DNA of 63,025 nucleotides, counting the filler, from Myxococcota bacterium (GTDB taxonomy: Bacteria > Myxococcota_C > UBA6777), in the NCBI GenBank assembly GCA_023150835.1. It is 3 parts of 3 records of this genome, joined end to end, with 100 filler letters (N's around TTAATTAATTAA, not from the genome) between each part and the next. Parts side by side here need not be neighbours in the genome. Positions count along the whole stretch, not along the records: positions 25,371 to 50,458 come from JAKLKB010000104.1; 2 more parts are not named here. One strand, given 5' to 3'. The position numbers and the translations under genes are program-made. Of the stretch, positions 1-63,025 are shown one piece after another. Numbering within the stretch: the stretch's first letter is position 1; each line of letters opens with the position of its first letter. The notes below the pieces were generated by a model. It had not been told where the DNA came from. It ran no database searches and saw nothing but the letters and a program-made list of their open reading frames with translations.

Positions 1-260
1 TCTTCGAAGGGGAGGGGGGGAGGGGTGTGTTGTTTTGTGGGGAAGGGTTTGGTGGAGAGGGCGTCGGTTTGGATTTTTTTGATGATCTCGTCGGAGTAGA
101 GGGCTTGATGTGCTTCGCGGAGGGCTTCGTCGAGTTGGGGGTCATGCTCAGCGAGGCGAAGGATGATAGAGACTTGGTCAAAGTCGCTGTGGTCGAGGGC
201 ATCGAGATAAGCGAGGAGCAGCGCATCGTAATCTTTGGAATGGAGGAGATAACTGTGCAT
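1..260 (-). CDS. Hypothetical helical protein downstream of the ECF sigma (partial, runs off the window edge)
   Basis: Translated by hand from the ATG at 260: MHSYLLHSKDYDALLLAYLDALDHSDFDQVSIILRLAEHDPQLDEALREAHQALYSDE..., open to the edge. GAGG RBS-like site; starts 11 nt after the sigma stop. Confidence 0.7.
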   Translation of the reverse strand, partial: MHSYLLHSKDYDALLLAYLDALDHSDFDQVSIILRLAEHDPQLDEALREAHQALYSDEIIKKIQTDALSTKPFPTKQHTPPPLPFE

Positions 261-271
261 GGTGTGTCGCC

Positions 272-940
272 TCACGAAGCGATGTGTTCGCGCAATCGTT
301 TAAGGGCGCGGAAGATGCGGACGCGGATGGCTCCCGGGGAGGATTGTAGACGTTGTGCGATCTCTTTGGCCGAGTAATGCTGGATGATGGAGAGATGCAA
401 GATCTCTTGGTCTTGGGGTGGGAGTTTGGCGAGGAGGTGGAGGTAGGCTTCTTGATCGTGGAGGAGTTCATCAAAGCGGATGCTGGGTTCGAGCAGGGTG
501 TTGGGGAGGATATCGGAGAAGGCGTCGTGTGTGGGGTGGGCATCGGGAGGGGAGGCGAGGTCAAAGAGCAGGGGTTCGCGTCGGGCTTGTTTGGCGCGTT
601 TGTGTTTTTCTTGGAGGATGAGGTTGGCGGCGATGCCAAGGAGCCAAGCCATCGGGCGGCGATTGTGATCAAAGCGTTCGGCGCTGTGGAGGGCGTGTTC
701 GGTGACGGCATGGAGGAGGTCTTGTGCTTCGTCTCGGATCTGCGGGCCTTGTGCGAGCCCAGCGCGGTAGACGTAGAGGCACAAGGTTTGGAGGATCTCG
801 TCGAGGTGGTCTTGGACAAAGCGCGACAGCAAGGTTCTTTTTTCGGAGGCATTGAGAGACGCAGAAGGCCGCGAAGAAGGGCGTGTCTCTTCTTCTGTGC
901 GATGGCTTTTCAAGGTGCTGTCCTCGTGCGTTGTCCACAT
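272..940 (-). CDS. ECF-type sigma-70 factor
   Basis: Region 2 (AQDLLHAV...RFDHNRRPMAWLLGIAANLI) and region 4 (LAKLPPQDQEIL...SAKEIAQRLQSSPGAIRVRIFRALKRLRE). Start at MWTTHED is inferred. Confidence 0.9.
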   Translation of the reverse strand: MWTTHEDSTLKSHRTEEETRPSSRPSASLNASEKRTLLSRFVQDHLDEILQTLCLYVYRAGLAQGPQIRDEAQDLLHAVTEHALHSAERFDHNRRPMAWLLGIAANLILQEKHKRAKQARREPLLFDLASPPDAHPTHDAFSDILPNTLLEPSIRFDELLHDQEAYLHLLAKLPPQDQEILHLSIIQHYSAKEIAQRLQSSPGAIRVRIFRALKRLREHIAS

Positions 941-1247
941 CTTGCGTTCGCCTTGGGTGTGTTCTGCTCGGTGGTTTTTTACCCTGCGGAGGGTGTGTGC
1001 AGAACGGTGTGATCCGAGCAGGATCTTCGCGGATGCAAGGCAGATCGTTACGCGGCAAAAAAGAAAGAAGAACTTTCGGCAGATCACCGAAGCAAAGGCT
1101 GCGAACGTGGCGTAGCATGGAAAGATCTTGTCGCCTCGCAAGATCCAAGAATGGATGGGTTTAGAAAAAGCAGCATCGCGGCTATTGCGAGAGCCTTGGA
1201 CTCCAAGTGCCGCGACTTGATTCAAGGTGTGGGGTATTTTGTGGAGT

Positions 1248-3641
1248 TTAGGGAGCGCGTAGAGGAGAGGGAGAGCGCAGCGGAAGGCGGCGGTCAAGCA
1301 GCAGGGTGAGAAGAAACAGCAAGGCGGCAAAAGAAGTGAGGGCTGCGCCGAGGAAGAAAGAGCGCGGATGATAGGTGAGTTGGAGGGTGTGTTGGCCTTT
1401 GGGGACACGGACGCCCATGAGCATAAAGTTCGTACGGAACAGGGGGATCGGTTTTCCGTTGAGAGTGGCGCGCCAGTCTTTGTAGAAGAGTTCGTTGATC
1501 AAGACGATACCATCGTTGGGAGCGTCGATTGTGGCGCGGATCTGATTGAAGCTTGCGCGGTGGACGACGGCAGGGACGCCGCGTGATGGGGGTTTTTTTT
1601 GGGGGGGGGTTGGGGGAGCGAGTGACAAAGAGCGCGGGGTATGGTGAAGCGTCAGCGGAGGCCAAGGCAAAACAGAAAGGCCGGCAACATAGGGGAGATC
1701 GTCTGCTTCAACGATCACAACTCGCCAAGGATCGAGCTTTTGCATGGCGGGGATCACATCGCTTTTGCGATCGACTTGGACGACGTGCGGAACCCACAAG
1801 ATGCGTGGGATCGGGTCGGTGAGTCGGTAGCTTTGGATGTATCCTTGTCGGCCTTCGTTTTGCCAACGCGAGGAGAAGCGTTGGTGCTTTCCAAGGCACC
1901 ACTGGTAATGGTCGTTTCCGGGGAGGCAAGCAAGGTAGCGATAGACGTTAAAGAAACGGAGGATATCGGGATCTTGGCGGATAATCGGTAAGAGTTCGTA
2001 GTAGCGGCGAGAGAGCAAGGGGTGATCGTAATTCATGGCGTCACGAACGAGATAAATATTCGAGGCATTGCGGGAGCCATCTTCGATATCGTTCATCGTG
2101 CGGTAGGCTCCGAGGGGGCCGCGTGGTTGTGCGCGCAGGATCGGGGAAATCCAGCCTACAAAACGGCTGTGGGGGCTGGTGTCATACATGGGATGATAAG
2201 CGTAGAGATCGAAGGCAAACACAAACAGGAAAAGGCCGTACCACCAAAGGCTGCGAGGTTCGATGCGCAAGGCGAAGAGAAATGTCGCGCCCAGCACAAA
2301 GACCGCTGTGATGTGCAAGATCGGGCGAAGGGCGTGATAATTCATCTCGTAGAGTTCACCGATCCAGACGATGCCCCAAAGCGTGGGAAGAAGCAGCAAA
2401 AGCGCAAAAGCAAGGCCGCGCAAGAAGCGTCTGCTGTGTTGTGCGGTGGCGCGGGCGAGCAACCCATCCAAACCGATCGCCACCAAGATCGGCAAGGCTA
2501 CCGCCAACAGAAAGTGATAGCGGATCGATCGACGAAATGTTGCAGCCCCCGGAAAACCGAGATAAACCAGATCGATGGCAAAGGCGTGCGGACCCATCGA
2601 AAGCAAGATCCCGAGGATCCCCGAGAACACGCAAAAGATCACCAAAGAGCGCAAACGACGAGACAAAAGCATCGCTGCTCCGGCCAACACCAGTGTCAGG
2701 AGTCCGTGATAGTAAAGTGGTTCGTAGCCGGGAAGCAAAAAGCCCAAGACATGGAAGTAATGAACCCATGTATCCGCCATAAAATGATAGCCCACCCCCA
2801 CCCGCCGCGTGGTATGAAGGATATCCATGAAAGGCAGCACGACCACCGCAGCTAGAGCACCCGCAACGGCGATACTAAACGGAAGCCACCGTAGCAAGGG
2901 TAAGATCACTTCTTTCCATCCGTGTATCCGCCCTTCTTGAACGATGCGAAAGACAAAGTACGCAGTCAACCAAAACACGAGGTAAAACACCCCGGGCGGT
3001 CCTCCCGCAAGGACGGACATCCCGCACACAAACCCCAACGCTGCAGCGCGTCGCCATGTCGGGCGAGCCATCAACCATTCAAGCGCCAACATCGCCCAAG
3101 GCAGCCACGCAAAGGATTGCATAAACTTGAGGTAATAGGCGCGGTTGACAAACCCGTTGGACATCGCAACCAAGCCACCCAAAAGCGCGGCGCGATGAGA
3201 AAGCCCGATCTGCCGCAGATAACAGTGCATCCCAAGCCCAAACAAACCGACAGGAGCCAGCGTCACCCATTCAAAGACATAAAACGCGCTGACCCGATCC
3301 AGTAAAGCGCCCGCCACAAGGTAGATCCAAGACAGCGGATAATAGACGCCGTTTTGCGGATCTGAAACGATCGGAAAGCCAAAGTTCATAAAGGGGTTGT
3401 AGATCGCCCAATCTCCGCCACGAAGGGCTTCGACATGGACGTGCATATCGGGCCAATACTCGTGATAGACGTCGCCGTTCATAAAAAGCTGATGGGGTGA
3501 CTTGACCGTCCAAAAGCGCCAGAACTTGGCGATAGGTGCGAGAAAAAGATAAAAAAGCACCCATCCGATCCAAGCCCACCCACGCGATCGTTGGGGAGGG
3601 ATCGACGAATTCTCATGTTCGTGTAACAAGGCATTCTCCAA
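1248..3641 (-). CDS. YfhO-family multi-TM membrane protein (GT-C-like glycosyltransferase)
   Basis: N-terminal YNPFMNFGFP...DPQNGVYYP, many TM segments, C-terminal INELFYKDWRATLNGKPIPLFRTNFMLMGVRVPKGQH typical of YfhO proteins. Confidence 0.85.
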   Translation of the reverse strand: MENALLHEHENSSIPPQRSRGWAWIGWVLFYLFLAPIAKFWRFWTVKSPHQLFMNGDVYHEYWPDMHVHVEALRGGDWAIYNPFMNFGFPIVSDPQNGVYYPLSWIYLVAGALLDRVSAFYVFEWVTLAPVGLFGLGMHCYLRQIGLSHRAALLGGLVAMSNGFVNRAYYLKFMQSFAWLPWAMLALEWLMARPTWRRAAALGFVCGMSVLAGGPPGVFYLVFWLTAYFVFRIVQEGRIHGWKEVILPLLRWLPFSIAVAGALAAVVVLPFMDILHTTRRVGVGYHFMADTWVHYFHVLGFLLPGYEPLYYHGLLTLVLAGAAMLLSRRLRSLVIFCVFSGILGILLSMGPHAFAIDLVYLGFPGAATFRRSIRYHFLLAVALPILVAIGLDGLLARATAQHSRRFLRGLAFALLLLLPTLWGIVWIGELYEMNYHALRPILHITAVFVLGATFLFALRIEPRSLWWYGLFLFVFAFDLYAYHPMYDTSPHSRFVGWISPILRAQPRGPLGAYRTMNDIEDGSRNASNIYLVRDAMNYDHPLLSRRYYELLPIIRQDPDILRFFNVYRYLACLPGNDHYQWCLGKHQRFSSRWQNEGRQGYIQSYRLTDPIPRILWVPHVVQVDRKSDVIPAMQKLDPWRVVIVEADDLPYVAGLSVLPWPPLTLHHTPRSLSLAPPTPPQKKPPSRGVPAVVHRASFNQIRATIDAPNDGIVLINELFYKDWRATLNGKPIPLFRTNFMLMGVRVPKGQHTLQLTYHPRSFFLGAALTSFAALLFLLTLLLDRRLPLRSPSPLRAP

Positions 3642-3731
3642 ATAAGAGAGGACTTACGCAGTTGCCCAAAAAAACCCCGTGTTCGCGGTATTTCAAGCGA
3701 GAGGGTCGTCTGTGTGAAAAACAGTAATCGT

Positions 3732-3791
3732 TTCGCCCCTTTCGGGGTCAAGGGGCGACAGTCTAGGGTGGGGTGTGGGGTGAAACCCCAC
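3732..3791 (+). repeat. REP-like palindromic element, family A (GGGGTCAAGGGG...GTGGGG..CCCCAC)
   Basis: Related copies at 25098, 46010 (rev), 53455 and 60586 (rev). Confidence 0.75.
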
Positions 3792-3974
3792 CACATCAGC
3801 CCAAGTGCGTAAGTCCTATAAGACAAGGATATCTTTGCACGCCAGCAGGTGGATCTTGCGCGTGATGTACGGTATACCTTTGCGGTCTGCGGGCGTCTGC
3901 ATCCTACGAACAGAAGCCCCGTGTCGTCAAGCAAATCCAAAAGGAGCGTTGTTTTGCGAAAGGTTCTGTCTTTG

Positions 3975-6900
3975 ATGGCGGGTGTATGTGGTTTGTGTTG
4001 GGCGCGGCTTGGCTGGATCGGACGAGGGTGCTGGCGTGCGATCCAGCCCATCGGATGCGCGTGTCTGCTTTGGGTGTGCCTACGCTGTAGCGGGGGAGGA
4101 CGAGAGTGGGCGATCAAGACCATTGGATGGGCGTGTTGGTTGTGGGTGAGTTGGGCTTTTTCGGCGCACGCGCAAAACCCGCTGGATCTTGTGACGGGCG
4201 GAAAAAGTAGCGAGAGCAAGTCGTTACGGCTGCTTTCTCCGAGCGAGATCGAGATCGAAACTTTGCAGAGTCGACAAAAAGAAGTGCAGCAATACTACGC
4301 GGATCTGCAAAAACAACAAAACGCACACTTGGAAGTGATCACGCGAGAGATGCGAGAACTGCGCGAAGATGCCGAACAAAATCGCCGCGCACACACCCAA
4401 GCCGTCGCACGCGCAGATATCGAAGAGGGTGTGTTGCGCGCACAGATCATGCGGCTGTACGAAGAAGAGCGCGTCTTGTTGCGCAGCATGGAGTCTGCTT
4501 ACTCTTCGCGATCACAGAGTTTGTTGAACTTGCGTGATATCCTTCAGTCTCATCTCACGACAAGAAAAAAGCTAAAAACATGGCTCAAACGGCGATTTGG
4601 TCCAGAAGACGTCAAAAAGTTGCAACAACTTCTGATCCGTTTGGCTTTGCGGCACAACCAAAGCATAGAAGCCCACAAACAAAGCAGCCGCCAATTGGCC
4701 CAATTCAATCGCCTGATCGAAGAAGGGCAGATCGCTCTCCACCAAGCGCGCCAAGCGCTGTTGGCTGCGCCTTCGGAAGTTGGCGACGTAAGGTCTCCTT
4801 CCACACAGCCGGTCACCTCGCGCCCCACGATACCTTCGCTGTTGCTCTCTCCAAGCAAGTCCTCGGACCCACTCGTGGAGCGCCAACGTCGGACTTTTCT
4901 TGGAAGCCTCGAAGCGCAGCACAAACGTGTTCAATTTGATGTGGCGCGTTTGCGTGTTCGCCTACAACAGATCCGCCAAGAAGATGAGCGCTACAACCAA
5001 GAGTTTTATTCGTATCGTATGCAGCTTTACGCTTTTTTGTCGAAACGGGCCGAGCGGCATCTTGGCCGCATCGCAGATCGGGCTGAAGGTGGCTTGTGGT
5101 TTCGCAAAAAGCTGCGCTTTCATCGCGATATCTGGAGAGGCATTGAAAAGCACAACCAGCGCATCGAAAAACAAAGTCCGATCGTCTGGGCTGCTTTTCA
5201 CAAAGAACTTGTGCGCAGTTATACAGGGGCGCGTTTGGGCCTCGGGATCGGGTTGGAGATCTTGCTTGGGCTTGGCTTGATCTTCTTGGTTTTCTCGACG
5301 TTTTGGCTGCGTGTGCAGATCCGCAAGATATTGAAGCCGCTGGTGGTGCGTATTGAGAAGTCCACGAATACCCGCCGTTTGTGGCAAACACTCTGGCTTG
5401 GTCTCAAGATCCTGTATGACCATCTGCCCCTGTTGGTGGGATACGCCGCGTTGTGGCTGTTGATCGGTATGTTGAATGCCCCCGAACCTTGGGAGAATGT
5501 ACTGGTGGGTCTGGCTTTGTTGTGGGTGTTTTTGCGCACAACGCTCACGCTGATCGATCTGTTGTTTCACAAAGATCCGACAGAGCGCCTTGTCACGGAA
5601 CTTGACGAAGCCACCAACGCCAGTTTTCGACGCACGCTAAAAGTCGTGAGCGTCTTGCTGTTTGGGTTTTGGGCAGCAAAAGACATCTTGTATGGGCTGA
5701 ATTATCCGCCCGATGCGTTGGCTTATGTCGACGTCGTGTTGGCGGCGTTTGTGGTGTTGTGCCTTCAACTGATCTTGTGGAACAAAGATGCGATCCTATC
5801 GATCATTCCGAGGGATACGAAGTTTGGCCGGTTTGTTTTGCTTTGGACGTATCGGCTGTATCGCTATTTGTCGGCGTTGGTGTTTGTTTTATTTGGGGTG
5901 TATGTGTGGGGATATCGAGCCTTTTCGGTATTTGTTGCACAGGGCCTGTTGTATTCGGTGTTGGTGTTGGTGTTGATCTACGGTGCGTATGACGTGCTGT
6001 GGCAGGTGGTGTTGTGGATCTTTGGCTTTTCACGGGGCGAGCAAGCGGTGATCCAATTGGAGCGGCGTACCGCACGCAATGTCATCCGCTTTTTGCAGGT
6101 GTTTGTGACGGGCTTGTTGTCTGGATCGGCGCTGTTGTTTTTGCTCGAAGTGTGGGGGATATCGGGGGCATGGGAGGCGTTAGTGCAAGTGGTGACGTAT
6201 CCGCTGGTGCGCGTCCAAGATACACATATCACACCGATCTCTTTAGGAAAGTTTGCGATCGCGGTGGTGGTCTCTGTTTGGTTGTCCAATGTCGTCAAGC
6301 GGCGGTTTTCGGATGTGTTGTATCCGCTGCTCAATCTGGCACCGAGCAGTCAGTATGCCGCCAATACCTTGGTCGGCTACACGATTATCATCGTGGGAGC
6401 TTTGGGAGGATTGCAATGGATGGGGGTTGGACTGGGCGGATTAGCGGTCTTTGCGGGAGTGATCGGGATCGGCGTGGGCTTTGGATTGCAAAACATCGCG
6501 AACAACTTCATCTCGGGTCTGTTGATCATTTTCGGTCGCCCGATCGCTGTCAACGATGTGATCGAAGTGGGCGGTCTGATGGGCGAAGTCAAAGAGATCA
6601 GCACGCGCTCTGTGACGATCGAGACGTTGGATGGCCGCTGGGTGCTGATCCCCAACTCCGAGATATTGACGAGCAAGGTGATCAATTGGACCTTGGGGCC
6701 TCCGTATGTGTGGGTCAACGTCGATGTCGGGGTGGCTTATGGCAGCGAGACGCGACTTGTGCAACGGCTGTTGTTAGAAGTTGCACAAGCCCATCCCAAC
6801 GTCGTCAAAACACCCGCTCCAAGCGTGCGTTTTCGTGACTTTGGGGCGAGTTCTTTGGACTTTGCGCTGTGGGTGGCTGTGGCGGATCCGCTTGCGCGCA

Positions 6901-7253
6901 ACTCGATCTTGAGCGAGCTTCGCTACGCGATCGACGAGGCATTTCGCCGCAGCGAGATCGTGATCGCTTTCCCCCAACAAGATATCCATCTGCGCCCCGA
7001 ACTGGAGGACGCGCTGGTCGATGCGTTCAAAACACAGGCTCATGCGCCTTCTCCGCGTTCAATCTCTCCTCTCCCCAATGTCTCACTTCAACCGACCCGC
7101 GAGATCCGCACTTTTGCGTCTCTTGAAGACTCCCCTTCGCGCCACCCCGAGAAAGCGCCTCCACCCCACGACCTCTCCCAAGGTCTTCTTGAAGATTCCC
7201 CTGCTCGCCCTTTTGAGCCTCACCCAACGTCAGAAAAAAAGCACTCTGATTAA
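3975..7253 (+). CDS. Large MscS-family mechanosensitive channel (MscK/MscM-like architecture)
   Basis: C-terminal GIGVGFGLQNIANNFISGLLIIFGRPIAVNDVIEV, IPNSEIL, VGVAYGS and FGASSLDF motifs; N-terminal coiled coil plus many TMs. Start uncertain. Confidence 0.92.
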   Translation: MAGVCGLCWARLGWIGRGCWRAIQPIGCACLLWVCLRCSGGGREWAIKTIGWACWLWVSWAFSAHAQNPLDLVTGGKSSESKSLRLLSPSEIEIETLQSRQKEVQQYYADLQKQQNAHLEVITREMRELREDAEQNRRAHTQAVARADIEEGVLRAQIMRLYEEERVLLRSMESAYSSRSQSLLNLRDILQSHLTTRKKLKTWLKRRFGPEDVKKLQQLLIRLALRHNQSIEAHKQSSRQLAQFNRLIEEGQIALHQARQALLAAPSEVGDVRSPSTQPVTSRPTIPSLLLSPSKSSDPLVERQRRTFLGSLEAQHKRVQFDVARLRVRLQQIRQEDERYNQEFYSYRMQLYAFLSKRAERHLGRIADRAEGGLWFRKKLRFHRDIWRGIEKHNQRIEKQSPIVWAAFHKELVRSYTGARLGLGIGLEILLGLGLIFLVFSTFWLRVQIRKILKPLVVRIEKSTNTRRLWQTLWLGLKILYDHLPLLVGYAALWLLIGMLNAPEPWENVLVGLALLWVFLRTTLTLIDLLFHKDPTERLVTELDEATNASFRRTLKVVSVLLFGFWAAKDILYGLNYPPDALAYVDVVLAAFVVLCLQLILWNKDAILSIIPRDTKFGRFVLLWTYRLYRYLSALVFVLFGVYVWGYRAFSVFVAQGLLYSVLVLVLIYGAYDVLWQVVLWIFGFSRGEQAVIQLERRTARNVIRFLQVFVTGLLSGSALLFLLEVWGISGAWEALVQVVTYPLVRVQDTHITPISLGKFAIAVVVSVWLSNVVKRRFSDVLYPLLNLAPSSQYAANTLVGYTIIIVGALGGLQWMGVGLGGLAVFAGVIGIGVGFGLQNIANNFISGLLIIFGRPIAVNDVIEVGGLMGEVKEISTRSVTIETLDGRWVLIPNSEILTSKVINWTLGPPYVWVNVDVGVAYGSETRLVQRLLLEVAQAHPNVVKTPAPSVRFRDFGASSLDFALWVAVADPLARNSILSELRYAIDEAFRRSEIVIAFPQQDIHLRPELEDALVDAFKTQAHAPSPRSISPLPNVSLQPTREIRTFASLEDSPSRHPEKAPPPHDLSQGLLEDSPARPFEPHPTSEKKHSD

Positions 7254-8419
7254 GCGGCGAGGGCATATTCTTTCCACAAGGTGTCGATTTGATCGAGATC
7301 TCGGAGAAAGCGTTGGATGGTAGAAAATAAGGCATCGCGATCTTGGTGGAGGGCGGTGAGGATATCTTTTTGAGGGGCGTCTTGTTCTTGGGGAAAGTGC
7401 AGCAAACTGGAGAGCAGTTGGCGGAGTCGTTGGGCGATCTTTTGATCGGCTTGCAGCCGATCGCGCATAAAGGACGGAAGCAGGCGGGTATCGTGAACTT
7501 GGAGCAGGTGGCTCCAGCCTGTGATCATGCGGTGGATCTGGGTTTCCCAATCGAGCAAGCGCAGGCCAGACAACTTGTAAAACCGTTGAGCAAGGCGTTG
7601 ACGGCGCAAAAAGCCGAAGCGTTCGATGTGATTTTGGATGGCGCGAAAATGCAGAAGCAAACCGCGCAACGCGCCGAGTATGCGGTGGATATGCGCATGA
7701 AGGCGTTGCATCTTCTGTGTTTCTTTCGCGGAGGAAGAGGCATCGGCTTGCGCGGAGAGGGGGAGCGTAGAGGAGCGTGCGTTGATCTTTTCGATGGCGA
7801 CGTGGATATCGATCCCAGAGGGCAGGGAGAGAAAACAGACGTTGTGTTGTTCGAGGGTGAGCGCCCACTGTTCGGCCAAGAGGCGCGACCATCGCTCGAC
7901 CAACGTCGGCCAAGGCTCTTGGGATTGCTGGGCGGTGGCCTGTTCGGGCCACAGCAAAAACACATGGCGGATGGCTTCTTCTTGGCGGGTCGGGAGAGCG
8001 GGGGATGGAGGCTCCCACGACCGCAAGAGGGAAACGAGCTGCGCGAAGGCTGCAAAGAGTTCGCTCCATGCTGCGCTCGATTGCGTCCGTAGATCCGAGT
8101 CTTGCGCACAAGGGATCTCCCAAAAAAGCAGAGCCGCTGTTGTGGACGAGGGCGTTTTGACCGAATCGTCGGGCGTTTCGGCTTTCTGACATTGATGTTG
8201 AGGGGCCACCCATCCAAGCTGTGCGCGCTCCGCGTCTGTGAGATGCGACACAAAATTCGACAAGCCCGAAGGAGAAAAGCCCGACGATTCGAGGCGCGTC
8301 TCATCCAATTGTCCCGCCCATCCATCTGAAAGCAATCGATGCAACAGCCGCTGTGACCATGCGCTTTGCAGGGCCCCGCACCAGACAAAAGATTGCGAAG
8401 AGGGTGGTTGTGATATCAT
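7250..8419 (-). CDS. Hypothetical protein, helical C-terminal half
   Basis: 389-aa ORF filling the gap, co-oriented with the upstream DsbA-like gene; no recognisable motif. Confidence 0.65.
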   Translation of the reverse strand: MISQPPSSQSFVWCGALQSAWSQRLLHRLLSDGWAGQLDETRLESSGFSPSGLSNFVSHLTDAERAQLGWVAPQHQCQKAETPDDSVKTPSSTTAALLFWEIPCAQDSDLRTQSSAAWSELFAAFAQLVSLLRSWEPPSPALPTRQEEAIRHVFLLWPEQATAQQSQEPWPTLVERWSRLLAEQWALTLEQHNVCFLSLPSGIDIHVAIEKINARSSTLPLSAQADASSSAKETQKMQRLHAHIHRILGALRGLLLHFRAIQNHIERFGFLRRQRLAQRFYKLSGLRLLDWETQIHRMITGWSHLLQVHDTRLLPSFMRDRLQADQKIAQRLRQLLSSLLHFPQEQDAPQKDILTALHQDRDALFSTIQRFLRDLDQIDTLWKEYALAA

Positions 8420-8452
8420 CGCAGTATCCGAGGTTTGTGGTTGACAAGAGAT

Positions 8453-11400
8453 TTAACGGCGTGAAGGCGGAGCGCAAGTGCCTGTGTTGTTGGTCCCGGG
8501 GGCGCAGTTTTCTTGCTTGGGAGCAGAGCGTGTCGGCGGAGGCGTCGTTGGTGCGGGGGCTTTCAACAAGTCCAGCGAAGGAACCAGTGAGCCGCTGGAG
8601 GGGGGAGCCTTGGTGGGGTCGTTGGTTTTGGCGGGTGTTGGCGCTTTCAACGCTGCTTCGATGGCCGCTTTGAGATCTTCGTAGGTGGGGGACTTGATGC
8701 GTGTGTTGTTGACAAAGAACGTGGGCGTTCCGCTGACGCCAAAGCGTTCGCCGATCTCCATGTCTTTGTCGACGGCTTCTTTGTAAACGCCCGCATCAAG
8801 GGATTGTTGGAGGTGCAAGACATTCATTCCGATCTCTTGAGCGTAGCGTTCGAGATCGGCGCGTTGGAGCTTGCTGTAGTTGGCGAAAAGTTTGTCGTGG
8901 TATTGCCAAAACTTCCCTTGTTCTTGGGCGACCATCGCTGCTTGCGAGGCAAGGTGGGCGTTTTTGTGGAAGCTCAGCGGATAGTGCTTAAACACAAAGC
9001 GCACACGATCTTTGTATTCTGTGGCGAGTTTTTGGAGTGTGAGCGCGGCTTTGGAACAGAAAGGACATTCAAAGTCGGAAAACTCGACCACCGTCACGCG
9101 GGCTTTTTCGGCTCCTTTCCATGCGGAGCCTTGGGTCGGGATGTTTGAAAAGTCAGGCAGTTCCGAGGCTTTGACGCCTTTGGCGAGCAGGATGTCGTTG
9201 AGCTTTTTGGCGATATCGCCAAAGCTCGCCCCTTGGGATGCCTCGTTGTTGACGTAGAACGAAGGGGTTCCACCCACACCAAAACGTCCGCCAAGGCTCA
9301 TATCTGCATCGACTTCTTCTTTGTAAAGGCCCGAATCAAGGGCTTTTCTGAATCTGTCCATGTCGAGGCCGATCTCTTGGGCATAGCGATCCAGATCGGT
9401 GCGCAAGAGATTGCGTTGGTTGGCAAAGAGTTTGTCGTGGTATTCCCAGAACTTGCCTTGGGCGTGAGCAGCGACGGAAGCTTGTGAGGCGAGGTGGGCG
9501 TTTTTGTGGAAGCTCAACGGGTAGTGTTTGAACACAAAGCGCACATAACGGCCATAGGTTTTTTCAAGTTGTTTGAGTGTATTGGCAGCCCGTGAGCAGT
9601 AAGGACACTCGAAGTCAGAGAACTCGACGACGGTTGCGAGGGGCTGTTTTGCGCCTTTCCAAGCGGAGTTTCGCAGCGGGATCTCGGTGGCCGAAGGAAG
9701 CTCGCTTGGGGGAACGCCTTTTTTCGAGAGGATATCGTTGAGGGTTTGGGAAAGCGCCTTGTAATCGACCCCTGTGGCTTTTTTGCCTTCGACAAAGAAG
9801 CTTGGTGTGCCGCTCACCCCGATGCGTGTGCCTTCTGCCATCTCAAGATCGACACGCCCTTTGTAGATCCCCGAATCAAGGGATTTTTTGAACTTGTCCA
9901 TATCGAGGCCGACCTCTTGGGCGTAACGTTCGAGATCAGCGCGCAAGAGATTGCGTTGGTTGGCAAAGAGTTTGTCGTGGTATTCCCAGAACTTGCCTTG
10001 TTCTTGGGCGGCGATAGAAGCCTGTGAGGCAAGGTGGGCATTTTTGTGGAAGCTCAGCGGATAGTGCTTGAAGACAAAGCGCACGTATTTTTTGTAATCC
10101 GCAGCCAAGGCGGAAAGAGTGTTTGCAGCCCGTGAACAATAAGGACACTCGAAGTCAGAGAACTCGACGACGGTTGCAAGAGGGGTTTCTGCGCCCTTCC
10201 AAGCGGAGTTTCCGAGGGTGATCTCTTCGCCGGGTTCTTCGGGGAGATCGGTTTTTTTGATGCCTTTTTGCAAAAGGATCGGATCGATGGCCTCTTTGAA
10301 AGCAGAAAAAGACAAGCCGCTGCTCAGTTTTTGACCGTTGATAAAGAAGGTGGGGGTTCCACGCACACCGATTTTGTTGCCTTGGCGGATATCTTCGTCC
10401 ACAAAGTTGCCAAGAGATACGGAGTCAAGGGCTTGGGTGAAGCTGTCCATATCCAGTTCGAGCGAGCGAGCATACGCAAGCAAAGACGGGCGTGTCAGGT
10501 TCTTTTGGCCGGCAAACAACAGATCGTGGTAGGCCCAAAACTTCCCTTGTTGGTGGGCGGCCATCGAGGCGGTCGCTGCGCCTTTGGCGGCAAAGTGAAA
10601 GCCGAGCGGATAATGCTTAAACACAACGCGTACTTTGTCTCCATAAGCACGTGCGACTTTTTTTACAGCCTGTGCGCCTTGGACGCAGTAGGGGCATTCA
10701 AAGTCGGAGAACTCAACGATCGTCACAGGAGCATCATCAGGCCCGAGGGTAGGGGCTTCTCCTACAGCGATCACTTGGGGCTTGTCGTCTTCGGCGTCGC
10801 GGGGGCGGGGTGGGGGAGCAGCTTCGCGCTGTTTGCCTTTTTCGATGATGGCGTTGTAGAGGGCATCTCCGCGTTGACCTTTGGCGATCTGAGGCTTGAG
10901 ACGTTCGAGTTCGTCATCGATCAGCCCTTTGACATCTTTGTCCGTGAGGGCGCTCGCGAGGCGTCCGTTGACGAAGGCGGTGGGGGTGCCTTGGACGCCC
11001 ACTTGTGCGCCGAGTTTCATGTCTTCGTCTACTTCGGATGCGTGGGTTTTTTTGTCGAGGGCTTCTTTGAACCGCGCCATATCAAGGCCGATCTCTCGGG
11101 CATAACGATCAAGGTGGCTGCGTTGGAGCTTGCGTTGGTTGGCGAACAGCTTGTCGTGGTATTGCCAAAACTTTCCTTGGCGCATCGCTTCGATCGAGGC
11201 TTGCGAGGCGAGATGCGCGTTTTTGTGAAAGCTGAGCGGAAAGTGCTTGAAAGCGTAGCGAACTTTTCCTTGGTATTGTTGGGCCAGCGTTTCAAGGGTT
11301 TTGGCTCCACGAGAGCAAAAAGGACATTCAAAGTCGGAGAACTCGACGATCGTGACGATCGCGTTTTTGTCGCCTTTTTGTGGAGAAGTTCCGAGGGGAA

Positions 11401-11572
11401 CTTTCCATATCTCGGGGTCTTTTGTGGCAAGATTGAACTTTTTTTCTTTGTATACATCTTGTAAAGAGCCGTAGGATGGGTTGCTTGCGCTTTTGGGCCC
11501 CCCCTCAATGTTGTAGGGATCCTTGCAACCCACAAGGAAAAGCGCCACAAACAAAAACCAACGAAGTTGCAT
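8453..11572 (-). CDS. Lipoprotein with five tandem DsbA-like (thioredoxin-fold) domains
   Basis: GGAGG RBS, then MQLRWFLFVALFLVGC (lipobox). Five EFSDFECP[FY]C active sites, each followed by a GTP[TS] cis-Pro loop. Confidence 0.93.
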   Translation of the reverse strand: MQLRWFLFVALFLVGCKDPYNIEGGPKSASNPSYGSLQDVYKEKKFNLATKDPEIWKVPLGTSPQKGDKNAIVTIVEFSDFECPFCSRGAKTLETLAQQYQGKVRYAFKHFPLSFHKNAHLASQASIEAMRQGKFWQYHDKLFANQRKLQRSHLDRYAREIGLDMARFKEALDKKTHASEVDEDMKLGAQVGVQGTPTAFVNGRLASALTDKDVKGLIDDELERLKPQIAKGQRGDALYNAIIEKGKQREAAPPPRPRDAEDDKPQVIAVGEAPTLGPDDAPVTIVEFSDFECPYCVQGAQAVKKVARAYGDKVRVVFKHYPLGFHFAAKGAATASMAAHQQGKFWAYHDLLFAGQKNLTRPSLLAYARSLELDMDSFTQALDSVSLGNFVDEDIRQGNKIGVRGTPTFFINGQKLSSGLSFSAFKEAIDPILLQKGIKKTDLPEEPGEEITLGNSAWKGAETPLATVVEFSDFECPYCSRAANTLSALAADYKKYVRFVFKHYPLSFHKNAHLASQASIAAQEQGKFWEYHDKLFANQRNLLRADLERYAQEVGLDMDKFKKSLDSGIYKGRVDLEMAEGTRIGVSGTPSFFVEGKKATGVDYKALSQTLNDILSKKGVPPSELPSATEIPLRNSAWKGAKQPLATVVEFSDFECPYCSRAANTLKQLEKTYGRYVRFVFKHYPLSFHKNAHLASQASVAAHAQGKFWEYHDKLFANQRNLLRTDLDRYAQEIGLDMDRFRKALDSGLYKEEVDADMSLGGRFGVGGTPSFYVNNEASQGASFGDIAKKLNDILLAKGVKASELPDFSNIPTQGSAWKGAEKARVTVVEFSDFECPFCSKAALTLQKLATEYKDRVRFVFKHYPLSFHKNAHLASQAAMVAQEQGKFWQYHDKLFANYSKLQRADLERYAQEIGMNVLHLQQSLDAGVYKEAVDKDMEIGERFGVSGTPTFFVNNTRIKSPTYEDLKAAIEAALKAPTPAKTNDPTKAPPSSGSLVPSLDLLKAPAPTTPPPTRSAPKQENCAPGTNNTGTCAPPSRR

Positions 11573-11806
11573 CAACAAAACCTCCATACCGCTTGGATAG
11601 AACAGGATGCGGGCGCACACGCCGCGTAGAGCAGAACAGACGGCAAATACGGGATGCGCGATCCTCGCGCCCAACGGCTGGCAAGATGCACGGATTTTCC
11701 CATCACGTCAAGCCATTCCACAGGTGCCACAACGCTGCGCTATCTCTCTTTTTCCCTTGTTTTTGCACGTTCTCTCTTTTTCCCTTGTTTTACAGGAGAA
11801 TCGACC

Positions 11807-13225
11807 TTGTCGAGCCAGACCGTACGCTTCCTTCACCTTGCCGACGTCCATCTCGGCTATCGTCAGTACAACTCAACCCAACGCGAACATGATTTCTTCC
11901 GCTCTTTTGAAGATGCCATCCGTCGTTATGCGCTTCCTCTCGGTCCCAAAGATCCCCCCCAAGTCGACTTTGTTGTGATCGCAGGCGATCTCTTTGATAG
12001 CCGACAGCTCGAACCTGTCACGCTTTCGCGTGCGACGATCGCTCTTTCATGGCTGCGTGAACACCAGATCCCTGTGTTTGCCATCGAAGGAAACCACGAT
12101 GCCCGTAAACGCGATCAAAGCCCCTGTTGGTACGACTTTTTGTGTGAACAAGACCTGATGATCTTTCTTCGTGATTCCTACGAGCAAGACGCCATCCGCT
12201 TGCGTCCTTGGGATCCTCGGACCAAACAAGGCGGATACTTCGATGTGGGCGAACATCTGCGCGTGATCGGCTCCCATTGGTACGGAGCTTCTTCTTACAA
12301 GGTGATCCCTGCTTTTGCCAAAGCCATCGCTGCTTTGCCCCCCAAGCCATTCAATCTCTTGATGTTTCACGGGGGCCTCTCCGACTACGTTAACGATCTT
12401 TCTGGAGGCGTTGACTACGAGGTGATGCTCAAGCTTCGTCCTCACGTCCGATACCTTGCGCTTGGGCATATCCACAAACAATACAGCGAAGAAAATTGGC
12501 TGTTTAACCCCGGTAGTCTCGAAGTCAGCAAATCCCGAGAATACGAGGAGATTCACGGAGCTTACGTTGCAGAAGTGACGTTCCCTGAAGCGGCTTTGCG
12601 TGTCACCCACCGCACCGATTACCTCAAACGCCCCTTTGTTCGGCTGTTGATCCCTTGTGAACCCCACCCTACCCCGGAAGCTCTCAAAGCGGCGATCCTC
12701 CAAACCGTCGAAGTCGAGGGGGTCGCCAAGATCCAACAGGAAAAGCAGGCGTGGCCAAGCGATGCGGAATTCCCCCTCCCTTTTGTCCACCTCTATCTCT
12801 CTGGAAAGCTCACATTCCCTTATTCAAGCCTTTCTATTCAAGAACTCGAAAAGCAGATCGTTGAAACGTACGGCTTTGAACACGTCCGCTTTACCAACGA
12901 CACCCAGCCCGTCGACTACCAGCCCCAAGAAGAATATCCCCGCGATGAGAACGGACACATCGACCGTATCGCCCTCGAACAGCGCATCTTTCGCGATCTG
13001 ATCGAAAAAGATACCCGATACGCCGAACAATCCGCCTCTCTCGCACGCTTTGCCGCTGATCTCAAAGACACTCTCTTGCGCGATTCTCTCGAACAAGAAC
13101 ACGAACAAGCCGCGCTGCTCCAAAAACTACAGTCCCTTTTGGAACCTCTCCAAGCCCCTTCTCTCGAAGTCGCTCAAGCCCCTTCTCTCGAAGTCGCTCA
13201 AGCCCCTTCTCCTCACGAAAATTGA
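11807..13225 (+). CDS. sbcD: SbcD/Mre11-family DNA repair metallophosphoesterase nuclease
   Basis: HLADVHLG, AGDLFD, IEGNHD, ALGHIH and NPGSLE motifs; AGGAG RBS before the TTG at 11807. Confidence 0.88.
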   Translation: MSSQTVRFLHLADVHLGYRQYNSTQREHDFFRSFEDAIRRYALPLGPKDPPQVDFVVIAGDLFDSRQLEPVTLSRATIALSWLREHQIPVFAIEGNHDARKRDQSPCWYDFLCEQDLMIFLRDSYEQDAIRLRPWDPRTKQGGYFDVGEHLRVIGSHWYGASSYKVIPAFAKAIAALPPKPFNLLMFHGGLSDYVNDLSGGVDYEVMLKLRPHVRYLALGHIHKQYSEENWLFNPGSLEVSKSREYEEIHGAYVAEVTFPEAALRVTHRTDYLKRPFVRLLIPCEPHPTPEALKAAILQTVEVEGVAKIQQEKQAWPSDAEFPLPFVHLYLSGKLTFPYSSLSIQELEKQIVETYGFEHVRFTNDTQPVDYQPQEEYPRDENGHIDRIALEQRIFRDLIEKDTRYAEQSASLARFAADLKDTLLRDSLEQEHEQAALLQKLQSLLEPLQAPSLEVAQAPSLEVAQAPSPHEN

Positions 13226-13482
13226 CACCTCTCCACGCTTTCTCACCACAAAACAAGAAAAATCGCTTGCTTTCTTTCCTCCTCGTGTGTTTCAAGTGGG
13301 CAACGCCGCATCGGCGATATCGTTGTTGCCAAAGTACTGACCTTGTGCTAGACCTTGCCTTTTGCCATACAACAAACCGCCTAGCGTACACCCTGAGACT
13401 GTTCTTCTTTTGGCACCCGGGCAGCGGGATGCGTTTTCTACCGTGGTAGGCTGCTCTGGCGGAGCATAGAAAGGAACGCGAT

Positions 13483-13788
13483 ATGGAGATCACCGAAGTC
13501 AAAATCTTCCCCGTCCAAGAAGACAAACTCAAAGCCTACGTCACCATCACACTCAACGATTGCTTTATCGTCCGCGATCTCAAGATCATCCAAGGCAAAC
13601 ACGGGATGTTTGTTGCCATGCCCAGCAAAAAAACCAAAGACGGGCAGTTCAAAGATATCGCTCATCCCCTCAACAGCAACACCCGCCAACAGATGGAGCA
13701 GATGATCCTTGATGTCTATGAACGCGAGATGAACGCACAAAAATCACGCGAAGAATCAAAAACTTCTCAACTTGGTGTTGACAACTGA
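13483..13788 (+). CDS. spoVG: Septation regulator SpoVG
   Basis: MEITEVKIFP...LKAYVTITLNDCFIVRDLKII...FVAMPS...FKDIAHPLN. Confidence 0.96.
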   Translation: MEITEVKIFPVQEDKLKAYVTITLNDCFIVRDLKIIQGKHGMFVAMPSKKTKDGQFKDIAHPLNSNTRQQMEQMILDVYEREMNAQKSREESKTSQLGVDN

Positions 13789-13806
13789 CAAGCTCGTGGG
13801 TATATA
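13778..13806 (+). promoter_or_regulatory. Possible sigma-70 promoter for tRNA-Gln
   Basis: TTGACA-17 nt-TATATA about 40 nt upstream of the tRNA; the -10 box is imperfect. Confidence 0.45.
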
Positions 13807-13846
13807 CCCACACCGTGCTCGCAATGAGAGAATCGTTCCTGCACGT

Positions 13847-13918
13847 TGGGGCGTCGGCAAGTGGTAAGCCATCGGGTTTTGGGTCCGACATCCCTAGGTT
13901 CGAATCCTAGCGCCCCAG
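13847..13918 (+). tRNA. tRNA-Gln(TTG)
   Basis: Acceptor stem TGGGGCG/CGCCCCA, D arm GGC-AAGTGGTAA-GCC, anticodon arm TCGGG-TTTTGGG-TCCGA, T arm CTAGG-TTCGAAT-CCTAG; CCA not encoded. Confidence 0.95.
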
Positions 13919-13936
13919 TCAACGAGTCCCCCCCCC

Positions 13937-13973
13937 AAAAAAACCTGTCAAATCCCTTGACAGGTTTTTTTTT
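13937..13973 (+). terminator. Intrinsic (bidirectional-looking) terminator after the tRNA
   Basis: AAAAAAACCTGTCAA-atccc-TTGACAGGTTTTTTTTT hairpin with U-tract. Confidence 0.85.
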
Positions 13974-14072
13974 GTCTTCTGTCGTCCTTTTTCTCTTCTA
14001 CCCATCCTTCAAGACACCCACACCCCCAAACTCCCACACCCAGAAAAAATTGCGTATCTGGCGAAAATCTAC

Positions 14073-14101
14073 TTGCAATCTCACAAAAGATTCACTATCC
14101 T
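14073..14101 (+). promoter_or_regulatory. Possible sigma-70 promoter for rplY-pth
   Basis: TTGCAA-17 nt-TATCCT. Confidence 0.5.
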
Positions 14102-14281
14102 CTCGCCCCTCTTGGAGTGCTTTTTCTGGCAAGCCCATGATCCGCCAGAGTTTCATCACATCAAACCCACCTGTGTGGGTCTTGCGCCCTCTCTTGGCGT
14201 GTGTTCAATGAACGCTCACTCAGAGGACAACCCCACAGGCAAAGTACGTTGCGTATCTCGTCGTAAGGAGACCATCGAGTC

Positions 14282-14839
14282 ATGGAACAAGTGATCTTGT
14301 CCGCTATCCCCCGCACCGAAACTGGCAAAAGCGCAGCACGCAGCTTGCGCAAAAAAGGGCAGATCCCCGCCCTTGCTTACGCGGGTGGTGCGGCCCCTCT
14401 TCATTTTTCGGTTGACCCTGTCGAGCTGCTCAAACAGCTCCGCAACAAGGGCAAAAACACTCTGCTTACGTTGCAAAGCGACAATGCAGCCCTTCACAAC
14501 AAAACCTTGATGTTGCGCGAACTGCAGCGGAATGCTTTGAACCGATCTCCCATCCACGTCGACTTTGCCATCGTCGATCCACAAAAACCCGTCCAAGCCA
14601 CCATCAAATTGAGCTACACAGGCAAGGCCGCAGGTGTGGCGCTTGGTGGAGTCACTACGATCCATCACACTGCCTTGCGCGTGAGCTGCATCCCCGCGTT
14701 GATCCCCACAGATCGGACCTTGGATGTGTCTGACCTTGGTCTTGGCCAACGCATCACCGTAGCATCACTCGGCCTTGCCGAGGGCATCGCTCCCGTCGGT
14801 GGCAACGATCTGGTTCTTGTTTCGGTAAGCGAAGGCTAA
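14282..14839 (+). CDS. rplY: 50S ribosomal protein L25/Ctc
   Basis: GKSAARSLRKKGQIPALAY, LQR...PIHVDF, AGVALGG; lies next to pth. Confidence 0.95.
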   Translation: MEQVILSAIPRTETGKSAARSLRKKGQIPALAYAGGAAPLHFSVDPVELLKQLRNKGKNTLLTLQSDNAALHNKTLMLRELQRNALNRSPIHVDFAIVDPQKPVQATIKLSYTGKAAGVALGGVTTIHHTALRVSCIPALIPTDRTLDVSDLGLGQRITVASLGLAEGIAPVGGNDLVLVSVSEG

Positions 14840-14853
14840 TTAAGAAGAAAAAG

Positions 14854-15450
14854 ATGCGGGTCATCATCGGTTTAGGGAATCCCGGCGCACGCTATGCAAA
14901 CGATCGCCACAACATCGGCTTCCAATTGGTCGATGTGTTGGCGCAACGATGGTATGCACCCCCCGCCAAAGCGCGTTTTCAAGCTCTGATCTCACAAACA
15001 GAGCTTGACAATCAGTCCGTTTTGCTCGTACAACCCCAAACCTACATGAACCTGAGCGGTCAGGCTGTTGCTGCGATCTCTTCTTTCTATCAAGTCCCCA
15101 CCGAGCATCTCTTGGTGATCCATGACGAATTGGACCTACCGTTCGCTCAACTTCGCCTCAAACAAGGCGGTGGTGACGGCGGACATCGCGGACTCCGTTC
15201 GCTCAACACAGAACTCGGAACGAATCAATACGCCCGACTCCGTTTTGGCATCGGACGACCCGAAGATCCAGCAGACGCTATCGCAGACTTTGTCCTTCAT
15301 CCCTTTTCGGAAACTCAACAAACCATGATCCCCAATCTTCTCGATACTTGCGCGGAGATCGTGGAGTGTTGGTGCCGCGAAGGAACGCTCAAAGCGATGA
15401 ACTTGTGGAACCAAAAAAAGCCGCCCCTGCCCACAATACCGTCTCTTTGA
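14854..15450 (+). CDS. pth: Peptidyl-tRNA hydrolase
   Basis: IIGLGNPG, RHNIGF, PQTYMNLSG, IHDELDLP, GGHRGLRS, RLRFGIGRP. Confidence 0.97.
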   Translation: MRVIIGLGNPGARYANDRHNIGFQLVDVLAQRWYAPPAKARFQALISQTELDNQSVLLVQPQTYMNLSGQAVAAISSFYQVPTEHLLVIHDELDLPFAQLRLKQGGGDGGHRGLRSLNTELGTNQYARLRFGIGRPEDPADAIADFVLHPFSETQQTMIPNLLDTCAEIVECWCREGTLKAMNLWNQKKPPLPTIPSL

Positions 15451-15631
15451 GATCAGCCCCTCCCATCTCACCGTCGATCCGTTGCGCATCAGCCTCTCTG
15501 GGGATGGATGCGATCCATTGCTCGCCTTGATTTGGAAAAGCCCTTGAATCGGGTGTTTTGGGCTCGGACAGAAGTGAAGCTGTTAACACGTTATGGGGCA
15601 AAGCAAACGCAACGAAATTGAGGAGTGTTCT

Positions 15632-18118
15632 ATGTTTTGGTTTCTCATCTTGGCGTGTATCGTTCTCGGATTCGCCGGCCTCTACTTTGCGTGGGGGCGC
15701 ACCCAATGGATTCAAAAGCAAGACGCAGGCAACGACCGTATGAAGGAGATCGCACAGCACATCTCCAGCGGCGCGATCGCCTTCCTTCGCCGTGAAGGCC
15801 AAGTCTTGATGCTTTTTGTTTTGGTGGTCTTCTTGATCCTGTTTTGGGCCAACTATGGCGGTGGAAACACCAGCGGTTGGGTCGCCGTCTCTTTCTTGGT
15901 CGGTGCAGCCTTGTCCTTTGGCTCAGGATTCGCCGGGATGACCGTTGCCACCAAAGCCAACGTCCGCACCACCGCAGCCGCTCGTGAAAGCCTCAACAAA
16001 GCCCTCGAAGTCGCTTTTTCGGGTGGTTCCGTGATGGGGATGACGGTGGCAGGGTTGGGCCTCGTCGGAATCAGCGTTCTGATGGGATTTTTTGCATTGA
16101 ACTTTGATTATCAAAGCGCCAACGGGATGCAGTTGCTGCTTTCGGTGGTTTCGGGCTTTTCGCTGGGTGCTTCTTCGATCGCGTTGTTTGCTCGTGTCGG
16201 TGGTGGGATCTACACCAAAGCCGCTGACGTTGGTGCAGACCTTGTCGGTAAAGTTGAAGCAGGCATCCCCGAAGACGATCCCCGTAACCCCGCTGTGATC
16301 GCCGATAACGTTGGTGACAACGTCGGTGACGTCGCAGGGATGGGCGCTGACCTGTTTGAATCCTATGTCGGCGCGATCATCGGTGCGATGGTTCTCGCTG
16401 CGGCCATTACCATCCCCGGCAACAAAAGCGACCGCGTCGTCTTGTACCCTGTCCTTTTGCCCCTCGCCATCGCAGCCGTCGGTATTTTGATGTCGATCGG
16501 TGGAACCCGCTTTGTCAAAACCACCGAAGACGGAAACCCCCAATGGGCCTTGACTCTTGGAACGCTTGTGGCCGCCGTCAGTACGGGTGTTGGAACCGCT
16601 GTTTTGTGTTGGTTCTTGCCTGCAAAAATGACCCTGATGGGCGTTGATTTCACCCGATGGGGCGTGTTTTTCGCTGTCGTCGCTGGCCTTGTCGCAGGAG
16701 CTGCCATCGGCTTCCTCTCCGAACTCTACACTTCCTTCGATCACAAACCCGTGAAGAAGATCGCCAAACAGTCCGAAACAGGCCCCGCCACCAACATCAT
16801 CTCCGGCCTCTCGGTGGGTATGCAGTCGACCGCTGCACCTGTGATCGTGATCGTGATCGCCATCGTCGTTTCTTACCAATCTGCCGGCCTCTACGGTATC
16901 GCTATCGCTGCTCTCGGGATGCTTTCTACCACAGGCATCCAACTTGCCGTCGATGCGTACGGACCCATCGCTGATAACGCCGGTGGGATCGCTGAAATGG
17001 CTGCACTCCCCCACGAAGTTCGGGAGCGTACCGATAAGTTGGACGCTGTTGGAAATACCACCGCAGCCATCGGAAAAGGCTTTGCCATCGGTTCGGCTGC
17101 TTTGACTGCCCTTGCGCTGTTTGCGGCATTCCGCTCGGTAGTCGAACAATCTACCGGCGTACCTTTGAAACTTGATATCTCGGATACTGCTGTCATGGCA
17201 GGTCTCTTTCTCGGTGGGATGTTGCCCTTCCTCTTCTCCTCCCTTGCGATGGATGCTGTCGGCGAAGCTGCACAATCCATGATCGAAGAAGTCCGCCGCC
17301 AGTTCCGCGAGATCCCCGGCCTCAAAGAAGGTAAGCCCGGTGTGGTTGGTGAATACGCCAAATGCGTCGATATCTCCACACAAGCCTCGATTCGCAAGAT
17401 GGTTCTTCCCGGTCTTCTCGCCGTGATCGCGCCTGTCGTCGTCGGACTTTGGAGCTTGGCTGCCCTTGGTGGCCTTCTTGCGGGCGTCACCGTCTCGGGC
17501 GTCTTGATGGCGCTCTTTATGTCCAACGCTGGTGGCGCTTGGGACAACGCGAAAAAGTATATCGAGAAAGGCGCGCATGGTGGAAAAGGCTCCGATGCCC
17601 ATAAAGCCGCAGTCACGGGAGATACCGTCGGTGACCCCTTCAAAGATACCGCTGGACCCGCCCTCAACATCTTGATCAAGTTGATCAGCGTGATCGCCCT
17701 TGTTGCGGCCCCCGCCCTCGCGAAACTCCATGTTGACGCAAACCCCAAAACACCCGCTCCTGCGAAACGCGCAGAAGTGAAACCCACAACCCCCGCAAAG
17801 GCCGCACAACCCACCCTGCGCACTTCTGTCCCCGCACCTGTTCGCCCTGTGGTGGCTCCCGCGCCTGTGCGTCCCGTGGTTGCTCCCGCTCCCGCGCCTG
17901 TGCGTCCCGTGGTTGCTCCCGCTCCCGCGCCTGTGCGTCCCGTGGTTGCTCCCGCTCCCGCGCCTGTGCGTCCCGTGGTTGCTCCCGCTCCCGCGCCTGT
18001 TCGCCCTGTCGTCGCTCCTACACCTGCGCCTGTTCGCCCTGTCGTCGCTCCCACACCCGCCCCTGTGCGCCCTGTGGCTGCGCCCTCTAGCCAACCCGCC
18101 ATCCCGCCCAAGAAATAA
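15632..18118 (+). CDS. hppA: Membrane-bound K+-dependent (probably Na+-translocating) pyrophosphatase with a Pro-rich C-terminal tail
   Basis: [31 protein letters not shown] and [15 protein letters not shown] (Ala marks the K+-dependent type); GAGGAG RBS. Confidence 0.96.
17830..18085 (+). repeat. Coding tandem repeat (PA)PAPVRPVVA x8 in the hppA tail
   Basis: 27/33-bp units visible in the DNA and protein. Confidence 0.9.
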
Positions 18119-18264
18119 GCCTCTTGGATTGTTGTGCGGCTTTTCCTCGTCCCGTCGAGCGTTGCTTGGCGGGATATTTGTTTGACTTCTGCTCTGCTCT
18201 CCTGTTCGACCCGTCCATCGGGATGGATGAGCATGAAAAACTGCGCACGTTATCGTGCCCCTCA

Positions 18265-18312
18265 CTCCTTGCCCGCACTTGCCCACGCGGGCCGTCTAAG
18301 TCCAAAAGGAGG
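18265..18312 (+). promoter_or_regulatory. S6:S18-binding ribosomal protein leader (rpsF leader)
   Basis: CTCCTT-GCCCGC..GCGGGC-CG-TCTAAGTCCA-AAAGGAG: outer stem sequesters the SD, inner stem is followed by the conserved CCG, matching the described S6:S18 leader. Confidence 0.8.
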
Positions 18313-18317
18313 CTCTC

Positions 18318-18854
18318 TTGGAAACCCCGAAGTACCGTAAATACGAAACAATCTACATGTTGCGTCCCAACGTCACCGAAGATGTGATCAAAAAAACCAA
18401 TGAACGCATCTTTGATATCATCAACAACAAAGGAAAGCTCCTTGTTGTCGATAACTGGGGCCTCCGCAAGACGGCTTATCCCGTCCAAAAACAACACAAA
18501 GCCTATTTCTTTCATTTGACCTATGCGGGCTCTCCCGGTTTGGTCGCTGACGTCGAACTCCAATGCCGCATCGCTGAAGACGTGATGAAGCACCACAGCG
18601 TCAAGATCGCAGACACCGTCCCTGCCGAAGAACTCGAAAAAGAAGTTGAATTCAAAGCGACCTCGCGCTCGGATGACGGCGGACAAGGTCGTGGACGGCG
18701 CGGTGATCGTGGCGATCGCGGCGGCGATCGCGGTGGCGATCGCGGTGGTGATCGCGGTGGTGATCGCGGTGGTGATCGTGGTGATCGCGGTGGTGATCGT
18801 GGTGATCGCGGTGGTCGCGGCGGTCGTCGTCGCGATGAGGACATGGACGAATAA
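18318..18854 (+). CDS. rpsF: 30S ribosomal protein S6 with a GDRG-repeat C-terminal extension
   Basis: RKYETIYMLRP, VDNWGLRKTAYPV; TTG start after AGGAGG. Confidence 0.95.
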   Translation: METPKYRKYETIYMLRPNVTEDVIKKTNERIFDIINNKGKLLVVDNWGLRKTAYPVQKQHKAYFFHLTYAGSPGLVADVELQCRIAEDVMKHHSVKIADTVPAEELEKEVEFKATSRSDDGGQGRGRRGDRGDRGGDRGGDRGGDRGGDRGGDRGDRGGDRGDRGGRGGRRRDEDMDE

Positions 18855-18925
18855 TAACCTACTATCGCGCTTTTTTGCGAAGGGATCCCCTTCCAGCGCG
18901 GTGGCTTGATTCGGAGGAGACTCCT

Positions 18926-19375
18926 GTGAAAGTTATCTTGAAAGAAGAACTGAGTGGTTTCGGCAAAGCCGGCCAGATCATCAAAGTGGCCCCCGGCTAT
19001 GCCCGAAACTATCTCTTTCCCCGCGATATCGCTGCGCTTGCGACAGAAAACAACTTGCGCCGCCTCGAACATGAGCGCCGCTTGATCGCGCAGCGCCAAG
19101 AAAAAGCCCGTCGTGAGGCCAGCTCCCTCGCCGACAAACTCAAAGATCACTCGATCACGCTTTATCGCCAAGTCGGTGATGAACAAGAAGAGCGCATCTT
19201 TGGCTCCGTCACCACACGCGATATCGCCGAAGCCCTCCGACAAAACGGCTTTAAGATCAGCCGCCGTCAAATCCGCTTCGACGAAAACGTCCGTACCCTC
19301 GGAACTTACGAGTGTAGCATCAAGCTGCACAGCGACGTGACGGTCCCCCTCAAAGTCTGGGTTGTCAAAGAGTAG
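18926..19375 (+). CDS. rplI: 50S ribosomal protein L9
   Basis: VKVILKEE...GQIIKVAPGYARNYLFP, IFGSVT; GTG start after GGAGGAG. Confidence 0.97.
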   Translation: MKVILKEELSGFGKAGQIIKVAPGYARNYLFPRDIAALATENNLRRLEHERRLIAQRQEKARREASSLADKLKDHSITLYRQVGDEQEERIFGSVTTRDIAEALRQNGFKISRRQIRFDENVRTLGTYECSIKLHSDVTVPLKVWVVKE

Positions 19376-19603
19376 TCCCCCTTTCTCTTTTCTACCCTTC
19401 CCCGCGATCCTCCTTGGATCTTCTCGACTTTCTTTTCTCACCTTCCCCTCGACCTTCTCTCGGTCCCCATCTCTCGAAGCGTGGCATTTTCTCTCCGTCT
19501 GGCCTGAATTTGCCGACTTTGTTGTTGGCTGCGCCTTGCCTTCTTTCTTGGGGGCGCAGATCATCGAACGCCCTTTCTGTGTTCTTTTGTTGAGGAGCCT
19601 CCC

Positions 19604-21475
19604 ATGCAACGACGCGGCAATGCCACCGATCCCCGCGACAAAGAAGCCTCTCTTGCCGAACTTCAGCGCCGAGTCCCTCCCCAAAATATCGAGGCCGAAC
19701 GCGCTGTTCTCGGCTCCATCATGTTGTTTAGCGAACTTCTTCACAGCATCCTTGGTGTTCTCAAAGCCAAAGACTTTTATCTCGAACGCCATCAGTGGAT
19801 CTTTGAAGCCATCCTCGAACAAGAATCCGAGAACCTTCCCCTCGATATCATCTCTGTCGCCAACCGTCTCAAGAGCAACGGGCACCTCGAAAAGCTCGGT
19901 GGGATCGCTTATCTTGGCGAACTCGTCGATATGATCCCCTCCGCCGCACACATCGAACACTACGCCAAGATCATCCACGACAAGTCCATCCTTCGTCAGA
20001 TTATCACTGTCTGCACCGAGATCGCCAGCGAAGCCTACGAAGAACTCGAACAAGTCGACCTCTTTCTCGATAGCGCCGAAAAACGCTTCTTCGAGATCCG
20101 TCAAGAAGGCCAAAACAAAGATATCGCCCCCGTCAGCGAGATCGTGAAAAATGCCTTTGCCACCATCGAAAAACTCTACGGGCGAAAAGAACTCGTCACG
20201 GGTGTCCCCACCGGCTTCGAAGAATTCGACAAGCTAACCTCTGGTCTCCAACCCACCGACTTGATCATCCTCGCTGGACGCCCTGCGATGGGCAAAACCA
20301 GCCTCGCCATGAACATGGTCGCCAACGCCTCCATCCACCACAAAGTTCCCGTTGTTGTCTTCTCTCTTGAAATGAGCAAAGAACAACTCGTCATGCGGAT
20401 GCTTTGTTCCGAAGGCCGTGTTGACGCTTCTCGCCTTCGCACCGGCAATATGAAAGACACGGATATCCCCCGACTTATGCAGGCCGCCACCGAACTCGCT
20501 CGATCCAAGATCTTTATCGACGACAGCGCAAACTCTAGCCTCCTTGAGATGCGCTCCAAATGCCGACGCCTCAAAATGGAACACGGACTCGGCATGATCA
20601 TGATCGATTATCTTCAGCTTATGAAAGGTGGCGATCAAGGCGGTGACTCCCGTGAACGCGAGATATCCGACATCTCTCGCGGACTCAAAGCCCTCGCCAA
20701 AGAACTCCACGTCCCCGTCATCGCTCTCTCTCAGCTCAATCGCTCTCTTGAACGGCGGCCCGACAAACGCCCCATGCCTTCGGACCTTCGCGAATGCGTT
20801 GCTGGAGACACTCACGTCGCCCTCGCAGATGGCCGCCAAGTCCCGATCCGGGATCTCGTTGGGCAATCCCCTCTCGTTCTTGCGATCTCCAAAGAAGGGA
20901 AAGTCGTGGAGGCACAAAGCGATGTGGTTTGGTGTGTTGGAAAACGCCCCCTTTTTGAAATCGAACTCGCTTCTGGGCGCACCATCCAAGCAACCGCCGA
21001 GCACCGTTTTCTTTCCGCAAAAGGATGGGTGTGTACGCACCAACTTCATCCCGAAGATCGCATCGGCATCGTTCGGCAACTTCCCTCCCCTCCAACGCGC
21101 CGAATCCTTAAAGAACACGCAGAGATTCTTGACAACCAAGAGATCCGTGACCCAGCGCAAAGTGATATCTTTTGGGATAAGGTTGTTCGCGTCTTGGCTT
21201 TACCAGAAGAGCAAGACGTTTTCGATCTGAGCGTACCGTCTGCGTCTTCATGGATCGGAAACGATATTTTCTTACATAACTCTGGAGCTCTTGAGCAGGA
21301 CGCCGACATGATCGTCTTTGTTTATCGCGACGAAGTCTATAATCCTGAAACCGAAGATCGCGGTATCGCCGAGATCATCATCGGTAAACAACGCAACGGA
21401 CCCACCGGAACCGCCCGCGTTCGCTTCTTCCACGAATACACCAAGTTCGAGAACCTCTTCCCCGATCAACCTTGA
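19604..21475 (+). CDS. dnaB: Replicative DNA helicase, intein-containing
   Basis: PPQNIEAERAVLG, AGRPAMGKT, IDYLQL, ALSQLNR, SDLRE|intein|SGALEQDAD. Confidence 0.97.
   Translation: MQRRGNATDPRDKEASLAELQRRVPPQNIEAERAVLGSIMLFSELLHSILGVLKAKDFYLERHQWIFEAILEQESENLPLDIISVANRLKSNGHLEKLGGIAYLGELVDMIPSAAHIEHYAKIIHDKSILRQIITVCTEIASEAYEELEQVDLFLDSAEKRFFEIRQEGQNKDIAPVSEIVKNAFATIEKLYGRKELVTGVPTGFEEFDKLTSGLQPTDLIILAGRPAMGKTSLAMNMVANASIHHKVPVVVFSLEMSKEQLVMRMLCSEGRVDASRLRTGNMKDTDIPRLMQAATELARSKIFIDDSANSSLLEMRSKCRRLKMEHGLGMIMIDYLQLMKGGDQGGDSREREISDISRGLKALAKELHVPVIALSQLNRSLERRPDKRPMPSDLRECVAGDTHVALADGRQVPIRDLVGQSPLVLAISKEGKVVEAQSDVVWCVGKRPLFEIELASGRTIQATAEHRFLSAKGWVCTHQLHPEDRIGIVRQLPSPPTRRILKEHAEILDNQEIRDPAQSDIFWDKVVRVLALPEEQDVFDLSVPSASSWIGNDIFLHNSGALEQDADMIVFVYRDEVYNPETEDRGIAEIIIGKQRNGPTGTARVRFFHEYTKFENLFPDQP
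20795..21280 (+). mobile_element. Mini-intein (162 aa, no homing endonuclease) in DnaB
   Basis: Starts CVAGDT, block B ATAEHRF, block F VFDLSV, ends HN followed by Ser+1; interrupts the conserved DLRE/SG motif. Confidence 0.95.
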
Positions 21476-21515
21476 TCCCACCCATCTTCTTGCCCGAACA
21501 ACACAACACCCACAA

Positions 21516-22541
21516 TCAGCGGGTGGGGAATTGGAGGTCAAGTTGGCGGCGATGCTGTTGGAATGCAGCGCGTTGCTCTTCAGGAAGGGCGCGGGTGTAG
21601 GTTTCATGGAAGCGGAAAGGGTCGATGACTTTGCGGCCATCCATGATCTGATAATGAAGGTGCGGAGCGGTGGAACGTCCCGTGTTTCCGACATAACCGA
21701 TCACCGCGTTGGCGGGAAGAACGCGCCCGACTTTGACGCCGTCAGCGATCTTTTGAAGATGGAGGAACATGATGCGCAAGTTGGGCTTGTGTAGGGGCGC
21801 GACTTCGAGGCAGTTTCCATTGAAGCGGAAGTTCCAAGTGGTACGGACGACTCGCGATCGGAAGGGCAGGTATAACTTTGTACCGACGGGGGCTTTGAAG
21901 TCTACGCCTTTGTGTTTGGGACGCATCTTGAGGATCGAGGTCACTTGCTCATATTCGCGCAAAGGTGCGTTGCGGAGCTTTTGTTCGATCTCGTTGCCTT
22001 CGGCGTCGTAATAGGCGGCAAAGCGGCGACCGGGTTCTTGGTAGCGATAAAAGGCATAACTGCGGTTGTGTTTGGTGCTGTTGTAGCGCATCGCGATGAT
22101 CTCATACAACGATTGCGTATCGACGGGGCGATAGATCACTTCGATCTTATCGCCTCGACGGATCTCATTGCGCAGATTGACGCGCCAGATCAACAAGCGA
22201 GCCGCCAACGCACTCAAGAACGTTGCTTCTTTGGTCTCCATCCCGCCTTTTTTGAAACTCAGCGAAATTGGCCCCACCATCGTGGTTTGAAAGGTCTTGA
22301 GTCCACCCGAGGCCGTTGTCTGGCTTGGTGTATCTTGGGCGTTTGGTTGGACGCGAGCCGCTTGCGTAGGAGCCGCAACAGAGGCGCGTTGGAGATGCAA
22401 GGTGTTTTGTTGGGCTTTGGGACGCGTGTTACGCGGCCAAAAAACAAGGGCCACCAGAGCCATAAATATAGCACCACCCGCCATGATCACCATCGGGTTC
22501 AGGGTTGCGCGACGCATCATAGAACGATTCTTCCGAATCAT
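21516..22541 (-). CDS. M23-family metallopeptidase, membrane-anchored
   Basis: HKGVDF and GNTGRSTAPHLHY zinc motifs, N-terminal TM; AAGGAG RBS. Confidence 0.92.
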   Translation of the reverse strand: MIRKNRSMMRRATLNPMVIMAGGAIFMALVALVFWPRNTRPKAQQNTLHLQRASVAAPTQAARVQPNAQDTPSQTTASGGLKTFQTTMVGPISLSFKKGGMETKEATFLSALAARLLIWRVNLRNEIRRGDKIEVIYRPVDTQSLYEIIAMRYNSTKHNRSYAFYRYQEPGRRFAAYYDAEGNEIEQKLRNAPLREYEQVTSILKMRPKHKGVDFKAPVGTKLYLPFRSRVVRTTWNFRFNGNCLEVAPLHKPNLRIMFLHLQKIADGVKVGRVLPANAVIGYVGNTGRSTAPHLHYQIMDGRKVIDPFRFHETYTRALPEEQRAAFQQHRRQLDLQFPTR

Positions 22542-22729
22542 CGGACTCTCCTTCAACAGAAAGGGGGAACGGATGGGACGTTGGGTGTGTCGTGAAACCT
22601 TCACCGCGAGGACTCCCCCAAAGCTATGGGGCTGTTCCACCCGATCACAACGTATGCTTCGCACTCTACCCCACCCCCTAACCCTCCCGCAAAAAATCAC
22701 CAAATCACAAGAAGAAGACGGGCGGTAGG

Positions 22730-24892
22730 TTAAGCGGAGAAGGCGATGGCAAGGGCTTCTTGGTGGGCTTGGAGAGTGTGTTGAATGTCGTCGTGGGTGT
22801 GGGACGCGGAGACGAAGAAGGCTTCGAACTGGGCGGCGGGAAGGTAGACACCGCGTTCGAGCATCGCGTGGAAGTAGCGTGCAAAGGCGGCGGTATCGCA
22901 ATGACGGGCTTCGGTGTAGTTGCGAACGGGGGTTTGGCAGAAGAATAGGCAGAGCATCGAGCCGTAGCGCGTAAGGTAGAGATCGCGTCCAACGGCGGAA
23001 AGTCCCGCACGAAGGCCGTCTTCGAGTTGCTTGCAGGTCTCTTCGAGGCGGGCATACAGGGCGGGGGTGAGGTGTTCGAGGGTGGCGAGTCCCGCAGCGG
23101 TGGCAAGGGGATTTCCAGAGAGCGTGCCGGCTTGGTATACGGGGCCGACGGGGGCGACTTGTTGCATCAGATCAGCGCGCCCACCATAAGCGCCGACAGG
23201 AAGGCCGCCACCGATGATCTTGCCGAGCGTGATCAGGTCAGGTTTGATGCCGAAAAGCTCCGTCACACCGCCTGCAGCGACGCGAAATCCTGTCATCACT
23301 TCGTCGAAGATCAGCAACGCACCATGACGCGAGGTGATCTCGCGCAGACCTTCGAGGAATCCGGGTTCGGGTCGGATCAGTCCCATATTTCCCGGGATAG
23401 GTTCGATGATGATCGCGGCGATGGAGTCGGGATATTCGGAAAAGAGGCGCTCGATGCCTGTGAGGTCGTTGTATTCGGCGAGCAGGGTATCCGCAGCGGT
23501 TCCTGCGGTGACACCCGGGCTATTGGGGACGCCAAAGGTGGTGGCACCCGAACCCGCCGCGATCAAGAACGAGTCGCCGTGTCCGTGATAACAACCCGAG
23601 AACTTGATCAGACGGTCGCGTTTCGTCGCGGCACGAGCAAGGCGGATCGCACTCATGGTGGCTTCGGTTCCCGAACTGACGAGGCGCACCATCTCCATGC
23701 TCGGAAAGAAGTCGCGGATCTTTTCAGCCATCAAGACTTCGCGGACGGTGGGCGCGCCGTAGCTTGTTCCGTCGGCAGCAGCGGCTTGGATGGCAGCAAC
23801 GACTTCGGGATGGGCGTGACCAAGGATCATCGGCCCCCACGATCCGACATAATCGATGTATCGGTTTCCGTCTTCGTCCCAAAGATAGGCACCTTGGGCG
23901 CGTCGGATCATCGGAGGGGTTCCACCCACCGCTCGAAAAGCCCGAACTGGCGAGTTGACGCCTCCCGGCATGATGTGGCGTGCGCGTTCTATCCACGCTT
24001 GGCTTTGTTTGAATGATATCGGCATGAATGAGACTCCTTCTTTATTTTCGTCGATAGGACTTATGCGATTGGGTTTGTGTTCTTTGTGGAGCGCATCGCG
24101 CACAGCTTCGCCATAGGCGCGCATGGAAGGCTGTGGAGAAACCACCCAAGGCGAGAGCCCCCGTTGTTCGAGGGCCGCCGCTGTTGTGGGGCCGATGGCC
24201 GCAAAACGCAGGTCTTTGGGGAGGTCGTGTGGCTCAAGTTCCAGATCCGTCAACAGCGCATCAAGTTGCGACGGGCTGTTGAGCGCCACCCTAACGATCT
24301 CGCCGCACAAAAGCAACGAGCGCAGCGTGGGCGGCAAGGCCACAGGGACGATGGTGTAGACGGCAAGGCGTATGACGGTGGCTCCTAGCGCAGAAAGGCC
24401 GAACGGAAGGGTGTCTCGGGCTTCGCTAGAACCTGCGAACAAGTAGCGTTTGTTGTGTTGAGGGCCTTGTTGGGCGATCGCGGCGAGCAGGCCGTTGGCG
24501 TCTTGGGTCGCAGGGATCAAGGCAGGAGAAAGGCCCAAAGCCGCACAAGCACGAGCCGTTTCTTGACCTACGCAGTACAAACGCTCGGACAATAGGCGCT
24601 TGGCGGTGGCCTCTTCGTAAAGCCCCGTCGCTTCGCAGCTTTGCAACAAGGGCTTGAGAAAAGAGCGAACACTTTCGGCGCTGGTGATCAAATAACCATC
24701 GTACTGTTCGAGAGCTTGTGCGTAGGTGCGCCACTCGGAAGAAGACAGCAGCGGATGGATATCCAACACAGGGGCCGCAACAACGGAGATCTCGGCTTGT
24801 TCGAGAACAGCGCAAAACTCTTCGCATCGTTTGCGTTCGCGTGTGATCAAAACAGTCGGGAAACGAGCAGAAGAACGCGGGTTGTGTTGCAT
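22730..24892 (-). CDS. hemL: In-frame fusion: uroporphyrinogen-III synthase (HemD, 24026-24892) plus glutamate-1-semialdehyde aminomutase (HemL, 22730-24025)
   Basis: HemD motifs VLITRE, TSAESV, CVGQETA, AAIGPTTA; HemL motifs PGGVNSPVRAF, SSGTEATM, FDEVMTGFR, LGKIIGGG; no stop between them. Confidence 0.9.
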   Translation of the reverse strand: MQHNPRSSARFPTVLITRERKRCEEFCAVLEQAEISVVAAPVLDIHPLLSSSEWRTYAQALEQYDGYLITSAESVRSFLKPLLQSCEATGLYEEATAKRLLSERLYCVGQETARACAALGLSPALIPATQDANGLLAAIAQQGPQHNKRYLFAGSSEARDTLPFGLSALGATVIRLAVYTIVPVALPPTLRSLLLCGEIVRVALNSPSQLDALLTDLELEPHDLPKDLRFAAIGPTTAAALEQRGLSPWVVSPQPSMRAYGEAVRDALHKEHKPNRISPIDENKEGVSFMPISFKQSQAWIERARHIMPGGVNSPVRAFRAVGGTPPMIRRAQGAYLWDEDGNRYIDYVGSWGPMILGHAHPEVVAAIQAAAADGTSYGAPTVREVLMAEKIRDFFPSMEMVRLVSSGTEATMSAIRLARAATKRDRLIKFSGCYHGHGDSFLIAAGSGATTFGVPNSPGVTAGTAADTLLAEYNDLTGIERLFSEYPDSIAAIIIEPIPGNMGLIRPEPGFLEGLREITSRHGALLIFDEVMTGFRVAAGGVTELFGIKPDLITLGKIIGGGLPVGAYGGRADLMQQVAPVGPVYQAGTLSGNPLATAAGLATLEHLTPALYARLEETCKQLEDGLRAGLSAVGRDLYLTRYGSMLCLFFCQTPVRNYTEARHCDTAAFARYFHAMLERGVYLPAAQFEAFFVSASHTHDDIQHTLQAHQEALAIAFSA

Positions 24893-24919
24893 CGGTGGGT
24901 CGTTGCCTCATTGTGTTCA

Positions 24920-25008
24920 GATGATTCCGATGATTCCGATGATTCCGATGATTCCGATGGCTCTGATGGCTCTGATGATTCCGATGGTTCCGATGATTCC
25001 GATGGTTC
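24920..25008. repeat. 9-bp tandem repeat (GATGATTCC-like), about 10 copies
   Basis: Directly visible just upstream of the hemD start. Confidence 0.9.
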
Positions 25009-25097
25009 GCAAATGTAGTGCCACGTCGTTTCCAAAGAAGCCGTGTTCGCGGTTATCCAAGCGGCGCAGACGTTGGTGTGAACACTACTGATCTTCC

Positions 25098-25154
25098 CGC
25101 CGATACGGGGTCAAGGGGCCATCGGTCCCTTGCGGGGCGTGGGGCAGCGCCCCA
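25098..25154 (+). repeat. REP-like element family A
   Basis: CGCCGATACGGGGTCAAGGGG...CCCTTGCGGGGCGTGGGGCAGCGCCCCA. Confidence 0.8.
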
Positions 25155-25270
25155 TACGCGCCTTGTTAAGGTGGAAACCTCGTAGAGTCGGTCTTGATCG
25201 CCTTTTTTTTTCTCCCCCCCTCAATCCCCCCGGCCAACGGGGGGAAGTTGGAACGGGCAGCGTCTGCATT
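25155..25270 (+). mobile_element. MITE-like element, left part (truncated by gap)
   Basis: Near-identical to the reverse complement of part of 50559-50729; begins TA-CGCGCCTTGTTAAG. Confidence 0.7.
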
Positions 25271-25370
25271 NNNNNNNNNNNNNNNNNNNNNNNNNNNNNN
25301 NNNNNNNNNNNNNNTTAATTAATTAANNNNNNNNNNNNNNNNNNNNNNNNNNNNNNNNNNNNNNNNNNNN
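25271..25370. other. Assembly gap / artificial contig linker
   Basis: N-run with a central TTAATTAATTAA. Confidence 0.98.
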
Positions 25371-25505
25371 AGCGTCTGCGTCTCGTGCAAACAGCGTGCG
25401 TCATGAAAAAACAAAATCCCCGCTGCTTCCGACTTTCGCTCCCTCCCCTGTTCACGGGGGAGGGCTGGGGTGGGGGGGGCCAACAAGCGCTTAACCTAAC
25501 GCCTA
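25371..25505 (+). mobile_element. MITE-like element, right part
   Basis: Near-identical to the reverse complement of 62891-63025; ends CTTAACCTAACGCC-TA. Confidence 0.7.
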
Positions 25506-25547
25506 TGGGGCCACGCCCCACAAAAACCAGCCATAACGGAAGTTTCG

Positions 25548-26783
25548 TCATGGAGAGGCGACATTGGGCTTGTTGGTTTGGGCGACGAGTTCGACGACTT
25601 GCTGACTTTGGGGAGGGAGTCGTTCGAGCGCAAGGTGCGGGAAGCTGCATCCCTTTTGTTGTTGGAGGCAAGAGGCAAAGGGCCGAATCGACGCACGATA
25701 GAGCGTGTGTCCACAAGAAGCGATCACAGCGAGTCGCCCGGGCGAAAAGAACAGACGGCAAGAAGTCGCACTTGCCGCGAAGGTATCGGAAAGCACAAAC
25801 CAATGTTTGCCTTGACCGAGAGGCCGAGCGATTTGACAGCGTTGGTCGAGCCGAGCCGTATTTTGGGCGGGATGGGGTTGATTCCAGCCGTCGTTGGTCC
25901 GCGTTGAATCGTAGCACACGCGGAGGACGGTGGGGCGTTCTTGCCAGATCGCTTCGGGAGCATCGCTGTGCAACGTCTGGATGCGTGTGTGGGTGGGCCA
26001 ACGCTTGCTTCGGGAAAGCTCGGATTCGGCACGCCACAAACGCTGCAAAAGCCCGAAGCTGTAAGCCATCCCACCGCTACTAGCGTTTGGATTCGCAGAT
26101 CGCGGTAGATCGGGCAACGAAGGCATCAGCCAAGGAGCCGTAGAAGTCCCAGAGGATGCCGAGGCTACGGAAGGGACGAAAGGCGCGGAAGGTGCGGAAG
26201 TCCCAGAGGGTGCGGAAGGTGCGGAAGGTACGAAAGGCGCGGCGGTTACGGAGGGTACGGAAGGCGCGGCGGGTGCAACGATCTTGGCAGAGGCAGGTGT
26301 TGCGGTTTCGGAGCGAGCGGAAGCAAGGGCATCTTGGGGAGCGGTGCGAGGGCGATGGGCGTGGAGGATATCTGCGGGTGCGGGGGCGGTGTCATCGGGG
26401 AGTTCGAGCGATGCGGGCTGTTGGGCCACAGCGATGAGAGTATCGCGGCGTGTGGGTGCAGCGTCGCGGCGCTCTTGTCGAGGAGTCGGGGGTTGAGGAG
26501 ATGGAGCGGCCTTGGCGGAAGATTGTGTGTGTTTGGCTGTGGCGGGATGGGGGGGAACTTGGATGTGGATCGAGCCGAAGCAGCCGTCTTGAAAGCTGTT
26601 GTTGAAACTGCAAGCCGAGCAGAGCAACCAAACTCCCGTCAAAGAAAGTCCCCACGCAGGAGGGGCTTTGGGACGGAGGCTGCGACGTTTGCGGCGGCTT
26701 GCGCGCAAAGAAGGGGCGAGGTGTTGGACTCGCCGTGTGGTTCGAGGGATGCGGGCTTTGGGGGGGTGGAGTGCATCACGCAT
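25548..26783 (-). CDS. Hypothetical protein (possible lipoprotein) with an Ala/Pro/Ser linker and Cys-containing C-terminal domain
   Basis: WLLCSAC lipobox-like segment and APSAPFVP repeats; start uncertain. Confidence 0.5.
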   Translation of the reverse strand: MRDALHPPKARIPRTTRRVQHLAPSLRASRRKRRSLRPKAPPAWGLSLTGVWLLCSACSFNNSFQDGCFGSIHIQVPPHPATAKHTQSSAKAAPSPQPPTPRQERRDAAPTRRDTLIAVAQQPASLELPDDTAPAPADILHAHRPRTAPQDALASARSETATPASAKIVAPAAPSVPSVTAAPFVPSAPSAPSGTSAPSAPFVPSVASASSGTSTAPWLMPSLPDLPRSANPNASSGGMAYSFGLLQRLWRAESELSRSKRWPTHTRIQTLHSDAPEAIWQERPTVLRVCYDSTRTNDGWNQPHPAQNTARLDQRCQIARPLGQGKHWFVLSDTFAASATSCRLFFSPGRLAVIASCGHTLYRASIRPFASCLQQQKGCSFPHLALERLPPQSQQVVELVAQTNKPNVASP

Positions 26784-27297
26784 GTTCGGGTCTCCTTTGA
26801 CGACTTACCTCGGGAGAACCGTCCAATCCACGCTTTGAAAGCATGTTGCAGCATGATATCGAGCATCGCTACGGGGTCAGGCACAAGGGGGTCAAAAAAC
26901 CAGCAAGGGGCATCCAAGAAACGAGTGTTCGTTGGACAGGGAGCGCGCACACACAGCAAGAAGCGGAACGCTTGGTGGTTTGGCGGTCTCGCCACTTCGG
27001 ACCATACGAAAACAACAAATCATTCGATCAAAAAAAACAAACGATCCTTCCATCTGAGCGATCTCGGGAAAGAAAAGAATGCCCATTCAACATACCGATG
27101 GCATCGACGTTGCGGCTCTTTCCGCCCGAGAACGGGCAACACCTGTGTATCATCGTGCCGTTAGATCGGTCTTGCAAGAGGTCCGATAAAAAATGCCTGA
27201 ACCGCCCACCCTTGCAGAAAAGGCTGCTTTGGCGTAGAGATCGGTCCTCTGTTTTTGAGCAACCGCGAACACCAGACCCACGAAGGAGGGCGCGTTC

Positions 27298-28257
27298 ATG
27301 TTACCAGCGTTGTTTCCCCGCAAAGACGGGGAGCCTTTACACAAAAAACTCTCGATCAGCCGTCGTTTTCTCCCCTTTATGTTGGGCAGTGCAAACGATG
27401 CGTGGCTGTTGTGGGAAGAGATCATCCGCGTTGAACCTATTTTGGAATTTATCGAACGCTGGAACAAAGAACACGCAGCCGATCCCAAGATGAAGATCTC
27501 TTTGCATCATATCTTGTTGCGCGCCTGCTGCCTCTCCTACACCTACAACCCCCGCATGAACAAGTTTGTGGCAGGTGATCGCTACTACCAACGCAAAGGG
27601 ATCTATATCTCGTTTTCGGCCAAAAAAGAGTATTCTTCGGACGCAGGATTGTTGGTGTTCAAGCGCCTATTTACCGCAGAAGAGAGAATGGAAGAGGTGG
27701 TGCGTGCCCTCAATAGTATGGTGCGCGACGACCGCGATCCCAAAGAGAGCGGGCAAGAAAAAGAGCAGCGGATGTACGTTCAATATGTCCCGCGCTTTGC
27801 GATGAAAGCCGCGATGTGGGCGATCAACTGGCTCGATTCCAAGAACATCCTGCCGAGCAGTTTTTCCGATCACCACCCGTTGTTTGCGGGGATGTTCGTG
27901 TCAAACCTCGGTAGTTTGGGCATCAACTCTGGTTGGCATCACCTGTACAACCAAGGCAACATCTCGCTGTTTGGTGTGATGGGTGCCCCCTACGATGCTG
28001 TCCTTGCAGAAGACGGAAAGCCCGTTGTACGCAAAGTCGTCTCGCTGAAGTGGACGTTTGATGAGCGGATCGAAGATGGCTATAACGCCGGACGTGCGGC
28101 CACTTTTGTGACTCGCCTGATCGAAAATCCCGAACTGCTGGTGCATCCCGTCGGATTGGAAGAGCATCCTGCTTTTGAATTTTTCTTCAAAGGCAAAAAG
28201 CGGGTCGATGCGGTCCCCAAACCAGACACATGGAAAGACAACCCAAGCGGCGCGTAA
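27298..28257 (+). CDS. Stand-alone 2-oxoacid dehydrogenase E2-like acyltransferase catalytic domain
   Basis: FVSNLGSLG and KWTFDERIEDG (equivalent of DHRxxDG); no lipoyl domain; AGGAGG RBS. Confidence 0.8.
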   Translation: MLPALFPRKDGEPLHKKLSISRRFLPFMLGSANDAWLLWEEIIRVEPILEFIERWNKEHAADPKMKISLHHILLRACCLSYTYNPRMNKFVAGDRYYQRKGIYISFSAKKEYSSDAGLLVFKRLFTAEERMEEVVRALNSMVRDDRDPKESGQEKEQRMYVQYVPRFAMKAAMWAINWLDSKNILPSSFSDHHPLFAGMFVSNLGSLGINSGWHHLYNQGNISLFGVMGAPYDAVLAEDGKPVVRKVVSLKWTFDERIEDGYNAGRAATFVTRLIENPELLVHPVGLEEHPAFEFFFKGKKRVDAVPKPDTWKDNPSGA

Positions 28258-28292
28258 TCGGCAAAGATCGACAAGCTTCGGAAAGGACACAG

Positions 28293-29453
28293 ATGGCCCG
28301 TCTTGTCTTGCATTGGGTGGAAACAGCGGATCGTTGGCGGTTGGCGTTGTACGAACGCGCTGCTCCCGTTGCAACATCAAAACCTCCCGTCTTGTGTGTC
28401 CACGGTTTCGCACAAAATCACCGAACATGGCAAAGCGGAGGATGGGATCGCACCTTAGCCGAAGCAGGACATCCAACGTATCTGCTCGACCTACGGGGTC
28501 ATGGCTCCTCCAAACAACGTCTTCACTCTGCACAAGAACCGCCAAGACACGCCGCCCCAAATCTGCCAAGACACGCCGCCCCAAATTCGCCGACACGCAC
28601 GAGCCAAGAGCCGCTAGAACATACATCCCTAGAGCTTCCAAGACACGCCTTCCAAGAGCCACCAGCACACACGGGACTTTGGCGGATCGACGATTACCTT
28701 GCACAAGATCTCCCTGCTGCGGTGGGATGGCTTCGTGAGCGACACGGCGGTGCAAAACTGATCCTGTGCGGCCACTCGCTTGGTGGCGTATTATCGGGAC
28801 TTTACGCAGACGAACATCCCGAAGATGTCGCTGTCTTGGCGATGTTGGCAGCGCCGCTTTCTCCCGGGCGCACCAGTCGCCGTGTGCGCTTGGCGTGTCA
28901 AAGTGTGCAGATCTTGGCGCAGTGGGCGGAAAGGCGAGGTTGGCGCTGGTCGTGGCTGCCGCTACACTTGTTTTTTTGGGGGATGGATCAACTGAGCTTC
29001 GGTGTCTTGCCGATCTTGGGGGCGGGACTTCCTTGGTTGGCAAAGCGCGACAAAGCCCAGATCGTCTCACGTTTGTGGCATCCACAGATGACGCAGCCCG
29101 AAGCCGTCCGTTCGCTGTTGCGCCATGCCGATCCAGAGCCGATGACGGTGGTCTTGCAAATGACCCAATGGATGCTCACCGATCAAGTGTTGCTGGGCGA
29201 CCCTCCCCAAGACCAACGTCCTCGGATACACAGGCTCGATCTGCCGCTGTTGTGTGCATGGGGCGATGAAGATCGACTCGCACCACCCGAAACCCAAGCG
29301 GCTTTTGTGCAGACGCTCTCAGGTCCGTGGCAGCGCACATTGGCCTTGAAAAAGACCAATCACATGGATATCACGGCGGGTCAGCCCGCTCAAAAAGTGA
29401 TCGAGGCGTTGTTGGATTTGTGGAACGATTGGAGCGCGACCACCCTTTCTTAA
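28293..29453 (+). CDS. Alpha/beta-fold hydrolase
   Basis: VHGFAQN, LDLRGHG, GHSLGG nucleophile elbow, GDEDRLAP, late His (NHMD). Confidence 0.88.
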   Translation: MARLVLHWVETADRWRLALYERAAPVATSKPPVLCVHGFAQNHRTWQSGGWDRTLAEAGHPTYLLDLRGHGSSKQRLHSAQEPPRHAAPNLPRHAAPNSPTRTSQEPLEHTSLELPRHAFQEPPAHTGLWRIDDYLAQDLPAAVGWLRERHGGAKLILCGHSLGGVLSGLYADEHPEDVAVLAMLAAPLSPGRTSRRVRLACQSVQILAQWAERRGWRWSWLPLHLFFWGMDQLSFGVLPILGAGLPWLAKRDKAQIVSRLWHPQMTQPEAVRSLLRHADPEPMTVVLQMTQWMLTDQVLLGDPPQDQRPRIHRLDLPLLCAWGDEDRLAPPETQAAFVQTLSGPWQRTLALKKTNHMDITAGQPAQKVIEALLDLWNDWSATTLS

Positions 29454-29527
29454 CGGCCTTGAGGCGACACCTTCTTAACGACATCGAAGCGACACGTTGG
29501 AACGCAGAAAGGAAGCACACCGAGATC

Positions 29528-30889
29528 ATGGGATCAGTTTGGAAGCCAGAACTCTTGGCTCCTGCGAAGAACTTAGAGCGATTGAAGGTAGCAGTGCGCT
29601 ACGGCGCGGATGCTGTTTATCTTGGCGGACAGCGCTATGGATTGCGTGCGCGGGCAGACAACTTTACAGAAGCCGAGATCGCGCAAGGCGTTGAATATGC
29701 CCATCAACACGGCGTCAAGGTCTATGTCACGCTGAATGCCTTCTTGCATGACGAAGACTTTGTAGGCTTTGAAGACTTTTGCCGCTTTTTGTCCTCGATC
29801 CAGACGGATGCCGTGATCGTTTCGGATATCGGAGTGATCCAGCGGATCAAGCAGTGTTGCGATCTTTCGATCCATCTCTCGACGCAAGCTTCCTGCCTCA
29901 ATCAATACGCCGCCCAAGTCTGGAAGTCGTTGGGCGTGGAGCGTTTGGTGGTAGGTCGCGAAGTCAGCGTCGAAGAAGCTGGAGCGATCGGACAAGCCGC
30001 CGAGATCGAGATCGAGATGTTTGTGCATGGTGCGATGTGTATGGCGTATTCGGGCCACTGCACGATCTCCAACTTTACAGCAGGACGTGACTCGAACCGT
30101 GGGGGATGTCTGCAATCTTGCCGCTTTCCCTACAAGATCGAAGCCGCCCCCTCCGCCCAAACCACCGATGCCCAAAGCCTCCGCATCCGCGAAGGACTCC
30201 CCGTCGCCTCGTTTATGTCCTCCAAAGATCTCCTCGGCATCGAGCAGATCAAAGCCTTTTTTGTGCAGCGCATCTGCTCTCTCAAGATCGAAGGCCGGAT
30301 GAAGTCTTCGTTTTATGTTGCGACCACCTGCAAGGTCTATCGACAACTGATCGATGCCTATGCTGCGGGAGAATGGAGTCCTGCCTTGCTCGTCGAAGCA
30401 CGCAGCGAACTCGAAGCGATCCCACACCGCACCTACACCTCGGGCTCCTTGAAAGAAGCCGCTGGCGAAGACTCCGTTTATGCCCCATCCACCGAGCAAA
30501 ATGACGAAACACACCGTTATATCGGGATGGTGCTCGAAAACACGCCTGCCCACTACATCGTGCGCCTCTCTACCCCCCTTGCTGTGGGCGATATCATCGA
30601 GTGGATGCCCTTTGCGAAACCGCCGATTCCTTGGCGTGTTCCACAGCTTTTTACGGTCCTTGGCGAGCCTTGCGCTTCGATGCGTCAAGACAGCGTCGTC
30701 TGCATCCCGAAAGATCCCTCCCTAGGGCATATCGAACGCCTGACGATCCTCCGCATACCACAGCCCTCCTCTCCCCAACACATCGACACCAACGCCGACA
30801 ACGTAGATATCCTACAGACCGCAGAGACCCTACACCCCGCAGATATCGCAGACTCGGAGGGTTCCGAGTTTTCCGACAACGCAAGGTAA
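29528..30889 (+). CDS. Peptidase U32 family Fe-S protein (TrhP/YegQ-like, RNA hydroxylation)
   Basis: PELLAPA, GADAVYLG, HLSTQAS, VHGAMCMAYSGHC, NRGGCLQSCR, SLKIEGRMKS. Confidence 0.93.
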   Translation: MGSVWKPELLAPAKNLERLKVAVRYGADAVYLGGQRYGLRARADNFTEAEIAQGVEYAHQHGVKVYVTLNAFLHDEDFVGFEDFCRFLSSIQTDAVIVSDIGVIQRIKQCCDLSIHLSTQASCLNQYAAQVWKSLGVERLVVGREVSVEEAGAIGQAAEIEIEMFVHGAMCMAYSGHCTISNFTAGRDSNRGGCLQSCRFPYKIEAAPSAQTTDAQSLRIREGLPVASFMSSKDLLGIEQIKAFFVQRICSLKIEGRMKSSFYVATTCKVYRQLIDAYAAGEWSPALLVEARSELEAIPHRTYTSGSLKEAAGEDSVYAPSTEQNDETHRYIGMVLENTPAHYIVRLSTPLAVGDIIEWMPFAKPPIPWRVPQLFTVLGEPCASMRQDSVVCIPKDPSLGHIERLTILRIPQPSSPQHIDTNADNVDILQTAETLHPADIADSEGSEFSDNAR

Positions 30890-30894
30890 CCGAG

Positions 30895-32319
30895 ATGTCA
30901 TCGACGCCATCGCGATTTGTGGCTTATGCCGCCTCCGAAGAAGAGATCGAGCGCTGCGCCCGCACCGCAAAGATCGGCGAGATCCTCTTGGAGCCTGAGT
31001 GGCTTGCTTGCCAAGGAACCCTCTCTGCGGAGCGATGTGTGGATCTAGCGCGATCGGCGCGTTCGCATGGACTCCGCCCTGTGCTGGTGTGGGATATCTT
31101 GCTGCCTGAGCGTGTCATGCAAAGCTTACAGCCATCGCTGTCTTCGTGGGCATGGGAAGAATTCGCCGCTGTTCGGGTCTGCGATATCGGAGCAGCTCAA
31201 TGGCTGCGTATCCACCGACCTCAGATGCCCCTTCAATTGATCGTAGAGACGGGGAATCACAACGAAGACGCCTTGCGCGCTTGGTGCGCGGTGTTTGCTC
31301 CTGCGCTCGAACGGCTGATCCTTTCGATCGAGATCCCCGAAGAACGACTGATCGCCTATGCGCGTGAATCTGCCGTTGATTGCGAAGTGATGGGAGTGGG
31401 CCGTATCCTGCTTTTTTATTCGCCGCGTTCTTTGCTTGCGCCGAAGCTGCTCACGGGTTCCTCTCTCCAATCGAGCGATGCAGCGGGCCAATCAAGCGAT
31501 GCAGCGGGCCAACCAAGCGATGCAGTGGGCCAATCGAACGATGCAGCGGGCCAACCAAGCGATGCAGCGGACCAATCGAGCGATGCAGCGGGCCAATCAA
31601 GCGATGCAGCGGGCCAATCAAGCGATGCAGCGGACCAATCGAGCGATGCAGCGGGCCACAAAGCAGCGCCTGTTCGCCTTGAAGCGATCTCAGGTTCGGA
31701 TCTGTCGGGGTATCGGCCTTTGCCTGTGTTGGAAACAGCCCACGGAACATTTCTGTATCTCGACAAAGATCAATTCATCCTCGACCGTCTTTCGGGCTTA
31801 TTGGATGCAGGATTATGGATACGCCTCGATCTGCGCCATCTGCGCGATCACTCGGCATCTATCGCCCAGATCGACGGTTTGGTGGAGGCGATGCAACACG
31901 ACGCGACAGCACTTCGCCAAGCATGGCCGCGCCCCACACGTGCGCCCTTTTTCAAGAACAACAAGACCACCGCACAATTCACGCGATTGAAGGCCAACCA
32001 CCACGAACAACGAGACGAATACACCCTTGCAGAGGTCGTCGGTGTCGAGAGGCGTCGTTATGTGGTACTTTGCGCCTTGCGCCCCTTTTCTACGGAGATG
32101 CTTTACGCTTTACTCCTGCCGTCGGGTGAGGAGATCCTCTTGACGGACATCCCGATCTTCCACGATCTGCAAGGCGTCCCTCGCAACCAATGGATGACCG
32201 ATCAACTCTTGATCACAGAGCGTATTCGGATGGCCTGTCCCGGAGCGCTCTTGCGAGGCCGCAGCAAAGAGGAAACCACTTCGATCCCAGAGGAGTCGCC
32301 CATTTGCCCCACTGCGTAA
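30895..32319 (+). CDS. Divergent U32-family partner protein (YrrN-like)
   Basis: Follows the first U32 gene by 5 nt; CDIGA, ETGNHN, LSIEIP, FYSPRSLL, ETAHGTF; lacks the Cys cluster. Confidence 0.7.
   Translation: MSSTPSRFVAYAASEEEIERCARTAKIGEILLEPEWLACQGTLSAERCVDLARSARSHGLRPVLVWDILLPERVMQSLQPSLSSWAWEEFAAVRVCDIGAAQWLRIHRPQMPLQLIVETGNHNEDALRAWCAVFAPALERLILSIEIPEERLIAYARESAVDCEVMGVGRILLFYSPRSLLAPKLLTGSSLQSSDAAGQSSDAAGQPSDAVGQSNDAAGQPSDAADQSSDAAGQSSDAAGQSSDAADQSSDAAGHKAAPVRLEAISGSDLSGYRPLPVLETAHGTFLYLDKDQFILDRLSGLLDAGLWIRLDLRHLRDHSASIAQIDGLVEAMQHDATALRQAWPRPTRAPFFKNNKTTAQFTRLKANHHEQRDEYTLAEVVGVERRRYVVLCALRPFSTEMLYALLLPSGEEILLTDIPIFHDLQGVPRNQWMTDQLLITERIRMACPGALLRGRSKEETTSIPEESPICPTA
31468..31656 (+). 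repeat. 21-bp coding tandem repeat x9 (QSSDAAG)
   Basis: CAATCGAGCGATGCAGCGGGC-like units. Confidence 0.95.
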
Positions 32320-32520
32320 GTCCGACAAAAAAGAAACAAACCTTTCGGGTTTCCTCTACGTCAAGGGGCCGTCGCAAACAAAGCAAAGCCCCAACAAAAC
32401 GATCTCGCACAACGAGCAGATCGTACAAAGCATCAGGGGTGGCGGTTTTGCGATGGGTGTTTGTGCGGTGGGTTGGGGGTTTGGGGTGGGTTGTTCGTAG
32501 AAAACAAAGGAAAACAAAGT

Positions 32521-35001
32521 ATGAGTTCTCAGACAAAACAAAAAAGTAGTGAACCCTTGAAAAAAAGTAGTGCATCATTGAAAAAAAGCAGTACACCATT
32601 GAAAAAAAGCAAAACGGAATCAAAAGAAAAAAGAAAGACAGATCAAGGACGTACGCAGAGAGAGACAGGGGCATCGTATGGCCGTCATCGCGGCCCCAAA
32701 GGACGCGCACGCGCCGAAGGACAAAGCGGTCGGATGCAAGTGCTTCCACGCCTTGACAGCGAGCTTGAAGAACGGGTGTGGGCTCACCTCGAAAGCAACC
32801 AAGGCCAGTCGATCTCTGTGGACGATCTGGGCGATGTGTTGGAGCTGAATCGCCGAGAAGAGCGCGATGTGCGCAAATACCTCGAAGGGCAAGCCAACGC
32901 GGGTTGGTTAGAAGGCTCTCGCGATGATCACTTTGTGCTGCGCAAAGGACAAACCCGCCAAACCGAGCAACGATACGAAGGTATTTTGCAGGTCAACGCA
33001 CGCGGACAAGGGTATGTGCAGACCGCAGAAGGACAACGCATCAGCGTTGCAGCAGAGCATCTCAGCGGCGCGCTCCAAGGCGATATCGTCTGCGTGCGAA
33101 CGGACAAAAACGCTTGGGGGCAGTTGGCAGGCGAGATCACGGCGATCAAACGGCCTTTTGCGGGCCGCTTGGCGGGGTGGCTGCGCAAGATGGGACCGAA
33201 TCTCTACCTCCAACCCGATGACGAGCGTTATTCGTGGATTCCAGTCCATGATACCGCCGATCGCAAGGCCGGCGATGCTGTGGTCGTCCAAGTCTGCCGC
33301 GCCGAAGGAGAACCCGAACACGTCTGGGCCGATGTCAAAAGCGCTCTCGTCACCAAAGAAGGCGCTGCCCGTGATATCGAACGTGGTGCCGCCCTTTTGG
33401 GCCTCGAAGCCTTTTCCGAAGACGTCATCGAAGAAGCCACCCGCGTTGCCGTCTCCCCCACACCTGACGAGCGCAAAGGCCGCGTAGATCTGCGCCACCT
33501 CGATCTCGTCACCATCGACGGCGAAGATGCCCGCGACTTCGATGATGCCGTCTGTTTGGAAGAGATCACTCCCGAACGATGGAAGCTCACCGTTGCGGTG
33601 GCCGACGTCTCTCACTATGTCCGCTACCAAGAGGCTTTGGATCAAGAAGCCTTTCGGCGTGGAACCAGCGTGTATTTTCCAGCGACGTGCATCCCGATGC
33701 TGCCCGAAGCCCTGTCCAACGATATCTGTAGCCTTCGACCCAACGAAGATCGGCTTTGCATGGTTGCGATCATGATTTACGATTGCAGTAAAAACCGCGC
33801 AAAGCTCGTTGAGACGGAGCTTTGTGAGGCGGTGATGCGCAGCAAGGCGCGGCTGACCTACACACAAGTCGCTCATGCCCTTGATGGCGAGCCCGCCGCT
33901 GACAATCCCGCAGTCCCTTTCTTGCCGATGTTGCGCAAGATCGAATCGCTGACTCGTCGCCTCCGCCTGCTACGAAAAGCACGGGGCTCGCTAGACTTTG
34001 ATCTCCCCGAAGCCAAGATCGTCTTCGACGAGACAGGCGAGATCGCCGATATCATCCGTGGCGAGCGCTTTTATTCGCACAAGCTGATCGAAGAGTGTAT
34101 GCTCCAAGCCAACGAAGCCGTCGCAGCTTATATGTTGAAGCACAAGATCCCGGGGATCTTTCGCACACACGGCGCGCCTGATATCGAAAAAGTGCAAAAC
34201 TTCATCGCGATGTTGCACCAACTTGGCGTCCCGCTACACCTCGAATTGCACCGCCGCATCAAAGAACTCGAAAACGAGCAAGCAGGCCATTGGAGCATCG
34301 ATCCCCGCCTGATCAGCGATCTGTTGCACGCCGCCCAAGGTCACCCCGCACAACGGGTCCTCCATCAAACGCTGTTACGCTCGATGATGCAAGCCGTCTA
34401 TCTGTCCGAAAACCTCGGACACTTCGGCCTTGCGCTCGAACGCTACCTGCACTTTACTTCGCCGATTCGGCGTTATCCCGACCTCTGGGTACATCGGCTG
34501 CTCAGGATGCACTGGCAAGGGCAACTCAAAGATCCCGAACGCTACGAAGCCATCCTCGAAGAACTTGAAGGCGTTGCGCTGCAATCTTCGGAGCGCGAAC
34601 GCGCCGCGATGCAAGCCGAACGTGATGTGTATGCCCGTTACCGCGCACGCTTGATGATGCGTTATCTCGGCCAAGAGCTTGACGGGACGATCTCTGCTGT
34701 CACAGGCTTTGGTTTCTTTGTGGAACTGGACGCGCACTTTGTGGATGGGCTTGTTCATGTCCGTGAACTCGACGGTTTTTTCCAATACGACGAACAACGC
34801 CTCGCCCTTGTTGACCAACGCTCCGGGGAAACCTACCAGATCGGGGATCGCCTCTGTATCCAAGTGGCTGCCGCCTCCCCCGAACGCGGCTCCGTTGACT
34901 TTCGCCCCGTCAAACGTCTCGCCCGCGAAGACAAACACGACGAACATGACGAACACGACGAACTCCACGAACTCAACTTCCCCTCCAAACCTGCCCTATA
35001 G
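32521..35001 (+). CDS. rnr: Ribonuclease R
   Basis: TIDGEDARDFDDAV, VADVSHYV, RGTSVYF, HFTSPIRRYPDL, C-terminal S1 domain. Confidence 0.95.
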   Translation: MSSQTKQKSSEPLKKSSASLKKSSTPLKKSKTESKEKRKTDQGRTQRETGASYGRHRGPKGRARAEGQSGRMQVLPRLDSELEERVWAHLESNQGQSISVDDLGDVLELNRREERDVRKYLEGQANAGWLEGSRDDHFVLRKGQTRQTEQRYEGILQVNARGQGYVQTAEGQRISVAAEHLSGALQGDIVCVRTDKNAWGQLAGEITAIKRPFAGRLAGWLRKMGPNLYLQPDDERYSWIPVHDTADRKAGDAVVVQVCRAEGEPEHVWADVKSALVTKEGAARDIERGAALLGLEAFSEDVIEEATRVAVSPTPDERKGRVDLRHLDLVTIDGEDARDFDDAVCLEEITPERWKLTVAVADVSHYVRYQEALDQEAFRRGTSVYFPATCIPMLPEALSNDICSLRPNEDRLCMVAIMIYDCSKNRAKLVETELCEAVMRSKARLTYTQVAHALDGEPAADNPAVPFLPMLRKIESLTRRLRLLRKARGSLDFDLPEAKIVFDETGEIADIIRGERFYSHKLIEECMLQANEAVAAYMLKHKIPGIFRTHGAPDIEKVQNFIAMLHQLGVPLHLELHRRIKELENEQAGHWSIDPRLISDLLHAAQGHPAQRVLHQTLLRSMMQAVYLSENLGHFGLALERYLHFTSPIRRYPDLWVHRLLRMHWQGQLKDPERYEAILEELEGVALQSSERERAAMQAERDVYARYRARLMMRYLGQELDGTISAVTGFGFFVELDAHFVDGLVHVRELDGFFQYDEQRLALVDQRSGETYQIGDRLCIQVAAASPERGSVDFRPVKRLAREDKHDEHDEHDELHELNFPSKPAL

Positions 35002-35102
35002 CCTTTTTCTTGGTAGGAGATCTGCTCGATGAACACGACAGCATCGGCCACCTCCGTCCATCCGTGACAAACCTTTTTCTTGGTAGGAGATCTGTTCGAT
35101 GA
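35002..35102 (+). repeat. Duplicated RBS+ATG block (about 30 bp, 70-bp period)
   Basis: CCTTTTTCTTGGTAGGAGATCTGYTCGATGA at 35002 and 35072. Confidence 0.85.
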
Positions 35103-35926
35103 CCACGACGCCTCCCAACACCTCCGAAGCAAAAGCCTCACCCCAACCGCCTTCCTCCGCTCCCGAGGCCGAACAGCCCGTGACGTGGGATCTCGAACCC
35201 GATCCTGTGATCCCTTTGCGATGGCGGCCCTATCTTGCGATGGCGGTGTTTTTTGTCACGTTGTGGCTGATGTTCGAACTCTCTCACGAATTGCGTTATT
35301 CGTGGGCCACAGGCCCCGTTGTTCTAGGCGATATCTCCAACGGATGCGATGCCGCTTTTTACCAAAAAGCCCAAAACAACGCATTTATACGCGTTGAAAA
35401 TATCCTCCCCGATCTCGAATCCACCACCGAAGCCCGCGTCGGTCTGACCAAATACCGTTATGTCTTTGCGATGGGATGTGACCTCTTGCTTGCCGTCCCA
35501 TCAGAACGCTACCAAGCGCTCTTCGGAGCGCCGCCCGCTCCCAAAAGAACATCCGCCAAAACAGCCCGCACCCCAAAAGCCCCATCCGCTCGGCCTATCC
35601 TGCTCCATACTCCCCAAGGCATCGTCGAAAAACAAGGCGATATCAAAGTTTTTTCCATACAAGGCCGCGCCTTGCGGCTTGCGGATGTCAGCAGCCTCCA
35701 ACCTGTTCGCGACTTTTACTTACGATCCGAACACAATCTTCCTCCGCGCACGGTGGTCTTGTTTGATGGAGAAACACCGAAAAGCAAAGGGTGGATCTGG
35801 TTGTTGTATCTTGTGTTTTTGAGCCTTTGTGGACTGAGCCTCCAACGTTTCTTGATCTTCACTCGCGCCCTCGAAGACGATCAAGCTGCGCTCGAAGCCC
35901 TCGAAACCCGCGATAGCCAACGATAA
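35099..35926 (+). CDS. Hypothetical membrane protein (2 TM)
   Basis: AGGAG RBS; hydrophobic segments near both ends. Confidence 0.7.
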   Translation: MTTTPPNTSEAKASPQPPSSAPEAEQPVTWDLEPDPVIPLRWRPYLAMAVFFVTLWLMFELSHELRYSWATGPVVLGDISNGCDAAFYQKAQNNAFIRVENILPDLESTTEARVGLTKYRYVFAMGCDLLLAVPSERYQALFGAPPAPKRTSAKTARTPKAPSARPILLHTPQGIVEKQGDIKVFSIQGRALRLADVSSLQPVRDFYLRSEHNLPPRTVVLFDGETPKSKGWIWLLYLVFLSLCGLSLQRFLIFTRALEDDQAALEALETRDSQR

Positions 35927-35974
35927 CAAAGGCTCGCTTTTGGTTTGGATCAACACGACATGAATTCGTCCACA

Positions 35975-36385
35975 TCAACGGCGTAGCGGTCGGCAGATCC
36001 AACGCCAACACCGTCGGCCCCGATAAGCATAGCTGACACGAACACGCTTGCTCCCGCGACCGCAAGACAACGACTGCACAGACGGACAAAACGCACGCAA
36101 CGGCGGCGGACAAGACCAACGATGACAAGTCTGGCCTTGGTGTGAATAAGTGACACGAAAAGCAGAACGCCCCCCCGCACACGATGGGCGAGACAACACA
36201 GGGCAAGGAAGACGGCGGCAGATCCACCGCCGACAGATCTGGCCTTGAATCCGAAAACTCTCTTGGATCGGGCTGAATCCAACACGGCAGACAGGGCGGC
36301 GAGCCACAGGACAGCGCGCCTCTGCCTGCACAGAAGCGAACCACACGCCCAACCATCCGATCAGTCCAATCCTCCAAGCCCACAT
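35975..36385 (-). CDS. Small secreted Cys/Arg/Trp-rich protein with three 32-aa repeats
   Basis: GGAGG upstream; signal-peptide-like MWAWRIGLIGWLGVWFASVQAEA; CP-x6-C-x17-C-x-RW-x-C three times. Confidence 0.85.
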   Translation of the reverse strand: MWAWRIGLIGWLGVWFASVQAEARCPVARRPVCRVGFSPIQESFRIQGQICRRWICRRLPCPVLSRPSCAGGRSAFRVTYSHQGQTCHRWSCPPPLRAFCPSVQSLSCGRGSKRVRVSYAYRGRRCWRWICRPLRR

Positions 36386-36557
36386 CGCCTTTTGCCTCCG
36401 CTCCTTGCTTTCTCTTCTGTGTTGTTTCCCAACGTTGTGATCTGGCACACAACTGCGAATGCCCCTTTGGACGCCTCCCCCCTCGTTTTCCATTCAAAAA
36501 AATCTCCACCGCTCTCTCCCCCGCAGAGACGGCCCGCGCAGAGGCAGGAAAAAAAGA

Positions 36558-37793
36558 TCATCCCAACCCCAGATAGCGCCGAAGCGACGGGTTGCGCGGA
36601 GTGGCTTTCCACAAAAAGCCGTCGAGAAAGTAATGCGTGGCTTGAGGGATGGTCAAAAACGCGATCCAAAAAGCCCGCCAAGCGGGTTCTTTGACCGCAG
36701 CGATCGGATATCGCAAAAAAAACCCGTAAAATGCGGCATGATCACGCCCATGCACCAACAGATCCCAAAAGTATTCTTCCCAAAACGAAAACAACAACAC
36801 AGGGACCACAAACAACGCCACGGAAAACACCCGCCGCGTCAAATAAGGCCGCCACACCGCCCACGCCAGACGCTTGGCGCGTTCTTCGTCACGCCACGCA
36901 TTTTCCGTGTACATGTACACCAAGCCGTAGTATGGGATGCCATGCGCCACCACGTTCGTCAGCGCAAACGCAAACGGCGAATCCAAATGCACGATCCCAA
37001 GATACCAGTTCACATAAGTGCCTGTGACCCATAAGATCTTGCCCCACGCCAACCCCACGTCGTAGCGCTTTGCGGTGTACACATGCAAGCCCACCCATCC
37101 CACCACCGAACCCACCCATACACCCACCACAAGCCACACCAACACGTCATACACGCTCCAGCCCCACCCCACCGAGCGCAGACGTTGCGTGTACATCAAC
37201 CAAGAAACAAAGTCCCCTTGTGCAAACCAACTGATCTTTCGCGGAAGATGCGTGTGCCAATAAAGGATCGGAAGCCCTGTGGCGATGTAGATGCAGACCC
37301 GATCCCAAAAGCGTACACGCCCCAACCACGCCTTGCGCTGCGTGCGTTCTGCCTCGCCCACACCGCGCAACAACACACCGCTCAGGCGGCCATGATACAA
37401 CGCCGTAATCCCCACCTGCTGCTTGATAAAATGGTACAACGCAAAATACGCAAGTACCCGCCAAAACAACGCAGTCGAGATGTACGCAAGCAACCACGCC
37501 ACCACAAAAGACAACAGCGGGAACCCCCACAACAGATCGCGATTGCGCGCCCGATGCTCTGGATCAAAGTAGGTCCGAAACACCGTCGCCCACACATGTC
37601 CCACGTCGATCAACAACACGATCAGCACCCACCCCCAAATCGGCATCTTCGCGTACATCAACGACGAAGGCAAACAAAACACCACCCCCCAACAAAACCA
37701 GATCGGAACGTGAAAAAACCCCAGATCAAACCCCCGCCCACCAAACCACAGATCCCCGCCCTCCCGCTCGTTGGACTGCTTCACCTCGCTCAT
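36558..37793 (-). CDS. Multi-TM membrane protein with spaced His motifs
   Basis: DVGHVWAT, YHFIKQQ, VAHGIPY and PQATHYFLDG between TM segments; start inferred from the GGAGGGAG RBS. Confidence 0.8.
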   Translation of the reverse strand: MSEVKQSNEREGGDLWFGGRGFDLGFFHVPIWFCWGVVFCLPSSLMYAKMPIWGWVLIVLLIDVGHVWATVFRTYFDPEHRARNRDLLWGFPLLSFVVAWLLAYISTALFWRVLAYFALYHFIKQQVGITALYHGRLSGVLLRGVGEAERTQRKAWLGRVRFWDRVCIYIATGLPILYWHTHLPRKISWFAQGDFVSWLMYTQRLRSVGWGWSVYDVLVWLVVGVWVGSVVGWVGLHVYTAKRYDVGLAWGKILWVTGTYVNWYLGIVHLDSPFAFALTNVVAHGIPYYGLVYMYTENAWRDEERAKRLAWAVWRPYLTRRVFSVALFVVPVLLFSFWEEYFWDLLVHGRDHAAFYGFFLRYPIAAVKEPAWRAFWIAFLTIPQATHYFLDGFLWKATPRNPSLRRYLGLG

Positions 37794-38202
37794 CCACCAA
37801 CACTCCCTCCAATACAGCAGAACGTGCCCGATGATAGGGACTTTCCATACCATAGCAAACGCCAACCTTTGGCTCTTCAACAGACACCCACCCTAGCAAG
37901 CCGCCCACGCCCCTGTCAACCAAACTGCATTGGGCGGATAGGGGCGTACCATGCTCTCAAGACACCCACGCCCGAATCAAACAACTCCCTACCGCTCGCC
38001 CGAATCACCCCCCCACGACCCATCGCCTCCAACACCATCGCCCACACCACCCGCCTCTTCCTTCCCCGAACACCTCGAATAAAAAAAACCAAGACAACAC
38101 AACACCTCCCAAGGTCTTCTCTACGACCAAAACACTTGGACGAAAAAACGTCGCCCAAGCCATCCAGCCACAAACGATCCAACCCGAAGTGGGGCGCTTC
38201 CC

Positions 38203-40557
38203 ATGAGAAATCCACCGACATCTCGCACCGTACACGGCCTTGCATGGATGGCTCTGCTTTTCCTTGCATGGGCTTGTTCTCCCACCCCTCCCACCACCAC
38301 CTGCACACAAGCAAAAGACTGCTCCCATATCCCCAACTACACCTGCGAACTCGGCTACTGCGTCCCCAACACCTCGCCCTACACCCAAAGCAACGTCTCC
38401 AGCGAAAATCCCCACCAGCCGCCTCTTTTTCCCTCCGAATCCACCACCCAAGAACCCCAAACCACCGAACCCACCACCTCAGACGGTCTGTTGCCCGAAT
38501 CCTCCACCACCGAACCCGCCCAAGAGGGCAGTCGCATCGAAGGTCATCCTGTTGAAGCCGTCCAAGAGGGCAGTCGCATCGAAGGCCATCCTGTTGAAGC
38601 CGTCCAAGATGGCGGAAACATCGAAGCCCCTCCCACCGAAACCACCCAAAACGACAACCCCCCAGAGATCGAACCCACCGACCCTCCGCCCACCTGCGTC
38701 GGCAACGAAACGCGACCCTGTACCACCAAAAAAGTCGGACCCTGCGCGATCGGCGAACAAACCTGCCAACAAGGTGACTGGAGCGACTGCCAAGACACCT
38801 ATACGCCACAAGAGGAATTCAAGAATTGCGCGGACGGCGTCGACAACGACTGCGACGGCAAAACCGACACCAACGACACCAAACCCGCAGGCTGCAAATG
38901 GGATATCGACCACCCCGCGAACACGACCAACGGCAAGCTCCGATGGGTCGCTACCACCCCACACGCTGGCGCGCTTTACATCCTCGGCGAATACCTCGGT
39001 AAACCCGCCCTTCCCCTCCAAAACCAACAGATCTACACCTTCCCAAGCACCACCACCAAACGCGGCTTTCTCGCAAAGCTCCATCCCACGGGCTATTTTG
39101 AATGGATCCGCGTGTTCTGGCCCAACACCGCCGACACACGTTTCCGCCCCACCGCGCTCACCTTCCATCCCGATCCAGCCGACCCCACCAAAGGCTCCAT
39201 CTTCCTCGCAGGCCACTTTGGAGGTGCCCTCCAAAACACCACTCCGCTCTCACTCCATCCCACCACAATCCAAACCACCACCTCCCAAACCACCACACCC
39301 TCCCTTCTCACCGACACCTTGACAGCAAAGCTCTTCGCGATCTTTGTCCTTCAATACGATGCCGCCGGAAACTTTGTCCGCGCCTCCAAAATGGACACCT
39401 ACACAGACGGGACACAAACCACCGCCGAATACTTTAGCGCCAACGCCATCCTTTACGCAAACAATGCCCTCTACGTCGCGGGCGGCATCTGGGGAAAATT
39501 CGAGTACCCGGATCCAAAATTTCCCCAATCCATCAAACATGTACGTGCCTACGATCGCAGACATCCCTATCTGATCCGCTTCTCCACAAACACCTCCAAG
39601 ATCAGCGTCCAAGACGTCTACTTCTTTACGCCCGGTGGCAACGCAACCAGCGAAGTCTTTGGCTTGGCCTTTGATGCCGCACAACAAAAGATCTTCGCCG
39701 CAGGAAGCACGATAGGCGGACTCTCTCTACAACAATATCCCGCACCGACCACCTCAGCCGTCGCAGGATACGGCGGCCACGATGCGTTTTTGGTCACGCT
39801 CAACAACGACTTGACTTCCCCGACCATCCGCCTCTTTGGTTCGAGTGGTGACGACTTTGCTCGTGGCCTCGTCTATGACCCACAACGCGGATTCTTTCTC
39901 TTTGGTGAAGCATTCGTCGGAAGCGGCCTACCTACCGTGTTATACGCAAACTTTCGGCCCAAACAACCAAACGATCCCAACATCGCCTCAATTGACGCAA
40001 AAGGCCAACGTACCGCCTTTTTGGCCCATTGGAGCCCTTCCTACCAAGCACAATGGATATTTGGCGTGGGTTCTGACAATTTCAAAATCCAAGGAACCCA
40101 AGACACCTTTTTGAACCAAGCCTCCGCCACACACCTCGCCTTGCACAACAACACCCTCTACCTCGCGGGCCTTTTCCGTGGTGATCTCGCCTACTACCAA
40201 GGCCACAACACCACTTCCATCTCTCTCTCGAAAAACTCCACAGGCCCCAACGCCACAAATATCCAACGTACCTTTGCCAACAAACTCGCCGACAACTTCC
40301 TACTCGCGATCAACCCGACCACAGGCGCACTCGCCTCCAACAACAGCTACCGCATCATCGAAAACACTTCTCTCTCGGCCCCCATCCTTCGGGCTCCTGC
40401 GGGTATCTCGTTTGACCCACACAACGTTGCTTATCTTTTCCTCAACCAAGAAGATCCCGCCTTCTTGCAGGCCACAACAAGCTTCGAGATATTCGCCACC
40501 ACCACCATGCCTCCGCCCTACAAGGCCGAGATCTTCAAACACCCTCTGCCACGCTAA
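38203..40557 (+). CDS. Cys-rich lipoprotein with one CxDGxDNDCDG motif and a C-terminal beta-propeller-like domain
   Basis: LAWAC lipobox, Pro/Thr/Glu linker with a 42-bp duplication (38521-38604), GGHDAFLV and FGSSGDDFARG blades. Confidence 0.85.
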   Translation: MRNPPTSRTVHGLAWMALLFLAWACSPTPPTTTCTQAKDCSHIPNYTCELGYCVPNTSPYTQSNVSSENPHQPPLFPSESTTQEPQTTEPTTSDGLLPESSTTEPAQEGSRIEGHPVEAVQEGSRIEGHPVEAVQDGGNIEAPPTETTQNDNPPEIEPTDPPPTCVGNETRPCTTKKVGPCAIGEQTCQQGDWSDCQDTYTPQEEFKNCADGVDNDCDGKTDTNDTKPAGCKWDIDHPANTTNGKLRWVATTPHAGALYILGEYLGKPALPLQNQQIYTFPSTTTKRGFLAKLHPTGYFEWIRVFWPNTADTRFRPTALTFHPDPADPTKGSIFLAGHFGGALQNTTPLSLHPTTIQTTTSQTTTPSLLTDTLTAKLFAIFVLQYDAAGNFVRASKMDTYTDGTQTTAEYFSANAILYANNALYVAGGIWGKFEYPDPKFPQSIKHVRAYDRRHPYLIRFSTNTSKISVQDVYFFTPGGNATSEVFGLAFDAAQQKIFAAGSTIGGLSLQQYPAPTTSAVAGYGGHDAFLVTLNNDLTSPTIRLFGSSGDDFARGLVYDPQRGFFLFGEAFVGSGLPTVLYANFRPKQPNDPNIASIDAKGQRTAFLAHWSPSYQAQWIFGVGSDNFKIQGTQDTFLNQASATHLALHNNTLYLAGLFRGDLAYYQGHNTTSISLSKNSTGPNATNIQRTFANKLADNFLLAINPTTGALASNNSYRIIENTSLSAPILRAPAGISFDPHNVAYLFLNQEDPAFLQATTSFEIFATTTMPPPYKAEIFKHPLPR

Positions 40558-40662
40558 CCCACACAGGCCCCACCCGAAACACTCCGATCTCGCCCGTTGC
40601 GCCTGTGACAAAACCAGCGTACAAACGAAATTTAGATACGAACAACGATTGAGGGATACGCC

Positions 40663-43600
40663 ATGCACACAACACCGCAACGATACCTGCCGCTCGGGTG
40701 CCTGATGGCCCTGTGGATCGGCCTTTGGGCTTGCGCCCCCACCGTCCCTAGCCAGCAAAGCTGCCAAGAAGATCGCGACTGCTCGGCAGGTTACGCTTGT
40801 GTCTTTGGCGCGTGCTCTAGCCTTAGCAGCGAAAGTGGACGCGAAAACATCGCACAGATCAGCGACGCCAACACCCATCAACCCGATATCCCTCAAGAAC
40901 CTCCCTGCCGCGAAAGCGACACCCGCCCCTGCTTCCCCCGCAACCAAAAAGGCTGCACCTCCTCGCAAGGCTCCTTTTCATGCACCCAACCTTGCAGCAC
41001 AGGCACACAGACCTGTAGCAACGGCCTTTGGGGTGAGTGCATCGGAGCTATCGTCCCCGCCCCCGAAGAATGCAACGGCAAAGATGACGATTGCGACGGA
41101 CAGATCGACAACAACCTCACCCCGCCGCTTTGCGCCAAACAAAGTGGCCTCTGCAAAGGCTCCACCAAGCAGATCTGCGACGGCAAAAACGGCTGGAAAG
41201 AATGCGATCGAGCCGCTTATACCAAACACCATGACGCCTATGAGCCCTCTGAAACCCGATGCGACGGCCTCGACAACGACTGCGACGGGCAAGCCGACAA
41301 CAACCTTCCACCCAAACTCTGCGACAAGCAAAGCGGCGTCTGCAACGGCACCAAAGCCACCTGCGGGGGCAAAAACGGCTGGAAGCCTTGTGATGATGCC
41401 CACTACAAAAACCAAGCCCCCAAATACTCGGACAAAGAAGAATGCGACGGACTCGACAACAACTGCGACGGCAACATCGACGAAGGTTGTTCCTGCGTCG
41501 ATGGCCAAACACAGCCCTGTTTCCCCGGAAATGTCGGATGCAAAAAAGACGCTGACAACGGCACTTACCAATGCGACGGCCCATGCAAAACAGGCACACA
41601 AACATGCAGCGGCGGAAAATGGGGAAGTTGTGAGGGCGCAAGCATCGGAAAACCCGAAGAATGCAACGGCATCGACGACGATTGCGATGGACAGATCGAT
41701 AACGGCCTCACCGCTCCCCCTTGCGAAAATCAAAAAGGCGTCTGCAACGGTTCCAAAAAGATTTGTGATGGCAAAAATGGTTGGAAGGCATGCGATCAAA
41801 CCGACTACACCAAACACAGCACCGACTATGAGATCAAAGAAACCAAGTGCGATGGACTCGACAACGACTGCGACGAAAACATCGACAACGGCTTGACTGC
41901 CCCCGTATGCACCAACCAAAAAGGCGTCTGCAAGGACTCCGTACAGACCTGTAAAGGCACAGACGGCTGGAAGGATTGCGATCACGCTGCTTATGCCTCG
42001 CAGAACAAGGCTTACGAGATCAACGAAACCCGATGTGACGGTCTCGACAACGACTGCGACGGCAATGTCGACAACGGCCTCACTCCACCCACATGCACCA
42101 AACAAAACGGCGTCTGCAACGGCTCCAAACAGACCTGCGACGGTGTAAAGGGATGGACAGATTGCAACACCGCAGCTTATACCGCACACAACGCTGACTA
42201 CGAGGAAACCGAAACCAAGTGCGACGGCAAGGACAACGACTGCGACGGTAGCACCGACAAACATTGTGACTGTCAACTCGGGCAAACTCGCGAGTGTTTC
42301 GGCGGTTCCAACGGATGCACACCCGATCCAAGCGGTGTCGGCTCCTACAAATGCAATCCGCCCTGCCAAGCCGGCAAGCAACAGTGCGTTGCCGGAAAAT
42401 GGGGCGACTGCACAGGCGATGTCCGCGAAGCCAAGGAGATCTGCGACGGCATCGACAACGATTGCGATGGCAAGGTCGACAACAACCTGACCCCCGTCCC
42501 TTGCGACAAACAAGATGGCGTTTGCCAAGGCTCCACCAAGATCTGCGACAGCCTACAAAAAAAATGGCTTGACTGCGATGATGCCCGATACAAGGCATAC
42601 AACACCGCCTACGAAGCCACCGAAACCCTGTGCGATGGACTCGACAACAACTGCGACGGCAAGGTCGACAACAACCTCCCCACCAACCCCTGTTCCAACC
42701 AAAAAGGCGTCTGCCTTGGTGCCAACCAAACCTGCAACGGTATCAAAGGATGGAAAGATTGCGAGCCTCGCGATTATTACGCGCACAACAGCGATTACCA
42801 ACCCACCGAAACCAAATGCGACAACAAAGACAACGATTGTGACGGTCAAATCGACGAAAACATCAAGCGAAACACCTACCCCTCCGATACCCGAGGATGC
42901 ACCCTCGACCCAAACACCCAACAATACAAGTGCGAGGGCATCTGCCAACCCGGGATGTCCGTTTGCAAAGCTGGGCAGTGGCAACAAGAAACCCCCGCCA
43001 TCACCCCCCAAAAAGAGTTCATGCTCTGTACCGATGGCAAAGACAACGATTGCGACGGCAAGATCGACTACAGCGATCTTCGCGCTTACAACGCCTCCGC
43101 CTCCGACGAACGCGACAACTGCGTGTCCACCTATTCTTTGATCAAGCATGACTCCAACGGACAAATCGAAGGCCGTCTCCTGATCAAAGATATCGTCAGC
43201 AATGCCTCCGAAGGGCGGGGCGATCTCTATCTGTTGGGCGAGATCACAGGCACTTATGGCTATGTCACCACCAGCGGCCAAGGTGCCAGCATCGCAAGCC
43301 CCAACGGCATCTTGGGCTTTGTCATGAAAGTGACGCCTGAATTCCGCGTCCATTGGGCCTTTACCTTCAGTATGCCTCTCCCGTTCCCATTGAGCGGCTC
43401 CGCCCAACCCCAACGCCTTGCCTACGCAAACAACAAGCTCTACATCACAGGCAGCTTCCAAGGCACCATCCGCCTCCAAACGGGCCCCCTCTCCCCAACC
43501 AACACAAAATATGAATCCCTCACGGCGGGCTTCACAAACCGAAGCGCCGCTTTTGTTTGGGCGATCCAAGATGCCGTAAGCCAACCCGCGACTGGATTGT

Positions 43601-44736
43601 GGGCCGCCAAGATCGATTACGGCGACACCACCGCCCACAGCATCGTCGCAAACCAAGGCGCGGTGTATGTCGGGGGAAAGAGTACGCCCGATTTCAGTAT
43701 CTCGCCTACCGGCGAAACCTCCGGCAACGACCCCTTTATCGCTGTCCTCTCCGCCGTTGATGGTGCGATCAAAGGCAGGAAATTCTTCAAAACCATCGCC
43801 GCAGGCACGGCTGACCTCAACGACCGCATCTGGCAAATGGCGCTGTTTAACGGTGACCTTGTGGCTGTGGGGACATTTTCAGGAGACTACGAGAAGGACA
43901 CCACAAGCAGCATCACGAGTACGGGCGGGCGTGATGCCTTTTTGGTTCGACTGTCTCTCGACCTCAAAACCATCCATTGGTTCAAGCGCATCCATTCCGC
44001 CGAGGACGACACCCCCACCGCACTCCACGTCGAAGGCAGCGATATCTACGTTGCGGGTACTTCCTCTCTCAACGCGAGCGCCTCCTTCTACAAGATCACT
44101 TTCGAGGGCGGCGCGTCTTCGGACTTGTTCGGACGCAAAACAAGCATATACAACGGATTTATCGCTCGTTACAAAGACTTGGGAACGGGTACTCCCAGCC
44201 TCCAATGGGCCTATCTCGCCGCGTCCTCTCAAAGGACGGGAAAAGTCGTTCCTACCGCCATCGGGATGCGCGATGGATTGCTCCATCTCGTCGGTTCTTA
44301 CCTCGAAGACTTCGGCCTCTATCAAACCTCGACCCTGTACAGCACCACGACCATCCCTGTCCCCATCGCAGGCTCCACGTTGACTGGCTCAGCCACCCAA
44401 GTCGGCCTCTTCGTGTTGCTCCTCGATAGCGCGGGAACTCTCGTCGCTCCCGTCCGTTATCCCGCCCTTTCACGCACCCCCACCAACCCCATGTCTCTGC
44501 ACGACACCAACACAGCGAGAGCTCATTGGCTTGCCAATGCCCTTGCCTTCGATGTTTACGGCATGGATTATCTCGCGATCGGCTTTGCCTCAACCCAACT
44601 CAGCAACTTCGATCTCAATCCTCTCGTCTGGAGCAACTGGAGCCTACGAAGCATCCCCACCCCCGCCACGCTCTACCAAAAAGGCGCATTTCCCCGAAAA
44701 TCAGGCGCAATCAGCCCTCCGCTTCCCGTTCCCTGA
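40663..44736 (+). CDS. Large Cys-rich lipoprotein with 11 C[DN]GxD[ND][DN]CDG-type (MopE-related) repeats and a beta-propeller-like C-terminus
   Basis: LWAC lipobox; repeats counted in the translation; GGRDAFLV blade motif shared with the upstream gene. Confidence 0.9.
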   Translation: MHTTPQRYLPLGCLMALWIGLWACAPTVPSQQSCQEDRDCSAGYACVFGACSSLSSESGRENIAQISDANTHQPDIPQEPPCRESDTRPCFPRNQKGCTSSQGSFSCTQPCSTGTQTCSNGLWGECIGAIVPAPEECNGKDDDCDGQIDNNLTPPLCAKQSGLCKGSTKQICDGKNGWKECDRAAYTKHHDAYEPSETRCDGLDNDCDGQADNNLPPKLCDKQSGVCNGTKATCGGKNGWKPCDDAHYKNQAPKYSDKEECDGLDNNCDGNIDEGCSCVDGQTQPCFPGNVGCKKDADNGTYQCDGPCKTGTQTCSGGKWGSCEGASIGKPEECNGIDDDCDGQIDNGLTAPPCENQKGVCNGSKKICDGKNGWKACDQTDYTKHSTDYEIKETKCDGLDNDCDENIDNGLTAPVCTNQKGVCKDSVQTCKGTDGWKDCDHAAYASQNKAYEINETRCDGLDNDCDGNVDNGLTPPTCTKQNGVCNGSKQTCDGVKGWTDCNTAAYTAHNADYEETETKCDGKDNDCDGSTDKHCDCQLGQTRECFGGSNGCTPDPSGVGSYKCNPPCQAGKQQCVAGKWGDCTGDVREAKEICDGIDNDCDGKVDNNLTPVPCDKQDGVCQGSTKICDSLQKKWLDCDDARYKAYNTAYEATETLCDGLDNNCDGKVDNNLPTNPCSNQKGVCLGANQTCNGIKGWKDCEPRDYYAHNSDYQPTETKCDNKDNDCDGQIDENIKRNTYPSDTRGCTLDPNTQQYKCEGICQPGMSVCKAGQWQQETPAITPQKEFMLCTDGKDNDCDGKIDYSDLRAYNASASDERDNCVSTYSLIKHDSNGQIEGRLLIKDIVSNASEGRGDLYLLGEITGTYGYVTTSGQGASIASPNGILGFVMKVTPEFRVHWAFTFSMPLPFPLSGSAQPQRLAYANNKLYITGSFQGTIRLQTGPLSPTNTKYESLTAGFTNRSAAFVWAIQDAVSQPATGLWAAKIDYGDTTAHSIVANQGAVYVGGKSTPDFSISPTGETSGNDPFIAVLSAVDGAIKGRKFFKTIAAGTADLNDRIWQMALFNGDLVAVGTFSGDYEKDTTSSITSTGGRDAFLVRLSLDLKTIHWFKRIHSAEDDTPTALHVEGSDIYVAGTSSLNASASFYKITFEGGASSDLFGRKTSIYNGFIARYKDLGTGTPSLQWAYLAASSQRTGKVVPTAIGMRDGLLHLVGSYLEDFGLYQTSTLYSTTTIPVPIAGSTLTGSATQVGLFVLLLDSAGTLVAPVRYPALSRTPTNPMSLHDTNTARAHWLANALAFDVYGMDYLAIGFASTQLSNFDLNPLVWSNWSLRSIPTPATLYQKGAFPRKSGAISPPLPVP

Positions 44737-44840
44737 TCCGTGTCCTGTCCATGATCTCGGTCAATCGGGGTTTTATACCGAGGGGTCGCGTCTCATTTGC
44801 GGCGTACCAGCGTTGCGGATAACGTGGTCAATTGGGGGGT

Positions 44841-45884
44841 TTAGGGTCGGGGGTTCGCAGCAGGCCAGATGTACCAAGCACGGGGGGTTTGGGCCGAGAG
44901 CAAGTCCGACAACGACGGGCTTGACGCACGCCGCACAAGCTCGGGCATCTCCGCCACTCCCGCAAAGATATCGAACAACGTCGCTTCTTTGCGATACGCA
45001 ACAAACCGTGCATTCGGAAGTTTGGTCAACTTCAACAACAGATCTTGTGCGTCTTTGCGATAACCGATGCGATCGATCAGCTTGTATTTGAGTGCGTCTT
45101 CTGCAACAAACACCCGTCCATCCGCCACTTGGAGAACCGCTTCACGTTTGAGCTTTCGCCCTGCCACCACGATATCCACGAAACGATGGTACATCTTGTC
45201 TACGATGGTCTTGATGATCTGCTTGTGTTCTTCTTGGATCGGATCGTAGGGTGACAACAGCGCTTTGTTCTTTTTGGATGTAATCGAAACGCCCTTCACA
45301 CCGATCTTTTCCAACATCGCAGAGAAATTCAGCGTCGAGACGATCACGCCGATACTTCCTGTGACGGTCGTGGGGTGGGCGACGATCTGGTGTGCAGCAG
45401 CGGTGGCATACACGCAGCCCGATGCACAAGTATCCCCCATCAGCGCAACGATCGGCTTTTTCTTCGCCAACCGCGTTAACGCATGATAGATCTTGTCGCT
45501 TGCAGTCACGCTCCCACCCGGAGAATTCGCCAACAACAACACGCCTCGCACCATCTTGTCCCGTTCGGCTTGTCGGATCATTGGCAAAAGACTTGCCGCC
45601 GTCGCCCGCTCGCGAAAATTTCCCACCCCTTCCATGATCACGCCGTTGAGATCCAACACCGCGACCTTGCTCTCGCCCTTGCCTGCCAAAACAACTTCGC
45701 GTAACTTTTGCCCTTGGCCTTGTGCTTGTTGTTTGTCGCTCACCATCGCAAACAACAAGACGTTGACGACGAGGCTCGCCAACAGCACGCACCCCACCCC
45801 CGCCATGCAACCAAAAGAGGTCCGTTTCGGCGGTGGGATGGGCGGATACGATGGCGGATAATTCGAAGCGGGTTGTGGTTGCAT
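44841..45884 (-). CDS. sppA: Signal peptide peptidase SppA (S49, short type)
   Basis: NSPGGSV, CASGCVY, TGSIGV, ADGRVF; start could be as far upstream as 45944. Confidence 0.92.
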   Translation of the reverse strand: MQPQPASNYPPSYPPIPPPKRTSFGCMAGVGCVLLASLVVNVLLFAMVSDKQQAQGQGQKLREVVLAGKGESKVAVLDLNGVIMEGVGNFRERATAASLLPMIRQAERDKMVRGVLLLANSPGGSVTASDKIYHALTRLAKKKPIVALMGDTCASGCVYATAAAHQIVAHPTTVTGSIGVIVSTLNFSAMLEKIGVKGVSITSKKNKALLSPYDPIQEEHKQIIKTIVDKMYHRFVDIVVAGRKLKREAVLQVADGRVFVAEDALKYKLIDRIGYRKDAQDLLLKLTKLPNARFVAYRKEATLFDIFAGVAEMPELVRRASSPSLSDLLSAQTPRAWYIWPAANPRP

Positions 45885-46009
45885 CTTTGTTCTTGCTCCT
45901 GTGTGTCTTGATCCATCAATGGTTTCTTTTTGCCGATCATCCAAGTCGGCTCAACGTCCAGAGCGCTCGCGTCTTTTCGCTAGAAGACTTACGCAGATTG
46001 ATTTGTTTG

Positions 46010-46070
46010 GTGGGGCTTTGCCCCAAACCCCACAAGGGACTGGCGCCCCTTGACTCCCGTGAGGGGCGAA
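46010..46070 (-). repeat. REP-like element family A (reverse, variant)
   Basis: GTGGGGCTTTGCCCCAAACCCCACAAGGG...CCCCTTGACTCCC. Confidence 0.7.
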
Positions 46071-46238
46071 CAGATCACAGTTTTTCAAGCCAACGGCTCT
46101 GTCGCTCGCAACAGCCGCGAACACGGGAGTTGTTGGCCACAGGCCACTCCTCTCGGTCGCATCTCGCGTTGTCCACGATCATCCCAAACGATGCACGCTT
46201 GTGTGCGCCCAAAACGCTACGCCACCAAAGGAAAGCGC

Positions 46239-47429
46239 ATGTTGCTCCAACCCTGCTTTTTTCACAAGCACCCCACACCCACAGCTCCGCCCTCTCGGCT
46301 CGGGGTGGGGGCGGCCTGCACGCCGCTCCCTGTTTCTGTGTCGCTGTTTGCCTTGATGTCGCTGCTTGTCTTTATGCTGCTGGCCTCGTCCGTCGAGGCT
46401 CGCTCTACCGCTTGGAGACAAGGCGATCTCGCAGCAGCCAAGCGCCACGCAGCGGGCCGTCCTCTTCTTGTGCAAGTCTCGGCGGCGTGGTGTTCGCCTT
46501 GCAATCAGCTTCACCATGAAGTCCATGATACTCCTGCGATCCTTCCGTTTCTTCAACGCGCTGTTGGCGTCCGTATCGACTTCGACACCCCCCAAGGCCA
46601 AGCGATCACCCGACGCTACGCGATCCTCGATCTCCCTACACTTCTTCTCCTCGATGCAACTGGCCAAGAGATCGGAAGGCTCCAAGGATACAACGGAAAA
46701 GAAGCCTATCTACGGCACCTTCACGCCCTTTTCCAACAACACAACGAAGTCCTCTCCCTCCAAACACTTCGGGCGCAACGCCCGCTCACCCCACACGAAC
46801 AACTCCACCTTGCCCGAGCCTTGCTCGTGCGTGGGAAACACCCGCAAGCCTACGCCCTCTTACAACCTCTGCTTTTCCAGCCCTCTTCCGTTGGACAAGA
46901 CGCCACGCGGATCTGGGGGCGCTGGCTGCTGCGCGTCCAAAAACGCCCCCTCGAAGCCGATGCCCACTTTCAACGCGCTGCTCGCACTTACGCAAATACC
47001 CCTGCTTTTGGCGGCTTCCTCTACTGGCAAGCCAACAGCCTCCATCAACAAAACCAAACCTCCCAAGCCATCGCTCTTTTCACTCAATGGGCGCAACGCT
47101 CTCCCCACGATAGCCTCCCCCCCATGCTGCTTGCGGACTTTCTACTCCATCACCGACTCTCCCCTGACCGCTCCTACACCGCCATCCAACAAGCCTTCCG
47201 ACGCCTCCCCACACACACTCCCCTCTACAAAAAACGCGCACCTTGGCTGTTTTATCTCTCCGCCCAATACCACCAACGCCAAGGGCACCTCATCCAAGCC
47301 CACACCGCACTCCAACAAGCTCTCCAACTCTCCCCTCACACCGCCATCTACCAAAACTTCGCACGACAGCTCCCCCCCATCCCACCGCCCCCTGCCCTTC
47401 ACGTCACACCACACAAACCAAGGCCCTAA
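46239..47429 (+). CDS. Exported thioredoxin-family protein with TPR-like repeats
   Basis: AAWCSPC, LPTLLLLDATGQEIGRLQGY, helical TPR-like C-terminus; start uncertain. Confidence 0.8.
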   Translation: MLLQPCFFHKHPTPTAPPSRLGVGAACTPLPVSVSLFALMSLLVFMLLASSVEARSTAWRQGDLAAAKRHAAGRPLLVQVSAAWCSPCNQLHHEVHDTPAILPFLQRAVGVRIDFDTPQGQAITRRYAILDLPTLLLLDATGQEIGRLQGYNGKEAYLRHLHALFQQHNEVLSLQTLRAQRPLTPHEQLHLARALLVRGKHPQAYALLQPLLFQPSSVGQDATRIWGRWLLRVQKRPLEADAHFQRAARTYANTPAFGGFLYWQANSLHQQNQTSQAIALFTQWAQRSPHDSLPPMLLADFLLHHRLSPDRSYTAIQQAFRRLPTHTPLYKKRAPWLFYLSAQYHQRQGHLIQAHTALQQALQLSPHTAIYQNFARQLPPIPPPPALHVTPHKPRP

Positions 47430-47455
47430 CAGACCAACACAAAAGAGATATCGCC

Positions 47456-50017
47456 ATGCGCCCTTTATCGATCCTTACCTTCCTTTTGACCGCCCTGCTG
47501 CTCACCCCTTGGGCCTGCTCGCCTTCTTCGGTGCCTCCGCCGTGTAACTCCCCTGCCGACTGCCCCAACGCCACCTGCGATCTTGCCCTTGGCATCTGCC
47601 TTTCCAACGCACCCAAAACCAACCCCCAACAGACCACCTTCCCCAATGGTAAGCCCACCCCTTGCCTCAACAACACCCACTGCCCGCTCGATCATCGCTG
47701 CAAAGACGGCTGGTGTACAGCACAGTGCAGCACAGAAGACGACTGCGCAAAAGAACAAAAATCTTGCTTGCGTGCGCGCTTTTGTGGCCGATGCACCCAA
47801 CACAGCGACTGCTTCTCTGGCCTCTCTTGCCAAGAAGGGCGCTGCGTCCCCTGCACACAAGATGCCTCGTGCGATACCACCGAATACTGCGACGCAACCA
47901 CACAACTCTGCAAACGCCGATGCGCGTCCAACGAAGACTGCGAAGTCGGCCTACTTTGCAAACAAAACCGCTGCGTGCCTTGTGAACGCGACTCGGACTG
48001 CAACACCAGCCAGATCTGCGAACCCCTCGTCACAGAAAATGGCGAAACAAGCACCAAGCTTTGCCGCCAAGGATGCCGCACCTCCCAACAATGCGCGGCC
48101 CCAACCCCCCAATGCGACCTCCCCCGCTTGGCTTGTGTGGCTTGTCTCCGAGACCAAGACTGCGCAAGCAGCGGCCTCTTTTGCCGACAAAATGCCTGCG
48201 TCACTTGCGAACAAGTCGGATGCAACGAAGGTGCCTTTTGTGTCCGCGCCAAACAACACTGCCTCCCCAACGGCTGCAACCAAGACGGCGATTGCACCTC
48301 CCGAAGCAGCGGCACCTTCTGCGATCCCACCACCTCGACTTGCGTCGAATGCTTTCAAACGGAACACTGCACCGCCCGAAAAAAAGGCTCCGTCTGCAAA
48401 CAAAACACCTGCCAACCCTGCCTAAAAGACTCCGAATGCCCCGCACAGCAGATCTGTCACGAAAAAGTCTGCAAAGACCAAGCATGCCGAAGCTACCTCG
48501 ATTGCTTGATTGATCCCAACGCCACCTCACCCAACCCCTCGGGCCTACGCTACTGCTCCAAAGCCGACGGCCAAGATGTCGGAGTCTGTAAGGCTTGCGC
48601 TCTGTCCCAAAGCTGCGCCAAAGAACTTTGCGGAACCGATCCAAAATGCAAAGCCTGCACGAGTACCGAAGAATGCAAAAACTCGTTGGAAGCAGAAACA
48701 CATTGCGTCCAAGGGCTGGGCGTTTGCGCACCAGGCCAATGCACGACATGGCAAGAATGCTTTGCCACACCTCCCACCACAGATCCCCTCGGAAAACTCT
48801 GCACCAACAAGGAATGCAAAGACTGTAGCAGCGTCTTCGGAACTCTCGACACCATCGGCCTCGATCCCAACCAACTCAAACTCGCCTACGAAGGGCTGAC
48901 CACTTCCGCCCCTTTTTCATGGAAGCCGAAACTCCTCCCCTCCGATACGCGCAACGTCTTCTACCAATGGGATGTCGGCAATCCACCCCCCGGCCTTCAA
49001 TACACATATCCCTCCCAAAATACACCGATCTTCTCGATACACGGAACCTTTTCGAACGCCCTAATCTCCGGCCAAAAACAAAGCGGCAGGATGACCCTCT
49101 CTCTGTCCGTCTGGCAATACGCCCCCCACGGAAGAAAGGCCGTCTGCCGCATCGATCACGCGGTCGATTGGGTGATCTGGCCCAAACTGGAAACCTCGAT
49201 CGCAGGAAAAGCTAACGCACACCCCTCTCAACCCTTGATCGTCTGGCGGCCCTACGAACGCAATCATCCCACAGAAATCGACGCTTCGTCTTATGTCAAA
49301 GGCGGCGGCATCGTCCTCCCCAACGAATATCGCCCCCGTTTCCGCTGCGCGATCTACCAAGGCCCGGGACAAGGCGTCGTTCCCGATATCTTTGAAAGCA
49401 CCAGCGGATGCAAGCTCAAACGCAAGTTCGTGATCAACCCACCCAACGGCTATTATGGCTTCATGGTCTCCGTCCAAGATACCCTCGGTCAAAAAGTCGA
49501 AGTCCCTTTCTTGGTTATCCCTGCCGATTGCAGCGAGTCCAACCGCAAGATCAACGGCCCGGATCCCACCACTTGGACACGCCTCCCACCCAACCAAACG
49601 GCCAATTGGAACGTACGCATCGAAGACGCCCAGTACCGCACCTTTAGCGACAACAAGATCTGCGGCTTGCGCTTCCACGCCTCCCTCACCTCTCCCTTGC
49701 TCTCCCCTCCCCAAGATGCCCCCTCTTCCGCCCTTTCGTGCAGCAACCCCAGCCAACGCCTTTGTGTCCGCTGCATCAACGGCTGCACCCTCTGCAACGA
49801 CAACCTCTGTCGCTCCAAAAACACTCCCAGCACTTGTTTCTTCCCCGAAAACGTCACCCTCTCTTATGATGTCGAACTGCGCCACACACAGCCTGTTCGC
49901 CCCGCCAAACCCGCCTTCCTCGTCTTCCAGATCCGCAACGCCTACAACTACGCCTCCCAATTCCATTGCCAGATCTCCCTCTTTGAATCTCCCCTTCTCA
50001 CCAACCCTTCCCCCTAA
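47456..50017 (+). CDS. Cys-rich lipoprotein (many CxxDxDC modules) with a beta-rich C-terminal region
   Basis: MRPLSILTFLLTALLLTPWAC signal/lipobox; more than 10 CxxDxDCxxxxxC modules. Confidence 0.87.
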   Translation: MRPLSILTFLLTALLLTPWACSPSSVPPPCNSPADCPNATCDLALGICLSNAPKTNPQQTTFPNGKPTPCLNNTHCPLDHRCKDGWCTAQCSTEDDCAKEQKSCLRARFCGRCTQHSDCFSGLSCQEGRCVPCTQDASCDTTEYCDATTQLCKRRCASNEDCEVGLLCKQNRCVPCERDSDCNTSQICEPLVTENGETSTKLCRQGCRTSQQCAAPTPQCDLPRLACVACLRDQDCASSGLFCRQNACVTCEQVGCNEGAFCVRAKQHCLPNGCNQDGDCTSRSSGTFCDPTTSTCVECFQTEHCTARKKGSVCKQNTCQPCLKDSECPAQQICHEKVCKDQACRSYLDCLIDPNATSPNPSGLRYCSKADGQDVGVCKACALSQSCAKELCGTDPKCKACTSTEECKNSLEAETHCVQGLGVCAPGQCTTWQECFATPPTTDPLGKLCTNKECKDCSSVFGTLDTIGLDPNQLKLAYEGLTTSAPFSWKPKLLPSDTRNVFYQWDVGNPPPGLQYTYPSQNTPIFSIHGTFSNALISGQKQSGRMTLSLSVWQYAPHGRKAVCRIDHAVDWVIWPKLETSIAGKANAHPSQPLIVWRPYERNHPTEIDASSYVKGGGIVLPNEYRPRFRCAIYQGPGQGVVPDIFESTSGCKLKRKFVINPPNGYYGFMVSVQDTLGQKVEVPFLVIPADCSESNRKINGPDPTTWTRLPPNQTANWNVRIEDAQYRTFSDNKICGLRFHASLTSPLLSPPQDAPSSALSCSNPSQRLCVRCINGCTLCNDNLCRSKNTPSTCFFPENVTLSYDVELRHTQPVRPAKPAFLVFQIRNAYNYASQFHCQISLFESPLLTNPSP

Positions 50018-50030
50018 TTTGCGGAATACA

Positions 50031-50321
50031 ATGTCGGCTTAGACTTGTAAATGTTGACTTAGACTTGTAAATGTTGGCTTAGGCTTGTAAATGTTGGCTT
50101 AGACTTGTAAAGGCTGGCTTAGGCTTGTAAAGGCTGGCTTAGACTTGTAAAGGCTGGCTTAGACTTGTAAAGGCTGGCTTAGGCTTGTAAAGGCTGACTT
50201 AGACTTGTAAAGGCTGGCTTAGGCTTGTAAAGGCTGGCTTAGACTTGCAAAGACTGGCTTAGACTTGTAAAGGCTGACTTAGACTTGTAAAGTCTGGCTT
50301 AGACTTGTAAAGTCTGGCTTA
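50031..50321. repeat. Non-coding 20-bp tandem array, about 14.5 copies (AGACTTGTAAAGGCTGGCTT)
   Basis: Directly visible; no spacers; stops in all frames. Confidence 0.97.
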
Positions 50322-50431
50322 AGTCAGTATCGCTTGATTTTTGTAACTTTGGTGCTTGAGCAGCAAGGTTCTTCGGGGTCCGTTCAAACCAACGCCATGA
50401 GAGAGGTATCAAGATGCAACACATTTCAGCC

Positions 50432-50458
50432 AGGGCAACCACAGGGGGTTGCCCCTAC
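50432..50458 (-). repeat. GTAG-type REP (family B)
   Basis: Reverse complement reads GTAGGGGCAACCCCCTGTGGTTGCCCT (GTAG plus hairpin). Confidence 0.8.
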
Positions 50459-50558
50459 NNNNNNNNNNNNNNNNNNNNNNNNNNNNNNNNNNNNNNNNNN
50501 NNTTAATTAATTAANNNNNNNNNNNNNNNNNNNNNNNNNNNNNNNNNNNNNNNNNNNN
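50459..50558. other. Assembly gap / artificial contig linker
   Basis: N-run with a central TTAATTAATTAA. Confidence 0.98.
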
Positions 50559-50729
50559 GCAAAAGTCGGAAGCATCGGGGATTTTGTTTTTTCATGACGC
50601 ACGCTGTATGCACGAAATGCAGACGCTGCCCGTTCCAACTTCCCCCCGTTGGCCGGGGGGATTGAGGGGGGGAGAAAAAAAGGCGATCAAGACCGACTCT
50701 ACGAGGTTTCCACCTTAACAAGGCGCGTA
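50559..50729 (-). mobile_element. MITE-like element, left about 170 bp (reverse)
   Basis: Overlaps both 25155-25270 and 25371-25440 in sequence, bridging the two halves. Confidence 0.72.
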
Positions 50730-51043
50730 TGGGGGCATTTGATCCAACGAATTCATTTCGAGTTCAAATCTGCGAACGATCATATCGGACAGTGCGGGGT
50801 TTCGCACCTCACCCCTGTCAAAGGCGGACGTCCCCATGACCCACAAGCGCAAACAAGGTTTGCTGCGCGTTATGGGGAAAGCAAAGCCAAAGTCTCTGCC
50901 GTCCGTAAGCTTTTTTTCTCCCATCTCGCCTCTGCGACAGCAGGGAGAGGGGGGCTGGGGGGGTGAGGGTCAAACGACGTATTGCCATTTTTTTCAACAA
51001 AATCAAATTCTTCGTAAAAATGACGTCCAATTAGTTGGTCCAA

Positions 51044-51065
51044 GTGGTTCGCGAACCGCCCCTAC
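51044..51065 (-). repeat. GTAG-type REP (family B)
   Basis: Reverse complement GTAGGGGCGGTTCGCGAACCAC. Confidence 0.7.
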
Positions 51066-51117
51066 AAAGGGTTGATTCTTCACGGTTTCCCTCTTCAACT
51101 GCGTAACTCCTATGGGT

Positions 51118-53028
51118 TTATTTTTTTGTGCCGTTGCGAGCGGCGGGTGTGTGGGAGGCAGCGGGAGCGGAAGAAGCGGGCGCAGGGCGGCGAGTGCGGT
51201 GGGGAGTGCTGCGGGGAGCTTGGTTTTGGTTGGAGTGAGTTGTGCGTGGTTGAGAAGTGGAGGCTCGGAGATCTTCGCGCTCGTCGTGGTGATGATAAGG
51301 CGGAGAAGTGGAGGCATCGTCCTCATCGGGGTGGTGATAAGGCGGAGAAGTGGAGGCTTGGTCGTCGAACCATGCGGGCGCATCGCCTTTTGGATGCGAA
51401 GTCGGCCAATAGGCGGGATCTTCGGTGAAGGGTTGTCCGTTCCAACCTTGGAGGCTGTCTTCGTCGAGAGGCGGGAGAGGTTGTTCGTAAGGGGCGTTGG
51501 GGTCTTGTTCGGGTGGTGCTTTGCGTTTGTGATAACGCTCGGCGTATCGGCTTTTTCGGGGAGCGGAGGGTGTGCGAGGCGATGCTTGTGGAGTATCGGG
51601 GCTTGCGGCGGTGGCGAAGCGCAATGGTGTGGCGTGTTCGTTGCTTTCAAAGAGGATCTGGAGTGCGTCGGTGAGTGTGCGGACGGGGATTCCTTCGATG
51701 CCTTCGGCGTGAGGGGGAGGTGTTGTCGAGAGCGGGACGAGGCAGCGTGTAAAGCCGAGTTTGGCGGCTTCGTTGAGGCGTTTGTCGAGTTGGGAGACGG
51801 GTCGGACTTCGCCGCCGAGGCCGATCTCTCCAACGAGAGCGAGGTCTCTCGGGAGGACGCGCTCAAAAAAGCTGGAGGCGATTGCAGCGGCGAGAGCGAG
51901 GTCGTTGGCGGGTTCGCGCAAGCGGAGTCCACCGACGACGTTGACGAAGATATCTTGGTCGTCCATTTGGATACCGACGCGTTTTCCGAGGACGGCGAGG
52001 ACCATGTGGAGGCGATTGAGATCGATGCCGTTGGCGGTGCGGCGGGGTTGGCTGAATCCGCTTTGGCTGACGAGGGCTTGGAGTTCTACAAGGATACTGC
52101 GAGTACCTTCCATATTGACGGCGATGGCGGCCCCGCTGGTGTTTTCGTGGTGTCCTGAAAGAAAGCTTGCGCTGGGGTTAGGGACTTCGATCATGCCTTC
52201 TTCGCGCATCTCGAAGACGCCGACTTCGTTGGTGGAGCCGAAACGGTTTTTTTGTGCGCGCAACAGACGGAAAGAATGGAAACGATCGCCTTCGAGATAG
52301 ATGACGGTATCGACGATGTGTTCGAGGACACGGGGGCCAGCGATCGAGCCTTCTTTGGTGACGTGTCCGACCATGATCACGGGGATATTGCGGACTTTGG
52401 CGAGTTGCATAAGACGGGCGGCGCATTCGCGGACTTGGGTGATGCTGCCTGCGCTAGAGGGGATGGAGGGGAGGTAGACGGTTTGGATCGAGTCGACGAT
52501 GAGAGCCTTGGGTTGGAGGCTTTTGACGTGTTCGATGGCCAGTTCGAGATTGGTTTCGCTGAGCAGGTAGACTTCTTTGTCGCCGACGCCAAGGCGTTCT
52601 GCGCGCATCTTGACTTGGTAGACGCTTTCTTCGCCTGAGAGATAGAGGACAGAACCGACAGCATCTGCGATCATGCCCGATACTTGGGAGAGTAGGGTTG
52701 ATTTTCCGATTCCGGGATCTCCCCCCACAAGGATCAGCGATCCCGGGACCAAGCCCCCTCCGAGGACACGGCTCATCTCGGGCATGGCAAGAGGGATGCG
52801 TTCGTAGGTGTGGGCGGCGATCTCACTAACTTTGAGCGGGGCATTTTCTGTGGCTTGGCGTTTGGTGCTGCGGGCTTGTCCACCAAATCCGAAAGAACCC
52901 ATGGCGCGGGGATCGTTGGTTTCTTCTTTCATGCTGTTCCATGCGCCGCAGGTGGGGCAACGGCCCAACCATTTGCTGTGTTCGGCTTGGCACTCGCCAC
53001 ATCGGTAAAAGCTGCGGATCTTGGCCAT
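51118..53028 (-). CDS. radA: DNA repair protein RadA/Sms with a long low-complexity C-terminal extension
   Basis: CxxC...CxxC zinc finger, GGDPGIGKST, KNRFG, Lon-like C-domain. Confidence 0.97.
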   Translation of the reverse strand: MAKIRSFYRCGECQAEHSKWLGRCPTCGAWNSMKEETNDPRAMGSFGFGGQARSTKRQATENAPLKVSEIAAHTYERIPLAMPEMSRVLGGGLVPGSLILVGGDPGIGKSTLLSQVSGMIADAVGSVLYLSGEESVYQVKMRAERLGVGDKEVYLLSETNLELAIEHVKSLQPKALIVDSIQTVYLPSIPSSAGSITQVRECAARLMQLAKVRNIPVIMVGHVTKEGSIAGPRVLEHIVDTVIYLEGDRFHSFRLLRAQKNRFGSTNEVGVFEMREEGMIEVPNPSASFLSGHHENTSGAAIAVNMEGTRSILVELQALVSQSGFSQPRRTANGIDLNRLHMVLAVLGKRVGIQMDDQDIFVNVVGGLRLREPANDLALAAAIASSFFERVLPRDLALVGEIGLGGEVRPVSQLDKRLNEAAKLGFTRCLVPLSTTPPPHAEGIEGIPVRTLTDALQILFESNEHATPLRFATAASPDTPQASPRTPSAPRKSRYAERYHKRKAPPEQDPNAPYEQPLPPLDEDSLQGWNGQPFTEDPAYWPTSHPKGDAPAWFDDQASTSPPYHHPDEDDASTSPPYHHHDEREDLRASTSQPRTTHSNQNQAPRSTPHRTRRPAPASSAPAASHTPAARNGTKK

Positions 53029-53251
53029 AAAAGTTCTCCCTTCTCTCATTCGCTTTTTCAAGGACGCTTTTCGTTGGCGAGGGTAGCGCGGCAGAGTGCC
53101 AGAGCGCGACAGACGTTCAGAAGTTTGAGGTGAGGGTCCGATCAGGCCGTTATTGCGTGATCACGGCGGTATGTGTAGGTTTGCGGTCGTTGTGCTTGAA
53201 GCGGAAGGGTGCGAAAGAGAGTGTCTCTCCTTCGGTCGGAGGCGTGTAAAC

Positions 53252-53434
53252 TTGGGAGGCGTGTGATGGAAAAAGCCGAGTTCGTGGCGTCTCAAGCCGA
53301 AGCGTTGTTGTTTTGGGAGGCGTGTGATGGAAAAAGCCAAGAGCGTGGCATCTCAAGCCGAAGCGTTGTTGTTTTGGGAGGCGTGTGATGGAAAAAGCCG
53401 AGTTCGTGGCCTTTCAAGCGGAGCCGTTGTTGGT
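53252..53434 (+). repeat. 61-bp direct repeat x3
   Basis: Units start at 53252, 53313 and 53374 with TTGGGAGGCGTGTGATGGAAAAAGCC. Confidence 0.92.
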
Positions 53435-53454
53435 TTGAACGTGTCTGTTCGTTC

Positions 53455-53513
53455 CGCCGATGCGGGGTCAAGGGGGCAAAGACCCCTTGCGGGGTGTGGG
53501 GTTCCAACCCCAC
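53455..53513 (+). repeat. REP-like element family A
   Basis: CGCCGATGCGGGGTCAAGGGGGCAAAGACCCCTTGCGGGGTGTGGGGTTCCAACCCCAC. Confidence 0.8.
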
Positions 53514-53618
53514 GAAACCAATGAAAGACGAGGAGTCCTTACAAAACAACGACATAGGCGTGAAGCCGTCTCTCACAAAATCGTGCGTATCGTTAGGACA
53601 AAGAAAGGATGGATGTGG

Positions 53619-54512
53619 ATGAGACATTTTGAGACGTTGGTGGATACGGTGGGGAAAACGCCGTTGGTGCAAGTCAAGCACTTGGATATCAAGAACAACA
53701 ATGTGATCTTGGCGAAGTTGGAAGGGAACAATCCCGCAGGTTCGGTGAAAGATCGGCCTGCCTTGAGCATGATTCAACGGGCCGAAGAACGGGGGGAGAT
53801 CAAACGGGGGGATACGTTGATCGAGGCGACGAGCGGAAATACGGGGATCGCGTTGGCGATGACAGCGGCGATGAAGGGCTATCGGATGATCTTGATCATG
53901 CCGGAAAATGCGAGCATTGAGCGCCGTGCAACGATGAAGGCGTTTGGTGCGGAGTTGATCTTGGTGACGGCAAAAGAAAGCATGGAGGGAGCACGTGATC
54001 TGGCGTTGGCGATGCAGGAACGCGGCGAAGGGATCGTGTTGGATCAGTTCTCAAATCCCGATAATCCGCGTGCGCATTACGAGACGACAGGCCCCGAGAT
54101 CTGGGAAGCCACGCGAGGGCAGGTGACGCACTTTGTCAGTTCGATGGGAACGACAGGAACGATTATGGGAACTTCTCGTTTTTTGAAAGAGAAAAACCCT
54201 GCAATCCAGATCGTCGGTGTGCAACCCGCAGAAGGGGCGCAGATCCCGGGGATTCGGCGTTGGCCAGAAGCCTATCTACCCAAGATCTTCGAACCCAAGC
54301 GAGTCGATCAGATGTTGGATGTCACCCAAGAAGAAGCGTATCGATATGCGCGGTTGTTGGCCGAGAAAGAAGGTATCTTCGCAGGCGTCTCGTCGGGAGG
54401 GGCGATGGCTGCGGCCTTTGCGATCTCAGAGAAAGTCTCGGGCGCTGTGATCGTGTCGATCGTTTGTGACCGAGGCGATCGTTATCTTTCGACGGATTTG
54501 TTTTTGTCTTGA
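53619..54512 (+). CDS. cysM: Cysteine synthase B
   Basis: KLEGNNPAGSVKDRPA, EATSGNTG, SSMGTTGT, IPGIRRWP, CDRGDRYLS. Confidence 0.96.
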   Translation: MRHFETLVDTVGKTPLVQVKHLDIKNNNVILAKLEGNNPAGSVKDRPALSMIQRAEERGEIKRGDTLIEATSGNTGIALAMTAAMKGYRMILIMPENASIERRATMKAFGAELILVTAKESMEGARDLALAMQERGEGIVLDQFSNPDNPRAHYETTGPEIWEATRGQVTHFVSSMGTTGTIMGTSRFLKEKNPAIQIVGVQPAEGAQIPGIRRWPEAYLPKIFEPKRVDQMLDVTQEEAYRYARLLAEKEGIFAGVSSGGAMAAAFAISEKVSGAVIVSIVCDRGDRYLSTDLFLS

Positions 54513-54573
54513 GAGGACTTAGACGAAATCTGAGTGATACGATATCCGAGTGAAGTGTTCCCGTAGGATAGTG

Positions 54574-54752
54574 CGTAGACACCCGATTGTTGGGCAGCCA
54601 CACCTGTCTGCCCCTACGCTTTGCGATCATACGCCCTGCGGATCTCGTATGACGAGTACACAAAGGAGAGTACGTAGATGTCCGATTGTAGGGCCACACC
54701 TGTCTGCCCCTACATTTTTACGATAACTCAACGGGCGGATTTCGTACCACGC
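54574..54752. repeat. Two tandem ~97-bp units, each containing a GTAG-type REP (family B)
   Basis: GCCACACCTGTCTGCCCCTAC at about 54597 and 54693; the downstream flank also matches the reverse complement of 62835-62885. Confidence 0.75.
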
Positions 54753-54792
54753 TGATGCTCTTCTATTTTATATTGCCCGATGGATGGCGTGT

Positions 54793-56631
54793 TTAGCGAC
54801 AATAACCGATCTTGTTGGTTTGTCCATCGCGTAGAGGGAACGTGACGCAGCTACGGTTGGTGCAATCGCGGGAGGGGTAGTCTTGATCGCAGAGGCGTTT
54901 GCAGACACCGCTGTTTCCAGAGGAAAGGCAAGCATAGCCGCGTTGGCAGCCTTTGGTGGCATCGCAGCTAAGAGGCGTGCAGGGCGAGCCTTCGCCGCCG
55001 TTGCCTGCGGGCAAGCAGACGAAGGAGTCTTTGCCCCAAGGAGCGCATTGTTCGTTGATGGCGCAGTTGGCTGTAAAGGGGCTGCATGGATCTCCCGGAA
55101 AGCAAACGCCTTTTCCGCCTTCAATCAAGCAAAAGTATCCGTTGGGGCAGTCGTTTCGGCTGTTGCAGGACTGGCGGCAGATGCCGAGTTTTTCTTTGGC
55201 GCACCAAGCGATGCCTCGGCGAGTGCAAAGGAGGTCGCCTTCGCAAGAGAAGTCGTAATCGCAGGGGCCACCGAGTTTTTCGGGGATAAGACAACGGTTT
55301 CCGCGACATTGGTAGGGAGGGTTTTGGGCGGGGCAATCGGCATCGCGCAGGCAGCCGATCAAAAAAGTGAGGCGTCGAGTGGTTTGGTTTTGGTGTAGGT
55401 CGGTGGCGATGACGACAAAGCGGCGTTCTCCCGGGCCATAGAGGGAGAACGCCGCTTGAGCTTCGGCTTGGAAAGTATCGGAGGTGAGGGGGGCTTTTTG
55501 GAAGAGCAAGTTGTCGAGGCGTTGGCCTTTTTCGTCTTCGAGGTAAAAGGCGACGGAGGCGAGGCCCGCTTCGTCACGGGCGCGGGCTTCAAAGCGGATG
55601 CGTCCGAGGTGCGGGGAGTTGGGTTGAGGAGAAAGGATCTCGATGGTGGGAGGTTTGGCGTCAAGAGTGACTTGGAGTGAGGGCGGAGTGGGGGTGATGT
55701 TTCCGACGTTGTCGGTTCCGACCGCTTGGAGGGTGATGGCTTGTTGGTGTTGAAAGGCCGAGAGGTCGACGCTGATCTGATAGGGCGGGGCGTCGCGTGT
55801 GCCGACGACGACGGGTGGTTGGCCTTGGGCGGCGGCGAGGATCTCGATCTTGTGGAGGCCAAAGTCTTCTTGGATCTCCAAAAGAGCGGTGAATTGGAGG
55901 GGGACCGTTTGGGTGTTGGCGTCGGGGAAGAGGAATTGGAGTTTGGGGCCTTGGCGATCGATGTAAGCGGTGCAAAGGCTGGTGGTTCCGCGATAGAGTC
56001 CACGCAAGACGACGGCAGAGAGGGTGGTTTCGGTGGCGTGCGGAAGTGCGGAGAGATCTACATCAAAGATGTAGGGTGGGCCTTCGAGGCGAGATTGTGC
56101 GATGCCTTGGACGTACAATTCGACGGGCGTGGGGGGGAGGTTGGGTGGAGTATCGAGCCATTCGAGGGTGAGTTTGACTTGATCGCGGAGGATGAGCGCG
56201 CCTTGTTGACATTCTTTGAAGCGAAGCCGCGCCTGACCATTGACGATCCAGACGGGGGCAACGGCTTTTTGAGCGACGGTCTGTCCTGTGAGCAGGACTT
56301 GGACAAAGATCTCGTAGGGACCGTCCAGATCGGCGGTGGTATCCCACTCGTAGAGGTAGGGGAATCGGTCGGGTTGGGTGCGGTGGAGGATCTTAAGCAG
56401 CTTGCTTTCTTTCTGGCTGCGAAGTCCGATCAAAAGTTCTTTGATCTCGCGTGTTTGATTGGAATCGATCTCAACCAAAGCAAAGCCGGTCACTTGTGTT
56501 TCGGCGGTTGGTTGTCGGATCTGGATTGAGACGGTGTTTGGGTCGATCAGCGTTGTGCAAGCGGTAGGGGCGAGAAGCGCGAGGAGAAGGCCCAGACACA
56601 GCGCAAAAGAGGCGAACAGACGGGTGTGCAT
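54793..56631 (-). CDS. Lipoprotein with bacterial Ig-like domains and a Cys-rich C-terminus
   Basis: LAPTAC lipobox; YEWDT..DGPY, DxxPPTIEILSP, ATDLHQN; Cys-rich tail. Confidence 0.85.
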   Translation of the reverse strand: MHTRLFASFALCLGLLLALLAPTACTTLIDPNTVSIQIRQPTAETQVTGFALVEIDSNQTREIKELLIGLRSQKESKLLKILHRTQPDRFPYLYEWDTTADLDGPYEIFVQVLLTGQTVAQKAVAPVWIVNGQARLRFKECQQGALILRDQVKLTLEWLDTPPNLPPTPVELYVQGIAQSRLEGPPYIFDVDLSALPHATETTLSAVVLRGLYRGTTSLCTAYIDRQGPKLQFLFPDANTQTVPLQFTALLEIQEDFGLHKIEILAAAQGQPPVVVGTRDAPPYQISVDLSAFQHQQAITLQAVGTDNVGNITPTPPSLQVTLDAKPPTIEILSPQPNSPHLGRIRFEARARDEAGLASVAFYLEDEKGQRLDNLLFQKAPLTSDTFQAEAQAAFSLYGPGERRFVVIATDLHQNQTTRRLTFLIGCLRDADCPAQNPPYQCRGNRCLIPEKLGGPCDYDFSCEGDLLCTRRGIAWCAKEKLGICRQSCNSRNDCPNGYFCLIEGGKGVCFPGDPCSPFTANCAINEQCAPWGKDSFVCLPAGNGGEGSPCTPLSCDATKGCQRGYACLSSGNSGVCKRLCDQDYPSRDCTNRSCVTFPLRDGQTNKIGYCR

Positions 56632-56642
56632 GGCGTTTCTCG

Positions 56643-58625
56643 TTAGGGTTGGGGGGAAGGAGGCGGCAGAAGGATACGCCAGAGGGTGTTGTCTCCTGCG
56701 CTTGCGGCCCAGATCTCACGTTGTTTTTGGGCGTTGGGCGGTGAGACGGCAAGGCCAAGGATGCCGAGGCCGAGTTTGATCTGCCGCGTGATCTGGCGGG
56801 TTTGGAGATCGAGGATCGAGATCATCCCGCCGTCGCGATGGCCGATGGCAGCGATGCCATCGAAGGCGATCACGGGTCCGGGGGCTGCATCGCCGCCTTG
56901 TTGATCGGAGAGCGTGAGGGTGTTGAGCAGTTGTCGCTGGTTGAGATCGACGATGTAGAATGCGCGCTTGGTGGGGTTGGTGACGACAGCGCGGGCGAGA
57001 TCGCTTTCGGCGGCGATCTGATCGGCTCCTGCGGGGAGAGCAAGCGAGCGTGTGGTGGTTTCCGTGAATTGCAAGCCATCGATCCAAAGCAGATGTGTTG
57101 CGCCTGTGAGAAGCAAGTAAAGCCCGAAGGGATGGGTATTTTGGCCGATGGCTGTTTGCGTCGAAGGCAGGGCGTTGCAAAGGATCTGTTGGGAGGCGAT
57201 ATCGACGCGGCACAGGCCCGCTTCTGGAGCGCCGAGCGCATCTTGTCCGCGAAATCGACCGATTAGTCGGCTTTGGAACAGCAAGAGATCACCGCTATGG
57301 TCACGTTTGGGGAGGGTCACAAAGGCTGCGCGTGTGCCGTCCTTGAGCGAGATCCTTTCGATGGATTGGGGCATTTGAACATAGGCGTGATCGTTGTCGA
57401 GGGCGATCCCTGAGGGGGATTCGGAGAGGTCGATGGTGTGGGTGAGTTTGGGAGGATCGTTTTGTCGATCAAAGAGCAAGACTTTTTTGGTATCGCGCAA
57501 AGAGACCGCTCCCCACGTTGCAGAAAGAGCCGTATAATGCGGATAGGACGGTGGAATGGCGATCGAAAAAGGTTGGTAGGTGCAGCCGTTGTCGATCTGC
57601 CCGTCGCAGTCGTTGTCAAGGTTGTCGCCGCAGATCTCAGAAGAGGCCGATGTATCGGGGATGCAAGTGACTTTGCCTGTGGGTGGGTGGCAAGCGGTGG
57701 TGCCTGTTTTGCAGACGCCTTGTTGTTGGGTTTCGCAGCGTTGGCCGGTTCCTTGGACGTTATCGATCTGGCCGTCGCAGTCATTGTCGATCCCATCGCA
57801 GCTTTCGGTGGTAGGAAGGATCTCGTCTTCACAAGAAGACCAGCTTTTGTTGTTGCAACGCTCGCGCCCTTCTTTGCAAGCGCCGATGCCTGCGGCAGTT
57901 TTGGGGCCGCTGTAGCAGGGACGCGAAAGGGCCTTCCCATCGGCGTCATTGTCGACTTGGCCGTCGCAATCGTTGTCGAGTCCATCGCAGATCTCGGCAG
58001 CGGGTAGGACTTGGCTTTGGCAGACGCCCCAGATCCCTGTGCTGTTGCAGGATTGACGGCCTTTTTTGCATTGCGTTCCCGGGAAGGTGAGCGTTTTTTC
58101 GATCCCGTCGTAGCAATCGCGAGCCTCGCCCGGCGTACATTCGACCTTGATACAACCCAGTTCGTCGATCTGTCCGTTGCAGTTGTCATCAACGTTGTTC
58201 CCGCAGTATTCGTCATTTCCGGGCTTAATCAGCGGATCGTTGTCGTTGCAATCAAGGGGAGGGGGGTAGCCGTCTTTGTCTTTGTCCTCTTGGGTGGGAG
58301 CGCATTGGTTGCCGACGCAGACTTGGCCTTTTTCGCATTCGATGTGGTAGCGGCAACCGTCGATACAGATCTTTTGGAAGCTGTTGCAATAGGTACGGGG
58401 TGGGCAGTCTTTGTCTTCTTGACAGGGGCCGCCTTTGTTGCTGCATGACCCGAGCAAGAGAAGCAGGGGGAGAAACAAGAGAAGCAGGGGGAGAAACAGC
58501 AAGAGTGGGCGACAAGATGTGCGTACATTCGACTGTGAGCGCGGAAGGCGCCATTGCATCGGCAAAGTGAGAACCCAGCGTGAGAATGCAAACGAGAGAA
58601 GAGTGAGAATCCAGCGTGAGATCAT
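56643..58625 (-). CDS. Cys-rich exported protein (MopE-related repeats plus YVTN-like beta-propeller)
   Basis: DKDKDGY..DCNDND and four CxxxDN[DN]C[DN]G-like repeats; ATGA overlap with the upstream stop. Confidence 0.85.
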   Translation of the reverse strand: MISRWILTLLSFAFSRWVLTLPMQWRLPRSQSNVRTSCRPLLLFLPLLLLFLPLLLLLGSCSNKGGPCQEDKDCPPRTYCNSFQKICIDGCRYHIECEKGQVCVGNQCAPTQEDKDKDGYPPPLDCNDNDPLIKPGNDEYCGNNVDDNCNGQIDELGCIKVECTPGEARDCYDGIEKTLTFPGTQCKKGRQSCNSTGIWGVCQSQVLPAAEICDGLDNDCDGQVDNDADGKALSRPCYSGPKTAAGIGACKEGRERCNNKSWSSCEDEILPTTESCDGIDNDCDGQIDNVQGTGQRCETQQQGVCKTGTTACHPPTGKVTCIPDTSASSEICGDNLDNDCDGQIDNGCTYQPFSIAIPPSYPHYTALSATWGAVSLRDTKKVLLFDRQNDPPKLTHTIDLSESPSGIALDNDHAYVQMPQSIERISLKDGTRAAFVTLPKRDHSGDLLLFQSRLIGRFRGQDALGAPEAGLCRVDIASQQILCNALPSTQTAIGQNTHPFGLYLLLTGATHLLWIDGLQFTETTTRSLALPAGADQIAAESDLARAVVTNPTKRAFYIVDLNQRQLLNTLTLSDQQGGDAAPGPVIAFDGIAAIGHRDGGMISILDLQTRQITRQIKLGLGILGLAVSPPNAQKQREIWAASAGDNTLWRILLPPPSPQP

Positions 58626-60526
58626 TGGCAAACCCCGTAGCGAAGGGGCTTTCCGCCAAAGCTCCAGATCAGCGGATTACAGCGTTCACCTGTGGGGCAG
58701 GCAGGGCGCTGTGTGTCGCAGACTTGGGCGCAGACGGTACGGCCTAGATTGATCAAGATGATGCACCAAGCGTTGCGGGTGCAGTTGCCTTGGGCGCTAC
58801 AGCTTTGTTGGCAAGAGCTACCGAGCGGGTTGGGGCCGATGGGTACGCAGTAAGAAGCGTCATCATCAGCAACGATGCAGTGTGTTCCGTTTGGGCAATC
58901 GTTGCCAAGAGGGGTGCAAGTCTCGGTGGGCAGGCATGTTTTTGTGTTGCGATCACAATAATAGCCTTTGTCACACGGATCGGCGGAGACAAATTGATTT
59001 CCGGGGTTGCAGCGTTGGCGGCAATAGGTTTGCGGAGAAGTCGTACAGACGGGTGCGTTGCCGAGGACGCAATCGGTTCCGATCTCACAGGGCAGATCGG
59101 CATGGCAGCGTTCGCCGAGGCGCGCAGGGGTGAGGCAACGGGTCTTGTGACAGATCTGACCGCCTGTGCAATCGGTGGAGTCGACGCATCCGACCAAAAA
59201 CAGGCGTTCTTGGGTGGCGATATTTCCCGAAGCATCGGTGGCTTTGATCGAGAAAACAAAGCGGCCTGTTCCGTATTGTTTGCGGAGATCTTTGAGCGTG
59301 ATCTCTTCGGTGATATCGGGGGTGGTATAGGTTTTTTTGTGAAGTTCCCACGTTTTTTTGGTTTGCTCGCTTTTGAGGGTGATGACGACCTGTGCGAGTT
59401 GTTGGTTGTCGGTGATGCGTGTGGCGAGTTTGACTTGATCTTCAAAGACTTGCCCTTCGCCCGGGGTGCGGATGAAGATCTCGGGAGGAACAGGGTCGAT
59501 GCGGACACGGATCTGGGTGGGCGGATCGGTGAGATTGCCAGCTTCATCGAGAGCGCGGGCGGAAAGGACGATGCTTTGTTCGCGGTTATAAGAGGCGGGG
59601 AGGGTGATGTAGATCGGAAAATCGGGGGCTTTTCGACCGACCCAAGGTGCGTTGGGTTCGGGACAGTAGGGATCTTTGGCACCTGTTGCGGCGGAGGGGT
59701 CCGAGCATCCGCTCCCATCGACAAGGAGTCGAACCTCGCGCACGCCAAAGCGATCTTGCGCATCGAAGCGAACGAGGAAAGAGCGACCGACAAGGGTATC
59801 TTCTTTTTCGGGTTCGATGAAACGTACGGTGGGAGAGGTGTTGTCGATGCGCGGAGTGCAGGTGATACGGCTAAGATTGCCGCGCAGATCCGTTCCTTCG
59901 ACGTTGAGATGAAGGGTTGTGCCGTCTTGGAAGTTTTGGGTGGGGAGCAAGAAGCGATAGGGTGCGATGAATTCAGCGGTGGTCGGGCCTTGTTGGCCGT
60001 CGATCGAGAGGGTGGGCGGTGCGCCAAGCTGTGTGTTGCTTTGGTTGATGGCGACGAGTAGGGCGTATGTGTCACGGATCCATTGTCCGTCGTAGCAGTT
60101 GACAAACCACAAGCGTGGTGGCTCGTTGAGGACTTGCACGAGAGTGATGCGCGATTCGATGGTGCTGCCGAACTGATCGTGTGCGATGGCTTTGAGATGG
60201 TAGAAGCCATCGGGTACTTGGAAGGTTCCCCATTGGAAGGAGTAAGGGGCTCGGTGGAGCTCGGCGAGGATACGTTCGGTTTGTTGGGTGGTGCGGGTGC
60301 GTTGTTGGGGGGTGAGCCAGAGCGAGACGTGGTGGATGGTTTGATCGGGAGACACTTCGATACGGACAGGGATGATCCCTGAGACATGGCCGGGTTTGGG
60401 GGATTCGATGGAGACTTTGATCTCGACACGTTCTCGATAATCGTCATCGCATCGGCATGCGCTGAGTGCGGCGAGCAGATTGATGCAAAGCCAAAACAGC
60501 GGATGCTGTAAGAAGACGCGGCGCAT
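58622..60526 (-). CDS. Lipoprotein with Ig-like domains and a Cys-rich C-terminus (paralog of 54793-56631)
   Basis: LSAC lipobox after MRRVFLQ; same domain order and F[LL][IV]GC junction as 54793-56631. Confidence 0.85.
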   Translation of the reverse strand: MRRVFLQHPLFWLCINLLAALSACRCDDDYRERVEIKVSIESPKPGHVSGIIPVRIEVSPDQTIHHVSLWLTPQQRTRTTQQTERILAELHRAPYSFQWGTFQVPDGFYHLKAIAHDQFGSTIESRITLVQVLNEPPRLWFVNCYDGQWIRDTYALLVAINQSNTQLGAPPTLSIDGQQGPTTAEFIAPYRFLLPTQNFQDGTTLHLNVEGTDLRGNLSRITCTPRIDNTSPTVRFIEPEKEDTLVGRSFLVRFDAQDRFGVREVRLLVDGSGCSDPSAATGAKDPYCPEPNAPWVGRKAPDFPIYITLPASYNREQSIVLSARALDEAGNLTDPPTQIRVRIDPVPPEIFIRTPGEGQVFEDQVKLATRITDNQQLAQVVITLKSEQTKKTWELHKKTYTTPDITEEITLKDLRKQYGTGRFVFSIKATDASGNIATQERLFLVGCVDSTDCTGGQICHKTRCLTPARLGERCHADLPCEIGTDCVLGNAPVCTTSPQTYCRQRCNPGNQFVSADPCDKGYYCDRNTKTCLPTETCTPLGNDCPNGTHCIVADDDASYCVPIGPNPLGSSCQQSCSAQGNCTRNAWCIILINLGRTVCAQVCDTQRPACPTGERCNPLIWSFGGKPLRYGVCQ

Positions 60527-60585
60527 CCGATAGAAAAAGGTTCCATTCTTTTTGGGGATAGGTGTCGCTTGTTGGGCAAGTTTTT

Positions 60586-60643
60586 GTGGGGCGCGGCCCC
60601 ACGCCCCGCAAGGGGTCGTGGCCCCCTTGACCCCAGATCGGCG
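60586..60643 (-). repeat. REP-like element family A (reverse)
   Basis: Reverse complement CGCCGATCTGGGGTCAAGGGGGCCACGACCCCTTGCGGGGCGTGGGGCCGCGCCCCAC. Confidence 0.8.
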
Positions 60644-60924
60644 GGGCGCGCAGACGTTTTTCAGACAGACGGCTGCGCCGCTTGAAGTGTTGCGAACACG
60701 GGATTTTTTTTGCAACGGCATCGCTCCCATCGAAAAGACTTGTGCTGACATACTGGCATTGCTCCGTATGGTGGGCAGCGTAGCGCTTGTGTCGAAAGCA
60801 GCTTCTGTCAGGAAGGTACGATGCGGCAGAAGGCGAAAAGATGTCAACGAGGCAGGGAGAGATCGACGAGGGAGACAGAGGCCCGCAGGCTGGGAAAGGC
60901 ATCCGATGAGGGGAGCGGGTCGGC

Positions 60925-61032
60925 GATGCGGAGTCTGTGGGCGATGCGGAGTTTGTAGGTGATGTAGAGTCTGTAGGGGATGTAGAGTTTGTAGGTGATG
61001 CGGAGTCTGTAGGGGATGTAGAGATTGCAGGC
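60925..61032. repeat. 18-bp tandem repeat x6 (GATGYRGAGTYTGTAGGK)
   Basis: Directly visible just downstream of the gcvH stop. Confidence 0.88.
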
Positions 61033-61038
61033 GAAAGA

Positions 61039-61416
61039 TCAATGGCCTGTGTGTTTGATGTAGGCGTCGGCGTCCATGAGGCCGTCTAGTTCGGAGTGAT
61101 CGGCGATCTCGACGCGATAGAGCCAGCCAGCGCCGTAGGGATCGGTGTTGACGAGTTCGGGGGATTTGGCGAGGGCTTCATTGATCTCGATGATCTTGCC
61201 GCTGATCGGCGAATAGATATCGGAGACGGTTTTGACGGACTCGATGGTTCCGAGGACATCTTTGTGGGCGATGGACTGATTGGACTTGGCGGAGAAGTCG
61301 AGGTATACGACATCACCAAGCTGATCTTGTGCGTGGTCCGTAATCCCCATCAAGCCTGTTTCGGGGTTGATCCATTCGTGGTCTTCGGTATAGCGGAGGT
61401 TGCTTGGAAATTTCAT
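61039..61416 (-). CDS. gcvH: Glycine cleavage system H protein
   Basis: YTEDHEW, GITDHAQDQLGDVVY, IESVK lipoyl-Lys, NTDPYGAGW. Confidence 0.97.
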   Translation of the reverse strand: MKFPSNLRYTEDHEWINPETGLMGITDHAQDQLGDVVYLDFSAKSNQSIAHKDVLGTIESVKTVSDIYSPISGKIIEINEALAKSPELVNTDPYGAGWLYRVEIADHSELDGLMDADAYIKHTGH

Positions 61417-61550
61417 ACTTAAAACTCCTCGTGTGCGAATCGACCCCTTCTTGTGGGGGGTTCTGATGTCGGGGGTTGGATGGGTGTGGTGTTGCTTCGG
61501 CGATGGGGTTGGTGTGGTATCGCTGAAGCGGTTTTGTTGTGTGGTCTTGT

Positions 61551-62681
61551 TTAGGCGATCTCGCTGGGTTTGGTATAGAAGGGGGTTTTGACGACTTGGG
61601 CCGCGAGCTTTTTGTTGCGGATATCGATGGTGAGGGAGCTTCCGGGTTTGGTATATTGGGGGAGGGCGGGGACATAGCCGATCCCGATGGATTGTTGGAG
61701 GCTGGGCGAAAAGCCACCTGAAGTGAGGAGGCCGATCTCGTTTTGGCCGTCTGCGTCGAAGATCTTGTAGCCGTGTCGGGGGACACCGCGATCGGTGAGT
61801 TGGATACCAACGAGGCGGCGGGAAGGTTTGTTTTGGATCTGTTCAAGGATGGCATCGCGTCCGAGAAAGGGGCCTTTTTCGGGCTTGACGGTCCAGCCCA
61901 GTCCGGCCTCGATCGGGTTGGTGGTTTGATCGATATCGTTTCCGTAGAGGGGATAACGCATCTCCATGCGCAAAGTGTCGCGTGCGCCAAGGCCGATGGG
62001 TGCGGCTCCTTTGTCGATCAGCGCATCCCACAGGACGGTGGCTTTTTGGGTGGGGACAAAGATCTCGAAACCATCTTCGCCTGTGTATCCTGTGCAAGCA
62101 GCCATACATTCGGCGATACCTGCAAGGGTGGTGGTGGTGAGTTGGTTGTGCTTGAGCGGCGTGAGGTCGACGGTGGAGAGAGCGTTGAGCATCGAGCGGG
62201 CTTGTGGGCCTTGGATCGCGATCAGCGCCCATTTGTCCCCATCTTCGGGAGTTTTCATAACGAAGCCGGCTTTGGCTTCGGCGGGGATGTTTTCTTGGAA
62301 CCAAGCGAAGTCTTTGTCGCGATTTGAGGCGTTGATCACGATGATGTAGTGGGCTTCTTGGAGGCGATAGACGAGGCAGTCGTCGACGATGCCACCGCTT
62401 GGGTAGCAGATCGGTGTGTAAAGTGATTGTCCATCGGACAGGCGTGCTGCATCGTTGGTGATCCAATGTTGGATCGCGGTCAGAGCGCCTTTTCCAAGGA
62501 TCTCGACACGGCCCATGTGGGAAACATCGAAGAGTCCGGCATATTGGCGGACTTTGTTGTGTTCTGCGACGATGCCTTCGTATTGGATCGGCATCTCCCA
62601 ACCTGCAAAGTCGACGATGCGGGCGTGATGGGCTTTGTGTTTTTCGTAGAGGGGAGTGCGGCGGGCCTGTTGTTCGGACAT
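61551..62681 (-). CDS. gcvT: Glycine cleavage system aminomethyltransferase T
   Basis: FAGWEMPIQY, FDVSHMG, TGYTGEDGFE, GLGARDTLRMEM. Confidence 0.97.
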   Translation of the reverse strand: MSEQQARRTPLYEKHKAHHARIVDFAGWEMPIQYEGIVAEHNKVRQYAGLFDVSHMGRVEILGKGALTAIQHWITNDAARLSDGQSLYTPICYPSGGIVDDCLVYRLQEAHYIIVINASNRDKDFAWFQENIPAEAKAGFVMKTPEDGDKWALIAIQGPQARSMLNALSTVDLTPLKHNQLTTTTLAGIAECMAACTGYTGEDGFEIFVPTQKATVLWDALIDKGAAPIGLGARDTLRMEMRYPLYGNDIDQTTNPIEAGLGWTVKPEKGPFLGRDAILEQIQNKPSRRLVGIQLTDRGVPRHGYKIFDADGQNEIGLLTSGGFSPSLQQSIGIGYVPALPQYTKPGSSLTIDIRNKKLAAQVVKTPFYTKPSEIA

Positions 62682-62722
62682 TGCGAATGCTCCTTGTTTG
62701 GGTCGCTGGATTTTTGCGGGGG

Positions 62723-62751
62723 AGGCTACTCCCTTCTTTGCGGGCTGTCAA
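62723..62751 (-). promoter_or_regulatory. Sigma-70-type promoter for gcvT
   Basis: Minus strand TTGACA-17 nt-TAGCCT about 40 nt upstream of the ATG. Confidence 0.65.
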
Positions 62752-62890
62752 CACTTTCGCGCAAACGGCGAAAGGAGCGTATGAAAAGAGCTTTCGGCCC
62801 TGCTGTCGAGCATCACGCGGAACATCCCCTGTGTCGAGTGATACGTGATCCGCCCGTTGTGTTAACGCGAAGATGTAGGGGCAGCCCCCA

Positions 62891-63025
62891 TAGGCGTTAG
62901 GTGAAGCGCTTGTTGGCCCCCCCACCCCAGCCCTCCCCCGTGAACAGGGGAGGGAGCGAAAGTCGGAAGCAGCGGGGATTTTGTTTTTTCATGACACACG
63001 CTGTATGCACGACGCGCAGACGCTG
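62891..63025 (-). mobile_element. MITE-like element, right part (reverse), abutting a GTAG REP
   Basis: Matches 25371-25505; flank GTAGGGGCAGCCCCCA-TA. Confidence 0.7.

Follow-up and report, generated by a model that had tools for sequence, protein, structure and literature searches.

Gene and neighbourhood

The window, by which we mean the whole stretch of DNA that was analysed (63,025 nucleotides), carries on its minus strand a small gene for a 136-aa protein, located at 10608-11015 on contig C41 of the source genome (G000). The gene, the features within it and its neighbours are as follows.

35975..36385, minus strand: coding sequence of the 136-aa protein, from translation (stop TGA at 35975-35977, start ATG at 36383-36385)
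36395..36399, minus strand: Shine-Dalgarno sequence GGAGG, read from the sequence, 9 nt 5' of the ATG
36317..36385, minus strand: signal-peptide-like N-terminus, aa 1-23, read by eye
36218..36313, minus strand: repeat 1, aa 25-56 (i-E 1.4e-10 with the independent profile; predicted strands at mature residues 14-23 and 26-35)
36110..36205, minus strand: repeat 2, aa 61-92 (i-E 2.6e-8 with the independent profile; predicted strands at mature residues 53-59 and 62-68)
35993..36088, minus strand: repeat 3, aa 100-131 (i-E 2.2e-9 with the independent profile; predicted strands at mature residues 89-98 and 101-110)
36558..37880, minus strand: 440-aa polytopic membrane protein, the co-oriented upstream neighbour, 71-73% identical to the syntenic gene of G002
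38203-40557, plus strand: 784-aa protein whose N-terminus is lipoprotein-like and which contains short tandem repeats of peptides and a Cys/Asp-rich motif

The same gene order, with a divergent secreted protein (784 or 900 aa), the 440-aa membrane protein and the small gene, is found in the related genome G002 and in the metagenomic locus L029, and this synteny is weak evidence because both are close kin. The 440-aa membrane protein has no Pfam match and, in the ESM Atlas, falls among unnamed clusters of several phyla. We considered it as a dedicated partner of the small protein, a role left unsupported by its presence, with this query, in one of five relatives (G002). The 784-aa protein likewise has no Pfam match, and a 900-aa homolog of 31% identity occupies the equivalent position in G002. 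The conserved neighbours of the small gene give no clue to its function.

Evidence that the reading frame is a gene

The methionine assigned here as the start also begins the orthologs in L029 (136 aa) and in G002 (135 aa), in each case as the first start after a stop, and GAGGC lies upstream of the G002 ortholog at the place equivalent to that of the Shine-Dalgarno sequence. A 172-aa form beginning at the ATG at 36493 (P0002) is the choice of the gene caller; we rejected it because the upstream extension that it adds at the N-terminus is not conserved, being absent from both orthologs.

A locus search with the single protein returned one genome locus (L028, the G002 ortholog) and two metagenome loci, L029 and L030, the last of which we rejected as a chance match lying off the frame of a Pro/Thr-repeat gene. 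A comparison of the gene with L029, which encodes an intact 136-aa ortholog of 90% identity from another metagenome, counts 16.0 synonymous differences against 15.0 non-synonymous ones (pS 0.156, pN 0.049, dN/dS 0.29), and third codon positions account for 18 of the 33 nucleotide changes. The G002 ortholog is 55% identical and gives a dN/dS of 0.31, with dS near saturation. Within repeat 3, the G002 ortholog has exactly the same residues over a stretch of 20 aa, in spite of 11 differences among the 60 nucleotides that encode it.

Two observations would fit a spurious ORF in GC-rich DNA: ORFs of 216 aa and 111 aa overlap the gene on the same strand, and P0003, a database protein from an automatic assembly that is a near-identical copy, switches reading frame midway and back, so that it lies partly in another frame. 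The overlapping ORFs are by-products of GC-rich DNA, and the intact 136-aa version in L029 suggests that the frame switch in P0003 is an assembly error and not the mark of a pseudogene. We give next to no credence to a spurious ORF, given the purifying selection in this frame in both comparisons, the intact ortholog in another metagenome, the conserved Shine-Dalgarno site and the match of all three repeats to a profile built without the 136-aa protein. On these sequence grounds the 136-aa ORF appears to be a real, conserved gene, and the spurious reading may be regarded as already refuted, short of protein-level detection. The original prediction had named such a reading as the one to adopt if homologs, expression or a folded model were wanting; homologs were found, and the model of the fold has a pLDDT of 93.6.

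The DNA of the locus occurs in activated-sludge, wastewater and related runs, six RNA rows among them, and contigs assembled from the RNA libraries of four runs in two studies cover the gene. In RNA run X17, the sole contig on a 4-kb stretch spans 35960-36446, which is approximately the gene and its leader; the ends of the RNA contigs are scattered from 36446 to 36637, with no shared end, and stretches lacking cover are uninformative. Because these assembled contigs carry neither strand nor level, and because DNA carry-over is possible, they are only a hint that the gene is transcribed. A promoter scan returned no sites, and the terminator-like matches fall within coding sequence.

Three modules behind a signal-like N-terminus

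Translation confirms what the original prediction had read at this locus, namely three 32-aa modules, each exactly C-P-x6-C-x17-C-x-R-W-x-C. They lie at aa 25-56, 61-92 and 100-131 and are joined by linkers of 4 and 7 residues. Ahead of them, the first 23 residues show by eye a basic n-region, a 12-residue hydrophobic core and A-E-A directly before R24-C25. Of the 12 small members of the family whose N-terminus is complete, 11 show, also by eye, a hydrophobic segment that ends in small-x-small directly ahead of the first module; the exception is P0009, whose N-terminus is ambiguous. From these features we infer that the 136-aa protein is probably exported. The mature part (aa 24-136) contains 24 R, 1 K, 12 C and 4 Trp, with a single E and no D, for a net charge of about +24 and a pI of 11.6; the only other acidic residue is E22, within the signal peptide. 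The composition is thus as Arg-rich and as poor in acidic residues as had been claimed.

The independent profile is an HMM of 75 repeats from relatives, which are the 81 rows of alignment A3 less the three rows from the window and the three from the G002 ortholog. This HMM finds three domains in the 136-aa protein, with a score of 106.2 bits (E 3.7e-30 for the genome's set of 136,155 six-frame ORFs); the best of 1000 shuffled mature sequences reaches 12.9 bits. Judged by this control, the repeat pattern lies far beyond chance. Repeat 3 is the most conserved of the three modules.

Across the 81 aligned repeats of A3, the positions C, P, C, C and C are invariant (81/81). A G after C2 and the G of the turn are each present in 67 of the 81, an aromatic Y or F in 80, and R or K two residues after C3 in 80 as well. 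The family module can be written C-P-x6-C-x2-G-x7-[YF]-x-[YHF]-x-G-x2-C-x-[RK]-x2-C, and it recurs with a period of roughly 36 aa. Selection on a 32-aa four-Cys module, as first proposed from the diverged repeats of the 136-aa protein, is supported. The claim that the RW pair is invariant stands for the 136-aa protein and its orthologs but fails across the family, where the position after the conserved R/K is W in 12 of 81 repeats, Y in 25 and T in 16. An [RK]-W pair occurs in 16 of the 30 strict motifs of the small and sensor forms versus 6 of the 67 in the large proteins, and is characteristic of the former. The one property common to all family proteins examined is positive charge: across 20 rows, which stand for 19 distinct proteins and include two fragments of a single protein, the pI is 9.29-11.61 and the net charge +24 to +192, with the 136-aa protein showing the highest pI among the proteins compared.

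Distribution of the family

A scan of 1.84 billion representative proteins gave 16 matches at E <= 0.001. We set aside P0012 and P0014, which do not match the repeat profile, and left out P0002 (the 136-aa protein itself) and the near-identical, frame-switching P0003; 12 module proteins remain, among which P0005 and P0008 are fragments of one large protein. The named matches are all 'hypothetical protein' from Myxococcota or Myxococcales metagenome bins. In a collection of 5.8 billion proteins, profile A2 found the 136-aa protein itself and no other, and profile A3 found four proteins, none beyond those already found. Profile A1, made from 16 repeats, matches 5 of 41 genomes, all of them in family f1, and none of the 35 unrelated genomes; within the Myxococcota-like phylum five of the six genomes match, the one without a match being G003 (930 contigs). 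A search for homologs of the kind suggested as a check has found relatives, in the form of the 12 module proteins and the five phylum genomes, and the module family appears to be lineage-restricted and uncatalogued in the libraries searched.

A six-frame profile search of the source genome finds three loci only: the target, C8:3-1586 with 12 modules, and C96:13977-15122 with 7 modules. The pieces on C8 and C96 (loci L003, G000:C8:1-2858, and L004, G000:C96:13023-15124) run off contig ends and the G001 ortholog spans the junction, so that they make up one large gene which the assembly has split. The signal-like N-terminus of this gene and its repeats lie in different frames, pointing to a frameshift or an assembly error at a Pro/Gln-rich stretch. 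In every relative with a match there is a single large ORF, of about 890-1120 aa, in which the profile detects 18-26 modules, and the N-termini of these large ORFs are signal- or lipoprotein-like (L-V-G-C in G005). Small paralogs are found as well.

G002 ortholog: 135 aa, 3 modules
G004, contig C116: 5 modules
G002, contig C12: 4 modules
G005, contig C65 (L025 2807-3925, minus strand): 368 aa, exported, 8 near-identical modules of a six-Cys variant

The large proteins of the phylum (that of the source genome, C8 plus C96, and those of G001, G002, G004 and G005) have in common with the 136-aa protein the module, the period, an export-type N-terminus, the charge and the lineage. They carry 18-26 modules behind a lipoprotein-like N-terminus, whereas the 136-aa protein carries three behind an N-terminus of the signal-peptidase-I type; unlike them, it carries a W behind the conserved Arg of every module and sits at another locus without a PP2C neighbour.

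In five of five loci, the gene immediately upstream of the large repeat gene, and on the same strand, encodes a membrane PP2C-type phosphatase, and the two are a conserved gene pair.

L003 1615-2772: PP2C/large-repeat pair
L019 6843-8048: PP2C/large-repeat pair
L020 2152-3309: PP2C/large-repeat pair
L021 5958-7295: PP2C/large-repeat pair
L022 2663-3556: PP2C/large-repeat pair

Beyond the large repeat gene, the four relatives' loci whose neighbours were scanned encode a divergent TPR protein, followed in three of the four by an IF-2B-family gene; L021 ends before that position.

Predicted fold and cysteine layout

AlphaFold2 models the three modules, from an alignment of 66 three-module stretches, with a mean pLDDT of 93.6 and a pTM of 0.54, a pTM at which the modules are confident and the orientation between them is not. 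One module alone (81 sequences) is modelled with a pLDDT of 85.4. The predicted module opens with an irregular, proline-rich loop that holds C1 and C2, and continues as a hairpin whose two strands, of 10 residues each, are connected at the conserved Gly by a turn of two residues. In both models, DSSP places C1 and C2 ahead of strand 1, and C3 and C4 five residues apart on strand 2, a spacing that puts their side chains on opposite faces. The conserved Tyr is predicted to lie opposite C3 across the hairpin, and the conserved Arg to pair with a cross-strand position that is Glu in 34 of the 81 modules. For repeat 3, the register of the models would give one face lined by Arg, Arg, Arg, Trp and Trp, versus Val, Val, Tyr, Tyr and Ile on the other. 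The independently folding hairpin unit implied by the original prediction of a disulfide beta-hairpin mini-domain is supported by the confidence of both models.

The four Cys of a module most likely form two intramodule disulfides, which would staple the loop to the hairpin. As to the pairing, our guess from the geometry of the chain is that C1 bonds to C3 and C2 to C4 while the loop follows the edge of strand 2, which would be the simplest geometry. Alternatively, the four Cys might bind a metal in the manner of a zinc ribbon instead of forming disulfides, which we hold to be very unlikely; the spacings are C-x7-C and C-x4-C, in place of the two CxxC-type knuckles of a zinc ribbon.

The likeness to tachyplesin and protegrin is not supported in the form originally suggested. 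Those peptides are Arg-rich beta-hairpins with two disulfides per unit, as is the module (in which the disulfides are predicted). They are single hairpins of 17-18 residues with strand-bridging disulfides, in contrast to a 32-aa tandem unit in which the models put C3 and C4 on one strand and C1 and C2 in the preceding loop, an arrangement that would leave no cross-strand cystine ladder. Unlike these hairpin antimicrobial peptides, the module also builds proteins of ~1000 aa.

Comparison with described families

Neither Pfam nor NCBIfam yielded a match above cut-off for any of the queries, which were P0004, the two pieces of the large paralog, and the 136-aa protein together with its 172-aa form, and NCBIfam returned no family even at E <= 10 for the 136-aa protein, the large-paralog pieces of the source genome and P0004. 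We dismissed a sub-threshold match to Arm-DNA-bind_2 (E 0.067) and one to FA_desaturase (E 0.05), the latter located in the non-conserved N-terminal extension. Sequence-profile searches of the PDB gave nothing below E 0.2, Foldseek found no PDB match at E <= 0.001 for either the three-module or the one-module model, and the ESM Atlas held no usable match for the 136-aa protein. A description of the module was not found in the full-text literature, with bioRxiv supplements and most subscription titles outside the scope of that search. These results agree with the original reading, which recognised no described domain, and the structural check proposed with it ended in a confident model (pLDDT 93.6) for which Foldseek had no PDB counterpart at that threshold.

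Small modules held by two or more disulfides are familiar from eukaryotes, in the form of CCP/Sushi, fibronectin type I, the TNFR cysteine-rich domain, VWC and EGF. The module described here is new to the catalogues searched, within a known architecture, that of secreted cysteine-rich repeat proteins. Maxwell et al. (2018; PMC6262176) present such SCREPs as secreted proteins with tandem cysteine-defined domains, whose common theme is multivalent, high-avidity binding, and the database hits that they report include bacterial candidates. SCREPs are an architectural class and not a homologous family, and the characterised members are double-knot toxins of animal venoms (PMC6262176). By the definition given there, the 136-aa protein is a 'pure domain repeat' [AAA], with three modules of identical Cys spacing, and its N-terminus, read by eye, resembles the secretion signal of SCREPs; among the fold types listed, none of those testable matches the module (PMC6262176).

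A second likeness lies closer in lineage. The repeats that serve as stalks of Myxococcus surface proteins such as TraA (PMC13184517) are tandem extracellular Cys-rich repeats of Myxococcota-like bacteria, as are the repeats here. They differ in that the curated NCBIfam models for the TraA-type repeats match neither the 136-aa protein, nor the large paralog, nor P0004.

Settings of the module and oxidative folding

The module also occurs in fusions. P0010, whose length and domains are the same as those of P0021, consists of a Ser/Thr kinase, a hydrophobic membrane segment and then three C-terminal modules, and P0013 has a signal-like N-terminus and two modules followed by hemopexin repeats, which are rare in bacteria. 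The source genome encodes VKOR (94 bits) in one 605-aa open frame together with two DsbA-like domains (G000:C113:8976-10580, minus strand). At E <= 1e-10 the genome gives 18 matches to Thioredoxin_4, and a search of it, at 93% completeness, detected no DsbB. The kinase and hemopexin fusions, the N-termini of the small members and the VKOR/DsbA genes together point to a module that is extracytoplasmic and oxidised. Indeed, from its occurrence in these different proteins, the module would seem to be a general extracytoplasmic building block of the phylum.

Proposed function

The 136-aa protein would be exported through Sec and cleaved by signal peptidase behind A-E-A, to yield a 113-residue polycation of three tandem modules. 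Within each module, the CP-x6-C loop would be packed on a long two-stranded hairpin, with C-x-R-W-x-C on the second strand. The shared positive charge of the family, its rigid tandem units and the extracytoplasmic setting argue for multivalent binding of anionic polymers, and the three-module protein would most likely be a rigid, multivalent binder of such a polymer outside the cytoplasm. Candidate ligands are envelope glycolipid, cell wall, extracellular DNA and acidic exopolysaccharide, be it from other cells or from the sludge floc. The Arg/Trp-lined hairpins would make the contacts, and the three-module protein would represent a soluble version of the polyanion binder of the family. We give about an even chance to the full proposal of an exported, disulfide-stapled, multivalent polycation that binds anionic polymers of the envelope or matrix; two parts of it, the reality of the gene and the secreted disulfide repeat, we hold to be jointly very probable.

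An antimicrobial role is just as compatible with a high positive charge. The protein could be a weapon, that is, a defensin-like, Arg/Trp-rich secreted protein that would permeabilise the membranes of competitors or prey, with three hairpins for avidity. Consistent with such a role are the net charge of about +24 and four Trp of the mature part, the face of repeat 3 on which Arg and Trp would alternate in the hairpin register of the models, the enrichment of [RK]-W in the small and sensor forms (16/30) over the large proteins (6/67), and the source names, which label the lineage Myxococcota or Myxococcales. We nevertheless consider a weapon rather unlikely, because the module is also the building unit of proteins of ~890-1120 aa and of a kinase ectodomain, and occurs in a fusion with hemopexin repeats, none of which is an antimicrobial-peptide architecture; because no immunity, transporter or toxin-type gene is seen among the neighbours; and because the predicted Cys layout is not a cross-strand ladder.

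The pairing of the large repeat gene with a membrane PP2C phosphatase in all five loci, and the one metagenomic Ser/Thr kinase with three modules after its membrane segment, raise a different possibility. The 136-aa protein might be a soluble partner or decoy in envelope signalling, making module-module contact with the large repeat protein or with the ectodomain of a Ser/Thr kinase or PP2C. We regard this as improbable, since the small gene lies elsewhere in the genome than the large repeat gene and no kinase or phosphatase occurs among the neighbours scanned.

Tandem arrays of small disulfide-rich domains are often protease inhibitors or lectins. For a protein of either kind here, the tandem small disulfide-rich modules are the sole support, along with the multivalent-binding theme of SCREPs (PMC6262176). 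The sequence and fold searches turned up no family of inhibitors or lectins and no protease gene is adjacent, so that an inhibitor or lectin seems quite improbable. Multivalent binding of anionic envelope or matrix polymers remains the reading that we prefer.

Tandem arrays of small modules stapled by disulfides are a hallmark of the venoms and extracellular proteins of animals, and to our knowledge they have rarely been characterised in bacteria. The present family combines a compact 32-residue unit, for which the prediction is confident, with extreme positive charge and with use in both large surface proteins and a kinase ectodomain, in a host lineage unusually rich in DsbA-like domains. Provided that the predicted fold is correct, the unit would offer a new stable scaffold for protein engineering and a way of learning how the uncultured, predator-like bacteria that live in wastewater flocs attach to, sense or attack what surrounds them. 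The three-module protein is small enough to be synthesised or expressed, and the whole family is therefore testable through it.

A more far-reaching proposal would bring these traits together. The module may be the bacterial equivalent, so far undescribed, of the small disulfide modules in animal extracellular proteins, strung into highly cationic surface rods and sensor-kinase ectodomains by a poorly known, Myxococcota-like phylum with an expanded DsbA/VKOR apparatus, with the three-module Arg/Trp form acting as a defensin-like effector that binds and disrupts the anionic envelopes of neighbours in the sludge floc. We put this forward as a speculation whose correctness we doubt.

Tandem DsbA-like domains in the phylum

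DsbA-like Thioredoxin_4 matches number 12-22 in each of the six phylum genomes and lie mostly in tandem arrays. One such array is in the window itself, where a 1073-aa ORF (8453-11674, minus strand) has five tandem DsbA-like Thioredoxin_4 domains, and a 1426-aa frame on contig C128 of the source genome has at least eight; poly-DsbA proteins of this length, 1073-1426 aa, are unusual. At G003:C139 and G005:C31, several of the tandem DsbA-like matches each contain one in-frame TGA, which could reflect a broken gene, a sequencing error or selenocysteine.
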